Shown: one piece after another, positions 1 to 15,041 of the stretch
How positions within the stretch are numbered: the stretch's first letter is position 1
How the letters are laid out: each line of letters opens with the position of its first letter
Virus record (IMG/VR): IMGVR_UViG_2579778989_000004
Location: 1 to 15,041 of that record
Source of the DNA: a virus
Lineage: Duplodnaviria; Heunggongvirae; Uroviricota; Caudoviricetes
DNA: 15,041 bases
Reading direction: 5' to 3' (one strand)
The notes under the pieces: generated by a model
The model's database searches: none
What the model saw: only the letters and a program-made list of their open reading frames with translations
What the model was told of the DNA's origin: nothing
Made by a program: the position numbers and the translations under genes

Positions 1-672
1 AAACCCTCGCCCGGCGGCGACACTCCATCGGGGCCGTCTGATGGTGACACATCCGTTCGTACAGTCTCCCTGCTGCCGACAGCCGGAGAGGCTGCTGCGC
101 AGGGCTGGACCATCACCGGCGGCAGTGTTGCGCTGGAAGATGGTGTGTTTAAGGTTACCAAGCAGAGCAATAAAACTTGGTCCCTGATGCATCCGGTGGA
201 TGACGCAGTCTCCCTGCTGACACGGGGTGGCAGACTGAGCTGTAAGTTTCGACTGTCAGGCGCACTGACCAACAACCAGTTCGGTCTGGGAATTTATCTG
301 TATACCGATGTAGCGTTACCTGACGTCGTGGCGATGACCGGGACTGGTAACCCGTTCCTGATGTCGTTCTTCACCCAGACCACAGACGGCAAACTGAATC
401 TGATGCATCACAGGAAAGCAGGAAACACAAAGTTGGGCGAGTTCGGGAATTACAGTAACGACTGGCAGACGCTGGAGCTGGTGTTCACCGCCGGCAGTGC
501 CACGGTTACTCCGAAACTGAATGGAGTGGCTGGCCCGGCATTCCAGGTCATAAAAGACAGTCTGACACTGGGGCTGAATGCGCTGACGCTGACGGATATT
601 ACCAAAAATGCAGCGTATGGCGTTGAGATAGAAAGTCTGGTGCTGGAGATAAATGCACCAGCATCATCATAA
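1..672 (+). CDS. Partial CDS, 5' end outside the window (frame 1 is open from base 1; first ATG at 145). C-terminal ~223 residues of an unidentified protein, possibly a carbohydrate-binding domain of a larger enzyme. It sits in the moron position just upstream of the holin.
   Basis: Frame 1 has no stop from position 1 to the TAA at 670-672. The translation is not low-complexity. The first ~40 residues are Gly/Pro/Ser/Asp-rich and linker-like. It is not Q-like. Identity not recognised. Confidence 0.55.
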   Translation, partial: KPSPGGDTPSGPSDGDTSVRTVSLLPTAGEAAAQGWTITGGSVALEDGVFKVTKQSNKTWSLMHPVDDAVSLLTRGGRLSCKFRLSGALTNNQFGLGIYLYTDVALPDVVAMTGTGNPFLMSFFTQTTDGKLNLMHHRKAGNTKLGEFGNYSNDWQTLELVFTAGSATVTPKLNGVAGPAFQVIKDSLTLGLNALTLTDITKNAAYGVEIESLVLEINAPASS

Positions 673-757
673 AAAGTGAGCCAGTCAAATGGAAGGTATC
701 GTTAAACTCACCGGTAGTGTCAGTGGGTCGTCTGAGATGCCTGCATGAGTTATCAGA

Positions 758-788
758 GCCATCAGTACTTAACTGGTGGCTTTTTTTA
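758..788 (+). terminator. Rho-independent terminator-like hairpin between the upstream ORF and the holin gene.
   Basis: GCCATCAG (758-765), loop TACTTAA, CTGGTGGC (773-780) gives an 8-bp stem with one G-U pair, followed by TTTTTTT (781-787). Confidence 0.5.
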
Positions 789-822
789 TTGTTGTCAGCT
801 TCCGGATAACGGGAGACGGGGT

Positions 823-1038
823 ATGTACCAGATGGAAAAAATCACAACAGGTGTGTCATACACCACGTCAGCGGTGGGAACGGGCTACTGGTTCCTGCAG
901 TTGCTGGACAGGGTTTCCCCGTCTCAGTGGGCGGCAATAGGCGTGCTGGGGAGTCTGCTGTTTGGGCTGCTGACATATCTGACGAACCTGTATTTCAAAA
1001 TCAGAGAGGACCGTCGTAAGGCTGCACGGGGAGAGTAA
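823..1038 (+). CDS. S: Class II holin (pinholin) of the phage 21 S21 / E. coli EssD-EssQ family, 71 aa.
   Basis: The translation [71 protein letters not shown] matches the S21/EssD pinholin family from memory, with two TM segments and a charged C-terminus. GGAG-like RBS at 811-815. The longer track ORF from 745 is rejected as an upstream extension. Confidence 0.9.
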
Positions 1039-1042
1039 TTCA

Positions 1043-1357
1043 ATGACTCAAAACTATGAACTGATTGTGAAAGGGATCCGCAATTTTGAGAATAAAGTTA
1101 CGGTAACTTTAGCGTTACGGGACAAAAAACGCTTTGACGGTGAAATTTTTGACCTGGACATCTCGCTGGACCGTGTTGAAGGTGCCGCGCTGGAGTTTTA
1201 TGAGGCAGCAGCCAGAAGGAGCATCAGACAGGTCTTCATGGATGTTGCTGCCGGGTTATGTGAAGGGGACGAGCTGTTGCCAGAAACGCGCCCCTGTTCA
1301 GAGGCGCGGTATACCATAAAAATTAACAGTTCTGATAACTCGATTACGGGTTGTTAG
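1043..1357 (+). CDS. ydfR: Small protein of unknown function (104 aa) between holin and endolysin. Resembles YdfR (DUF1327) of the E. coli Qin prophage lysis region.
   Basis: Complete ORF with ATG 4 nt after the holin stop. The N-terminus MTQNYELIVKGIRNFENKVTVT...FDGEIFDLD...VEGAALEFYEAAARRS matches my recollection of YdfR. The holin, ydfR, lysozyme order is that of Qin. Confidence 0.6.
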   Translation: MTQNYELIVKGIRNFENKVTVTLALRDKKRFDGEIFDLDISLDRVEGAALEFYEAAARRSIRQVFMDVAAGLCEGDELLPETRPCSEARYTIKINSSDNSITGC

Positions 1358-1412
1358 CTTTTTGCAGTTGGCTTTCCAGTATCTTTCATTGGTAGCATCC
1401 TGATAAATATCC

Positions 1413-1946
1413 ATGAGCGCAAAAATCAAATACGGCCTGTCAGCTGCTGTTCTGGCGCTGATTGCTGCAGGCGCGTCTGCTCCTCAAATACTTGACCAGT
1501 TTCTGGATGAAAAAGAGGGTAACCACACTACGGCATACCGCGATGGTTCCGGTATATGGACCATCTGTCGTGGTGCCACAATGGTGGATGGTAAGCCCGT
1601 CATACCGGGAATGAAGCTGTCGAAGGAAAAATGCGACCAGGTTAACGCTATTGAACGTGATAAGGCGCTGGCATGGGTGGAGCGCAATATTAAAGTACCA
1701 CTGACCGAACCACAGAAAGCGGGTATAGCGTCATTCTGTCCCTATAACATTGGCCCCGGTAAGTGTTTCCCGTCGACGTTTTATAAGCGGCTGAATGCCG
1801 GTGATCGTAAGGGCGCATGCGAGGCGATTCGCTGGTGGATAAAAGATGGTGGGCGCGATTGCCGCATACGTTCAAATAACTGCTATGGACAGGTTATTCG
1901 TCGTGACCAGGAAAGCGCATTAGCCTGTTGGGGGATAGATCAGTGA
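1413..1946 (+). CDS. R: SAR endolysin, a GH24 lysozyme (phage 21 R21 / RrrD-RrrQ type), 177 aa.
   Basis: N-terminal weakly hydrophobic Gly/Ala-rich segment ([15 protein letters not shown]) typical of a signal-anchor-release domain. The E...D...T catalytic pattern ([16 protein letters not shown]) and C-terminal CWG motif match T4-lysozyme-like SAR endolysins. Follows a pinholin. Confidence 0.9.
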
Positions 1947-2401
1947 GCAGAGTCGCAGCGATTATTTATACTCTGGTTATCTGCACCATCGTCTGCCTGT
2001 CATGGGCTGTTAATCATTACCGCGATAACGCCATTACCTACAAAGCCCAGCGCGACAAAAATGCCAGAGAACTGAAGCTGGCGAACGTGGTAATTACTGA
2101 CATGCAGATGCGTCAGCGTGATGTAGCAGATCTCGACGCCAGATACACAAAGGAGCTTGCTGATGCTAACGCGACTATCGAAAGTCTTCGTGCTGATGTT
2201 TCTGCTGGGCGTAAGCGCCTGCAAGTCGCCGCCACCTGTGCAAAGTCAACGACCGGAGCCAGCAGCATGGGCGATGGAGAAAGCCCAAGACTTACAGCAG
2301 ATGCTGAACTCAATTATTACCGTCTCCGAAGTGGAATCGACAAGATAACCGCTCAGGTCAACTACCTGCAGGAGTACATCAGGACGCAGTGCTTAAAATA
2401 A
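1943..2401 (+). CDS. Rz: Rz inner-membrane spanin (i-spanin). The start is GTG at 1943, overlapping the endolysin TGA stop.
   Basis: The translation [62 protein letters not shown]... is near-identical to lambda Rz as I recall it. The GTG start is chosen over the track's TTG at 1928 by alignment to the lambda Rz N-terminus. Confidence 0.85.
2157..2348 (+). CDS. Rz1: Rz1 outer-membrane lipoprotein spanin (o-spanin), embedded in the +1 frame of Rz.
   Basis: 63-aa ORF lying wholly within Rz in a different frame. Signal peptide with lipobox LLGVSAC followed by a proline-rich segment ([13 protein letters not shown]), as in lambda Rz1. Confidence 0.75.
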
Positions 2402-2438
2402 TTTTAATTTCACTGAAATTTAATACGTGACTTTCAGG

Positions 2439-2469
2439 AAAATGCCTCGCAGATGCGGGGCATTTTTGT
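2439..2469. terminator. Strong intrinsic terminator after the lysis cassette, potentially bidirectional.
   Basis: AAAATGCCTCGC, loop AGAT, GCGGGGCATTTTTGT: a ~12-bp GC-rich stem with one G-U pair, an A-tract upstream and a T-tract downstream. Confidence 0.55.
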
Positions 2470-2760
2470 ACAGGTATTTCACCGCGCACCGCAGCGCACT
2501 CAACCACGTCGAACCAAACCCTTTGGAATGAGCCTTTGAGTAGTCAGTTAGTGCTGGTGAGCCTTGACGGGCTGATCTCCTATGCAGCAAAGGTTCATCT
2601 CAAAGTAAGACGAACGCTATGACAAACCAAGATTCTATAGACCTATCTGATCTTCGTGGAATGGTCAGTTTTCCAGACAAAAGGTAATCACCATAGTCGT
2701 ATGGCTATGAATCTTGTTGCTGCAGATAAGCATTTTGTGATTGAAGTGGTCAAATCTCTC

Positions 2761-2789
2761 AAATGCAGTAAAATGCAGTGCGCTATAAT
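2761..2789 (+). promoter_or_regulatory. Putative sigma70 promoter for the 206-aa gene, with a tandem 10-bp repeat in the -35/spacer region.
   Basis: Consensus -10 TATAAT at 2784-2789, 28 nt upstream of a strong AAGGAG SD (2807-2812) and the ATG at 2818. AAATGCAGTA and AAATGCAGTG are direct tandem repeats at 2761-2780. No convincing -35 hexamer was found. Confidence 0.35.
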
Positions 2790-2817
2790 TCAATAACGGA
2801 GGGAGTAAGGAGAAGTC

Positions 2818-3438
2818 ATGAAAGATCAAGATGTTAGGTTCGCGGTGCATCATAAGCTTTTGAAAGAATCGCATTTAGATCCAGACTGCCTTGTGGTCGA
2901 TGAATTTTCCATATCCCTTGGCGCCAGTAGAGCAGACATTGCTGTAATAAATGGTGTTATACACGGGTACGAGCTCAAAAGTGAATATGACTCTTTGGAG
3001 CGTTTGCCTCTTCAAATCAAGCATTATTCTTCTGTAATGGACAAGGTTACTCTTGTCGTAGCTGAGAAACACCTTGAGGGAGCATTAAAGTTAATCCCAG
3101 GTTGGTGGGGCGTTAAAACGGTTTCTGTTGGGCCAAAAGGCGCCATTCTTATAAAGCACATGCGTGGAGAAAAGCTTAATCGAAACCATGACACATTGAT
3201 GCTCGCTCAATTGCTTTGGAAAGATGAATGTATCGACGTACTTGAACGATGGGGCTATTCCAAAGGAATCAAAAGCAAGCCCCGATTTGAGTTATGGAAT
3301 ATTATTGCGGAAAATATTCCAATAGCGAATCTCAGGCCTGAAGTCAGAACAGCCTTAAAGAAACGCGTAGGCTGGAAAGTTAAGGCTTGGCAGGCTGAGT
3401 CTGCGCCAACCAATAAAGCTGTCTCACGACTAACGTAA
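2818..3438 (+). CDS. Hypothetical protein (206 aa) with an N-terminal PD-(D/E)xK-like nuclease motif. AT-rich accessory gene.
   Basis: Complete ORF with SD AAGGAG at 5-nt spacing. Residues D28-E29, D40 (RADIAVING) and E52-L-K54 (HGYELKSE) fit the hhhD-x(n)-hhExK pattern on predicted beta strands. GC content is visibly lower than in the flanking phage genes. Confidence 0.7.
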   Translation: MKDQDVRFAVHHKLLKESHLDPDCLVVDEFSISLGASRADIAVINGVIHGYELKSEYDSLERLPLQIKHYSSVMDKVTLVVAEKHLEGALKLIPGWWGVKTVSVGPKGAILIKHMRGEKLNRNHDTLMLAQLLWKDECIDVLERWGYSKGIKSKPRFELWNIIAENIPIANLRPEVRTALKKRVGWKVKAWQAESAPTNKAVSRLT

Positions 3439-4447
3439 TATGGTGCGTATGTGCAACTTTACGCCATTCTTTAGAGCCGCCAGATTTGTTAGCGCCTAAT
3501 GATCTTTGGTAAATGTAATCATCCCCCCAACTAAATTTGGAGCCAAAGACTTGATACTCTGGCGAACTAACAAGGGTAGTACATAAGTTTTTAGTTTGGC
3601 CCCATCCATTTCCTTTAACTGCGGTACCTTTTACAAAGATCCATGAGGTATCGTTCGAATATCTCACTGAGACATACTGAGACATGAAGCGTGGGTCTAC
3701 GCTCGTAATGGTAGAGCTAGCGGTGGGATAATCACTAAAACTTGGCGTTCTTCCATTGCTAAAATTCTGTACTACGTACATCCAAAGATCGTATTCATGG
3801 CGCGGAATATGATGAACTTGATGTTGCGGTATCCCTGCCTGTGATGCCGGGTATGCGGTTGAAGATAAAATCAAGTTTCTCCACGGAGCTTGGCCTGATA
3901 ATGTGTTGACCATGCTTAATGCTTGTTGTTTTAAACTATCAGTTGCGTTTTGAATATCTCCAAAATCAATGATTACATCAATTAAACTAGGATGAATATT
4001 TAAGTGGTTAACCAGACTTGTGAATTGGTGCCATGTCTGGGGGGTGATAGACATAGCGAGCCCATTGATTAAGTTGCGTTGAACAGCATGTATATAGTTT
4101 GTTGAATATGCGGGAGAAACAACAGGGATAATTTCCTTACCATTTACTCTAGCATCTTGGATACACATATCTAGAGGATGATGGCGGCTCGAACCATGTT
4201 TATCTAAATATTTAACATCCAGCAAAACAGGACGATTGGCTTTCCAGGATGCCGCAAGGTTAATACCGAAGTCAGATAAGTAAGAACTCAAACTCTTCTT
4301 GTAGCATTCGTTTTCATAATCCCAGTCTATGTCTGGAATGGTAATGATCGGAGTAAAACCAGAGAGCGTAGTTTGATCTAAAAGCATCAGAGATTCATAT
4401 TCAGCAGGCTTCCATTTCAGCTGTGGATAATATTGATGTTGACTCAT
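3380..4447 (-). CDS. Hypothetical protein (355 aa), family not recognised. Convergent with the 206-aa gene and overlapping its 3' end by ~59 bp.
   Basis: Long minus-strand ORF in AT-rich DNA, where spurious long ORFs are unlikely. ATG at 4447-4445 with SD AAGGAG (complement of 4453-4458) at 5-nt spacing. No Walker A or other motif I can assign. Confidence 0.7.
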   Translation of the reverse strand: MSQHQYYPQLKWKPAEYESLMLLDQTTLSGFTPIITIPDIDWDYENECYKKSLSSYLSDFGINLAASWKANRPVLLDVKYLDKHGSSRHHPLDMCIQDARVNGKEIIPVVSPAYSTNYIHAVQRNLINGLAMSITPQTWHQFTSLVNHLNIHPSLIDVIIDFGDIQNATDSLKQQALSMVNTLSGQAPWRNLILSSTAYPASQAGIPQHQVHHIPRHEYDLWMYVVQNFSNGRTPSFSDYPTASSTITSVDPRFMSQYVSVRYSNDTSWIFVKGTAVKGNGWGQTKNLCTTLVSSPEYQVFGSKFSWGDDYIYQRSLGANKSGGSKEWRKVAHTHHITLVVRQLYWLAQTQPAKP

Positions 4448-4639
4448 TAAAACTCCTTAAAATCTTTACTTATCCTAAGTATAGTGTTATGGCGTAACGC
4501 CAATTGTTTTTATACACTTGAAAACATTGGGAAAAGTTGAGCTATATCTAAATTTACAAAATTGGATGTTATAGAAATCGAGGTTTCAACTAGGCATGGA
4601 ACTGCAAAATTTTTAATGCCTGCACGCGAAAGTCGTTGG

Positions 4640-4850
4640 CGGGTCCTTTCCGGTGATCCAGATCGTTACGGGGCGGCGACCTCGCGGGTTTTCGCTATTT
4701 ATGAAAATTTTTAGGGAAAAATCAGATCCGTTCTTCTTCTTTTTAACTGATTGATTATCAATAGAATTTTAAAAATATAAAAGGATCTGACAAAGGCTGT
4801 TTTTGTTAGAAAACGCCATTTTCAGATCCTTTCTGGTTCCCGGGGGAGTG
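4640..4850. other. cos: cos site (cosQ, cosN, cosB) of a lambda-type packaging system. The 12-nt cohesive-end sequence GGGCGGCGACCT is at 4671-4682.
   Basis: GTCGTTGGCGGGTCCTTTCCGGTGATCC...GTTACGGGGCGGCGACCTCGCGGGTTTTCGCTATTTATGAAAATTTT matches the lambda right-end/left-end junction as I recall it. It lies immediately upstream of a Nu1 homologue. Downstream cosB-like repeats are described in findings. Confidence 0.85.
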
Positions 4851-4851
4851 T

Positions 4852-5400
4852 ATGAACGTCAATAAGAAAAAACTGGCCGATATTTTTGGCGTTGATGTCA
4901 GGACCATCACCGCCTGGCAGAGTCAGGGGTTACCACTAGTTTCTGGTGGAGGGAAAGGGACTGAATCAGTTTTTGATACAACTGCTGCCATTCAGTGGTA
5001 TGCGCAGAGGGAAGCTGATATTGAAAACGAAAAACTCCGTAAAGAGATCGAGGATTTGAGGGCTGCCAGCGAATCAGACCTTCAGCCCGGCACCATTGAT
5101 TACGAACGTTACCGACTGACGAAGGCACAGGCCGATGCACAGGAGCTGAAAAATGCTCGTGAGGAAGGCCTTGTCCTCGAGACGGAGTTATTTACCTACA
5201 TCTTTCAGCGAGTGGCACAGAATATATCAGGGATCCTTGTCCGTGTCCCTCAGACACTGCAGCGTAAATACCCTGATATATCACCCGTACATCTTGATGC
5301 TGTGAAAACTGAAATCGCGAAAGCATCCGATGTGGCTTCTGAAGCCGGTGAGAATGTGCGCAGGTGGATTGATGATTTCAGACGAACTGAGGGCGGCTAA
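4852..5400 (+). CDS. nu1: Terminase small subunit (lambda gpNu1 homologue), 182 aa.
   Basis: [29 protein letters not shown]...[58 protein letters not shown] is closely similar to lambda Nu1 (N-terminal winged-HTH region) from memory. Confidence 0.95.
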
Positions 5401-7300
5401 TTCTGCAGGAGCGATAGCAACCGGCCTCCTTGCGCTAAAAATTCCTGTCCCTCTGACGACAGTTCAGTGGGCAGATCGACATTATTACCTTCCGAAAGAG
5501 TCATCTTACACCCCGGGGCGGTGGGAAACACTGCCGTTTCAGGTTGCCATCATGAACAGCATGGGGAATGACCGGATCCGCACTGTTAATCTGATTAAAT
5601 CTGCCCGTGTTGGTTATACAAAGATGTTGCTGGGAGTGGAGGCTTATTTTATTGAGCATAAATCACGCAACAGCCTTCTTTTCCAGCCCACGGATTCTGC
5701 TGCTGAAGATTTTATGAAATCTCATGTGGAACCCACGATCAGGGATGTGCCGGTTTTACTCGATCTTGCACCGTGGTTTGGGCGTAAACATCGTGATAAT
5801 ACCCTCACGCTGAAACGTTTTTCATCGGGCGTGGGCTTCTGGTGCCTGGGCGGGGCTGCCGCTAAAAACTACCGTGAAAAATCCGTGGACGTGGTCTGCT
5901 ATGACGAACTTTCCTCGTTCGAACCGGATGTCGAAAAAGAGGGTTCGCCAACCCTGCTTGGGGATAAACGTATTGAGGGCTCTGTATGGCCCAAATCCAT
6001 TCGCGGCTCGACGCCTAAAATCAAAGGCACCTGCCAGATCGAAAAAGCGGCCAACGAGTCGGCGCATTTCATGCGTTTTTATGTGCCCTGCCCACACTGT
6101 GGGGAGGAGCAGTATCTGAAATTTGGCGATGAATCCACGCCTTTTGGCCTTAAATGGGAGAAGGACAGCCCCGAAAGCGTTTTCTACCTCTGTGAACATC
6201 ATGGCTGCGTGATCCATCAGTCTGAGCTTGACCAGAGCAACGGGCGGTGGATCTGTGAAAACACGGGGATGTGGACCCGTGACGGTCTGACGTTTTTCAG
6301 CGCCGCGGATAATGAAATTCCGCCGCCGCGCTCCATCACGTTCCATATCTGGACGGCGTACAGTCCGTTCACCACCTGGGTACAGATAGTCTATGACTGG
6401 CTGGATGCACTGAAAGATCCCAACGGCCTGAAAACCTTTGTGAACACCACGCTGGGCGAGACCTGGGAAGAGGCCGTGGGCGAAAAACTCGATCACCAGG
6501 TACTGATGGATAAGGTTGTTCATTACACGGCGGCGGTGCCTGCCCGGGTGGTTTATCTGACGGCGGGCATTGACTCGCAGCGAAACCGTTTTGAGATGTA
6601 TGTCTGGGGATGGGCTCCGGGAGAGGAAGCCTTTCTGGTGGATAAAATCATCATTATGGGACGTCCCGATGAGGAAGAGACGCTGTTACGTGTGGATGCG
6701 GCGATCAACAAAAAATACCGCCATGCGGATGGCACCGAAATGACCATTTCCCGTGTCTGCTGGGACACCGGGGGGATCGATGGTGAAATCGTCTACCAGA
6801 GGTCAAAAAAACACGGTGTTTTCCGTGTGCTGCCGGTAAAAGGCGCATCTGTCTATGGCAAGCCGGTGATCACCATGCCGAAAACCCGCAATCAGCGGGG
6901 CGTGTATCTGTGTGAAGTGGGGACGGACACCGCAAAAGAAATTCTCTATGCCCGTATGAAAGCCGATCCCACGTCTGCGGATGAAGCCACGTCGTATGCC
7001 ATCCGTTTTCCTGATGATCCGGAGATTTTTTCGCAGACAGAGGCGCAGCAACTGGTCGCGGAAGAGCTTGTGGAGAAGTGGGAAAAAGGAAAGATGCGTC
7101 TGCTGTGGGATAACAAAAAGCGGCGTAACGAAGCGCTGGACTGCCTGGTGTATGCCTATGCGGCATTACGTGTGTCCGTGCAACGCTGGCAGCTTGATCT
7201 GGCTGTACTGGCAAAATCCCGGGAAGAAGAGACGACCCGGCCAACCCTTAAAGAACTGGCAGCGAAGCTGTCCGGAGGAGTGAATGGTTACAGTCGCTGA
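5372..7300 (+). CDS. A: Terminase large subunit (lambda gpA homologue), ~642 aa.
   Basis: Strong similarity to lambda gpA throughout (e.g. [60 protein letters not shown]). The ATG at 5372 is preceded by AGGTGGA and gives an N-terminal length matching lambda A. The track's longer start at 5330 lies inside Nu1. Confidence 0.95.
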
Positions 7301-7490
7301 ACTGCAGGCGCTGCGTCAGGCGCGCCTTGATTTATTAACCGGTAAACGGGTGGTGTCTGTCCAGAAAGATGGTCGCAGAATTGAATATACGGCAGCTTCT
7401 CTGGATGAGCTTAACCGGGCGATCAATGATGCGGAGTCGGTACTGGGGACAACCCGCCGTCGCCGTCGTCCGCTGGGAGTGAGGTTATGA
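7284..7490 (+). CDS. W: Head completion / head-tail joining protein (lambda gpW homologue), 68 aa.
   Basis: Same length as lambda W, with conserved LTGKRVVSVQKDGRRIEYTAAS and a C-terminal RRRRP motif. Start overlaps the end of A. Confidence 0.9.
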   Translation: MVTVAELQALRQARLDLLTGKRVVSVQKDGRRIEYTAASLDELNRAINDAESVLGTTRRRRRPLGVRL

Positions 7491-9079
7491 AACGAACGCC
7501 TGTCCTGATTGATGTGAACGGCGTTCCGCTTCGGGAGAGTCTCAGCTACAACGGGGGCGGCGCAGGATTTGGCGGGCAAATGGCGGAGTGGTTGCCACCG
7601 GCGCAGAGTGCCGATGCGGCCCTGCTACCCGCGTTGCGTCTGGGGAATGCCCGTGCAGATGATCTGGTGCGCAATAACGGAATAGCGGCTAATGCGGTGG
7701 CCCTGCATAAGGATCACATTGTCGGGCATATGTTTCTGATCAGCTACCGTCCGAACTGGCGCTGGCTGGGGATGCGGGAGACCGCAGCAAAAAGTTTTGT
7801 CGATGAGGTGGAGGCGGCCTGGTCGGAATACGCAGAAGGGATGTTTGGTGAGATCGACGTGGAAGGGAAACGCACGTTCACGGAATTTATCCGTGAAGGT
7901 GTGGGCGTTCATGCGTTTAACGGCGAAATCTTTGTGCAGCCGGTCTGGGATACGGAAACCACGCAGTTGTTCCGTACGCGTTTTAAAGCCGTGAGTCCGA
8001 AACGGGTGGACACGCCTGGACACGGTATGGGGAACCGTTTTCTGCGGGCCGGTGTGGAGGTTGATCGATATGGCCGTGCCGTTGCGTACCATATCTGTGA
8101 GGATGATTTTCCTTTCTCTGGTAGTGGACGATGGGAACGGATCCCGCGTGAACTACCCACCGGGCGTCCGGCCATGCTGCATATTTTCGAGCCGGTGGAG
8201 GACGGGCAGACCCGTGGGGCTAATCAGTTTTACAGCGTCATGGAACGGCTGAAGATGCTCGATTCCCTGCAGGCAACACAGCTTCAGTCGGCCATAGTGA
8301 AGGCGATGTATGCAGCGACGATTGAAAGTGACCTTGATACCGAAAAGGCCTTTGAATATATCGCCGGTGCGCCGCAGGGGCAGAAGGATAATCCGCTTAT
8401 TAATATTCTGGATAAGTTCTCCACCTGGTATGACACGAATCACGTGACGCTGGGCGGTGTCAAAATTCCGCACCTTTTCCCCGGTGATGATCTGAAACTT
8501 CAGACCGCGCAGGATTCAGACAATGGATTTTCGGCGCTTGAACAGGCGCTGCTGCGGTATATCGCCGCCGGTCTTGGCGTTTCCTACGAACAGTTGTCCC
8601 GTGATTACTCGAAGGTCAGTTACTCAAGTGCCCGCGCATCCGCCAATGAGTCGTGGCGCTATTTTATGGGGCGGCGAAAATTTATTGCGTCCCGGCTGGC
8701 CACGCAGATGTTTTCCTGCTGGCTGGAAGAGGCACTTCTTCGGGGGATTATTCGTCCGCCACGGGCACGTTTTGATTTTTATCAGGCGCGATCAGCCTGG
8801 TCACGGGCTGAGTGGATTGGAGCCGGAAGAATGGCCATTGACGGGCTCAAGGAGGTTCAGGAATCAGTGATGCGCATTGAGGCCGGACTGAGCACGTATG
8901 AGAAAGAGCTGGCGCTGATGGGCGAGGATTATCAGGACATTTTCCGCCAGCAGGTCAGGGAATCTGCAGAGCGGGAAAAAGCCGGACTCTCACGTCCGGT
9001 GTGGATAGCGCAGGCGTATCAGCAGCAGATAGCGGAGAGTCGCAGGCCGGAAGAGGAGACAACACCACGTGAGACGTAA
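7487..9079 (+). CDS. B: Portal protein (lambda gpB homologue), 530 aa.
   Basis: Long conserved blocks recalled from lambda gpB (NARADDLVRNNG, FEPVEDGQTRGAN, QSAIVKAMYAATIES, LLRYIAAGLGVSYEQLSR, RMAIDGLKEVQE). ATGA start/stop overlap with W. Confidence 0.95.
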   Translation: MKRTPVLIDVNGVPLRESLSYNGGGAGFGGQMAEWLPPAQSADAALLPALRLGNARADDLVRNNGIAANAVALHKDHIVGHMFLISYRPNWRWLGMRETAAKSFVDEVEAAWSEYAEGMFGEIDVEGKRTFTEFIREGVGVHAFNGEIFVQPVWDTETTQLFRTRFKAVSPKRVDTPGHGMGNRFLRAGVEVDRYGRAVAYHICEDDFPFSGSGRWERIPRELPTGRPAMLHIFEPVEDGQTRGANQFYSVMERLKMLDSLQATQLQSAIVKAMYAATIESDLDTEKAFEYIAGAPQGQKDNPLINILDKFSTWYDTNHVTLGGVKIPHLFPGDDLKLQTAQDSDNGFSALEQALLRYIAAGLGVSYEQLSRDYSKVSYSSARASANESWRYFMGRRKFIASRLATQMFSCWLEEALLRGIIRPPRARFDFYQARSAWSRAEWIGAGRMAIDGLKEVQESVMRIEAGLSTYEKELALMGEDYQDIFRQQVRESAEREKAGLSRPVWIAQAYQQQIAESRRPEEETTPRET

Positions 9080-10574
9080 TCTTTCACACATTATTGCCGC
9101 AGCATTCAATGAACCGCTGCTTCTGGAGCCCGCCTATGCGCGGGTTTTCTTTTGCGCGCTCGGGCGCGAGATGGGGGCAGCAAGTCTTTCGGTACCGCAA
9201 CAGCAGGTACAGCTTGATGCTCCCGGAATGCTGGCTGAAACGGACGAGTACATGGCCGGAGGTAAACGACCGGCCCGTGTTTACCGGGTGGTGAACGGTA
9301 TTGCGGTACTGCCGGTGAGCGGCACGCTGGTGCACCGGCTGGGGGGGATGCGGCCATTTTCCGGAATGACTGGCTATGACGGCATTGTCGCCTGTCTTCA
9401 GCAGGCAATGGCAGATAGCCAGGTGCGGGGCATACTGCTGGACATTGACAGTCCGGGCGGGCAGGCCGCCGGCGCGTTTGACTGCGCTGACATGATTTAC
9501 CGCCTCCGTCAGCAGAAGCCGGTCTGGGCACTGTGCAATGACACGGCCTGTTCTGCAGCCATGCTGCTGGCGTCGGCCTGCTCCCGACGGCTGGTTACCC
9601 AGACATCCCGTATCGGCTCCATTGGCGTGATGATGAGCCATGTCAGCTATGCCGGTCATCTGGCGCAGGCCGGTGTGGATATCACGCTGATTTATGCCGG
9701 GGCGCACAAGGTGGATGGCAATCAGTTTGAAGCGTTGCCGGCAGAGGTTCGCCAGGATATGCAGCAGCGGATTGATGCGGCGCACCGGATGTTTGCCGAA
9801 AAAGTGGCGATGTATACCGGGTTGTCTGTGGATGCGGTCACGGGAACAGAGGCCGCCGTTTTTGAAGGTCAGTCCGGCATTGAGGCCGGGCTGGCGGATG
9901 AATTAATCAATGCGTCGGATGCCATCAGTGTGATGGCCACGGCGCTGAACAGTAATGTCAGAGGAGGCACTATGCCGCAATTAACTGCAACGGAAGCCGC
10001 CGTGCAGGAGAACCAGCGAGTGATGGGGATCCTGACATGCCAGGAAGCGAAAGGACGTGAACAGCTTGCCACGATGCTGGCAGGGCAACAGGGCATGAGC
10101 GTTGAACAGGCCCGGGCGATTCTGGCCGCGGCGGCACCGCAGCAGCCGGTGGCATCCGCGCAGAGTGAAGCCGATCGCATTATGGCGTGTGAAGAAGCGA
10201 ACGGTCGTGAACAACTGGCAGCAACGCTGGCGGCGATGCCGGAGATGACGGTGGAAAAAGCCCGCCCGATCCTGGCGGCTGCACCACTGGCGGATGCCGG
10301 GCCCTCACTTCGTGATCAGATCATGGCCCTGGATGAGGCAAAAGGGGCAGAAGCGCAGGCTGAAAAACTGGCGGCCTGCCCGGGAATGACCGTGGAGAAC
10401 GCCCGGGCTGTGCTGGCTGCGGGATCAGGTAAGGCCGAACCGGTCTCTGCATCCACAGCCGCCATGTTTGAACATTTCATGGCGAACCATTCACCGGCAG
10501 CGGTCCAGGGGGGCGTGTCACAGGCGTCAGAAGACGGTGATGCGGACGTGAAAATGCTCATGGCCATGCCATGA
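9069..10574 (+). CDS. C: Prohead protease / minor capsid protein C (lambda gpC homologue, S49/ClpP-like) with a C-terminal scaffold region, 501 aa.
   Basis: The N-terminal two-thirds is protease-like (VLPVSGTLVHR, GILLDIDSPGG, SAAMLLASAC). The C-terminal third is Ala/Glu/Gln-rich with three internal repeats. Start overlaps the end of B. Confidence 0.9.
   Translation: MRRNLSHIIAAAFNEPLLLEPAYARVFFCALGREMGAASLSVPQQQVQLDAPGMLAETDEYMAGGKRPARVYRVVNGIAVLPVSGTLVHRLGGMRPFSGMTGYDGIVACLQQAMADSQVRGILLDIDSPGGQAAGAFDCADMIYRLRQQKPVWALCNDTACSAAMLLASACSRRLVTQTSRIGSIGVMMSHVSYAGHLAQAGVDITLIYAGAHKVDGNQFEALPAEVRQDMQQRIDAAHRMFAEKVAMYTGLSVDAVTGTEAAVFEGQSGIEAGLADELINASDAISVMATALNSNVRGGTMPQLTATEAAVQENQRVMGILTCQEAKGREQLATMLAGQQGMSVEQARAILAAAAPQQPVASAQSEADRIMACEEANGREQLAATLAAMPEMTVEKARPILAAAPLADAGPSLRDQIMALDEAKGAEAQAEKLAACPGMTVENARAVLAAGSGKAEPVSASTAAMFEHFMANHSPAAVQGGVSQASEDGDADVKMLMAMP
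9972..10574 (+). CDS. nu3: Nested in-frame scaffold protein (lambda Nu3-like), translated from an internal start within C.
   Basis: In-frame ATG at 9972 preceded by a strong internal SD GAGGAGG (9961-9967) at 4-nt spacing. Lambda expresses Nu3 the same way, from the 3' part of C. Confidence 0.6.
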   Translation: MPQLTATEAAVQENQRVMGILTCQEAKGREQLATMLAGQQGMSVEQARAILAAAAPQQPVASAQSEADRIMACEEANGREQLAATLAAMPEMTVEKARPILAAAPLADAGPSLRDQIMALDEAKGAEAQAEKLAACPGMTVENARAVLAAGSGKAEPVSASTAAMFEHFMANHSPAAVQGGVSQASEDGDADVKMLMAMP

Positions 10575-10610
10575 AGTCAGTGCTGACCATCAATATGAGG
10601 TTTTAACAAA

Positions 10611-10958
10611 ATGGTGACGAAAACCATCACTGAACAGCGTGCGGAAGTACGTATTTTTGCCGGTAATGATCCGGCTCATACCGCCACAGGCAGCAGCGGG
10701 ATTTCTTCTGCAACACCGGCTCTGACGCCCCTGATGCTGGATGAAGCCACCGGGAAACTGGTGGTCTGGGACGGACAGAAAGCCGGTAGTGCGGTTGGCA
10801 TACTGGTACTGCCGCTTGAAGGCACAGAGACGGTGCTGACCTATTACAAATCGGGGACCTTTGCGACGGAGGCAATCCGCTGGCCTGACAGTGTGGATGA
10901 ACACAAAAAGGCAAATGCCTTTGCCGGCACAGCCCTGAGTCACGCGGCGCTGCCGTAA
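10611..10958 (+). CDS. D: Head decoration protein (lambda gpD homologue), 115 aa.
   Basis: DPAHTAT, TPLMLD, KLVVWDG, AVGIL, YKSGTF and AFAGTA match lambda gpD from memory. Confidence 0.9.
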   Translation: MVTKTITEQRAEVRIFAGNDPAHTATGSSGISSATPALTPLMLDEATGKLVVWDGQKAGSAVGILVLPLEGTETVLTYYKSGTFATEAIRWPDSVDEHKKANAFAGTALSHAALP

Positions 10959-11015
10959 CACGTTATCAGGCCACCGCGTTGACCTGACTGATTTCTTAAT
11001 GAAAGGAACTGATTT

Positions 11016-12044
11016 ATGGGATTGTTTACGACCCGCCAGTTGCTCGGTTATACCGAACAAAAAGTTAAATTTCGTGCGCTGTTTCTGGAACTGTTTTTCC
11101 GCCGTACGGTGAATTTCCACACCGAAGAGGTGATGCTGGACAAAATTACCGGAAAAACGCCGGTGGCGGCCTATGTCTCCCCGGTCGTTGAAGGAAAAGT
11201 GCTGCGTCATCGTGGGGGTGAAACCCGCGTGTTACGTCCGGGCTACGTCAAGCCGAAACACGAATTTAATTACCAGCAGGCGGTTGAACGCCTTCCCGGT
11301 GAAGATCCGGCTCAGCTGAACGACCCGGCCTACCGTCGTCTGCGTATCATCACTGATAACCTCAAACAGGAAGAGCACGCTATTGTGCAGGTGGAAGAAA
11401 TGCAGGCGGTGAATGCCGTGCTGTATGGCAAATATACGATGGAAGGAGACCAGTTCGAGAAAATTGAAGTCGATTTTGGCCGATCGACGAAGAATAACAT
11501 CATACAGGGTAGCGGTAAGGAGTGGTCAAAACAGGATCGTGACACGTTCGACCCGACATATGATATCGACCTTTTCTGTGATCAGGCCAGTGGTCTTGTG
11601 AATATTGCCATTATGGACGGTACCGTCTGGCGTCTGCTGAATGGCTTTAAGCTTTTCCGCGAAAAACTGGATACCCGTCGCGGTTCAAATTCACAACTCG
11701 AAACGGCAGTGAAAGATCTGGGCGCAGTGGTATCCTTCAAGGGGTATTACGGCGATCTGGCCATTGTGGTAGCGAAAACGTCTTATGTGGCAGAGGACGG
11801 TACCGAAAAACGTTATCTGCCGGAGGGCACGCTGGTGCTGGGGAATACGGCAGCAGAGGGGATTCGTTGCTATGGAGCCATTAAGGATGCACAGGCGTTG
11901 TCCGAAGGAGTGGTGGCTTCTTCCCGTTACCCGAAACACTGGTTGACCGTGGGCGATCCGTCCTGTGAATTCACCATGACGCAGTCCGCGCCGCTGATGG
12001 TGCTGCCGGATCCGGATGAGTTTGTGGTGGTGCAGGTGAAATAA
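11016..12044 (+). CDS. E: Major capsid protein (lambda gpE homologue), 342 aa.
   Basis: Extensive similarity to lambda gpE (PGYVKPKHE, DPAYRRLRII, VEEMQAVNAVLYGKYTM, KLDTRRGSNS, LETAVKDLG, TMTQSAPLMVLPDPDEFV). RBS AAGGA upstream. Confidence 0.95.
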   Translation: MGLFTTRQLLGYTEQKVKFRALFLELFFRRTVNFHTEEVMLDKITGKTPVAAYVSPVVEGKVLRHRGGETRVLRPGYVKPKHEFNYQQAVERLPGEDPAQLNDPAYRRLRIITDNLKQEEHAIVQVEEMQAVNAVLYGKYTMEGDQFEKIEVDFGRSTKNNIIQGSGKEWSKQDRDTFDPTYDIDLFCDQASGLVNIAIMDGTVWRLLNGFKLFREKLDTRRGSNSQLETAVKDLGAVVSFKGYYGDLAIVVAKTSYVAEDGTEKRYLPEGTLVLGNTAAEGIRCYGAIKDAQALSEGVVASSRYPKHWLTVGDPSCEFTMTQSAPLMVLPDPDEFVVVQVK

Positions 12045-12052
12045 TCCGTGAG

Positions 12053-12080
12053 CGGGGGCGAAATGCCCCCGTGTTTTTTT
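12053..12080 (+). terminator. Intrinsic terminator-like hairpin immediately downstream of the major capsid gene.
   Basis: CGGGGGC (12053-12059), loop GAAAT, GCCCCCG (12065-12071): a perfect 7-bp GC stem followed by TGTTTTTTT (12072-12080). Confidence 0.5.
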
Positions 12081-12095
12081 CACAGGGAGCTGGAT

Positions 12096-12464
12096 ATGGC
12101 AACAAAAGAAGAAAATCAGAAACGTCTTCGTGAACTGGCTGGTCTGCTGGGGCGCGAGGCGGATATGTCGGGGAGTGCTGCGGATATCGCACAGCGTGTG
12201 GCAGAGTGGGAAGAGGAGGTTTGCGCCTCGAAAAATGAAATCGCAGATGTTGATGATACCGTTCATGAGCAGGCATGCAGGCACACCGGTGAGGATGACG
12301 TTGGTATTCTGGAACGTATCAGGCTTCTGAAGTGTTTTTACCTGTGCGGTGTTGACGATGAAACAGGTGAGCCTGTTGAGCATGTTGATGCTGGCAGAGT
12401 AATTCTGATGCCCCCCTCAGTGGCAAAAGACATGGTCAGGAGCGGAATGGCCGTTTATGCATGA
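12096..12464 (+). CDS. FI: DNA packaging / head assembly protein (lambda gpFI homologue), ~122 aa.
   Basis: Position between E and FII. The start is set at ATG 12096 with SD GGGAG (12085-12089), so the gene follows the terminator hairpin; the track's longer start at 12048 would overlap it. Acidic protein, as FI. Direct sequence similarity is only moderate. Confidence 0.7.
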   Translation: MATKEENQKRLRELAGLLGREADMSGSAADIAQRVAEWEEEVCASKNEIADVDDTVHEQACRHTGEDDVGILERIRLLKCFYLCGVDDETGEPVEHVDAGRVILMPPSVAKDMVRSGMAVYA

Positions 12465-12810
12465 TTTTGAGAATTCCTTTGATGCTGCCCTTGCCGGGGT
12501 GGACAGAACGATTGTTGAAGTGATGGGGCTCTGTGCGCAGTTCACCTCGGGGGCACAGTGTGGCAGCGAAGTTCAGGGGGTTTTTGACGATCCGGAGTCG
12601 CTGGGGTTTGCCGGTAGCGGGGTCCGTATTGAAGGAAGCAGCCCGTCATTATTTGTGCGGATGGATACGGTTCGTGCCGTGCGGCGTGGTGACACGCTGA
12701 CCATTAATGGTGAGACATTCTGGGTGGATCGTGTTTCTCCGGATGACGGGGGCAGCTGTTATCTCTGGCTCAACCGTGGGCAACCACCCGCAGTTAACCG
12801 GCGACGATAA
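12457..12810 (+). CDS. FII: Head-tail connector protein (lambda gpFII homologue), 117 aa.
   Basis: Same length as lambda FII, with conserved GVFDDPE, VRIEGSSPSLFVR, RRGDTLTI and a C-terminal FWVDRVSPDDGGSCYLWL...PPAVNRRR. ATGA overlap with FI. Confidence 0.95.
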   Translation: MHDFENSFDAALAGVDRTIVEVMGLCAQFTSGAQCGSEVQGVFDDPESLGFAGSGVRIEGSSPSLFVRMDTVRAVRRGDTLTINGETFWVDRVSPDDGGSCYLWLNRGQPPAVNRRR

Positions 12811-12824
12811 ACGCAGGGTGAATT

Positions 12825-13484
12825 ATGGCGATAAAAGGGCTTGATCAGGCGATTGACAATCTGAGCCGGGTTCGTAAAAACGCCATTCCGGCTGCTTCTG
12901 CAATGACCATTAACCGCGTGGCCACAACGGCGATTAATCAGTCTTCGTCACAGGTTGCCCGGGAAACCAGGGTGAGACGGAAACTGGTAAAGGAACGGTC
13001 CAGACTGAAACGGGCGACGGTCAGAAATCCGAATGCCAGAATTATCGTTAACCGCGGTGATCTCCCTGTGATTAAGCTGGGGATCAGAATGCTGGGGCGT
13101 CGTCCGAACAGCATACTCAAAGCCGGTCAGCATCGTTATCAGCGGGCATTTATCCAGCGATTAAATAATGGGCGCTGGCATGTTATGCAACGTCTTCCCC
13201 AGGCCAGATATGAGGAGGGCAATGACGACAAGGGAAGGAAAAAGCGTAATCGCCTTCCCATTCAGGTGGTGAAAATCCCGATGGCGGCCCCACTGAAACA
13301 GGCATTTGATGAGAATGTTGACCGTATCCGGCGTGAACGCCTGCCTAAAGAACTGGCAACTGAAGACGCAGACGTTATATCTGGTGAAAAACGTCTGCGT
13401 CTTAACTACAACGGCATAATTGCATTGTTAGTCGAGGGCTTTAAAACACTTCGTCATGAGATTAAAGAACTCCGGGAGAAGTAA
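12825..13484 (+). CDS. Z: Tail assembly protein Z homologue (lambda gpZ) with a divergent, longer C-terminus; possibly a chimeric 3' end.
   Basis: The N-terminus MAIKGL(D/E)QA..NLSR...AMTINRVA...SQVARET.VRRKLVKER.RLKRATV.NP.ARI.VNRGDLPVIKLG and the segment AFIQ.L.NGRWHVMQR...VVKIPMA.PL...RIRRERLPKEL match lambda Z. The last ~42 residues (ATEDADVISGEKRLRLNYNGIIALLVEGFKTLRHEIKELREK) do not. Confidence 0.85.
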   Translation: MAIKGLDQAIDNLSRVRKNAIPAASAMTINRVATTAINQSSSQVARETRVRRKLVKERSRLKRATVRNPNARIIVNRGDLPVIKLGIRMLGRRPNSILKAGQHRYQRAFIQRLNNGRWHVMQRLPQARYEEGNDDKGRKKRNRLPIQVVKIPMAAPLKQAFDENVDRIRRERLPKELATEDADVISGEKRLRLNYNGIIALLVEGFKTLRHEIKELREK

Positions 13485-13569
13485 ACGACAGCTGTTGTAG
13501 TTTCTGGTTTCTACTGAATTTAAATTGTGGGGTGACACTCACCCCACGCATTCAGAAGGGGGAGATGAG

Positions 13570-13893
13570 ATGGGGGTAACATCGGGATGGGTAGGCTCTT
13601 CGGCTAAGAGCGAAACAGGTGAGCAGTGGATGGGAGCCGCCGGAACCAAACTGGGACTGAGTAAACCTTTTATGATGAGCCAAATGGTTGGGCGAACTAT
13701 GGGCTGTAAAATTGCAACTGAGTACTATAAATGGAAATCCTCTGACAAGGTTGATAACTGGGGCGCAGTTGGCGCTGACTGGCCTTTAGAAGAAAAAAGT
13801 AAAGGTACAATTACAAACGCCGCAAGCTGCGGATCAGGGAGGCTGGTAGGGGCTGTCGTTACACTTTCTCACTTTTTGACGAACTCTACGTAA
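13570..13893 (+). CDS. Small Gly/Trp-rich hypothetical protein (~107 aa from ATG 13570). Its stop codon lies in the first bases of the IS66-family terminus, so the gene may be truncated.
   Basis: ORF with SD-like AAGGGGGAG upstream of ATG 13570 (the track's TTG start is at 13525). The TAA at 13891-13893 is part of the GTAAGCG at 13890-13896. No recognisable family. Confidence 0.4.
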   Translation: MGVTSGWVGSSAKSETGEQWMGAAGTKLGLSKPFMMSQMVGRTMGCKIATEYYKWKSSDKVDNWGAVGADWPLEEKSKGTITNAASCGSGRLVGAVVTLSHFLTNST

Positions 13894-15041
13894 GCGACTC
13901 GTCAGAACCGTATTGATATTTACTGAGAGCTCAGATCAACTTTCCAGGGCAACAGATCGCGTACCCGGTTTGCCGGCCAGTCCTGGATATGTTCAATGAC
14001 GTAACGCAGCCACTTTTCTGGCTCCACATTGTTCAGACGGCATGTGCCGATCAGCGAGTACAACACCGCCGCATGTTCACCACCGCTGTCGGAACCCGCG
14101 AACATCCAGTTTTTCCGGCCTACGGCCACTCCCCGTAAGGCGTTCTCTGCGATGTTGTTGTCGATTTCCACCCAGCCATTACTGCAGTACACGTTCAGTG
14201 CATCCCACTGTTTCAGCAGGTATGCGAACGCTTTTGCCGTATCTGAGTGACGCGACAGTGTTTTCATCTGTTGCTGTATCCAGTCATACAGTGACTGCAT
14301 CAGTGGCGCGGCTCTGGCTTTTCTTGCCGCCAGACGCTGTTCTGCTGAACAGCCCCGGACCTCTGCCTCGATGGCATACAGTTCACCGATACGCTGCAGG
14401 GCTTCCGTGGTGATGTAGGTGGGCGCTCTTGCATGCACATCGTGGATTTTTCTCCGGGCATGAGCCATACACGCGGCTTCCGTTATTCTGCCGGATTCGT
14501 ATAACGCCCGGTAACCACCGTAAGCATCGGCCTGAAGCACACCGCTGTAACCGGCCAGGTGATTTTGTGGATGGATACCTTTCCGGTCCGGACTGTACGC
14601 GAACCAGACCGCCGGGGGCATCTGTGAACCGGCGTTACGGTCATCACGGACGTAGACCCACAGCCGGGCTGTCCGGGTTTTACCGCTGCCCGGCTCCTGG
14701 ACCGGGACGGGGATATCATCAGCATGGACTTTACCGGGCATCAGCACATACTGGCGCAGGACGTCATACAGCGGCTCCAGCAGTTCAGCAACAGCACCTG
14801 TCCAGCGCCCCAGTGTGGCACGGCTCAGCTCCACTCCCTGACGACGGTATATTTCTGACTGGCGGTATAACGGCAGATGGTCTGCATATTTCCCGGTGAC
14901 AACATGGGCCAGAAGCCCCGCTCCGGCATAACTGCGTGCAATGGGTTTTGAAGGTACTGGTGCCTGCACGATATGGTCGCACCGGCAACAGGCCTGTTTC
15001 GGACGTTGTGTTTCGATAACCTTAAAGGCGCTGCTGATAAG
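13890..15041 (-). mobile_element. IS66-family insertion sequence, partial (extends beyond the window end), inverted relative to the phage genes.
   Basis: GTAAGCG at 13890-13896 is typical of IS66-family terminal inverted repeats. It lies 30 bp outside the stop of a minus-strand IS66-type transposase gene. Confidence 0.7.
13920..15041 (-). CDS. tnpC: IS66-family transposase (TnpC-type), C-terminal ~374 codons; the N-terminus is outside the window.
   Basis: The minus-strand frame stays open past the track's GTG start at 14969 through to base 15041. The translation (…[28 protein letters not shown]…, …[36 protein letters not shown]…) is characteristic of IS66 TnpC. Cys-rich CCRC segment upstream. 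Confidence 0.85.

Follow-up and report, generated by a model that had tools for sequence, protein, structure and literature searches.

Whether a gene lodged between the holin and the endolysin of a prophage lysis cassette takes part in lysis is the question raised by an open reading frame in a 15,041-nucleotide stretch of a tailed-phage genome (IMG/VR record IMGVR_UViG_2579778989_000004), here called the window. A sequence-only reading had described the product as a YdfR/DUF1327-like protein of 104 residues, acidic and soluble-looking, encoded as in the Qin prophage of E. coli K-12 with its start 4 nt past the holin stop, and had considered either a regulator of lysis timing or an unrelated moron. 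The descriptive part of that reading agrees with our results in all details that could be checked. The holin stop codon TAA (1036 to 1038) is followed by the spacer TTCA and the ydfR ATG at 1043. The 104-residue product matches the PF07041 (DUF1327/YdfR) profile over positions 1 to 90 of 93 with E = 2.7e-39 and 133.7 bits, above the gathering cut-off of 25 bits, and belongs to phrog_2735 in PHROGs (E = 3e-55, category unknown function). Searches of NCBIfam, PADLOC and PDB sequences with the protein gave no match, and YdfR bears no function label in Pfam, PHROGs, NCBIfam or PADLOC. The protein has a pI of 4.85 and a net charge of -4.5; a hydropathy scan revealed no signal and, because the maximum 19-residue Kyte-Doolittle value (KD19) is only 0.68, no transmembrane (TM) segment.

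The reading frame is not a chance one, because the dN/dS ratio of its core is about 0.25 (0.25 to 0.26 for the window allele against the K-12 and BP-4795 alleles) and homologs occur in other genera; the ratio indicates that the core is under purifying selection. Its origin as an artefact of fusion to the holin was rejected, as PF04971-PF07041 'fusion' proteins are few and all of them singletons. [quoted passage not shown] The extra gene is a real, routinely annotated prophage gene, and this copy of it is unremarkable, offering nothing new beyond the many deposited sequences. With blastn, ydfR was found in 4352 of 5426 complete E. coli genomes (approximately 80%), at 8615 places and with up to 10 copies per genome, and it was therefore already known. 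The family is small and narrow (292 clusters in a set of 5.8 billion proteins and, at 50% identity, 75 representatives in one of 1.84 billion), nearly all of its members coming from Escherichia, Shigella or Salmonella. [quoted passage not shown]

Table 1. Features of the ydfR-bearing lysis cassette in the window and of related loci
Feature	Position	Strand	Evidence and remarks
S21-type class II holin	823..1038	+	PF04971 (Phage_holin_2_1, P21 holin S), E=2.3e-32; 71 aa
SD-like GGGGAGAG	1028..1035	+	Within holin 3' end; would serve ydfR here and lysozyme in ydfR-less cassettes
ydfR-family gene (DUF1327)	1043..1357	+	104 aa, ATG start, TAG stop
Conserved core, residues 1-75	1043..1267	+	Three antiparallel strands and long helix (model); alignments, dN/dS
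Variable tail, residues 76-104	1268..1354	+	Predicted beta-hairpin after low-confidence linker; tail variants
Weak terminator-like hairpin, then CTTTTTG	1332..1364	+	Spans last ydfR codons and stop; -11.9 kcal/mol, z=-2.1
Remnant of 3' end of 79-aa convergent reverse-strand ORF	1358..1397		Alignment with L028, 312-nt indel
Conserved junction TCCTGATAAATATCC-ATGA at lysozyme start	1398..1416	+	No Shine-Dalgarno sequence
T4-lysozyme-family endolysin, putatively SAR-type	1413..1946	+	177 aa; PF00959 (Phage_lysozyme) E=1.1e-24; phrog_7 endolysin
Rz i-spanin	1943..2401	+	PF03245 E=6.9e-41, RefSeq coordinates; longest ORF from 1928
Rz1 o-spanin lipoprotein, embedded in Rz	2157..2348	+ (+1 frame)	Lipobox LLGVSAC, Pro-rich mature part; by sequence reading
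S21-holin 3' remnant and SD before ydfR	L108-L110, about 2950..3000		Salmonella prophages, downstream of unrelated PF16080 holin
Reverse-strand partner ORFs, Escherichia and Pantoea	L028 3312..3551; L088 2637..2951; Pantoea L102 5240..5545	-	
Pantoea DUF1327 gene	Between Q and lambda-S-type holin		GH19 endolysin present
Cronobacter DUF1327 gene	After Rz		
Yersinia and several metagenomic contigs, DUF1327 gene	Lambda-like tail slots gpM/gpL, gpL/gpK, gpI/gpJ		

The cassette into which ydfR is packed is of the phage 21 type. The holin begins with MYQM, two Met codons as in the dual-start motif (the longest reading frame starts at 745), and contains one strongly hydrophobic stretch (KD19 1.70); a 'class II holin family protein' is annotated by RefSeq at the matching coordinates in E. 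coli 55989. The endolysin has an E-x8-D-x5-T motif and a weakly hydrophobic, Gly/Ala-rich N-terminal segment (KD19 1.78), both of which are consistent with a SAR endolysin. Upstream of ydfR no sigma-70-like site of its own was found, and the GC content of 0.46-0.53 across positions 1001 to 1400 does not set the gene apart from the flanking lysis genes (0.49-0.54). The weak hairpin at the end of the gene is to be read against the count of terminator-like sites in the region, which is no higher than expected from shuffled sequence.

The likeness to Qin extends to K-12 YdfR itself (b1555, UniProt P76160), which shares PF07041, the order essQ(holin)-ydfR-rrrQ(lysozyme)-rzpQ and the 4-nt gap behind the holin. 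In the core, 59 of 75 residues are identical to those of the window protein. The tails, by contrast, are unrelated (K-12: ...VESYLQHQYSFKIENPANKHERPHHKYL), and the K-12 stop codon overlaps the lysozyme start in the sequence ATGA, whereas 55 nt that include the remnant of a reverse reading frame separate the two genes in the window. The closest phage relative, mEp460, encodes a YdfR (YP_007112129) that is 98% identical over 104 residues in a cassette of identical geometry, including the 55-nt spacer. Stx1a and Stx2c phages, H-19B and BP-4795 (ORF47) also encode a YdfR family protein. The BP-4795 type has the same junctions and a core that is 57% identical, and differs in its length of 114 residues, its tail (…EKRPIILEAQDVLITYRGKLPG…) and the insertion of ant between R and Rz.

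That YdfR is a modulator of lysis timing, acting from the cytoplasm either on the pinholin, for instance by way of the basic C-terminal tail, or on the SAR endolysin while it is tethered to the membrane, and so setting the moment or the sharpness of lysis, is suggested by its position. Across 89 Escherichia loci with ydfR, the end of the holin is consistently 8 nt ahead of the ydfR ATG, with the sole exception of L070, for which no holin match was found. Among phage records, 99 of 101 ydfR copies lie in a single blastn place that covers the holin 3' end together with the ydfR 5' end. The Shine-Dalgarno (SD) sequence of ydfR is embedded in the holin gene, ydfR always lies just upstream of a SAR lysozyme in Escherichia and Salmonella, and the acidic protein is encoded alongside a holin whose tail is basic. 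The survey of linkage to S21-type pinholins proposed with the sequence-only reading thus bears out the association from the side of ydfR. Seen from the holin it does not hold: 434 phage records contain an S21-type holin and only about 23% of them carry ydfR. Phages 434 and P27 and the Stx phage of EDL933 are among the approximately 77% of S21-holin phages without it, as is POCJ13, which encodes a holin 100% identical to that of the window. In POCJ13 the same SD and 4-nt spacer run straight into the lysozyme ATG, so that in cassettes of this type holin and lysozyme are adjacent and ydfR in the window sits between two genes that are neighbours in related phages. The linkage is one-way: ydfR follows an S21 holin in Escherichia, and most such holins do without ydfR. 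Furthermore, the holins beside near-identical ydfR alleles are only 75-100% identical across the 89 Escherichia loci, which argues against a modulator of lysis timing.

One of the loci collected lies on contig JAGZPX010000007.1 (L009), which was binned with a metagenome-assembled genome of Veillonella parvula. Its Escherichia-type holin-ydfR-lysozyme cassette has a layout identical to that of E. coli L008, and the contig almost certainly stems from an Escherichia prophage and was mis-binned.

Salmonella provides a natural experiment on the partnership with the holin. The Salmonella homolog (P0105, 68% identical) lies between a PF16080 holin of 100-102 residues, unrelated to the S21 type, and a SAR-type lysozyme. 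Directly upstream of its ATG a non-coding remnant, ...FKEDKRKAARGE-stop, was found that represents the 3'-terminal codons of an S21-type holin, and the SD and the 4-nt spacer are retained with it. Retention of ydfR beside a dead S21 remnant and another holin indicates that the link to the holin is one of ancestry and of the translation-initiation region, not a protein partnership.

Homologs farther away lie in other contexts. Profile searches identified stand-alone proteins of 72-99 residues, 25-39% identical to the window YdfR, in Pantoea, Cronobacter, Yersinia and metagenomes. All 10 distinct non-Escherichia homologs occur outside the holin-endolysin slot (Table 1). Three of them adjoin lysis genes, which may be counted in favor of a role in lysis; those in tail modules are far from any. 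Based on these varied contexts, it was concluded that DUF1327 is a family of late-operon accessory genes that is not tied to lysis genes. Searches for related loci with a closer family alignment returned Escherichia only, and tblastn of the divergent homologs against isolated phages likewise returned only the Escherichia copies.

Together with the S21-holin records and the PF16080 cassettes of Salmonella, the tail modules reveal that ydfR does not co-occur obligatorily with any cassette type. Nor does YdfR carry the membrane or envelope targeting expected of lysis-cassette machinery, that is, a TM segment, a SAR domain, a signal or a lipobox, and it has no similarity to any antiholin. T4 RIII is a cytoplasmic co-antiholin, and YdfR resembles it in being small, soluble, cytoplasmic and encoded with lysis genes, such that it could in principle bind the cytoplasmic part of the holin. 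By contrast, the two proteins are not homologous, identical holins occur with and without YdfR, and YdfR is maintained with unrelated holins and in tail modules. We regard a modulator of lysis timing as distinctly unlikely, and yet the near-constant place of ydfR behind the S21 holin in Escherichia phages, and its place before the SAR lysozyme in Escherichia and Salmonella, leave some probability to a lysis-related role in that lineage. Of the two alternatives raised at the outset, the evidence favors the moron: ydfR is an optional late-operon passenger outside the pinholin/SAR-endolysin/spanin machinery. This shifts the focus from lysis timing to the late takeover of the host, by way of RNase E and RNA (see below), and to the genes found convergent with ydfR.

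The term moron requires qualification. The morons of lambdoid late operons described by Hendrix and colleagues, such as bor and lom of lambda and gp15 of HK97, are independent transcription units. Like these, ydfR is extra and dispensable, lies between genes that are adjacent in related phages, occupies several late-operon slots and is distributed in a mosaic fashion. Unlike these, it is oriented with the late genes, is not preceded by a promoter-like site, has no distinct base composition and has at its end no more than a weak hairpin resembling a terminator. Expression probably takes place late and not in the lysogen.

A regularity of another kind emerged from the remote homologs. Next to each of the 10 distinct non-Escherichia homologs (16 loci) a gene of 70-182 residues is called on the opposite strand, at a distance of 0-40 nt or with a 3' overlap. 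In Escherichia a convergent partner of 79 or 104 residues is present at 9 of 89 loci (the 79-residue reading frame is intact in seven), and the 79-residue partner occurs in the Salmonella loci L109 and L110. In the third Salmonella locus, L108, the 79-residue frame contains an internal stop codon. The spacer of the window aligns over positions 1358 to 1397 with the 3' end of the 79-residue frame and then skips 312 nt to the lysozyme junction, from which it follows that the window allele represents the deleted, or never-filled, state of the convergent arrangement. A reverse reading frame of 43 codons at 1298 to 1429 of the window was rejected as a gene; it is a chimeric remnant. The partner genes are richer in AT than the loci around them (GC 0.30-0.43 compared with 0.39-0.57). 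They make up four families or more, and the PHROGs to which they belong differ and have no assigned function. Their assignment to one family was rejected because phmmer found no mutual homology and the hhalign probability was 0.2; five short partners have in common a loose E-x-x-A-L-K...L-D-E helix pattern. No PADLOC-DB defence profile matched YdfR, the long form P0133 or four partner ORFs. Neither the partner regularity nor the holin remnant of Salmonella is contained in the literature searched on ydfR/DUF1327.

These observations can be read as a mobile convergent two-gene cassette in which the late DUF1327 protein neutralises or regulates cargo that is expressed from the reverse strand in the lysogen. 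The window ydfR, its cargo deleted, would then be an orphan that may still serve against cargo carried by related prophages. The constancy of the reverse-strand neighbor, its base composition and the remnant in the window speak for such a pairing. Against it stand the lack of detectable homology among the partner families, the absence of a PADLOC match on either side, and the fact that most Escherichia copies have no partner and yet are under purifying selection. The regularity is compatible with an insertion hot spot beside DUF1327 and with a functional pairing and does not discriminate between the two; the unrelatedness of the partner families fits a hot spot better than a dedicated pair. 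We consider the cassette unlikely as an explanation of the window gene. Its general form, in which DUF1327 would be the late-strand half of the cassette, a beta3-alpha protein of approximately 72 residues made only in the lytic cycle that counters or regulates lysogeny-expressed cargo, perhaps via RNA or RNase E at the overlapping 3' ends, is put forward as a conjecture of rather low probability. If true, the cassette would be a new two-gene prophage module that accounts for DUF1327 at many late-operon slots, and the orphan E. coli copies, including that of the window, would be retained antidotes or regulators.

The protein itself consists of a conserved core and a variable tail. In an alignment that includes the 25-39% identical members, G47, Y53, E54 and A57 are invariant and Y5 and L7 nearly so; all six are found in the window YdfR. 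An AlphaFold2 model calculated from a 31-sequence alignment has a mean pLDDT of 79.5, with 83-94 in the core, and predicts strands at residues 5-14, 18-27 and 34-43, a helix at 50-74, a linker of low confidence and a C-terminal hairpin at 92-103. A fold search with the predicted beta3-alpha core gave no significant match; the weak matches that recurred are generic beta-beta-beta-alpha units, among them dsRBDs and Rad52/Mgm101. Relatives of 161-287 residues are extended by a coiled coil and by a C-terminal module (phrog_36381, phrog_26186) to which no function is assigned, and no Pfam domain was found in these extensions. The 287-residue P0133 aligns by tblastn with window positions 1043 to 1345, and residues 1-101 of the window protein align with the first 101 residues of the long forms of 268-287 residues, so that the tail from 76 to 101 is homologous as well. 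The window allele would be a reduced form, comprising the core and a short tail. A metagenomic protein of 176 residues, P0177, appears to contain a second, weaker DUF1327-like repeat; the repeat at residues 109-173 scored against the DUF1327 profile, and the N-terminal one was recognized by eye only.

The C-termini form a truncation series of 287, 268, 183, 176, 161, 116, 114, 104 and 103 residues, and the right-hand junction of ydfR exists in several indel variants. Both features would be expected of a functionless hitch-hiker, the decaying remnant of a longer gene that persists only because it sits between two closely spaced lysis genes, both essential, and provides the endolysin with its upstream context. 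Overexpression of K-12 YdfR, which altered a small number of transcripts and left growth unaffected (Gopel et al. 2026; PMC13232886), points in the same direction. However, all variants retain the full 75-residue core and its dN/dS ratio is that of a selected gene, a stand-alone protein of 72-76 residues is conserved in other Enterobacterales at 25-39% identity, and the predicted fold is confident, with its four invariant residues in place. Clean loss is evidently possible, as in the POCJ13-type junction, and yet at least one copy persists in 80% of E. coli genomes. Decay of this kind is very improbable.

What the core does can be approached through a single report. The study of Gopel et al. 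(RNA Biol 2026; PMC13232886) is the only functional one found for YdfR, and it modifies the earlier statement that the role is unknown: no function has been established, and yet binding to RNase E and co-purification with RNA have been described for the K-12 protein. In a two-hybrid screen with RNase G, YdfR(1-72) was recovered three times; Rne(1-597) was bound by YdfR(1-72) and by full-length YdfR, and the interaction with RNase G was weaker than that with the N-terminal catalytic half of RNase E (PMC13232886). Strep-YdfR co-elutes Rne(1-598)-FLAG, and its eluate contains DNase-resistant nucleic acid at levels similar to those of RapZ (PMC13232886). The contact with RNase E thus derives from one study of the K-12 allele under overexpression, in which the YdfR pull-down did not include nuclease treatment, such that RNA may bridge the two proteins (PMC13232886). 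The slight transcriptome effect and the unaltered growth upon overexpression likewise weigh against a role linked to RNase E.

The analysis establishes the identity of the gene, its optional presence, the one-way linkage, its mosaic history and the purifying selection on it. In our preferred reading YdfR is a non-essential, late-expressed cytoplasmic accessory protein and not a regulator of lysis. The gene would be expressed from the phage late (pR'-type) transcript and translated via the SD in the holin 3' end. The window allele, reduced to the beta3-alpha core and a short tail without the coiled coil and the C-terminal module of its longer relatives, would also have lost its convergent reverse-strand partner. 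The core would most probably bind a cytoplasmic host target late in infection, for which the N-terminal half of RNase E (more weakly RNase G) and RNA are the candidates. Since the RNase E catalytic half and RNA are the only partners indicated by experiment, we propose that YdfR modulates RNA decay in the late phase as an RNA-binding or RNase E-associated protein, with an effect on RNA decay in vivo that we infer; for the window protein the association is extrapolated from the literature on the K-12 allele, whose core is 79% identical. This reading of an optional passenger whose core acts on a cytoplasmic target, RNase E or RNA being the best candidate, is advanced tentatively, at somewhat less than even chances.

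Several phage proteins target RNase E, among them gp0.7 of T7, Srd of T4 and Dip of phiKZ. If the reported interaction is real, YdfR would resemble them in being a small, phage-encoded associate of RNase E (PMC13232886). Homology of YdfR to gp0.7, Srd or Dip was not apparent, as no significant match was obtained with Pfam, PDB or the fold search. Counting against the proposed reading, a Keio-based envelope-biogenesis screen by Paradis-Bleau in 2014 is cited by Gopel et al. (PMC13232886) as having flagged ydfR.

As a side effect, ydfR probably alters the translation context of the endolysin. In all cassettes with ydfR the conserved motif (T)CCTGATAAATATCC-ATGA, which lacks an SD, leads into the endolysin start; in K-12 the same junction is read as the final codons of ydfR, with ATGA as the stop/start overlap. 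Because ydfR occupies what is otherwise the ribosome-binding site of the endolysin, the endolysin start is left without an SD, and synthesis of the enzyme could drop or be delayed. Through the SD it takes over, ydfR may therefore have a modulatory effect on lysis. The arrangement as such would support lysis, since the isolated phage mEp460 has exactly the geometry of the window. Caution is advised when lysis cassettes are compared or engineered, because the translation start of the endolysin differs between cassettes with and without ydfR.

Further passengers and signals were observed around the cassette. In Stx-type cassettes the anti-repressor gene ant is inserted between lysozyme and Rz (BP-4795 locus L002, 4200 to 4915; POCJ13 locus L003, 2577 to 3149), which is a second case of a passenger in these lysis cassettes. 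Approximately 30 nt before the holin start at 823, and within the longest holin reading frame, a terminator-like hairpin of 12 pairs followed by a run of seven T was found (755 to 793); it is probably a terminator that is read through by late, Q-modified transcription. Farther upstream, positions 145 to 672 encode the C-terminal 175 residues of a large DUF6645 protein (618 residues in E. coli 55989), in the slot in which Stx phages have an esterase of the SASA/NanS-p type. Between Rz and the small terminase subunit lies a convergent gene pair (2818 to 3438 on the plus strand, 3380 to 4447 on the minus strand) with a 3' overlap of 59 nt and a GC content of 0.36-0.46. It encodes a 206-residue sce7726-family protein (PADLOC 'cll', E = 3.8e-31) and a 355-residue Beta_protein (PF14350, E = 8e-56; PADLOC PD-Lambda-2_C, E = 4e-32) and looks like a candidate anti-phage defence moron.

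Follow-up and report, generated by a model that had tools for sequence, protein, structure and literature searches.

A convergent, overlapping sce7726/Beta gene pair beside cos in a lambda-like Escherichia coli prophage is a candidate anti-phage module

In a lambda-like E. coli prophage (IMG/VR record IMGVR_UViG_2579778989_000004), the slot that separates the lysis cassette from cos contains two convergent genes in AT-rich DNA. This raises the questions of how the DNA arrived there, whether the genes belong to a named defence system and what they might do for the lysogen. The whole stretch analysed, here called the window, is 15,041 nt long. The slot is defined by the following features:

2437..2468, + strand: terminator-like hairpin followed by a U run, 3' of Rz (RNA fold -20.2 kcal/mol, z -6.4)
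2536..2622, + strand: 5' part of a gene for a Rha-family regulator (rha remnant, approximately 28 codons), interrupted by the left junction of the island
2623..4632, no strand: island-specific DNA, 2010 bp, 40.6% GC, between the lysis cassette and cos
4671..4682, + strand: cosN (GGGCGGCGACCT), the lambda-type packaging site, an exact match; phage backbone, on the right side of the slot
4852-5400: gene for a Nu1-like terminase small subunit, past cosN

Homology to island-free prophages ends at position 2622 and restarts at 4633, which sets the limits of the island, and its right edge lies 38 bp short of cosN. To the left, positions 1929-2622 are 88.8% identical to positions 1501-2192 of locus L112, in which an intact Rha-family coding sequence starts at 2120, and the rha remnant is 87% identical to rha of P22. 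The GC content is 41.5% over positions 2402-4660 and 40.6% over 2623-4632, in agreement with the approximately 40% given in the first-pass annotation of this DNA. However, the 55-60% given there for the flanking genes was too high on the lysis side (49.8%); the packaging and head genes are 52-55% GC. A hairpin terminator had also been described as separating the island from the lysis genes. The fold is indeed strong and terminator-like, as none of 200 shuffled sequences was as stable, but region 2402-2622, which includes it, is common to P22-like and lambdoid phages, and the hairpin is therefore part of the phage backbone and lies outside the island.

The intact island, at an identity of at least 99%, is present in 126 of 5426 complete E. 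coli genomes (approximately 2%). What occupies the Rz-to-cos slot varies among E. coli prophages, and other genes found in this hotspot are Iss/Bor, TonB-family, Rha, YlcI/YnfO, PerC, DUF1398 and transposase genes. With its defined junctions, variable slot and low GC content, the island is a horizontally acquired 2 kb insert, as had been proposed. Bor/Iss is a single lipoprotein gene that confers serum resistance. The island resembles lambda bor and Iss-type morons in its Rz-cos position, in being a non-essential, AT-rich insert and in having promoters of its own, but here the insert is a two-gene module of a predicted nuclease and a predicted TIM barrel, and there is no sequence relationship to bor, consistent with the earlier description.

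The genes, whose coordinates, lengths, convergent orientation and overlap were all as first annotated, are:

2818..3438, + strand: gene A, sce7726-family (P4 cII-like), 206 aa, from profile matches
3380..4447, - strand: gene B, Beta-family (PF14350), 355 aa, from profile matches
3380..3438, no strand: 59 bp overlap of the convergent 3' ends of A and B

Both are real genes, with strong profile matches and hundreds of homologues each. The A protein matches the NCBIfam sce7726 family NF033832 over positions 1-182 of the 184 in the model (2e-54, 184.1 bits against a cut-off of 70), and so the family suggested for it in the first-pass annotation was correct. It also matches the PADLOC 'cII' model (named 'cll'; 3.8e-31). 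The family is large, with >1300 clusters at 50% identity in public data. In the predicted structure, the N-terminal domain of A is a PD-(D/E)xK nuclease with the restriction-endonuclease-like alpha-beta-beta-beta-alpha-beta core, and the nuclease motif is complete (E29, D40, E52-x-K54 and Q66xxxY70). This E/D/ExK/QxxxY motif is invariant in the family and is retained in P4 cII. The C-terminal domain is small and helical, with a weak SAP-like resemblance, and is probably DNA-binding; residues 188-206 are predicted to be disordered. Structurally, A is closest to an uncharacterised MmcB-like protein, and in one database a homologue is entered as 'DNA repair protein MmcB-like'.

The B protein matches Pfam Beta_protein PF14350 over its full length (8.3e-56, 190 bits against a cut-off of 27). 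Among PADLOC models it matches PD-Lambda-2_C (PDLC03984, 4.1e-32; PDLC03983, 1.7e-25) and beta (3.3e-10). The larger protein had been likened to the 'sce7725 or beta family (PF14350)' proteins, of which only the second part stands: no match to the NCBIfam sce7725 models was found at E<=1 for B or for nine other Beta proteins paired with sce7726, and an sce7725-family identity was therefore ruled out. B is predicted to fold as a divergent (beta/alpha) TIM barrel that is extended by helices at its C-terminus. A sequence search of the PDB with Beta gave no match, the top structural matches were generic barrels, none of them close, and no specific enzyme family emerged. Viral contigs scanned with the Beta alignment yielded close relatives only. 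As modelled, Beta looks like an enzyme, with invariant polar residues in a TIM barrel, which a pure 'sensor' model does not account for. Invariant residues of B include D77, D157, R190, D239 and H335/H336. Both ORFs are unbroken and all family-invariant residues are present. RefSeq entries with identical DNA label the products 'sce7726 family protein' and 'beta family protein', and in phage Rac-SA53, where the pair adjoins hok/mok, the record labels the copy 'CII phage-like protein' and 'beta'. Thus, proteins that had been set down as unassignable were already named.

Each gene is preceded by candidate expression signals:

2747..2789, + strand: putative promoter/operator region of A, from a promoter scan, sequence and cross-genus conservation
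2807..2812, + strand: AAGGAG ribosome-binding site of A, with the ATG 5 nt downstream
4453..4458, - strand: AAGGAG ribosome-binding site of B, with the ATG 5 nt downstream
4490..4553, - strand: upstream block of B, a putative promoter, with a TATAAA -10-like hexamer at 4514-4509

The AAGGAG sites and the consensus TATAAT (2784-2789) of the first-pass annotation are present as it described. The region upstream of A also includes TGGTCA (2747-2752), separated by 16 nt from TAAAAT (2769-2774), and tandem copies of AAATGCAGT at 2761-2769 and 2771-2779. The TATAAT and approximately 90 bp surrounding it are conserved in Edwardsiella, Klebsiella, Pantoea and Pectobacterium, while the DNA farther upstream is not. 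Five genera share the pattern TTAGAT.TAGCTCAA...TTTTCAG..GTATAAAA in the block upstream of B. The palindrome TGGCGTAACGCCA (4490-4502) would fall in the leader of B; it was rejected as a terminator, as its fold is no better than that of shuffled sequence. Neither gene has a terminator of its own at the A/B junction. Given the convergent orientation and the 3' overlap, each transcript would necessarily run antisense into the other gene, and this run-through probably couples and balances the expression of A and B.

Co-occurrence of the two genes, a check suggested with the first-pass annotation, was surveyed in 64 species-level genomes from many phyla. A convergent beta gene was found beside 59 of the 64 sce7726 genes. 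Of the five exceptions, three are at contig ends and one is a truncated gene, leaving a single locus (L009) that is truly without beta. The 3' ends overlap in 55/60 pairs, across phyla, with a median and mode of 50 bp, and the pairwise identities of A and B are correlated (r=0.84; 0 of 999 Mantel permutations as high). The pairing is thus near-obligate, with a conserved overlap and co-variation. Three architectures were found, namely the bare pair (approximately 28 loci), the pair with gop (P4) and the pair behind genes for HigB and an Xre-peptidase (27 loci; PD-lambda-2 type). The bare loci include all of the Enterobacterales, Vibrio and Firmicutes examples and have no conserved third gene, indicating that the two-gene unit is viable. 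In the window, a listing of extra ORFs of at least 20 aa on both sides of the pair revealed no candidate for gop or a third gene.

The pair is also found in metagenome-assembled genomes (MAGs) of Patescibacteria (candidate phyla), in Bacteroidota and in chromosomal islands with no phage genes. It occupies the same lysis-to-packaging slot in a non-homologous Klebsiella prophage, and in Gordonia phage Powerball it lies between HicAB and the integrase. Neighbours at other loci include BREX, type I RM, MADS, Mza, DRT, PDC and mobile-element genes. At five loci (L009, L030, L037, L042 and L050) an intact A is accompanied by a missing, truncated or split B, which argues against A being a lethal toxin strictly dependent on B, though errors in MAG assembly may account for some of these loci.

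The first of two characterised systems that include relatives of both or one of these proteins is Gop-beta-cII of the satellite phage P4, which confers protection against both lambda and P1 (Rousset et al. 2022, PMC9122126) and kills cells when triggered by the phage accessory protein orf184 (bioRxiv 10.1101/2023.04.06.535777). In P4, Beta counteracts the toxin gop (PMC9122126). The first-pass annotation had noted a resemblance to this system, and it is real insofar as both proteins match the PADLOC models. P4 beta is also 355 aa, P4 cII is also of the sce7726 family, and the P4 system likewise lies in a mobile-element hotspot, with beta and cII convergent, directly beside cos and with the 5' end of beta towards cos. 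However, B is only 22% identical to P4 beta (BLASTP 2e-7), and A is 27% identical to P4 cII (3e-19) and 58 aa shorter. The P4 genes are separated by a 27 bp gap that bears a terminator, whereas those in the window overlap by 59 bp, and the carrier here is a lambda-like prophage rather than a satellite. The gop gene, which in P4 is 402 bp, lies upstream of beta and is co-transcribed with it, is absent: 223 bp are available here, and there is no - strand ORF of at least 20 aa between the start of B at 4447 and cos at 4671. Among the loci surveyed, the PADLOC gop model matched P4 only. Without gop, the island is not a complete Gop-beta-cII system.

The second system, PD-lambda-2, consists of a HigB-like protein A, an Xre-peptidase B and a beta-like protein C (Vassallo et al. 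2022, PMC9519451), and defence against lambda vir requires the beta-like C protein (PMC9519451). Gene B is closer to the PD-Lambda-2_C models than to P4 beta (4e-32 and 3e-10, respectively), and its product shares 21% identity (8e-17) with protein C of L067, a PD-lambda-2-type locus of E. coli. PD-lambda-2-type operons in 27 of the 64 genomes, all outside Enterobacterales, have as their last gene an sce7726 gene in this convergent, overlapping arrangement. However, no ORF for the HigB-like component A was found in or beside the island (its model does match elsewhere, e.g. at L019), and the Xre-HTH/ImmA-IrrE peptidase, the toxic component B of PD-lambda-2, is absent from the window. Hence, the toxins shown in both characterised systems, gop and the Xre-peptidase, are missing here, and with no gop, HigB or Xre-peptidase gene the pair matches neither named system.

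A profile search with the Xre-peptidase matched 5476 proteins, and none of the 120 listed was from E. coli. Loci of the PD-lambda-2 type in E. coli were recovered by a distant blastn search, and all that were found lack sce7726; in complete E. coli genomes, SIR2/PDC-S25 or DUF6119 genes occupy that position. The ECOR42 PD-lambda-2 clone that was tested extends just 396 bp past its C (beta) gene. Judging from the extent of this clone and the SIR2 and DUF6119 loci, Beta can function without the sce7726 nuclease. The effector opposite beta might be exchangeable, being sce7726 at some loci and SIR2 or DUF6119 at others, but the SIR2 gene matches the independent PADLOC candidate PDC-S25, and plain adjacency in an island is an equally good explanation.

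Among two-gene nuclease-plus-partner defence systems, Hachiman HamA/HamB and PD-(D/E)xK effectors such as Can2/Card1 and Cap4 are homologous to the pair in the nuclease fold only. The partner here is a predicted TIM barrel and not a helicase or a CARF or SAVED sensor, and the two genes converge and overlap instead of forming an operon. The layout does not fit a type II toxin-antitoxin pair, as the genes are convergent with separate promoters and do not form one co-transcribed operon. Literature searches on the two protein families yielded passing mentions in genome annotations or papers on the unrelated TGF-beta; they revealed no mechanistic paper on Beta or cII/sce7726 proteins and no experiment on the two-gene form.

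On balance, we favour the view that the island is an autonomous two-gene accessory ('moron') module of the lambda-like prophage, most likely with an anti-phage role. From homology to two validated systems and the genomic context, it is somewhat probable that the module protects the lysogen against other phages, with A as the effector and B as a sensor or regulator. In such a scheme, each gene would be driven by its own conserved promoter and strong ribosome-binding site, and B would hold A, the predicted PD-(D/E)xK nuclease, silent until an infecting phage supplies a cue, possibly a phage protein by analogy with the triggering of Gop-beta-cII by orf184.

A broader proposal, which we put forward tentatively, is that the convergent, overlapping Beta/sce7726 pair could be an ancient, autonomous two-gene immune core, with a range that takes in Patescibacteria MAGs, E. 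coli and actinophages. Two systems at present catalogued as unrelated, Gop-beta-cII and PD-lambda-2, would then share this core and differ in the toxin or regulator cassette added to it, the conserved antisense overlap would form part of its control logic, and the bare pair would be a functional defence system that has so far gone unrecognised, with a sensor or enzyme of a new type. If the bare pair does defend alone, two separately catalogued systems would merge around one conserved core, a role would be assigned to the cII/sce7726 nuclease and a gap in defence-finding tools would be exposed. Such tools probably miss the pair, as the three-gene PD-lambda-2 set of PADLOC omits sce7726 and neither full gene set is present. 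The minimal two-gene context is also the simplest setting for learning what Beta senses or catalyses, and the 50 bp convergent overlap conserved across phyla offers an exceptionally clear example in which to study how antisense transcription or transcription collision could control an immune module.

It is less likely that the pair serves the prophage itself, as an addiction or stabilisation pair, a modulator of lysogeny or induction, or an MmcB-like DNA-repair or DNA-processing nuclease with an auxiliary enzyme. The MmcB-like structural match and homologue name of A are in keeping with this, as is the presence of the pair always on mobile elements or islands. The name of P4 cII derives from a clear-plaque phenotype, which would suggest a role in the life cycle of the element. 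In addition, A is co-directional with the late operon, and at induction Q-antiterminated transcription should raise A and oppose B. However, defence cargo is typically found in such a slot and among such neighbours, both characterised systems with this core are anti-phage, and the occurrence of the pair in phage-free chromosomal islands, Patescibacteria MAGs and Bacteroidota indicates that it is not bound to the biology of one phage.

We consider it improbable that the pair acts in the manner of restriction-modification, with Beta modifying DNA or a nucleotide or cofactor, the sce7726 nuclease cutting DNA without (or with) the mark, and the convergent arrangement timing the two, as in many type II R-M systems. 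The generic barrels that head the structural matches of B provide no specific tie to DNA-modifying families, nor does its sequence. Furthermore, Beta is active in PD-lambda-2, and against gop, in the absence of a nuclease of this kind, and Gop-beta-cII acts as triggered cell death and not as restriction.

That the pair is an inert, hitch-hiking relic of a decayed Gop-beta-cII or PD-lambda-2 from which the toxin was lost would fit the missing gop, HigB and Xre-peptidase genes and the IS elements in the surrounding prophage, but is very unlikely, as the ORFs and invariant residues are intact, the promoters and ribosome-binding sites are kept across genera, the bare form recurs in approximately 28 independent species that include Firmicutes and actinophages, and identities of just 19-27% to the P4 proteins point to an old lineage and not to a recent deletion product.

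The window corresponds to late-region DNA of a lambda-like prophage. Between Rz and cos it carries two convergent ORFs, here called A and B, which share the 59 bp at 3380-3438, as the first-pass annotation had described. The features of this region are:

745-2401, holin, YdfR-like protein, lysozyme and Rz/lysis protein
2536-2622, first ~28 codons of a Rha-family regulator gene
2761-2779, tandem AAATGCAGT / AAATGCAGT, immediately upstream of the TATAAT of A
2784-2789, TATAAT upstream of A
2818-3438, + strand, ORF A, 206 aa
3380-4447, - strand, ORF B, 355 aa
4671-4682, cosN GGGCGGCGACCT
from 4852, Nu1-like small terminase, then large terminase, portal, S49 protease, decoration and capsid proteins

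Comparison with island-free E. coli prophages that have the same flanks revealed that homology stops at 2622 and restarts at 4633, bearing out the earlier proposal of a foreign insert between the lysis genes and cos. The island has a GC content of 40.6%, against 49.8% for the lysis genes and 52-55% downstream; the ~40% estimated previously for the island was accurate, but the 55-60% given for its flanks was too high on the left side (about 50%). The hairpin noted 3' of Rz is predicted to fold at -20.2 kcal/mol (z -6.4), with a U run after it, but this terminator lies in the 2402-2622 segment, which we assign by sequence comparison to the backbone together with the cut-off start of the Rha-family gene. 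This remnant, at the left junction, shares 88.8% identity with an E. coli prophage whose rha is intact and 87% with rha of P22, and the remainder of the gene has been replaced by the insert.

Of 5426 complete E. coli genomes, 126 contain the 2.26-kb stretch at ≥99% identity, and 99 of these also have the lysozyme-to-Nu1 flanks of the window. Other E. coli prophages carry Iss/Bor, TonB-family, Rha, YlcI/YnfO, PerC, DUF1398 or transposase genes in the Rz-cos slot, which is a genuine cargo hotspot. The copy in Klebsiella pneumoniae ATCC 13883 (77-85% identical; locus L004, 4133-11451) is in a non-homologous prophage, where the order is holin, endolysin, spanin, the pair, HNH, TerS and TerL. The module moves between phage types yet lands at the same lysis-to-packaging junction. 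The pair rides on mobile DNA in other settings too, flanked by IS1 and hok/mok in Rac-SA53 and by HicAB and an integrase in Gordonia phage Powerball; it is also present in Gordonia phage DumpsterDude and Mycolicibacterium phage Mycofy1, and an A homologue alone was detected in Myxococcus phage Mx4.

The first-pass annotation had considered neither protein assignable to a family with certainty, but RefSeq already names both, in agreement with the profile-HMM searches it had proposed. A matches the NCBIfam sce7726 family (2.3e-54, 184 bits against a cut-off of 70), PADLOC 'cll' (P4 cII; 3.8e-31) and phrog_984, whose function is not known. B matches Pfam Beta_protein (PF14350) over its full length (8.3e-56), PADLOC PD-Lambda-2_C (4e-32) and P4 'beta' (3e-10). 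The suggested pairing of a sce7726 protein with a sce7725 or beta protein was therefore correct for A and for PF14350, and the NCBIfam search ruled out sce7725 for B. The Rac-SA53 record labels its own copy 'CII phage-like protein' and 'beta'. Homologues of A bear the precomputed Pfam family PF26915, which is missing from the Pfam-A copy used, so the sce7726 family seems to have entered Pfam very recently. Searched by profile, 1.84 billion representative proteins yielded 1318 clusters of the family at E<=1e-30; relaxing the threshold to E<=1e-10 raised this to 3437.

Co-occurrence of the two genes, another check suggested earlier, was examined by scanning with the A profile, taking one genome per species. 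The 64 loci obtained span Enterobacterales, Vibrionaceae, Burkholderiales, Myxococcota, Desulfovibrionales, Acidobacteriota, Bacteroidota, Ignavibacteriota, Firmicutes and many Patescibacteria MAGs. A Beta-family ORF is directly convergent to A in 59; three of the other five are at contig ends, one has a truncated A and one is a true absence. In this sole clear exception, Xenorhabdus koppenhoeferi (L009, 6001-7810), the sce7726 gene is intact and ORFs resembling a Ser/Thr kinase and a PP2C phosphatase replace beta. Across phyla, the 3' ends overlap in 55 of 60 pairs (median and mode 50 bp), the P4 pair being an outlier with a 27-bp gap. The overlap (3380-3438 in the window) covers a C-terminal helix that is conserved in Beta and the tail of the nuclease, which is variable, and may serve as a control element acting by antisense or transcription collision. 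Pairwise identities of A and B are correlated (Pearson 0.84 over 53 loci; 0/999 Mantel permutations as high), with B evolving faster than A. From these comparisons, A and B form a conserved unit.

Clustering and profile scanning of the neighbouring genes at the 64 loci distinguished three architectures. In 27, HigB_toxin and Xre-HTH/Peptidase_M78 genes that match PADLOC PD-Lambda-2_A (1e-41) and PD-Lambda-2_B (2e-150) are directly upstream of beta. These PD-lambda-2-type operons, from many non-enterobacterial phyla (e.g. L019, 6001-9122), all end in a convergent, overlapping sce7726/cII-like nuclease gene, which the three-gene PADLOC model of PD-lambda-2 leaves out. In the P4 type, gop occupies the position upstream of beta. 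About 28 loci, including the window and all Enterobacterales, Vibrio and Firmicutes examples, are bare pairs in which no third gene recurs, and in most of them beta is preceded by >100 bp of non-coding sequence. In bacterial chromosomes, the neighbours of bare pairs are primase, Toprim, DUF927, GPA and portal genes, defence genes (BrxL, type I S subunit, MADS, MzaA, DRT, Aga nuclease, PDC-S11 and PDC-S73) or housekeeping border genes, a mix suggestive of defence islands. We found no publication that recognises the overlapping beta/sce7726 pair as a core shared by Gop-beta-cII and most PD-lambda-2-type loci.

In the E. coli PD-lambda-2-type loci found (L067, 952-3676; L068, 631-3677), the gene convergent to beta encodes SIR2 (PADLOC PDC-S25) or DUF6119, not sce7726. 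These could be swappable effectors or simply adjacent genes in a defence island. As the published ECOR42 PD-lambda-2 clone also reaches only 396 bp beyond the C gene, Beta-dependent defence does not always need the nuclease.

P4 beta is 22% identical to B and of equal length (355 aa), and P4 cII is 27% identical to A. From cos, the P4 order is gop (133 aa) then beta, facing the convergent cII, and the window has the same order minus gop; the 223 bp separating B from cos contain no ORF of ≥20 aa on the strand of B. Hence, the likeness to gop-beta-cII proposed earlier extends to beta, cII and the layout, but not to gop. Neither a HigB-like nor an Xre-peptidase gene is present in the window, and with one defining feature of each known system missing, the pair is best described as a minimal variant of them. 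It is not categorically new, as both genes belong to named families and annotators had already noticed the pairing.

Under its native promoter, Gop-beta-cII protects E. coli against lambda and P1 (PMC9122126), and the same paper, citing Ghisotti 1990, gives gop as toxic without beta. Toxicity of the system is set off by the phage accessory gene orf184 (bioRxiv 10.1101/2023.04.06.535777). In PD-lambda-2, the Xre-peptidase is toxic and is neutralised by the HigB-like protein, while the beta-like C protein is needed for defence but not for neutralisation (PMC9519451). Our literature search returned no study of cII/sce7726 function, Beta biochemistry or the two-gene form.

The best-supported reading, towards which we lean, is that the pair is a prophage-borne anti-phage module. 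With less confidence, we suggest a division of roles in which the sce7726 nuclease would be the sole plausible effector, Beta would sense or regulate, by analogy with the two characterised relatives, and the conserved convergent overlap would couple expression of A and B. Against an anti-phage module, none of the toxins known from the related systems is encoded here, Beta can do without the nuclease in E. coli PD-lambda-2, and a few genomes retain A without an intact B.

The regulatory sequences reported previously were recovered: AAGGAG is 5 nt ahead of the ATG of both genes, and A is preceded by TATAAT. Approximately 90 bp upstream of A, including the TATAAT and the tandem AAATGCAGT repeats, is kept across five genera. 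The tandem, found in Edwardsiella, Klebsiella, Pantoea and Pectobacterium copies, may be an operator. A block ~60-110 nt upstream of B is also conserved and the DNA beyond both blocks is not, so A and B each bring their own regulatory DNA along. As A points the same way as the late operon, transcription antiterminated by Q should, on induction, pass the Rz terminator, raise A and collide with transcription of B. That the pair serves the prophage itself nevertheless seems unlikely to us.

Also relevant to the anti-phage reading is the enzymatic look of Beta, which counts against it. The AF2 model of B (pLDDT 92, pTM 0.91) predicts a barrel of alternating beta and alpha elements, extended at the C-terminus by a long helical segment, and its Foldseek matches are TrpA-like barrels (TM about 0.4-0.5). 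The many invariant polar residues (E16, K51, D77, H90, D157, R190, R216, D239, R253, R262, H335 and H336) suggest an enzyme or ligand-binding site, though the kind of activity cannot be assigned. In the A family, E29, R38, D40, E52, K54, S55, D58, R62 and Q66 are invariant and make up a classical E...D...ExK motif and a RecB-like QxxxY, which P4 cII keeps. Residues 126-186 of A are modelled as a four-helix domain with weak SAP-like similarity, and the tail predicted to be disordered (188-206) exists only because the stop codon of close relatives has been lost. No PDB entry related by sequence to A or B was found. A restriction-modification-like pair, with a modifier accompanying the nuclease, is improbable, and an inert relic even more so.

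Outside the island, the tail module of the window (12825-14969) is disrupted:

12825-13484, gpZ, with a foreign C-terminus
13525-13893, Gp38_N adhesin-fragment ORF
13920-14969, - strand, IS66-family transposase (Pfam, 1e-103)

In strain E7476, where the prophage is otherwise identical, it goes on to the U, V, G, T and tape-measure genes. A DUF6645 ORF at 145-672 lies upstream of the holin gene; in E7476 (L001, 2789-4271) an insertion of IS1A truncates it, and hokD, a toxin gene, is found further upstream.

What the first reader, a model, noticed from the sequence alone, without database searches (positions are those of the whole stretch)
2899..2982. PD-(D/E)xK nuclease-like motif in the 206-aa protein
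Residues 24-58 read CLVVDEFSISLGASRADIAVINGVIHGYELKSEYD. D40 sits at the start of a hydrophobic strand (ADIAVI) and E52-L-K54 follows after a short turn (HGYELK). This is the hhhD-x(10-15)-hhExK arrangement of restriction-endonuclease-fold nucleases, with an extra acidic pair (D28-E29) upstream. A nuclease of this type in a moron island is a typical effector of an abortive-infection, toxin or restriction-like system.
Basis: partly seen in the sequence, partly recalled or inferred. Interest (0 to 1): 0.7.

Follow-up and report, generated by a model that had tools for sequence, protein, structure and literature searches.

The report
Conserved nuclease of P4-cII family
The 206-residue protein is very probably a DNA-cutting enzyme of the restriction-endonuclease fold, a relative of satellite phage P4's cII protein, and it sits tail-to-tail with a barrel-shaped partner protein in a small imported cassette of a prophage that most likely protects the host cell against other phages.

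Summary

The protein belongs to a named family: NCBIfam sce7726 and Pfam Phage_P4_cII. P4 cII is one gene of the gop-beta-cII anti-phage system. Its neighbour 3380-4447(-) is a Beta_protein family member with a TIM-barrel fold.

The two genes converge with overlapping 3' ends. The same arrangement occurs in 77 of 80 loci from many phyla. In some loci it is preceded by the PD-lambda-2 HigB and Xre-peptidase genes.

The window carries neither gop nor those genes. It holds the bare two-gene core, as a 2.2-kb low-GC moron between Rz and cos/Nu1 of a lambdoid prophage.

Most likely role: the nuclease is the effector of a prophage-borne defence or abortive-infection module controlled by Beta. This role is inferred, not shown. 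The case is a new variant of a known kind and of moderate interest.

The parts
2818..3438 (+). Gene for the 206-aa sce7726 / Phage_P4_cII family protein
   Evidence: ORF with an AAGGAG Shine-Dalgarno sequence upstream. NCBIfam NF033832 scores 184 bits against a cut-off of 70. PADLOC 'cll' E 3.8e-31. RefSeq names it 'sce7726 family protein'.
2818..3183 (+). N-terminal PD-(D/E)xK nuclease-fold domain (residues 1-122)
2902..3027 (+). Catalytic motif E29-x10-D40-x11-E52-x-K54-x3-D58-x7-Q66-xxx-Y70. The finding's 2899-2982 lies inside it.
   Evidence: All these residues are invariant or nearly invariant in 338 distinct homologues and in alignments A1 and A3.
3193..3363 (+). C-terminal four-helix domain (residues 126-182), possibly nucleic-acid binding
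3379..3438 (+). Non-conserved, disordered C-terminal tail of the cII-like protein (from about residue 188), read antisense through the end of the beta gene
   Evidence: pLDDT <50 for residues 189-206. Tail length and sequence vary among close homologues.
3380..4447 (-). Gene for the 355-aa Beta_protein family partner (TIM barrel)
3380..3438 (.). 59-nt overlap of the two convergent coding regions
   Evidence: Coordinates. The same tail-to-tail overlap, always 2 mod 3, occurs in 88 of 91 paired loci.
2406..4635 (.). Imported cassette (moron) between Rz and the cos/Nu1 side of a lambdoid prophage
   Evidence: Homology with other lambdoid phages stops at about 2405 and resumes at about 4636. GC is 0.36-0.43 inside against about 0.50 outside. 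The cassette is present in 126 of 5426 complete E. coli genomes.
2747..2774 (+). Promoter-like site upstream of the cII-like gene (weak evidence)
   Evidence: TGGTCA-16-TAAAAT, 9 of 12 matches. The number of sites is not above the shuffle expectation.
4754..4793 (-). Promoter-like sites upstream of beta (weak evidence)
   Evidence: TTGTCA-16-TAAAAT (10 of 12) and TTTATA-16-GATAAT. Not above the shuffle expectation.

Best explanation
The 206-aa protein is a metal-dependent nuclease of the PD-(D/E)xK (restriction-endonuclease) fold. It resembles MmcB and RecB-like enzymes, has an intact active site E29 / D40 / E52-x-K54 plus D58 and Q66xxxY70, and carries a small C-terminal helical domain. It belongs to the sce7726 / Phage_P4_cII family.

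It works together with the TIM-barrel Beta protein encoded tail-to-tail on the other strand. The pair is the conserved two-gene core of the P4 gop-beta-cII and PD-lambda-2-like anti-phage systems.

In this window the core stands alone, as a moron in the Rz-cos hotspot of a lambdoid prophage. The most likely role is superinfection exclusion or abortive infection. On sensing an incoming phage, Beta (a probable enzyme or sensor) releases or licenses the nuclease, which then cuts DNA.

Shown here: the fold, the invariance of the motif, family membership, the gene pairing and the mobile-element context. Inferred: nuclease activity, DNA as the substrate, control by Beta and the anti-phage role.
For: Fold and motif:
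- AF2 model at pLDDT 90 with the alpha-beta-beta-beta-alpha-beta core.
- Foldseek ranks 3dnx first (E 6e-4, prob 1.00) and SfsA second.
- The catalytic residues are invariant in 338 homologues, including P4 cII.

Family:
- NF033832 at 184 bits.
- PF26915 Phage_P4_cII on homologues.
- PADLOC 'cll'.
- 5583 clusters at 50% identity.

Pairing:
- 77 of 80 genome loci from many phyla have a convergent Beta gene. Two of the other three are cut by a contig end.
- The arrangement is the same in P4.
- Beta has many invariant charged residues, some at strand ends of a TIM barrel (D77, D239), as expected of an enzyme.

Defence link:
- gop-beta-cII protects against lambda and P1 (PMC9122126).
- It triggers cell death in response to phage orf184 (bioRxiv 10.1101/2023.04.06.535777).
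- Pairs lie in P4-like elements, prophages and next to other defence-type genes.

Moron status.
Against: - No biochemical or genetic data exist for any member of the cII family alone. The defence tests used whole systems.
- In P4 the toxic component is Gop and in PD-lambda-2 it is the Xre-peptidase. Neither is cII.
- The E. coli PD-lambda-2-type locus has no cII gene. The published PD-lambda-2 clone has only about 390-bp flanks. Beta can therefore act in defence without cII.
- Sequence profiles do not reach any solved structure or the Pfam MmcB-like family. The fold assignment thus rests on a predicted model.
- The Beta fold matches are generic and give no substrate.
- PHROGs lists both families as unknown function.
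Confidence: 0.6

Rival explanations
1. Addiction or toxin-antitoxin module. The cII-like nuclease is a toxin and Beta its antitoxin (or the reverse). The pair only stabilises the prophage or mobile element and has no direct anti-phage role.
For: - Beta neutralises Gop toxicity in P4, as reported in PMC9122126 citing Ghisotti 1990.
- The pair travels on many kinds of mobile elements.
- Convergent overlapping transcription could provide antisense control.
Against: - Beta is a 355-aa TIM barrel with many invariant polar residues, unlike typical small antitoxins.
- The related three-gene systems do protect against phage.
- Beta is not needed to neutralise the toxin in PD-lambda-2.
Confidence: 0.15
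2. Restriction-modification-like pair. Beta chemically modifies DNA or a nucleotide pool, and the nuclease cuts unmodified (or modified) foreign DNA.
For: - The nuclease resembles restriction enzymes.
- The strict two-gene linkage resembles R-M pairs.
Against: - The transglycosylase matches rank no better than dozens of unrelated barrels, at under 12% identity.
- No cofactor-binding motif was identified.
- Published relatives behave as abortive-infection or cell-death systems.
Confidence: 0.1
3. A function of the element's own life cycle. The protein is a DNA repair or recombination nuclease like MmcB, or a lysogeny regulator as the historical name cII suggests, and is not a defence effector.
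For: - The closest structure, SPO1766, is MmcB-like (my own knowledge), and one database entry names a homologue 'DNA repair protein MmcB-like'.
- P4 cII was named from a plaque phenotype (my own recollection of Ghisotti 1990; the paper is not held).
Against: - The gene lies in a variable moron hotspot, not in the replication or recombination module.
- It is non-essential in P4.
- It is present in only 126 of 5426 E. coli genomes.
- Its obligate partner is a component of known defence systems.
Confidence: 0.1
4. An inactive nuclease-like fold. The motif survives for structural or binding reasons, and the protein acts only as a DNA-binding adaptor.
For: Catalytically dead PD-(D/E)xK domains exist in other families (general knowledge). 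No activity data exist for this family.
Against: Every canonical catalytic position is invariant across 338 sequences from distant phyla, including accessory positions D58, Q66 and Y70. That pattern is typical of active enzymes.
Confidence: 0.05

Closest known systems
Bacteriophage P4 cII protein, in the gop-beta-cII anti-phage system (PADLOC 'cll'; Pfam PF26915 Phage_P4_cII; NCBIfam NF033832 sce7726 family)
   Same: - Homologous over residues 1-195 (tblastn E 1e-17, 27% identity; PADLOC E 3.8e-31).
- The same catalytic residues E, R, D, E, K, D, Q are present.
- Both are convergent with a 355-aa beta gene.
- Both lie next to cos in a variable hotspot of a mobile element.
   Different: - The window has no gop gene (no tblastn hit and no ORF upstream of beta).
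- P4 cII is 264 aa with an extra C-terminal region.
- P4 has a 27-nt gap with an annotated terminator in place of the 59-nt overlap.
- The window's Beta is only about 22% identical to P4 beta.
- The host element is a lambdoid prophage, not a P4-like satellite.
PD-lambda-2 defence system (Vassallo et al. 2022): HigB-like A, Xre-M78 peptidase B, Beta-like C
   Same: - The window's Beta matches PD-Lambda-2_C better than it matches P4 beta (E 4e-32 against 3e-10).
- In 12 of 80 cII-anchored loci, and in 3 of 3 distinct peptidase proteins looked up (7 places), the A-B-C operon is followed by a convergent, overlapping cII gene.
   Different: - The window lacks A and B.
- The E. coli PD-lambda-2-type locus lacks cII.
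- The published system is defined by three genes without a nuclease.
MmcB-like / DUF1052 proteins (structure 3dnx, SPO1766) and RecB-type PD-(D/E)xK nucleases
   Same: - The D...ExK...QxxxY motif order is that of RecB-family nucleases (established knowledge).
   Different: - No detectable sequence-profile match to Pfam or PDB.
- The window protein has an added C-terminal helical domain.
- Its genomic context is different: it is always paired with Beta.

Membership tests
PD-(D/E)xK (restriction-endonuclease-like) superfamily | alpha-beta-beta-beta-alpha-beta core fold | tested here: met
   [not shown]
PD-(D/E)xK (restriction-endonuclease-like) superfamily | Acidic residue on the second core strand and (D/E)xK on the third strand, both conserved | tested here: met
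   D40 lies on strand 37-44 and E52-x-K54 on strand 48-54. Conservation: 335 of 336, 338 of 338 and 338 of 338.
PD-(D/E)xK (restriction-endonuclease-like) superfamily | Metal-dependent phosphodiester cleavage | not testable with these tools
   Needs an in-vitro assay.
RecB-like nuclease subgroup | QxxxY motif on the helix after the ExK strand | tested here: met
   Q66 is present in 338 of 338 sequences, and Y70 in 325 plus 11 F. Both lie on helix 63-73. The meaning of the motif comes from established knowledge.
sce7726 family (NCBIfam NF033832) / Pfam PF26915 Phage_P4_cII | HMM score above the curated cut-off | tested here: met
   184.1 bits against a cut-off of 70, over the full model length 1-182 of 184. 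PF26915 is precomputed on the 99%-identical P0001 and on all listed homologues. The local Pfam copy lacks that model.
MmcB-like (DUF1052) family | Sequence-profile match to the family | tested here: not met
   No Pfam hit at E<=10 for any of 35 members. No profile hit to 3dnx. Only structural resemblance was found.
gop-beta-cII system (P4; PADLOC and DefenseFinder) | cII homologue | tested here: met
   PADLOC 'cll' E 3.8e-31. tblastn with P4 cII E 1e-17.
gop-beta-cII system (P4; PADLOC and DefenseFinder) | beta homologue adjacent and convergent to cII | tested here: met
   PF14350 E 8e-56 and PADLOC 'beta' E 3e-10. Convergent arrangement as in P4.
gop-beta-cII system (P4; PADLOC and DefenseFinder) | gop gene upstream of beta | tested here: not met
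   No tblastn match better than E 0.3 anywhere in the window. No ORF of at least 20 aa on the minus strand between 4448 and 4805.
gop-beta-cII system (P4; PADLOC and DefenseFinder) | Protection against phage | not testable with these tools
   Shown only for the P4-type three-gene system (PMC9122126).
PD-lambda-2 system | HigB-like A and Xre-M78 peptidase B upstream of Beta-like C | tested here: not met
   C is met (PD-Lambda-2_C E 4e-32). The window has no ORFs of that kind next to beta.

The most novel reading that the evidence does not exclude
The cII-like nuclease plus the Beta TIM barrel is an ancient, very widespread two-gene immune core. It has thousands of sequence clusters and ranges from Proteobacteria to Firmicutes and candidate-phyla bacteria. 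Its nuclease effector has been overlooked. Gop in P4 and the HigB/Xre-peptidase pair in PD-lambda-2-like loci would then be add-on modules. Beta would be an enzyme that senses infection or makes a signal that licenses the nuclease. The conserved tail-to-tail coding overlap in a fixed frame would enforce mutual antisense control of the two genes.
Probability: 0.3. Interest if true: 0.65.

Novelty: new variant of a known kind. Interest (0 to 1): 0.45.

Why it matters
Two experimentally validated anti-phage systems, P4 gop-beta-cII and PD-lambda-2, have no known mechanism. Their shared Beta component is described only as an 'antitoxin-like' protein.

This work shows that the cII partner is a nuclease-fold protein with an invariant active site. 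It also shows that cII plus Beta, not gop or HigB, is the part conserved across phyla. That gives a concrete and testable effector, through D40A, E52A and K54A mutants.

It also suggests that system definitions requiring gop or HigB/peptidase genes would miss the commonest, two-gene form. That form is present here in about 2% of complete E. coli genomes. I did not test whether current defence-finding tools call it.

Tried and rejected
1. Sequence links to solved structures failed. phmmer and two profile searches (full length, and the N-terminal domain alone) found no meaningful PDB match.

2. Pfam scans of the window protein and of 35 homologues at E<=10 gave no PD-(D/E)xK or MmcB-like hit. 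The fold assignment is therefore structural only.

3. The afdb50 fold library was not available.

4. A search for a gop homologue or any ORF upstream of beta found none.

5. A search for informative domain fusions in longer family members found no Pfam domains. The extensions are probably antisense read-through into beta.

6. Ghisotti et al. 1990, the original P4 genetics paper, is not held. Statements about the cII plaque phenotype are from memory.

7. One literature search on 'beta family protein' returned only TGF-beta and importin papers.

8. I tried to find out whether the original ECOR42 PD-lambda-2 locus has a cII gene. The peptidase homologue search listed no E. coli entry. A related E. 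coli locus has a DUF6119 gene there instead, and that gene has no PADLOC match.

10. The promoter and terminator scans were not above the shuffle expectation.

Full report
**Observation.** Coordinates 2899-2982 span D28 to S55. RefSeq annotates the same ORF in E. coli 55989 and other strains.

The bare pattern (hydrophobic-D-hydrophobic, 9-16 residues, hydrophobic-E-x-K) is only mildly unusual. It appears in 4.4% of shuffles of this protein and in 1 of 63 six-frame ORFs of the window. The motif string alone would therefore not prove anything.

**Conservation.** A search of 5.8 billion proteins found 314 homologues. A profile search of 1.84 billion cluster representatives found 5583 at E<=0.001. 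I aligned 338 distinct members, taken from those searches, from 80 genome loci and from P4 cII itself. The counts are:
- E29: 333 of 333 ungapped
- D40: 335 of 336
- E52, K54, D58, R62 and Q66: 338 of 338 each
- Y70: 325, plus 11 F
(all).

The full signature is E-x10-D-x11-ExK-x3-D-x7-QxxxY.

**Fold.** AlphaFold2 with a 35-sequence alignment gave pLDDT 90 and pTM 0.84.
- The core runs helix 3-20, strands 25-32, 37-44 and 48-54, helix 63-73 and strand 76-82. This is the alpha-beta-beta-beta-alpha-beta core.
- Two more strands follow, and then a four-helix C-terminal domain (126-182).
- Residues 189-206 are disordered.
- D40 sits on the second core strand, ExK on the third, and QxxxY on the following helix. 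From established knowledge, this is the layout of RecB-type PD-(D/E)xK nucleases.

Sequence profiles do not reach any PDB chain or any Pfam nuclease family. The assignment therefore rests on the predicted structure plus the motif.

**What the protein is.** It is a full-length member of NCBIfam NF033832, 'sce7726 family' (184 bits against a cut-off of 70). Its homologues carry Pfam PF26915, 'Phage_P4_cII'. It matches the PADLOC model 'cll' at E 3.8e-31. P4 cII is itself annotated as an sce7726 family protein and aligns over residues 1-195. PHROGs lists the family as unknown function.

**Surroundings.** The convergent gene 3380-4447(-) encodes a 355-aa Beta_protein (PF14350, E 8e-56). It matches PADLOC PD-Lambda-2_C (4e-32) and P4 'beta' (3e-10).
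- Its AF2 model (pLDDT 93) is a TIM barrel with a C-terminal helical subdomain.
- Many invariant charged residues, some at strand ends (D77, D239), suggest an enzyme.

The two coding regions overlap by 59 nt.

The cassette (about 2406-4635) lies between Rz and the cos/Nu1 side of a lambdoid prophage. Homology with other lambdoid phages stops at about 2405 and resumes at about 4636, and those phages carry other cargo at this position. GC falls to 0.36-0.43 from about 0.50. The cassette is found in 126 of 5426 complete E. coli genomes.

**Comparative context.** Eighty loci were found through the cII motif in one-genome-per-species contigs. They span Proteobacteria, Myxococcota, Firmicutes, Acidobacteriota, Chloroflexota, Elusimicrobiota and candidate-phyla bacteria.
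- In 77 of the 80, a Beta gene lies immediately downstream and convergent.
- Two of the other three are cut by a contig end. One (L020) truly lacks beta.
- After clustering at 60% identity, 34 of 35 clusters keep the overlap.

The conserved end of cII (W186) abuts beta's stop codon. The two functional coding regions are thus packed tail to tail with no spacer, and the cII tail is read-through.

P4 has the same order (gop, beta, then convergent cII), but with a 27-nt gap and an annotated terminator.

In 12 of the 80 loci, beta is preceded by a HigB-like gene and an Xre-M78 peptidase gene. The same holds for all three distinct peptidase proteins that I looked up independently (7 places). These match PD-Lambda-2_A and PD-Lambda-2_B at E 1e-37 and 1e-140. 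PD-lambda-2-type operons therefore commonly have a fourth, convergent cII gene.

An E. coli PD-lambda-2-type locus has a DUF6119 gene there instead. The published clone has only about 390-bp flanks. Beta-dependent defence can thus occur without cII.

The window has neither gop nor the HigB and peptidase genes. It holds the bare core.

**Published function of relatives.**
- gop-beta-cII protects against lambda and P1. Gop is toxic without beta (PMC9122126).
- The system causes cell death when phage orf184 is expressed (bioRxiv 10.1101/2023.04.06.535777).
- PD-lambda-2C is required for defence, but not for neutralising the toxin (PMC9519451).
- I found no paper that assigns a role or a fold to cII. 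The name 'sce7726' occurs only in genome descriptions. One automated database label reads 'DNA repair protein MmcB-like'.

**Mechanism.** The best-supported reading is that the protein is an active PD-(D/E)xK nuclease. It would act as the effector of a prophage-borne anti-phage (exclusion or abortive-infection) module, under the control of the Beta TIM-barrel protein.

The fold, the active-site conservation, family membership, the pairing and the mobile context are shown. The activity, the substrate, the control by Beta and the defence role are inferred.

Four rivals remain:
- a pure addiction module;
- a modification-restriction pair in which Beta modifies DNA;
- a repair or lysogeny function of the element itself;
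- an inactive fold.

The main counter-evidence to the preferred reading has two parts. The toxic components identified so far in related systems are not cII. Beta can also work without cII in E. coli PD-lambda-2.

The case is a new variant of a known kind, namely a gop-less, two-gene form of the P4 gop-beta-cII type. It is of moderate interest because it offers a testable effector for two mechanistically unexplained defence systems.

Noticed in passing
window 3380-3438; loci L003-L100: The cII-like and Beta genes are packed tail to tail with overlapping 3' coding ends in 88 of 91 pairs. The overlap (11-158 nt) is always 2 mod 3, from Proteobacteria to candidate-phyla bacteria. This leaves no room for an intergenic terminator, so the two transcripts should be antisense to each other. 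Only P4, L018 and L021 have a gap.
   Followed up: partly
L047, L057, L068, L070, L078, L083, L085, L092, L094-L100: PD-lambda-2-type operons (HigB-like, Xre-M78 peptidase, Beta) are followed by a convergent, overlapping cII/sce7726 gene. This fourth gene is not part of the published three-gene definition. It occurs in 12 of 80 cII-anchored loci and for all 3 distinct peptidase proteins looked up (7 places).
   Followed up: partly
L101 619-2268 (E. coli AREA_C483): In an E. coli PD-lambda-2-type locus, the position convergent to Beta is occupied by a 549-aa DUF6119 protein instead of cII. That protein has no PADLOC match. Whether it substitutes functionally for cII is unknown.
   Followed up: partly
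window 13525-14969: Directly after minor tail gene Z (12825-13484) come a 122-aa ORF with only a Gp38_N tail-fibre adhesin fragment and an IS66-family transposase on the minus strand (13920-14969). In E. coli 55989 the tail genes U, V and G lie at the corresponding place. The prophage in this window is probably defective.
   Followed up: partly
window 2157-2348: A 63-aa ORF with a lipoprotein-like signal (LLGVSAC) is embedded in the +1 frame of the Rz gene (1928-2401). This is the usual Rz1 spanin arrangement.
   Followed up: no
window 4636-4700: This 65-nt stretch just upstream of Nu1 is about 90% identical to many lambdoid phages. In HK629 and HK630 it matches near the right genome end. It probably belongs to the cos region and marks the right border of the inserted cassette.
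   Followed up: partly
L020 6001-6567 (Xenorhabdus koppenhoeferi): A solitary cII-family gene with 2.8 kb of downstream sequence and no Beta homologue by tblastn. It is the only clear exception to the pairing.
   Followed up: partly
P0189, P0214, P0167, P0238 (family members of 326-395 aa): Some predicted cII-family proteins are about 200 aa longer at the C-terminus and have no Pfam domain there. The extensions probably come from an unusually open antisense frame running through the Beta gene, not from real fusions.
   Followed up: partly

What the first reader, a model, noticed from the sequence alone, without database searches (positions are those of the whole stretch)
3380..4447. 355-aa partner protein of unknown family, convergent and overlapping with the putative nuclease gene
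This long ORF has no P-loop or other catalytic signature I can recognise, and is rich in Ser/Thr/Tyr/Trp. The convergent arrangement means the two transcripts would be complementary over ~59 nt at their 3' ends, which could give antisense coupling between the genes. The protein could be a sensor or regulator (or antitoxin-like partner) for the putative nuclease, or the effector itself.
Basis: inference. Interest (0 to 1): 0.6.

Follow-up and report, generated by a model that had tools for sequence, protein, structure and literature searches.

The report
Prophage beta–cII nuclease defence gene pair
The 355-residue protein belongs to the known phage P4 "beta" family and sits tail-to-tail with a P4 cII-like nuclease in an E. 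coli lambda-like prophage, forming a toxin-less two-gene version of a known but mechanistically unsolved anti-phage system.

Summary
The ORF is real: 3380..4447 (-), 355 aa, overlapping the convergent 206-aa ORF 2818..3438 (+) by 59 nt. It is not of unknown family. It is a full-length Pfam PF14350 Beta_protein (E 8e-56), named "beta family protein" in RefSeq. The partner is an sce7726 / P4 cII family PD-(D/E)xK nuclease. The window is an E. coli lambdoid prophage, and the pair forms a 41.5% GC island between the Rz lysis gene and cosN.

Phage P4 carries gop-beta-cII, a validated anti-phage system, with beta and cII convergent as here. The window has no gop. A beta homologue is also required for PD-lambda-2 defence.

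All 24 beta lineages examined, plus a Gordonia actinophage, keep the tail-to-tail layout, mostly overlapping by 32-89 nt. The 59-nt overlap here arose from one base change that removed the cII stop. Beta diverges faster than cII.

Best reading: a prophage-borne defence module with cII as effector nuclease and beta as sensor or regulator, possibly with 3' antisense coupling. This is a new variant of a known kind, of moderate interest.

The parts
2402..4670 (.). Low-GC accessory ('moron') island between the Rz lysis gene and cosN of a lambdoid prophage
   Evidence: GC is 41.5% against 53.7% for the rest of the window. Flanks are Rz at 1928..2401 and Nu1 at 4852..5400. The full island occurs in only 126 of 5426 complete E. 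coli genomes, while its flanks match 4228 genomes.
2747..2774 (+). Sigma-70-like promoter candidate upstream of the cII-like gene (weak)
   Evidence: TGGTCA-16-TAAAAT, 9 of 12 matches, 44 nt before the ATG. The count of such sites is no higher than in shuffled sequence, so this is only a candidate.
2818..3438 (+). P4 cII-like / sce7726-family PD-(D/E)xK nuclease gene (206 aa)
3388..3390 (+). TGG codon (Trp191 of cII) that replaces the TAG stop used by the nearest relatives
   Evidence: DNA alignment A3. Relatives read GCT-AGG on the beta strand, which is TAG on the cII strand. E. coli reads GCC-AAG, which is TGG. The change is synonymous in beta (Ala353). It lengthens cII from 190 to 206 aa and the overlap from 11 to 59 nt.
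3380..3438 (.). 59-nt convergent overlap of the two coding regions
   Evidence: It encodes beta residues 336-355 (end of the C-terminal helix, plus the stop codon). On the other strand it encodes cII residues 188-206 plus the stop, which are predicted disordered, with pLDDT below 50 for 189-206.
3380..4447 (-). Beta-family protein gene (355 aa), a divergent TIM barrel
4671..4682 (+). cosN cohesive-end sequence GGGCGGCGACCT, 224 nt from the beta start codon
   Evidence: Single exact match. Its identity with the lambda left end is from my own knowledge of the lambda sequence. The Nu1 and terminase genes follow.
4754..4793 (-). Two overlapping promoter-like sites on the beta strand, lying on the far side of cos (weak)
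   Evidence: TTGTCA-16-TAAAAT (10 of 12) and TTTATA-16-GATAAT (9 of 12). These are consensus matches only. No better site was found between cos and the beta ATG.

Best explanation
The 355-aa protein and the 206-aa protein together form a two-gene accessory module carried by an E. coli lambda-like prophage next to its cos site. It is the beta-cII core of the phage-P4 gop-beta-cII anti-phage system, without the membrane toxin Gop. The most likely function is protection of the lysogen against other phages.

The cII-like protein is a metal-dependent PD-(D/E)xK DNA endonuclease with a C-terminal helical, probably DNA-binding, domain. It acts as the effector.

The beta protein is a TIM barrel with a conserved polar pocket. 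It acts as the infection sensor or regulator that licenses or restrains the effector, by protein contact or through a small-molecule or phosphodiester chemistry that is still unknown.

The two genes have separate convergent promoters and abutting or overlapping 3' ends. Each mRNA therefore has to run into the other gene. This could balance their expression through antisense pairing or polymerase collision.

Shown here: family membership of both proteins, both folds, intact catalytic residues in the nuclease, the prophage and cos context, absence of gop, and conservation of the tail-to-tail layout.

Inferred: the defence function of this gop-less version, the division of roles between the two proteins, and any RNA-level coupling.
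For: Family membership: PF14350 E 8e-56; sce7726 E 2e-54; PADLOC PD-Lambda-2_C, beta and cll.

P4 layout: gop and beta on the + strand, cII on the - strand, convergent as in the window.

Literature: gop-beta-cII protects against lambda and P1, and Gop is toxic without beta (PMC9122126). It is triggered by a phage accessory protein (bioRxiv 10.1101/2023.04.06.535777). PD-lambda-2C, 'related to a P4 phage antitoxin', is needed for defence but not for toxin neutralisation (PMC9519451). Beta therefore partners three different putative effectors.

Context: a low-GC island at the Rz-cos position of a lambdoid prophage. The same pair sits at other accessory positions in Yersinia, Vibrio, Acinetobacter, Rac-like and Gordonia phages.

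Folds: TIM barrel and PD-(D/E)xK with D40/E52/K54.

Beta conservation: family-wide invariant residues are Y6, D161, D239, W328 and H336. Near-invariant are E16, H56, D77, R133, R216, Y240, R262, Y263, D309 and H335.

Divergence: beta is more divergent than cII in all 25 lineage comparisons, for example 30% against 54%. This is as expected for a sensor facing phage proteins.

Architecture: tail-to-tail in 24 of 24 lineages, with 32-68 nt overlap in 17 of them and 89 nt in an actinophage. Conserved codons lie exactly 25 nt apart in the major clade.
Against: No experiment exists for a gop-less beta-cII pair, and no paper on one was found. In P4 the only demonstrated toxin is Gop, not cII, and the contribution of cII to defence was not dissected.

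The beta pocket looks enzymatic, so 'sensor' may be too passive a description. The closest folds are generic and give no chemistry.

The overlap length varies from -27 to +89 nt. Here it is due to a recent stop loss that adds a disordered tail, so the overlap may simply be tolerated.

The promoter calls are weak. Physical interaction between the two proteins was not tested.
Confidence: 0.55

Rival explanations
1. A restriction-modification-like pair. Beta would be a TIM-barrel enzyme that chemically modifies DNA or a nucleotide pool to mark self. The cII-like nuclease would cut DNA lacking, or carrying, that mark.
Against: The DpdA and TGT similarity is no better than that to dozens of unrelated TIM barrels, all at 13% identity or less. 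In P4, beta neutralises Gop, a two-transmembrane-helix protein rather than a nuclease. In PD-lambda-2, beta is dispensable for neutralisation. Three natural loci keep an intact cII with a broken or missing beta, which an unprotected restriction enzyme should not tolerate. Modification enzymes usually evolve more slowly than their nucleases, whereas here beta evolves faster.
Confidence: 0.12
2. A pure addiction (toxin-antitoxin) module that stabilises the prophage. cII would be the toxin and beta its protein antitoxin, with no role in phage defence.
For: Gop and beta were interpreted as a toxin-antitoxin pair. PD-lambda-2 is TA-like. The location on a mobile element also fits.
Against: The genes are convergent and not co-transcribed, unlike type II TA operons. 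Loci with a frameshifted, inverted or absent beta but an intact cII exist (L049, L082, L060). Related systems do defend against phage.
Confidence: 0.12
3. A function in the phage's own life cycle. This could be lysogeny control, as the historical name cII implies, or DNA repair or recombination, as the MmcB-like similarity implies. Beta would be a metabolic helper.
For: The name 'cII' comes from a clear-plaque phenotype in P4 (my recollection; the 1990 paper could not be read). The best structural match is the MmcB-like protein 3dnx. The cII gene is co-oriented with late or early phage operons in several prophages.
Against: The genes are non-essential in P4. The position within phage genomes is variable: next to cos, inside the lysis cassette, beside the integrase, or beside the repressor. 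The pair has foreign GC content and is present in only 126 of the 4228 E. coli genomes that share its flanks.
Confidence: 0.08
4. A non-functional remnant or mis-called ORF on the antisense strand of prophage junk.
For: The prophage in the window looks defective: the tail module is cut after gpZ and followed by an IS66 transposase.
Against: The match to the Pfam profile is full length. All family-invariant residues are present. The 90%-identity cluster has 412 member sequences, and its representative is 99% identical to the window protein. The AF2 model is high-confidence.
Confidence: 0.02

Closest known systems
Satellite phage P4 gop-beta-cII anti-phage system (Ghisotti 1990; Rousset 2022, PMC9122126; PADLOC/DefenseFinder 'gop_beta_cll')
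   Same: It has a beta-family protein of 355 aa and a cII/sce7726 PD-(D/E)xK protein. The two genes are convergent and tail to tail. The beta 5' end faces a nearby cos site. The module is carried by a temperate mobile element as non-essential cargo.
   Different: No gop (2-TM, SLATT-like toxin) is present in the window or in any of the other 23 lineages. Identity is only 22% for beta and 27% for cII. The cII here is 206 aa against 264 aa in P4. The genes overlap by 59 nt here, whereas P4 has a 27-nt spacer with an annotated terminator. The host element is a lambdoid prophage rather than a P4 satellite.
PD-lambda-2 (Vassallo 2022, PMC9519451)
   Same: Its third component is a beta-family protein. 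The window protein matches the PADLOC PD-Lambda-2_C profiles better (E 4e-32) than the P4 'beta' profile (E 3e-10). PD-lambda-2 defends against lambda-vir and behaves as abortive infection.
   Different: PD-lambda-2 pairs beta with a HigB-like protein and a toxic Xre-peptidase in one operon. Neither is present here. The cloned PD-lambda-2 fragment has flanks under 400 bp, too short for a whole cII gene (inference).
NCBIfam 'sce7726 family protein' (NF033832), Pfam PF26915 Phage_P4_cII, and MmcB-like PD-(D/E)xK proteins (PF06319; PDB 3dnx)
   Different: These are family names without a demonstrated biochemical activity. The window copy carries a 16-residue disordered C-terminal extension created by stop-codon loss.
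Effector nucleases of signalling immune systems (Can2/Card1, Cap4) and type II restriction endonucleases
   Different: cII has no CARF or SAVED sensor domain, no cyclase is present in the island, and there is no methyltransferase. The similarity is limited to the generic nuclease fold.
Type I toxin-antitoxin loci and convergent R-M operons with 3'-overlapping antisense transcripts
   Same: They are convergent genes whose transcripts must be complementary at their 3' ends. This offers RNase III or transcriptional-interference control (my knowledge of txpA/RatA-type loci).
   Different: Here both strands encode conserved proteins and no regulatory RNA is known. There is no Rfam match and no transcript data.

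Membership tests
Pfam PF14350 Beta_protein (P4 beta family) | Whole-protein HMM score above the gathering threshold, covering the full model | tested here: met
   190.3 bits against a cutoff of 27, E 8e-56. Residues 6-342 match profile positions 1-342 of 342.
Pfam PF14350 Beta_protein (P4 beta family) | Presence of the residues invariant across the family | tested here: met
   Y6, P33, P108, D161, P200, D239, G323, W328 and H336 are invariant in 56 diverse members, including P4 beta, and all are present in the window protein.
sce7726 / P4 cII family (NF033832, PF26915) - the partner gene | HMM score above the curated cutoff | tested here: met
   184.1 bits against a cutoff of 70. Homologues carry precomputed PF26915.
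PD-(D/E)xK nuclease superfamily - the partner gene | Alpha-beta-beta-beta-alpha-beta core with the D...(D/E)xK catalytic residues | tested here: met
gop-beta-cII defence system (P4 type) | A gop gene (about 133 aa, 2-TM toxin) immediately upstream of and co-transcribed with beta | tested here: not met
   tblastn with P4 Gop finds nothing in the window or in L003-L011. There is no minus-strand ORF of 40 aa or more between the beta start and cos. Only P4 has a tightly coupled upstream ORF.
gop-beta-cII defence system (P4 type) | Beta and cII homologues adjacent and convergent | tested here: met
gop-beta-cII defence system (P4 type) | Confers resistance to phage infection | not testable with these tools
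   Shown only for the P4 three-gene locus (PMC9122126).
PD-lambda-2 defence system | HigB-like gene and Xre-peptidase gene upstream of the beta homologue in one operon | tested here: not met
   The island holds only the two genes. No further ORF of 60 aa or more lies between Rz and cos.
PD-lambda-2 defence system | Third component of the beta family | tested here: met
   PADLOC PDLC03984 E 4e-32 and PDLC03983 E 2e-25.
Type II toxin-antitoxin operon | Toxin and antitoxin co-transcribed from one autoregulated promoter | tested here: not met
   The genes are on opposite strands and convergent.
Type II restriction-modification system | A DNA methyltransferase partner | tested here: not met
   Beta is a TIM barrel with no methyltransferase match in Pfam or NCBIfam.

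The most novel reading that the evidence does not exclude
The beta-cII pair would be an autonomous, phylum-spanning two-gene immune module of a new mechanistic type. Beta would be a TIM-barrel enzyme, perhaps a GDPD/PLC-like phosphodiesterase or a nucleotide-modifying enzyme. On sensing a phage protein it would make or destroy a small molecule, or modify nucleic acid, and thereby switch on the cII nuclease. The strictly conserved 3'-overlapping convergent gene layout would be a built-in antisense or transcriptional-interference circuit that sets the sensor-to-effector ratio. In the major clade the conserved codons of the two genes are fixed 25 nt apart. Gop in P4, and HigB/Xre-peptidase in PD-lambda-2, would be add-on effectors plugged into the same beta sensor.
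Probability: 0.15. Interest if true: 0.7.

Novelty: new variant of a known kind. Interest (0 to 1): 0.42.

Why it matters
Gop-beta-cII and PD-lambda-2 are validated anti-phage systems whose mechanisms are unknown. In both, the beta protein is the unexplained part.

This locus and its relatives show that the widespread, conserved unit is beta plus the cII nuclease. The Gop toxin that shaped the toxin-antitoxin interpretation is not part of that unit.

This redirects experiments toward the nuclease as effector and toward the TIM-barrel pocket of beta as the sensing or catalytic site. It also gives a minimal two-gene system in E. coli in which to test this.

Rule-based defence finders that require gop, which I believe but could not check, would miss such loci. 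They occur in about 2% of complete E. coli genomes at this one prophage site (126 of 5426).

The conserved overlapping convergent layout is a concrete, testable case of possible antisense control between two protein-coding immune genes.

Tried and rejected
1. Sequence search of beta and cII against PDB chains returned only noise, so no solved relative exists.

3. Tested whether beta equals NCBIfam 'sce7725'. No NCBIfam model hits any beta tested, including P4 beta. That link is unsupported.

4. My first conclusion was that the overlap is just a recent accident, based on the nearest relatives with 11, 4 and -4 nt. I revised this after wider sampling showed 32-89 nt overlaps in most lineages.

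5. Searched for terminators or a stable RNA structure at the overlap. There are no terminator-like sites. The folds are unremarkable, with z +1.2 and -2.2. There is no Rfam family.

6. Searched for gop or any extra small gene in the island and found none.

7. Literature searches on PF14350, sce7725, sce7726, 'beta family protein', the protein accessions, and MmcB with TIM barrel found no study of this pair. [quoted passage not shown]

8. Ghisotti 1990 (PMC249035) is not held, so the statements about P4 phenotypes are second-hand.

9. The genome-contig scan returned only 7 loci. Most comparative power came from viral contigs seeded on cII, which biases the sample toward cII-containing loci.

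Full report
**Observation**

The window holds an ATG-initiated ORF at 3380..4447 on the minus strand (355 aa). A plus-strand ORF at 2818..3438 (206 aa) converges on it, and the two share 3380..3438, which is 59 nt. RefSeq annotates exactly these two CDSs in E. coli 55989.

The 355-aa protein is Ser, Tyr, Trp and His rich (10.7, 5.4, 3.1 and 4.2%) and has no Walker A motif.

**Where the window comes from**

The 2400-4850 stretch is 100% identical to several E. coli chromosomes and 99.8% identical to strain 55989. The full island occurs in 126 of 5426 complete E. coli genomes, while its flanks match 4228.

The neighbours form the late region of a lambdoid prophage:
- holin, DUF1327/YdfR, lysozyme and Rz (1928..2401) lie upstream;
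- Nu1 (4852..5400), large terminase, portal, protease, decoration protein, major capsid, FI and gpZ lie downstream.

The 12-nt sequence GGGCGGCGACCT, which I recognise as lambda cosN, occurs once at 4671-4682.

The two genes therefore form an island between Rz and cos. Its GC is 41.5% against 53.7% for the rest of the window. This is the classic accessory ('moron') position of lambdoid phages.

**What the proteins are**

The 355-aa protein:
- It matches Pfam PF14350 Beta_protein over the entire model (E 8e-56).
- It matches PHROG 9159 (E 1e-152).
- It matches PADLOC profiles PD-Lambda-2_C (E 4e-32) and 'beta' (E 3e-10).

The 206-aa protein:
- It matches NCBIfam sce7726_fam (E 2e-54).
- It matches PADLOC 'cll' (E 4e-31).

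PGAP already names the two proteins 'beta family protein' and 'sce7726 family protein'.

In satellite phage P4 the gene order is gop (+), beta (+, 355 aa), cII (-, 264 aa). Beta and cII are convergent there too. The window proteins are distant homologues of the P4 proteins: 22% identity for beta (E 2e-7) and 27% for cII (E 3e-19).

**What is known about these systems**

- Rousset et al. showed that gop-beta-cII protects against lambda and P1. They cite Ghisotti 1990 for Gop being toxic without beta (PMC9122126).
- Their HHpred table calls Gop a 2-TM, SLATT-like protein and cII MmcB-like, NucS-like.
- Silas et al. found that a phage accessory protein, orf184, triggers gop-beta-cII cell death.
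- Vassallo et al. showed that the third gene of PD-lambda-2 is 'related to a P4 phage antitoxin'. [quoted passage not shown]
- I found no paper on a gop-less beta-cII pair or on the mechanism of beta.

**Structure**

An AlphaFold2 model of beta built on 26 homologues is confident (pLDDT 92.3, pTM 0.91). It shows alternating beta-alpha units followed by a beta-hairpin and a helical C-terminal part.

The beta family is large: 3765 clusters at 50% identity with E of 1e-3 or better. Across 56 diverse members, including P4 beta:
- invariant residues are Y6, P33, P108, D161, P200, D239, G323, W328 and H336;
- residues conserved at 90% or more are E16, H56, D77, R133, R216, Y240, R262, Y263, Q284, D309 and H335.

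Several of these sit at or just after predicted barrel strands: D77 after 74-77, R133 in 130-134, D161 in 156-164, and D239/Y240 after 236-238. TIM-barrel active sites lie in this position. I could not inspect coordinates, so a single shared pocket is an inference.

**The overlap**

In the closest relatives (Klebsiella, Pantoea, Pectobacterium, Edwardsiella) cII is 190 aa and the overlap is 11 nt. In Yersinia the overlap is 4 nt. Vibrio has a 4-nt gap, and P4 has a 27-nt gap with an annotated terminator.

The DNA alignment shows that E. coli and E. albertii changed GCT-AGG to GCC-AAG on the beta strand. The T-to-C change is synonymous for beta Ala353. On the other strand it turns the cII TAG stop into TGG (3388-3390), adding 16 residues. 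Those residues are the disordered tail. The exact 59 nt is therefore a recent by-product.

Wider sampling changes the picture. The sample covered 93 beta-cII pairs in 24 beta lineages (85% identity clusters), drawn from Acinetobacter, Enterobacteriaceae, an alphaproteobacterial genome and many viral contigs. Every pair is tail to tail:
- 17 lineages overlap by 32-68 nt;
- 4 lineages overlap by 4-11 nt;
- 3 lineages have small gaps.

Rac-SA53 annotates 'beta' and 'CII phage-like protein' with a 41-nt overlap. Gordonia phage Powerball gp33 (beta) and gp32 (sce7726, E 8e-43) overlap by 89 nt.

In the major clade, the conserved Trp codon of cII and the conserved His codon of beta are exactly 25 nt apart in 17 sampled loci. 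There the conserved C-terminal motifs of the two proteins are encoded on opposite strands of the same DNA. In the window's clade the distance is 64-73 nt.

No terminator-like hairpin or unusual fold lies at the junction, and there is no Rfam match. Each transcript therefore has to enter the other gene. RNA-level coupling is plausible and architecturally conserved, but it is not demonstrated.

**Other comparative points**

- Gop is found only in P4. No other lineage has a tightly coupled ORF upstream of beta. The two-gene unit is the common form.
- Beta is more divergent than cII in all 25 lineage comparisons. Typical values are 25-31% against 43-57%.
- The module sits at different accessory positions: inside the lysis cassette (Yersinia), beside the integrase (Vibrio, Gordonia), beside the repressor (Acinetobacter), and in the nin region (Rac).
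- Three loci keep an intact cII while beta is frameshifted (L049), split by a rearrangement (L082) or absent (L060). If these are not assembly artefacts, cII is not lethal without beta.

**Interpretation**

The pair is best read as a gop-less variant of the gop-beta-cII defence system, carried as a prophage moron. cII would be the DNA-nuclease effector. Beta would be the sensing or regulatory (possibly enzymatic) component. Four lines of evidence support the role assigned to beta:
- it is shared with Gop-based and PD-lambda-2 systems;
- it is required for defence but not for neutralisation in PD-lambda-2;
- it evolves fastest;
- cII survives without it.

I put this at about 0.55 overall and lower for the specific role split.

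The rivals are:
- an R-M-like modifying enzyme plus nuclease (0.12);
- a pure addiction module (0.12);
- a role in the phage's own lysogeny or repair (0.08);
- a dead remnant (0.02).

**Verdict**

Both families are known and annotated, and the system type is published. What is new is modest:
- the toxin-less two-gene form at the lambda Rz-cos site;
- the TIM-barrel and PD-(D/E)xK fold assignments;
- the phylum-spanning overlapping convergent layout;
- the single-base origin of this particular overlap.

Novelty: new variant of a known kind. Interest: 0.42.

Noticed in passing
window 12825-14969: The prophage structural module stops after minor tail protein Z (12825..13484). It is followed by a 122-aa ORF with only a Gp38_N tail-fibre-adhesin N-terminal domain (13525..13893), then an IS66-family transposase on the minus strand (13920..14969). 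GC skew flips there. The lambda tail genes U to J are missing from this position, so this copy of the prophage is probably defective.
   Followed up: partly
window 2157-2348: A 63-aa ORF is embedded in a different frame inside Rz. It has a lipoprotein-like signal (LLGVSAC) and a Pro-rich stretch, as expected for the Rz1 o-spanin. It is not annotated separately in the 55989 record.
   Followed up: no
window 4671-4682 and L002 (P4) 1-650: In both the lambdoid prophage and P4, the module has the same polarity relative to the packaging site: cos, then (gop) beta reading away from cos, then convergent cII. The beta start is 224 nt from cosN here. Rousset et al. note that the P4 hotspot is adjacent to cos. 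The only promoter-like sites on the beta strand lie across cos (4754-4793).
   Followed up: partly
L014, L061-L103 (major clade) versus window, L003-L011, L059: The spacing between the conserved cII Trp codon and the conserved beta His codon is exactly 25 nt in 17 sampled loci of the major clade, and 64-73 nt in the window's clade. The difference is 39 nt, or 13 codons. Nearly all overlaps equal 2 mod 3, so the two reading frames keep the same relative phase across lineages.
   Followed up: partly
L049 4566-5631; L082 2044-2871 and 4542-5093; L060 4001-5810: These are natural beta-null loci with an intact cII. L049 has a frameshift near beta residue 227. L082 has the 5' part of beta relocated and inverted about 1.7 kb away. 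L060 has cII alone after Rz, directly followed by an N-terminally truncated Ser/Thr kinase and a PP2C phosphatase.
   Followed up: partly
L001 (E. coli 55989) 1200-3440: The same prophage carries a Ser/Thr kinase plus PP2C phosphatase pair just downstream of the antiterminator Q gene. It also carries a truncated DNA methyltransferase and three tRNA genes (Ile, Arg, Arg). This may be a second defence-like or accessory island, lying outside the window.
   Followed up: no
window 2656-2796: A 46-aa GTG-initiated ORF ends 21 nt before the cII start, on the same strand. The cII promoter-like site lies inside it. It has no transmembrane character and no homology was tested. It is probably not a gene.
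   Followed up: no
window 2400-2622: The first 223 nt after Rz are about 87% identical to the Rz-rha junction of Salmonella phage P22 and relatives. They contain a hairpin plus T-run (about 2433-2466) that looks like a terminator after the lysis cassette. The simple terminator scan did not report it.
   Followed up: no
L102 (Gordonia phage Powerball) 2932-5891: In the actinophage, the beta-cII pair sits between the integrase cassette and a HicA/HicB toxin-antitoxin pair. The region is therefore a cluster of defence-like cargo.
   Followed up: no

What the first reader, a model, noticed from the sequence alone, without database searches (positions are those of the whole stretch)
4640..4850. cos site with lambda-identical cosQ/cosN but a distinct cosB carrying three TCAGATCC repeats and an IHF-like site
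The cohesive-end core and cosQ match lambda as I recall it, but downstream the sequence diverges. In cosB, TCAGATCC occurs at 4722-4729 and 4822-4829 in direct orientation, with the inverse copy GGATCTGA at 4783-4790. The outer arms (4780-4790 and 4822-4832) form an 11-bp perfect inverted repeat, AAAGGATCTGA and TCAGATCCTTT. On the minus strand at 4744-4756 there is a match to the IHF consensus WATCAANNNNTTR (AATCAATCAGTTA), between the first and second repeats. This resembles the lambda R3-I1-R2-R1 layout and suggests these repeats are the recognition elements for this phage's Nu1.
Basis: partly seen in the sequence, partly recalled or inferred. Interest (0 to 1): 0.4.

Follow-up and report, generated by a model that had tools for sequence, protein, structure and literature searches.

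The report
Prophage cos site, Gifsy-1-type cosB
This is the DNA-packaging start site (cos) of a lambda-like E. coli prophage: the cutting site matches phage lambda, but the three terminase-docking repeats are the type already noted in Salmonella phage Gifsy-1, so it is an ordinary new member of a known kind.

Summary
TCAGATCC occurs only three times in 15 kb, all inside 111 bp. They lie in +, -, + orientation at 4722, 4783 and 4822. A perfect IHF consensus sits at 4744-4756(-).

The repeats are the left halves of longer R elements, (T)CAGATCC[G/T]TT[C/T]T. These lie at the same positions as lambda R3, R2 and R1, within 1 bp. The IHF match occupies bp 74-86, the same coordinates as the annotated I1 of phage 21. 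cosQ, the 12-nt cohesive end and I2 up to bp 41 equal lambda.

The cosB plus the Nu1 DNA-binding domain form a Gifsy-1-type module: recognition helix RTITAWQS here, RTVTAWQS in Gifsy-1, whose domain is solved as PDB 7LXS. Across about 200 loci the helix type and the R core co-vary without exception among lambda, 21 and Gifsy-1 types. Feiss and colleagues already state that Gifsy-1 has an R3-I1-R2-R1 cosB, but in the papers I could read, packaging tests exist only for lambda, 21 and N15.

Verdict: new member of a known kind, low-to-moderate interest. Side observations: each R core contains a Dam GATC site; one relative has a natural R3-to-R1 100-bp deletion; PICI-like satellites carry this cosB type as a second, inverted cos.

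The parts
4641..4647 (+). cosQ heptamer GGGTCCT. It starts 30 bp before the left cohesive end, as in lambda.
   Evidence: Sequence; alignment to lambda. cosQ is described as a conserved 7-bp site in PMC4669245.
4671..4682 (+). 12-nt cohesive-end sequence GGGCGGCGACCT, the core of cosN. Window 4671 is bp 1. The flanks from 4665 to 4711 are identical to lambda.
4688..4719 (+). I2 spacer, about bp 18-49. It is A/T-rich and equals lambda up to bp 41.
   Evidence: I2 is defined as about bp 18-50 in PMC4856287.
4720..4738 (+). R3, ATCAGATCCGTTCTTCTTC. CAGATCCGTTCTTCTT is invariant in six diverged members of the class. The AGATCC core is at bp 54-59.
   Evidence: The phage 21 record annotates R3 at bp 50-65.
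4744..4756 (-). I1, an IHF consensus match AATCAATCAGTTA at bp 74-86, followed by an A/T-rich tract up to R2.
   Evidence: Phage 21 I1 is annotated at bp 74-86. The homologous TAACTnnTTG core is present in every specificity class.
4777..4792 (-). R2, the inverted copy. The plus strand reads ATAAAAGGATCTGACA, and AAAGGATCTG is invariant in the class.
   Evidence: Phage 21 R2 is annotated at bp 107-122.
4820..4836 (+). R1, TTTCAGATCCTTTCTGG. AGATCCTTTC is invariant in the class.
   Evidence: Phage 21 R1 is annotated at bp 150-166.
4852..5400 (+). Nu1 (small terminase subunit, TerS), 182 aa. The winged-helix DNA-binding domain is aa 1-55 (4852-5016). The recognition helix, aa 17-24, is RTITAWQS (4900-4923).
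   Evidence: Pfam Phage_Nu1, E 1.6e-86. PDB 7LXS (Gifsy-1 domain), 1J9I and 7LW0 (lambda), and 7LWR (phage 21) all match.
5372..7300 (+). gpA (large terminase subunit), the enzyme that nicks cosN. The start is as annotated in the E. coli 55989 copy; the longest ORF starts at 5330.
   Evidence: Pfam GpA_ATPase and GpA_nuclease; RefSeq annotation.

Best explanation
Window 4641-4836 is the cos site of a lambda-like E. coli prophage.

Proposed mechanism, by analogy with lambda:

1. Nu1 dimers place their winged-helix recognition helices (RTITAWQS) in the major groove of R3 and of the inverted R2.
2. IHF bound at I1 folds the DNA by about 180 degrees, so that R3 and R2 face each other. R1 plays an accessory role.
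3. This complex anchors gpA at a fixed distance, so that it makes staggered nicks at 4670/4671 on the top strand and 12 nt further on the bottom strand. The result is lambda-type cohesive ends.
4. cosQ at 4641-4647 serves packaging termination.

The site is a mosaic. cosQ, cosN and I2 are lambda-type. cosB plus the Nu1 DNA-binding domain are a Gifsy-1-type specificity module. The R core is AGATCC where lambda has GTTTCC and phage 21 has TGTCGG.

Shown here: the sequence anatomy, the geometry, the homology, and the helix/R-core co-variation. Inferred: protein binding, the IHF bend, the nicking positions, and a packaging specificity distinct from lambda and 21.
For: - Exact coordinates and clustering of the repeats.
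- Geometry equal to lambda, 21 and Gifsy-1 within 1 bp. The R3, I1, R2 and R1 coordinates coincide with those annotated in the phage 21 record.
- Nu1 and gpA follow immediately downstream. The Nu1 DNA-binding domain is 84% identical to the Gifsy-1 domain, against 60% to lambda and 73% to 21. It matches PDB 7LXS at E 5e-28.
- Co-variation in 77 distinct upstream regions from about 100 loci: RTIQNWQ[ED] goes with CGTTTCC, RTIERWQS with [AG]TGTCGG, and RT[IV]T[AGS]WQS or RTISTWQN with AGATCC.
- Reverse search by cosB pattern alone found 119 loci. Every copy with a Nu1-type gene downstream (89 intact reading frames plus 5 with a disrupted start) has the RT[IV][TS][AGT]WQ[SN] helix, and none has the lambda or 21 helix.
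- In six members whose cosB is about 71% identical overall, the only long invariant runs are the three R elements.
- Recombination joints flank the cosB + DNA-binding-domain module. The window is 88-98% lambda/PhiR5_1-like up to about 4715 and Gifsy-1-like over 4716-4975. It is then 95-100% PhiR5_1-like at 5016-5155 and closest to the IMG/VR relative L051 at the C-terminus, with phage 21 next.
- The E. coli 55989 copy sits in a prophage with complete head and tail genes.
- The literature states that Gifsy-1 has R3-I1-R2-R1 (PMC9026076, PMC4669245).
Against: - No binding, cleavage or packaging data exist for this cos. I also found none for Gifsy-1 in the held literature; PMC4669245 lists only lambda, 21 and N15 as documented specificities.
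- The IHF consensus match alone is not statistically significant. Close relatives of the class (Gifsy-1, SerU-LTIIb) have weaker matches at that position.
- The window's R2 departs from the class consensus at one position (AAAAGG versus GAAAGG).
- In this particular genome the prophage is truncated after gpZ by an IS66 element, so this copy may no longer be used by its own phage.
Confidence: 0.85

Rival explanations
1. The cos is a vestigial remnant. The repeats are inherited R sites that no longer function, because the prophage in this genome is defective.
For: After gpZ the window holds only a Gp38_N fragment (13525-13893) and an IS66 transposase (13920-14969, minus strand) in place of tail genes.
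Against: The cos region is 99.7-100% identical in 11 complete E. coli genomes, including 55989, where the prophage has a full head and tail module. All subsites and the Nu1 and gpA reading frames are intact. A cos in a defective prophage can still be packaged by a helper of matching specificity.
Confidence: 0.1
2. The GATC-containing repeats mainly serve a host GATC-reading system such as Dam or SeqA, or another regulator, rather than Nu1.
For: Each R core contains GATC, and five GATC sites lie in 4655-4828 against a window average of about one per 221 bp. Lambda and 21 R cores have no GATC.
Against: Conservation extends well beyond GATC (CAGATCCGTTCTTCTT). The elements are position-for-position homologues of lambda R sites. 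They switch in step with the Nu1 recognition helix. GATC is not over-represented in the window as a whole: 68 found against 59.7 expected.
Confidence: 0.03
3. The R2/R1 inverted repeat acts as an RNA or DNA hairpin, for example a terminator or a translational control element for Nu1, and the third copy is incidental.
For: Window 4774-4860 folds as RNA at -27.4 kcal/mol, z-score -3.4.
Against: No terminator-like site is found in cosB, and no T-run follows the stem. There is no Rfam match above threshold. Any inverted pair of 16-bp protein sites would fold this way, and lambda's proven R2/R1 pair does too. The hairpin does not explain R3 or its fixed distance from cosN.
Confidence: 0.02

Closest known systems
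Gifsy-1 (Salmonella) cos and TerS
   Same: The R core is the same (AGATCC[G/T]TTC) in R3, R2 and R1, at the same positions: bp 54, 114 and 155 in Gifsy-1 against 54, 113 and 154 here. The recognition helix is RTVTAWQS against RTITAWQS, and the DNA-binding domains are 84% identical. The Gifsy-1 domain is solved as PDB 7LXS.
   Different: Gifsy-1's cohesive end differs from lambda at positions 8, 9 and 11 (PMC4669245), whereas the window has lambda's cosN and I2. The I1 sequence differs: Gifsy-1 has TTATTTCCTGTTT, a poorer IHF match. The Nu1 C-terminal third is only 67% identical, and the Gifsy-1 protein as annotated is 164 aa.
Phage lambda cos
   Same: The cosQ heptamer, the 12-nt end and bp 13-41 are identical. 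The R3-I1-R2-R1 architecture and spacing are identical. R positions 57-68 are shared (TCCGTTCTTCTT).
   Different: R core bp 54-56 read AGA instead of GTT in all three R elements. The recognition helix is RTITAWQS instead of RTIQNWQE. Bp 56 is a known critical specificity contact, paired with residue 24 (PMC9026076, citing Sippy et al. 2015).
Phage 21 cos and gp1
   Same: The architecture is the same, and the annotated coordinates of R3, I1, R2 and R1 coincide with the window's elements. Overall Nu1 identity is 82%, mostly in the C-terminal two thirds. Residue 24 is Ser in both.
   Different: The phage 21 R core is [AG]TGTCGGTAC and its helix is RTIERWQS.
Phage N15 simple cosB
   Same: It belongs to the lambda-like cos family and has an R3 at about bp 48-60 (PMC4669245).
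   Different: N15 has a single R and no I1, R2 or R1. The window has the full complex cosB. One relative, L047, does have an R3-to-R1 100-bp deletion that mimics the proposed origin of N15's cosB.
P1 pac site (my own knowledge: Sternberg and Coulby 1990)
   Same: The packaging recognition elements contain Dam GATC sites.
   Different: P1 pac cleavage is experimentally Dam-dependent and P1 packages by the headful mechanism. Nothing is known about methylation sensitivity here. This is a lead only.

Membership tests
Lambda-type complex cos (cosQ-cosN-I2-cosB) | 12-nt 5' cohesive-end sequence related to lambda's GGGCGGCGACCT | tested here: met
   Identical 12-mer at 4671-4682.
Lambda-type complex cos (cosQ-cosN-I2-cosB) | Conserved 7-bp cosQ about 30 bp upstream of the nick | tested here: met
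   GGGTCCT at 4641-4647, with the same spacing as lambda.
Lambda-type complex cos (cosQ-cosN-I2-cosB) | Three R sequences, with R2 inverted relative to R3 and R1, and R3 at a fixed distance from cosN | tested here: met
   Cores at bp 54(+), 113(-) and 154(+), against lambda's 54, 114 and 155.
Lambda-type complex cos (cosQ-cosN-I2-cosB) | IHF site I1 between R3 and R2 | tested here: met
   Perfect WATCAANNNNTTR match at bp 74-86, the coordinates of phage 21's annotated I1. This is sequence evidence only.
Lambda-type complex cos (cosQ-cosN-I2-cosB) | Nu1-family TerS with an N-terminal winged helix-turn-helix, followed by gpA-family TerL, immediately downstream | tested here: met
   Pfam Phage_Nu1 at 1.6e-86, plus GpA_ATPase and GpA_nuclease. 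PDB 1J9I and 7LXS match.
Lambda-type complex cos (cosQ-cosN-I2-cosB) | TerS binding to the R sites, IHF binding, and staggered nicking by terminase | not testable with these tools
   Needs EMSA or footprinting and cos-cleavage or packaging assays.
Gifsy-1-type cosB/TerS specificity module | R core AGATCC[G/T]TTC in all three R elements | tested here: met
Gifsy-1-type cosB/TerS specificity module | Recognition helix RT[IV]T[AGS]WQS (aa 17-24) | tested here: met
   RTITAWQS. Every cosB of this type that has a Nu1-type gene downstream carries this helix family.
Gifsy-1-type cosB/TerS specificity module | Gifsy-1 cohesive-end variant (differs from lambda at positions 8, 9 and 11) | tested here: not met
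   The window has lambda's cosN. cosN and cosB assort independently among relatives, so this feature describes Gifsy-1 itself rather than the cosB class.
Lambda packaging specificity | R core CGTTTCC with helix RTIQNWQ[ED] | tested here: not met
Phage 21 packaging specificity | R core [AG]TGTCGG with helix RTIERWQS | tested here: not met
N15-type simple cosB | A single R3, with no I1, R2 or R1 | tested here: not met
   All four subsites are present.

The most novel reading that the evidence does not exclude
The Gifsy-1-type cosB would be a fourth, experimentally uncharacterised packaging specificity of the lambda family, with three notable properties.

1. Its recognition core is itself a Dam site. 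GATC occupies bp 55-58, which includes bp 56, the critical specificity contact in lambda and 21. TerS docking, and hence packaging initiation, would then be sensitive to the methylation state of replicating DNA, as at P1 pac.
2. The same module is exploited by PICI-like satellites. These carry it as a second, inverted cos next to a 21-type cos, which would give them two helper specificities.
3. Natural R3-to-R1 deletions such as L047 would show how a simple N15-like cosB arises.
Probability: 0.15. Interest if true: 0.6.

Novelty: new member of a known kind. Interest (0 to 1): 0.28.

Why it matters
cosB and TerS specificity decide which DNA a lambdoid phage packages. They therefore decide which co-resident prophages and satellites interfere with or hijack one another.

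This locus shows cleanly that the cosB + TerS DNA-binding-domain unit moves as a module, independently of cosN and of the TerL-binding end of TerS. It also gives a precise definition of the Gifsy-1-type R element: (T)CAGATCC[G/T]TT[C/T]T. That definition can be used to annotate cos sites and to predict helper-satellite compatibility in E. coli and Salmonella.

For specialists the architecture itself is expected. The testable extras are the Dam site inside every R core and the satellites with two cos sites.

Tried and rejected
- Chance: rejected, because the three 8-mers are the only copies in 15 kb and are clustered.
- Terminator or promoter: there is no terminator-like site in cosB. The promoter-like hits on the minus strand lie in the A/T-rich I1 tract and have no gene to serve.
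- Known RNA family: only a sub-threshold STnc540 hit, 17.5 bits against a gathering score of 38.
- R2/R1 hairpin as an RNA element: it folds well, but this is expected of any inverted pair of protein sites, and I did not pursue it. The spacers between R2 and R1 in other classes show no consistent extra palindrome.
- New cosB type: rejected. Gifsy-1 and SerU-LTIIb share it, and the literature already describes the Gifsy-1 layout.
- Two Feiss-lab papers that might list the Gifsy-1 R sequences (PMC4461450, PMC5006951) are not held. I therefore cannot say whether the exact R consensus has been printed.
- Searches for the PDB codes 7LXS, 7LWR and 7LW0 found no paper describing those structures.
- A search for Dam methylation together with cos or terminase found nothing relevant.
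- The genome-contig scan gave few class members: one Providencia contig, truncated within cosB, with R1 intact and R2 variant.

Full report
**Observation**

I read the region. TCAGATCC occurs at 4722-4729(+), 4783-4790(-) and 4822-4829(+), and nowhere else in the 15,041-bp window. Shuffles give a mean of 0.55 matches, and 2 of 200 shuffles reach 3. All three copies lie within 111 bp.

The repeat finder confirms two further relationships. R3 and R1 are direct repeats: 18 nt, 83% identical, 100 bp apart.

The IHF consensus WATCAANNNNTTR matches at 4744-4756(-). There are two matches in the window against 0.49 expected, and 17 of 200 shuffles do as well, so this match is not significant on its own.

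The lambda comparison shows three things:
- The stretch CGGGTCCTTTCCGGTGATCC, which contains the cosQ heptamer GGGTCCT at 4641-4647, is identical to lambda.
- GTTACG, the 12-nt end GGGCGGCGACCT (4671-4682) and the following 29 nt are also identical.
- Only the five bases at 4660-4664 differ.

From bp 42 onward the sequence departs from lambda.

**Context**

The window is a lambdoid prophage of E. coli. The 341-bp cos region is 99.7-100% identical in 11 complete genomes, including 55989.

Upstream lie holin, DUF1327, lysozyme and Rz genes, followed by a two-gene cargo insertion (a 'moron'). Downstream lie Nu1 (4852-5400), gpA, W, portal, the S49 protease, D, E, FI, FII and Z. This is the lambda gene order, with cos in the expected place between the lysis genes and Nu1.

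**What the repeats are**

The closest cosB in cultured phages is Salmonella phage Gifsy-1, at 73% identity over cosB and the start of Nu1. Next is the partial E. coli phage SerU-LTIIb.

Reading these two sequences shows the same three elements at the same places: CAGATCCGTTCTTCTT, GAAAGGATCTG and AGATCCTTTC. Counting from bp 1 of the cohesive end gives these positions:

| Phage | R3 core | R2 core (inverted) | R1 core |
|---|---|---|---|
| Window | AGATCC, bp 54 | GGATCT, bp 113 | AGATCC, bp 154 |
| Lambda | GTTTCC, bp 54 | GGAAAC, bp 114 | GTTTCC, bp 155 |
| Phage 21 | TGTCGG, bp 55 | CCGACA, bp 112 | TGTCGG, bp 155 |
| Gifsy-1 | AGATCC, bp 54 | GGATCT, bp 114 | AGATCC, bp 155 |

The annotated phage 21 record places R3 at bp 50-65, I1 at 74-86, R2 at 107-122 and R1 at 150-166. 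The window's repeats fall inside each R interval. Its IHF match is at exactly bp 74-86.

The I1 core TAACTnnTTG is present at this position in every class. The window's version happens to be a perfect consensus match.

The repeats are therefore the R3, R2 and R1 homologues, and the 8-mer is only their left half. In the window the three copies align as (T)CAGATCC[G/T]TT[C/T]T. This differs from lambda's CGTTTCC[G/T]TTCT only at bp 54-56 (AGA for GTT).

I collected about 100 loci encoding Nu1 relatives: from the phage collection, from one genome per species, and from IMG/VR. For each I tabulated the recognition helix (aa 17-24, as defined for lambda in PMC9026076) against the three R segments. 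The association had no exception:

| Recognition helix | R core |
|---|---|
| RTIQNWQ[ED] (lambda, phi80 and relatives in Citrobacter, Kluyvera and Klebsiella) | CGTTTCC |
| RTIERWQS (phage 21 type) | [AG]TGTCGG |
| RTIDRWQT (PhiR5_1) | ATGTC[AG] |
| RT[IV]T[AGS]WQS and RTISTWQN | AGATCC |

I then searched in the reverse direction. A scan of IMG/VR for the cosB architecture alone (AGATCCGTTCTT...AAGGATCT...AGATCCTTT) returned 119 loci:
- 89 have an intact Nu1 reading frame downstream. All carry RT[IV][TS][AGT]WQ[SN], and none carries the lambda or 21 helix.
- 5 have a Nu1 with a disrupted start but the same helix type.
- 3 end too soon after cosB to tell.
- 22 have no Nu1 downstream; most of those examined are satellites (see 'Noticed in passing').

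In an alignment of six diverged members (mean column identity 71%), the only long invariant runs are CAGATCCGTTCTTCTT, AAAGGATCTG and AGATCCTTTC. The trailing TTC is conserved.

**Mosaic structure**

A sliding-window comparison shows four segments:

| Window segment | Closest relative |
|---|---|
| Up to about 4715 (cosQ, cosN, I2) | lambda and PhiR5_1, 88-98% |
| 4716-4975 (cosB and the Nu1 DNA-binding domain) | Gifsy-1 and the IMG/VR relative L051, 60-82% |
| 5016-5155 (Nu1 middle) | PhiR5_1, 95-100% |
| Nu1 C-terminus | L051, 85-100%; phage 21 next, 68-88% |

At the protein level, the DNA-binding domain (aa 1-55) is 84% identical to Gifsy-1, 73% to phage 21 and 60% to lambda. The C-terminal third is 82% identical to 21 and 28% to lambda.

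Relatives combine this cosB with at least three different cosN types. cosB and the DNA-binding domain thus travel together while both flanks recombine. This is what a functionally coupled recognition pair predicts, and it weakens the objection that the co-variation reflects linkage only.

**Mechanism (inferred by homology)**

The Nu1 N-terminus matches the solved winged-helix domains of lambda (1J9I, 7LW0), phage 21 (7LWR) and Gifsy-1 (7LXS).

In the lambda model summarised in PMC9026076, the alpha-2 helices of a TerS dimer contact bp 55-63 of R3 and of R2 across an IHF-induced 180-degree bend at I1. Residue 24 contacts bp 56, and bp 56, 58 and 59 are critical. R3's distance from cosN fixes where TerL nicks.

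Here bp 57-64 equal lambda, including C58 and C59, while bp 54-56 differ. Helix positions 20, 21 and 24 are T, A and S. Lambda has Q, N and E there, and phage 21 has E, R and S.

I therefore expect a specificity distinct from both lambda and 21. Partial cross-recognition cannot be excluded, because N15 terminase packages lambda DNA (PMC4669245).

Binding, bending, nicking and specificity are all inferred. None of them is shown here.

**Comparison with what is known**

[quoted passage not shown] PMC4669245 lists Gifsy-1 among the lambda-like cos phages. The same paper says that only the lambda, 21 and N15 specificities have been documented. PMC4856287 aligns the Gifsy-1 left end and underlines its R3.

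The kind is therefore known. What the window adds is an E. coli member that joins lambda's cosQ, cosN and I2 to a Gifsy-1-type cosB and domain. No cultured phage in the collection covers 80% or more of the 341-bp query. The analysis also yields a sharper definition of the R element.

I rate it a new member of a known kind.

**Rivals**

- A vestigial site is possible for this genome copy, because an IS66 element replaces the tail genes after Z. The 55989 copy, however, lies in a complete prophage.
- A role centred on GATC, or a hairpin role, does not explain the homology, the geometry or the co-variation.

**Noticed in passing**

1. Each R core contains a Dam site, GATC at 4725, 4784 and 4825. 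Lambda and 21 cores contain none. The GATC overlaps bp 56, the specificity contact.
2. L047, an IMG/VR prophage with the same Nu1, has an exact 100-bp deletion from the R3 copy of TCAGATCC to the R1 copy. This leaves a single hybrid R at the R3 position. It is the event proposed in PMC4669245 for the origin of N15's simple cosB.
3. Twenty-two pattern hits have no Nu1 after R1. In 21 of them a complete cos (cosQ, cosN, I2, R3-I1-R2-R1) is recognisable. The annotated example is a roughly 10-kb island at tRNA-Pro in E. coli cq9. It encodes an integrase, a small HTH regulator, a RepA-family helicase, SSB, E-like and D-like capsid genes, and a TerS, but no TerL. L124 has the same core genes with a different replication module. 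In at least eight of these loci the island's TerS-like gene is preceded by its own 21-type cos; in L115, the one read in full, that TerS has a 21-type helix, RTIERWQT. The gene is followed, in inverted orientation, by the Gifsy-1-type cos. The full dual-cos segment is present in 24 of 5,426 complete E. coli genomes. This differs from the published Rpp-type PICIs, whose cosB is described as lacking I1, R2 and R1 (PMC9026076, PMC6739421).
4. The moron between Rz and cos encodes a 'beta family' protein (PF14350; PADLOC PD-Lambda-2_C and 'beta') convergent with a 'cll / sce7726' protein.

Noticed in passing
window 4725-4728, 4784-4787, 4825-4828 (also 4655-4658 and 4661-4664): [quoted passage not shown] Five GATC sites lie within 174 bp of cos. 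Methylation sensitivity of TerS docking, as at P1 pac, is untested.
   Followed up: partly
L047 (IMGVR_UViG_2529293040_000025), about 960-1000, aligned to window 4722-4822: An exact 100-bp deletion runs from the R3 copy of TCAGATCC to the R1 copy. It leaves one hybrid R at the R3 position and removes I1 and R2. This is a natural 'simple cosB' of the kind proposed for the origin of N15's cosB. It could also be a defective prophage or an assembly artefact.
   Followed up: partly
L115 9270-10340; L221 (E. coli cq9, NZ_CP031546.1) about 11700-21800; also L106, L118, L119, L131, L138, L177, L208: PICI-like islands of about 10 kb at tRNA-Pro encode int, HTH, RepA helicase, SSB, E-like and D-like capsid proteins and a TerS, but no TerL. 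The TerS-like gene is flanked by two convergent cos sites: a 21-type cos upstream (R core CATGTCGG; the L115 TerS has a 21-type helix, RTIERWQT) and an inverted Gifsy-1-type complex cos downstream. The full segment is in 24 of 5,426 complete E. coli genomes. This suggests satellites able to use helpers of two packaging specificities. It differs from the published Rpp-type PICIs, which have a simple cosB.
   Followed up: partly
window 13525-14969: In this genome the prophage is truncated after gpZ. A Gp38_N tail-fibre-adhesin fragment (13525-13893) and an IS66-family transposase (13920-14969, minus strand) replace the tail genes. In E. coli 55989 the tail genes follow Z normally.
   Followed up: partly
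window 2818-3438(+) and 3380-4447(-): A moron between Rz and cos holds two convergent, overlapping genes. One is an 'sce7726 / cll' protein (PADLOC cll, E 4e-31). The other is a 'beta family' protein (Pfam PF14350; PADLOC PD-Lambda-2_C at E 4e-32 and 'beta'). They resemble parts of candidate anti-phage systems, but no complete system was identified.
   Followed up: no
L002, L071-L086 and L055 upstream regions; L106 and L115: cosN types assort independently of cosB types. Some Gifsy-1-type and 21-type cosB sites sit next to a quite different cohesive-end region (...ACCGGGGGTCTGGGGACGCGCAAAAACGC... or ...GGGGGTACGGGTACGCGC...) instead of GGGCGGCGACCT.
   Followed up: no
L003 (Providencia alcalifaciens) 1-92: A Nu1 with the RTITAWQS helix has an intact R1 (GAGATCCTTTCT) but a variant R2 (GGAAGTGA instead of GGATCTGA). 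The contig ends before R3.
   Followed up: no

Follow-up and report, generated by a model that had tools for sequence, protein, structure and literature searches.

Rac, DLP12 and Qin are the classic examples of defective lambdoid prophages in E. coli; IS insertions and internal deletions have cost them blocks of morphogenesis genes. Among such prophages, internal deletions of large size are a common finding. In the JKHS016 prophage, for example, the portal gene is joined directly to a tail-tip gene, and the same stf-gp38 fibre module as in the DNA described here follows. In lambda, heads and tails are assembled separately and join spontaneously. Elements that encode capsid and packaging functions and have no tail genes are described as well: the cf-PICIs (EcCIEDL933) are islands of ~15 kb with int, alpA and rep, they form small capsids, and their packaging module differs in organisation from those of helper phages and shows low protein identity to them (bioRxiv 10.1101/2022.09.08.507074).

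The locus analysed here (the window) is a whole contig of 15,041 bp from E. coli 2-011-08_S3, which starts inside a late gene and stops inside an IS. It is very probably a defective lambda-like prophage of a gut E. coli in progressive decay. Positions 1-13358 are colinear with the intact lambda-like prophages of E7476, 55989 and AST198 (98.1-98.5% DNA identity); in the comparison with the annotated E7476 prophage the window coordinate equals the L001 coordinate minus 17000. Like these prophages, which are located at the ompW/Rac locus, the window carries the DUF6645 gene, the lysis genes, a sce7726/beta gene pair, cos and the genes from Nu1 to Z (features listed in the table below). In the intact relatives a full Z of 191 aa is followed by the genes U to J, by lom, by a stf of 3.1 kb and by tfa, whereas in the window a different fibre end of the stf-gp38 type follows Z. 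Compared to Rac, DLP12, Qin and JKHS016, the window has its tail block precisely removed and the whole head and packaging block kept, with endpoints that are specific for this lineage. The DUF6645 gene is 1857 bp long in the 55989 prophage, and the window begins 1185 bp into it. The two-gene moron between Rz and cos, with matches to the PADLOC profiles cll (4e-31), PD-Lambda-2_C (5e-32) and beta (4e-10), is defence-like; the same sce7726/beta pair is present in the intact relatives E7476 and 55989.

Features of the 15,041-bp window, with strand and basis of each assignment.
Feature	Position	Strand	Basis
DUF6645 late-region gene, 3' part, cut by contig start	1..672	+	Pfam DUF6645
Lysis cassette	823..2401	+	colinear at 98.5% with annotated E7476 prophage; ORFs
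Class II holin	823-1038	+	
YdfR-family gene	1043-1357	+	
Lysozyme	1413-1946	+	
Rz-type lysis protein	1943-2401	+	
Two-gene moron between Rz and cos	2818..4447		
sce7726/cII-like gene (moron)	2818-3438	+	same pair in E7476 and 55989
Beta_protein gene (moron)	3380-4447	-	Pfam Beta_protein 8e-56
cosN, 12-nt lambda cohesive end GGGCGGCGACCT	4671-4682	+	exact match; lambda-cos-like flanks
Lambda-type packaging/head block	4852..12810	+	Pfam family per gene
Nu1	4852-5400	+	Pfam Phage_Nu1
A	5372-7300	+	Pfam GpA_ATPase/GpA_nuclease
W	7284-7490	+	Pfam gpW
B	7487-9079	+	Pfam Phage_portal_2
C (S49 protease/scaffold)	9069-10574	+	Pfam Peptidase_S49
D	10611-10958	+	Pfam HDPD
E	11016-12044	+	Pfam Phage_cap_E
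FI	12096-12464	+	Pfam Packaging_FI
FII	12457-12810	+	Pfam Phage_attach
Z-derived part of fusion ORF, gpZ residues 1-178/191	12825..13357	+	Pfam Minor_tail_Z
Deletion junction, imperfect 9-bp microhomology GAACTGG(C/T)A common to Z and stf	13350..13358	+	three-way comparison
stf-derived end, last 41 codons and stop of 520-aa collagen-like side tail fibre	13359..13484	+	100% identical to L014-L019
gp38-type tail-fibre adhesin gene, truncated	13570..13893	+	Pfam Gp38_N (PF21721) 4e-20
ISCro1 (IS66 family), one end only	13890..15041	-	99.7-99.8% identity to annotated ISCro1 copies over 1.15 kb

The genes Nu1, A, W, B, C, D, E, FI and FII are arranged in lambda order and every ORF is full length. 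An earlier note on this DNA, made from the letters alone, had called the head and packaging set complete. Pfam families were found for all genes and the ORF lengths equal those of the intact relatives; the exception is FI, with 369 instead of 384 bp, a 15-bp in-frame difference. That all ten head and packaging ORFs have their full length fits a recent deletion and would also be expected if the heads are still used. CosN is located 170 bp upstream of Nu1, and with cos, terminase, capsid set and lysis genes retained, heads might still fill upon induction. Since tails and fibres are lacking, the element alone would yield no infectious particles.

The genes U, V, G, T, H, M, L, K, I, J and lom are absent from this contig, which ends inside the IS; the note had listed U through J as missing. 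In the lambda-type prophage OkiPb01712 the order is Z to J, lom, stf, gp38 and prophage end, and in JKHS016 and cM8a the stf-gp38 module is likewise the last one before the chromosome. As the relatives have no further prophage module between this one and attR, the DNA past the IS would not be expected to carry tail genes.

Where Z ends, the sequence changes partner at base resolution. Homology to Z of the intact prophages stops at 13358, with the final 159 bp of the Z part 100% identical to E7476 Z, and homology to the stf 3' end and gp38 starts at 13350. The C at 13357 derives from Z, and this position (C/T) is the sole mismatch to contigs with an undeleted stf. Both halves of the fusion were identified by DNA identities of 99.8-100%. 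The deletion endpoints are Z codon 178 and stf codon 479, which are joined in frame to an ORF of 219 aa; the last 13 residues of the 191-aa gpZ are thereby replaced by 41 foreign residues. The Minor_tail_Z match (PF06763) comprises residues 3-180 against profile positions 1-179 of 190 (E = 6e-46). These data confirm the proposal of the note that Z has a foreign 3' end with a junction near 13357, and that a deletion had fused Z, close to its 3' end, with the terminal part of a distal fibre gene. The ~42 foreign residues it had reported are indeed the C-terminus of a fibre protein (100% DNA identity from 13358), and their number is 41. Their reading as a coiled coil did not hold: the residues are the end of the intramolecular chaperone domain (Peptidase_S74) of Stf and not a coiled coil of the mature fibre. 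This domain (PF13884) is found in the parental fibre (4e-13), with the motif IRSDKRNK. The fusion ORF gave no Pfam match to Peptidase_S74 and lacks an S74 domain with the autocleavage serine; all it retains is a stretch of 41 residues that follows the Pfam core. The 219-aa Z'-'Stf ORF would be a by-product rather than an adapted protein; by chance, one in three such joins is in frame.

The draft assembly behind the window is fragmented and the contig short, which could point to a Z-stf junction created by the assembler. Against such a chimera, the sequence shared by both partners is merely 7-9 bp long, far below the k-mer of any assembler, and the identical junction was obtained in independent assemblies with different software. 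Altogether the same chimeric Z was found in eight contigs, which come from three isolate assemblies, from another assembly at NCBI and from three ENA metagenomes built with different assemblers. An assembly artefact is thus hardly conceivable, and on the evidence of these assemblies the junction is genuine. Neither 5,426 complete E. coli genomes nor a phage collection of 50,697 records contained the junction, and Z homologues sharing the C-terminal extension, which the note had suggested to look for in intact phages, were found in neither set. A scan with the exact junction pattern gave 0 matches in GTDB representative genomes and 0 in JGI metagenomes.

The region downstream of the junction is the remainder of a fibre module. 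Window positions 13350-13889 are 99.4-99.8% identical to the module of several E. coli prophages and 90% identical to the fibre and Gp38 module of the Stx2 phages P13374 and phi191 and the Shigella phages Ss-VASD and 75/02 Stx. Of the complete module of collagen-like fibre and Gp38 adhesin, nothing is left in the window but the terminal 126 bp of the fibre gene and the initial 320 bp of gp38. Codons 1-106 of the 170 gp38 codons are retained (13570-13889), and the IS end completes the last codon and the TAA stop. Homology to the intact 513-bp gp38 stops at 13889, exactly where the ISCro1 terminal repeat GTAAGCG begins. The gp38 remnant lies in the 400 bp after Z and had been overlooked in the earlier note.

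The note had placed an IS66-family element ~400 bp past Z, which agrees well with the start of ISCro1 at 13890, 406 bp after the Z stop. The tnpC transposase gene is located on the minus strand and runs from beyond the contig end to 13920; matches to Pfam DDE_Tnp_IS66 and DDE_Tnp_IS66_C are present in the window, and the full 523-aa tnpC with the adjacent TnpB_IS66 is found in an identical sister contig (L004). The terminus at 13890, GTAAGCGACTCGTCAGAACCG, is the same as that of a complete ISCro1 copy (L012), which is flanked by an 8-bp target duplication (ATCTATCC). For the copy in the window, a target duplication AACTCTAC is expected; its other end is located outside the contig. The gp38::ISCro1 junction was not found in the 5,426 complete E. 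coli genomes or in the phage collection, and an exact-pattern scan for the predicted far-side IS/gp38 junction gave 0 matches in JGI metagenomes. A start of the IS at 13881-13882, with an overlap of 8-9 bp with gp38, as suggested by ISCro1 matches in other genomes, was rejected after two copies had been inspected, being due to chance or gapped extensions among ~15,600 coverage-ranked places. Compared with known ISCro1 copies, the one in the window has nothing notable.

The order of the two lesions can be read from metagenome contigs. Five of them (L014-L018) share 100% identity with the window from 13358 onward; they contain a full-length stf (520 aa) followed by the identical gp38::ISCro1 junction, and one of the five (L014) also includes J and lom. 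A sixth contig, L019, stops 2 nt into the IS; it is identical to the window as far as the final gp38 base and codes for the same truncated protein. As stf and gp38::ISCro1 occur together in undeleted form, the IS insertion preceded the deletion. A deletion adjacent to and mediated by the IS was considered as cause of the tail loss and rejected, because ISCro1 sits inside gp38, 530 bp away from the deletion junction, and because stf-gp38::IS exists undeleted.

The ancestor would have had the order lysis genes, cos, Nu1 to FII, Z, U to J, lom, stf and gp38, probably followed by the prophage end. ISCro1 first inserted into the gp38 adhesin gene past codon 106. In a second step, Z codon 178 was joined to the last 41 stf codons, probably by RecA-independent illegitimate recombination over a microhomology with 8 of 9 bp matching. 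Some 12-15 kb would thereby have been lost: ~92% of stf, lom, all genes from U to J and the 3' end of Z. A deletion within one prophage is the most economical reading of the junction and a probable one.

Alternatively, the junction might stem from illegitimate recombination between two resident lambdoid prophages, with Z from a lambda-type prophage and stf-gp38::ISCro1 from the other, accompanied by a chromosomal deletion or rearrangement. Several relatives point in this direction. The contig with J and lom (L014, carrying I, sodC, J, lom, stf and gp38::IS) finds its closest match (96-97%) in the tail region of cM8a, a prophage with HK97-type head genes and no Z. The closest relatives of the left arm, E7476 and 55989, have a different, longer stf plus tfa, and in NMBU-W12E19 the two halves of the junction are located in separate prophages. 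Lambdoid tail and fibre modules are notoriously mosaic, however, and a different head type elsewhere tells little about origin. Order and orientation in the window are exactly those of the single lambda-type prophage OkiPb01712, and a deletion spanning distant prophages would take much of the chromosome with it. Recombination between two prophages is therefore regarded as unlikely. None of the sequenced prophages has both the exact stf-gp38 module and a left arm that is 98% identical or more.

The retained genes raise the question whether the element still functions as a mobile element that packages its own DNA into its own capsids and obtains tails from a co-resident lambdoid phage, in function similar to a cf-PICI. 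Cos is exact, and the packaging, head, head-completion (W, FII) and lysis genes are all full length. The separate assembly of heads and tails, together with a median of 3 places per E. coli genome that match the window region, makes helpers plausible. In addition, the chimeric Z recurs in several gut samples, once on an E/FI/FII backbone that is ~10% diverged. The head module, on the other hand, is 98.5-100% identical to those of intact prophages, and its intactness thus reflects a recent deletion rather than selection. The deletion endpoints are intragenic and left a junk fusion and truncated ORFs behind, and an unrelated inactivating IS insertion came before the deletion, which is a signature of decay. 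Resemblance to cf-PICIs is restricted to the outline, capsid and packaging functions being encoded and tail genes absent. Unlike a cf-PICI, the window carries the usual head genes of lambda, which match those of complete prophages at 98.1-98.5% identity, and its deletion scars are fresh. None of the PICI core genes int, alpA and rep is located in the window; the left arm of the element, where int, xis, the regulatory and replication regions and Q would lie, is outside the contig. Taken together, a working element that supplies only heads is very unlikely. We give just as little credence to a prophage turning into a tail-stealing satellite that excises, replicates, packages itself into full-size capsids via its own cos, lyses the cell and borrows the tails of a helper. 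If such a reading were true, a phage could reach a cf-PICI-like lifestyle by simple deletion, and the recurrence of the junction across gut samples would indicate horizontal spread instead of clonal descent. The locus would bear on the origin of capsid-encoding satellites only if the element were transferable with helper tails.

Prophage decay at this locus is an ordinary case, with an IS first inserted in the tail-fibre adhesin gene and the tail genes deleted later. The note had given a decaying prophage as one of its two alternatives, and the two inactivating events in succession, the ISCro1 insertion in gp38 and the later Z-stf deletion, are in line with it. Its other alternative, heads completed by the tails of a co-resident lambdoid phage, finds no support in these data. 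Beyond annotation the locus is of little importance; it offers a cleanly resolved example of stepwise decay, in which the IS hit in the adhesin gene was followed by a probably microhomology-mediated loss of the whole tail block. For annotation, the database entries "minor tail Z family protein" (219 aa) and "Gp38 family protein" (107 aa) are best read as scars and not as new protein variants. The Z-stf junction, with the string CCTAAAGAACTGGCAACTGAAGACGCAG, could in turn mark the lineage of the host gut E. coli clone.

The window comprises all of contig JMGV01000005.1 (15,041 bp) of assembly GCA_000687065.1; its protein products are recorded in the databases as those of Escherichia coli 2-011-08_S3_C1/C3. 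The left end of the contig interrupts a late-region gene and the right end an insertion sequence; both are assembly breaks and not biological ends. Over positions 1-13358 the window is colinear with lambda-like prophages in complete E. coli genomes (98.5% identity to E7476, SCPM-O-B-12142 and AST198, 98.1% to 55989), and the annotation of the E7476 and 55989 prophages was transferred directly to the window coordinates. Pfam families agree gene by gene with this annotation, the lambda cohesive end has lambda-like flanks, and the ORFs have the lengths found in the intact relatives. The exception is FI (12096-12464), which has 369 bp versus 384 bp in E7476 and 55989, a 15-bp difference that is in frame. 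The complete head and packaging module, lysis genes and cos site described in the earlier note are thus borne out.

Features of the window and the evidence on which they are based
Feature	Position	Basis
DUF6645 gene, 3' part	to 672	colinear relatives
holin, YdfR-family gene, lysozyme, Rz	823-2401	colinear relatives
sce7726/Beta_protein pair, convergent	2818-4447	colinear relatives
lambda cohesive end, GGGCGGCGACCT	4671-4682	exact match
Nu1, A, W, B, C, D, E, FI, FII	4852-12810	colinear relatives, Pfam
Z	from 12825	colinear relatives, Pfam
gp38-type adhesin gene, truncated	13570-13889	Gp38_N (4e-20), homology to intact gp38
ISCro1	from 13890	terminal repeat

The Z homology stops at 13358, its last 159 bp being 100% identical to Z of E7476, and homology to a tail-fibre 3' end and the gp38 adhesin gene starts at 13350. 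The junction was resolved by a three-way comparison of the Z parent (...CCTAAAGAACTGGCA up to the breakpoint, TACGCG... beyond it), the side tail fibre (stf) parent (...TTGCCTGAACTGGTA and ACTGAAG..., respectively) and the window (...CCTAAAGAACTGGCAACTGAAG...). Both parents contain GAACTGG, followed by C (Z) or T (stf) and then A; base 13357 of the window is of the Z type, and the sequence is fibre-derived from 13359 on. Since GAA CTG is read as Glu-Leu in both parents, Z and stf are joined in frame. Intact Z has 191 aa and ends in ...PKELAYALKQQLRIAIKR; in the fusion, Z residues 1-178 are followed by TEDADVISGEKRLRLNYNGIIALLVEGFKTLRHEIKELREK (41 residues), and Minor_tail_Z is the only Pfam family detected. 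This comparison confirms and refines the initial proposal that a deletion had fused the 3' end of Z to that of a distal fibre gene.

The exact 219-aa fusion protein is encoded on eight contigs, which shows that the junction is real and carried by a circulating gut lineage. The carriers are three isolate assemblies, probably of a single sample (2-011-08_S3) to judge by the names of their deposited proteins, one further NCBI assembly and three ENA gut metagenomes. Among 5,426 complete E. coli genomes no place spanned the Z-stf junction, nor did any of the 31 matching records from 50,697 phage records, and scans for exact patterns in GTDB representative genomes and in JGI metagenomes gave no match. 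A gut metagenome contig (L008) carries the same fusion gene with one synonymous change at 13370, the chimeric Z being identical in protein. Its E/FI/FII backbone is approximately 10% diverged upstream of 12753 (L008 1-1062 corresponds to window 11769-12753); the deleted prophage may have recombined with a different lambdoid head module, or the contig may be a metagenome assembly chimera.

Read from a metagenome contig with an undeleted stf (L014), the parental fibre is a 520-aa protein. Between a lambda-Stf-like N-terminus and a C-terminal Peptidase_S74 domain, which is an intramolecular chaperone, it has a stretch rich in Ala, Ser and Glu and Gly-X-Y repeats of the collagen type. In endosialidase-type fibres, chaperone domains of this type are cleaved off after trimerisation. 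The piece joined to Z is therefore the tail of the chaperone domain and not a part of the mature fibre.

The earlier note had placed a gap of 400 bp between Z and the insertion sequence. The insertion sequence does follow, but the stretch holds the start of a gene for a gp38-type receptor-recognising adhesin. Homology to intact gp38 (513 bp) ends where GTAAGCGACTCGTCAGAACCG..., the terminal repeat of ISCro1, begins. A complete ISCro1 copy on plasmid p152 shares this terminus, closes on the other side with an imperfect inverted version of it and is flanked by an 8-bp target duplication; for the insertion in the window, the expected 8-bp duplication is AACTCTAC. Annotated ISCro1 copies share 99.7-99.8% identity with the IS part of the window, and an identical sister contig (L004) extends it to full tnpC (523 aa) and tnpB. 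The stop codon of the truncated gp38 (107 aa) is provided by the IS end (ACG TAA; ISCro1 terminus GTAAGCG; window 13882-13893), thus the 107-aa "Gp38 family protein" in databases is an insertion artefact. The gp38::ISCro1 allele was absent from the complete genomes searched.

Searching for the truncated gp38 by exact protein returned nine contigs. In five metagenome contigs (L014-L018), a full-length stf precedes this gp38::ISCro1 junction, and L014 additionally carries J and lom as well as a sodC moron. The identity of a Logan contig (L019) extends to 13889; this contig breaks off 2 nt into the IS, and its truncated gp38 product is likewise the 107-aa protein. From 13350 to the end of the overlap, L014-L019 differ from the window only by C/T at 13357, within the microhomology; from the junction onward the window is therefore 100% identical to the undeleted allele. 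The ISCro1 insertion came first and the Z-stf deletion later, in a sub-lineage. ISCro1 as the cause of the deletion was rejected, because the same gp38::IS allele exists undeleted.

Compared to E7476 or 55989, approximately 14.7 kb are missing: Z from codon 179 on, the genes U, V, G, T, H, M, L, K, I, J and lom, and stf except for its last 126 bp. With the 1.56-kb stf of the real parent, or on OkiPb01712 minus ISEc12, the deletion amounts to approximately 12.4 kb or somewhat more. OkiPb01712 has a lambda-type prophage ordered Z ... J, lom, stf, gp38, prophage end. In JKHS016, OkiPb01712 and cM8a, nothing but a DUF4376 remnant and chromosomal genes comes after the stf-gp38 module; tail genes are therefore not expected beyond the IS, inside which all contigs with the allele break.

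Ordinary prophage decay is the best-supported explanation. In this account the IS hit gp38, and a deletion between short imperfect direct repeats then joined Z to stf. E. coli deletions between repeats of a few bp are typical of RecA-independent slipped-strand or illegitimate recombination. A comparable scar is found in the JKHS016 prophage (L002 15360-17845), which has the same stf-gp38 module; here an independent deletion took most head and tail genes and fused the portal gene to the 3' part of the tail-tip gene J. An origin of Z and stf from two different resident prophages is improbable. In its favour, the nearest match to the L014 tail region comes from a prophage with HK97-type heads, and the closest relatives of the left arm have a different kind of fibre; against it, modules of lambdoid phages are mosaic, and order and orientation fit one prophage.

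The element retains the complete gene set for making and filling lambda heads. In lambda, heads and tails are assembled in separate pathways, and tails from a helper would come with their own Z. The lambda cryo-EM structure does not resolve gpZ, a tail-side component of the virion that mass spectrometry did detect (PMC10721106). We nevertheless consider it very unlikely that this is a functional element producing only heads and taking tails from a helper. Nothing indicates adaptation, the deletion endpoints lie inside genes and an unrelated inactivating lesion preceded the deletion; moreover, the head genes share 98.5-100% identity with their counterparts in intact prophages, so that their intactness reflects only the recency of the deletion. 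Among known elements, those that encode a capsid but take their tails from others are the capsid-forming PICIs, approximately 15-kb islands with int, alpA and rep, whose packaging module is organised unlike that of helper phages, has low protein identity to it and forms small capsids (10.1101/2022.09.08.507074). Such divergence from helper-phage modules was not found in the window. It is a new instance of a well-known kind, a defective lambdoid prophage, and its biology is ordinary.

The sodC moron (Cu/Zn superoxide dismutase) is seen in undeleted relatives having the fibre module of the window, on the opposite strand just upstream of J (L014 894-1421; L013 13681-14208). In E7476, the closest complete relative, an IS1A copy (L001 16190-16905) truncates the DUF6645 gene approximately 100 bp upstream of the equivalent of the contig start, and a repeat at this site may also lie behind the left end of the contig. 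Between Rz and cos, the window has a moron consisting of a sce7726/P4 cII-like gene and a convergent Beta_protein gene, a pair that the intact relatives E7476 and 55989 have as well. Its matches to the PADLOC models cll (4e-31), PD-Lambda-2_C (5e-32) and beta (4e-10) suggest that it is probably an anti-phage defence cassette.
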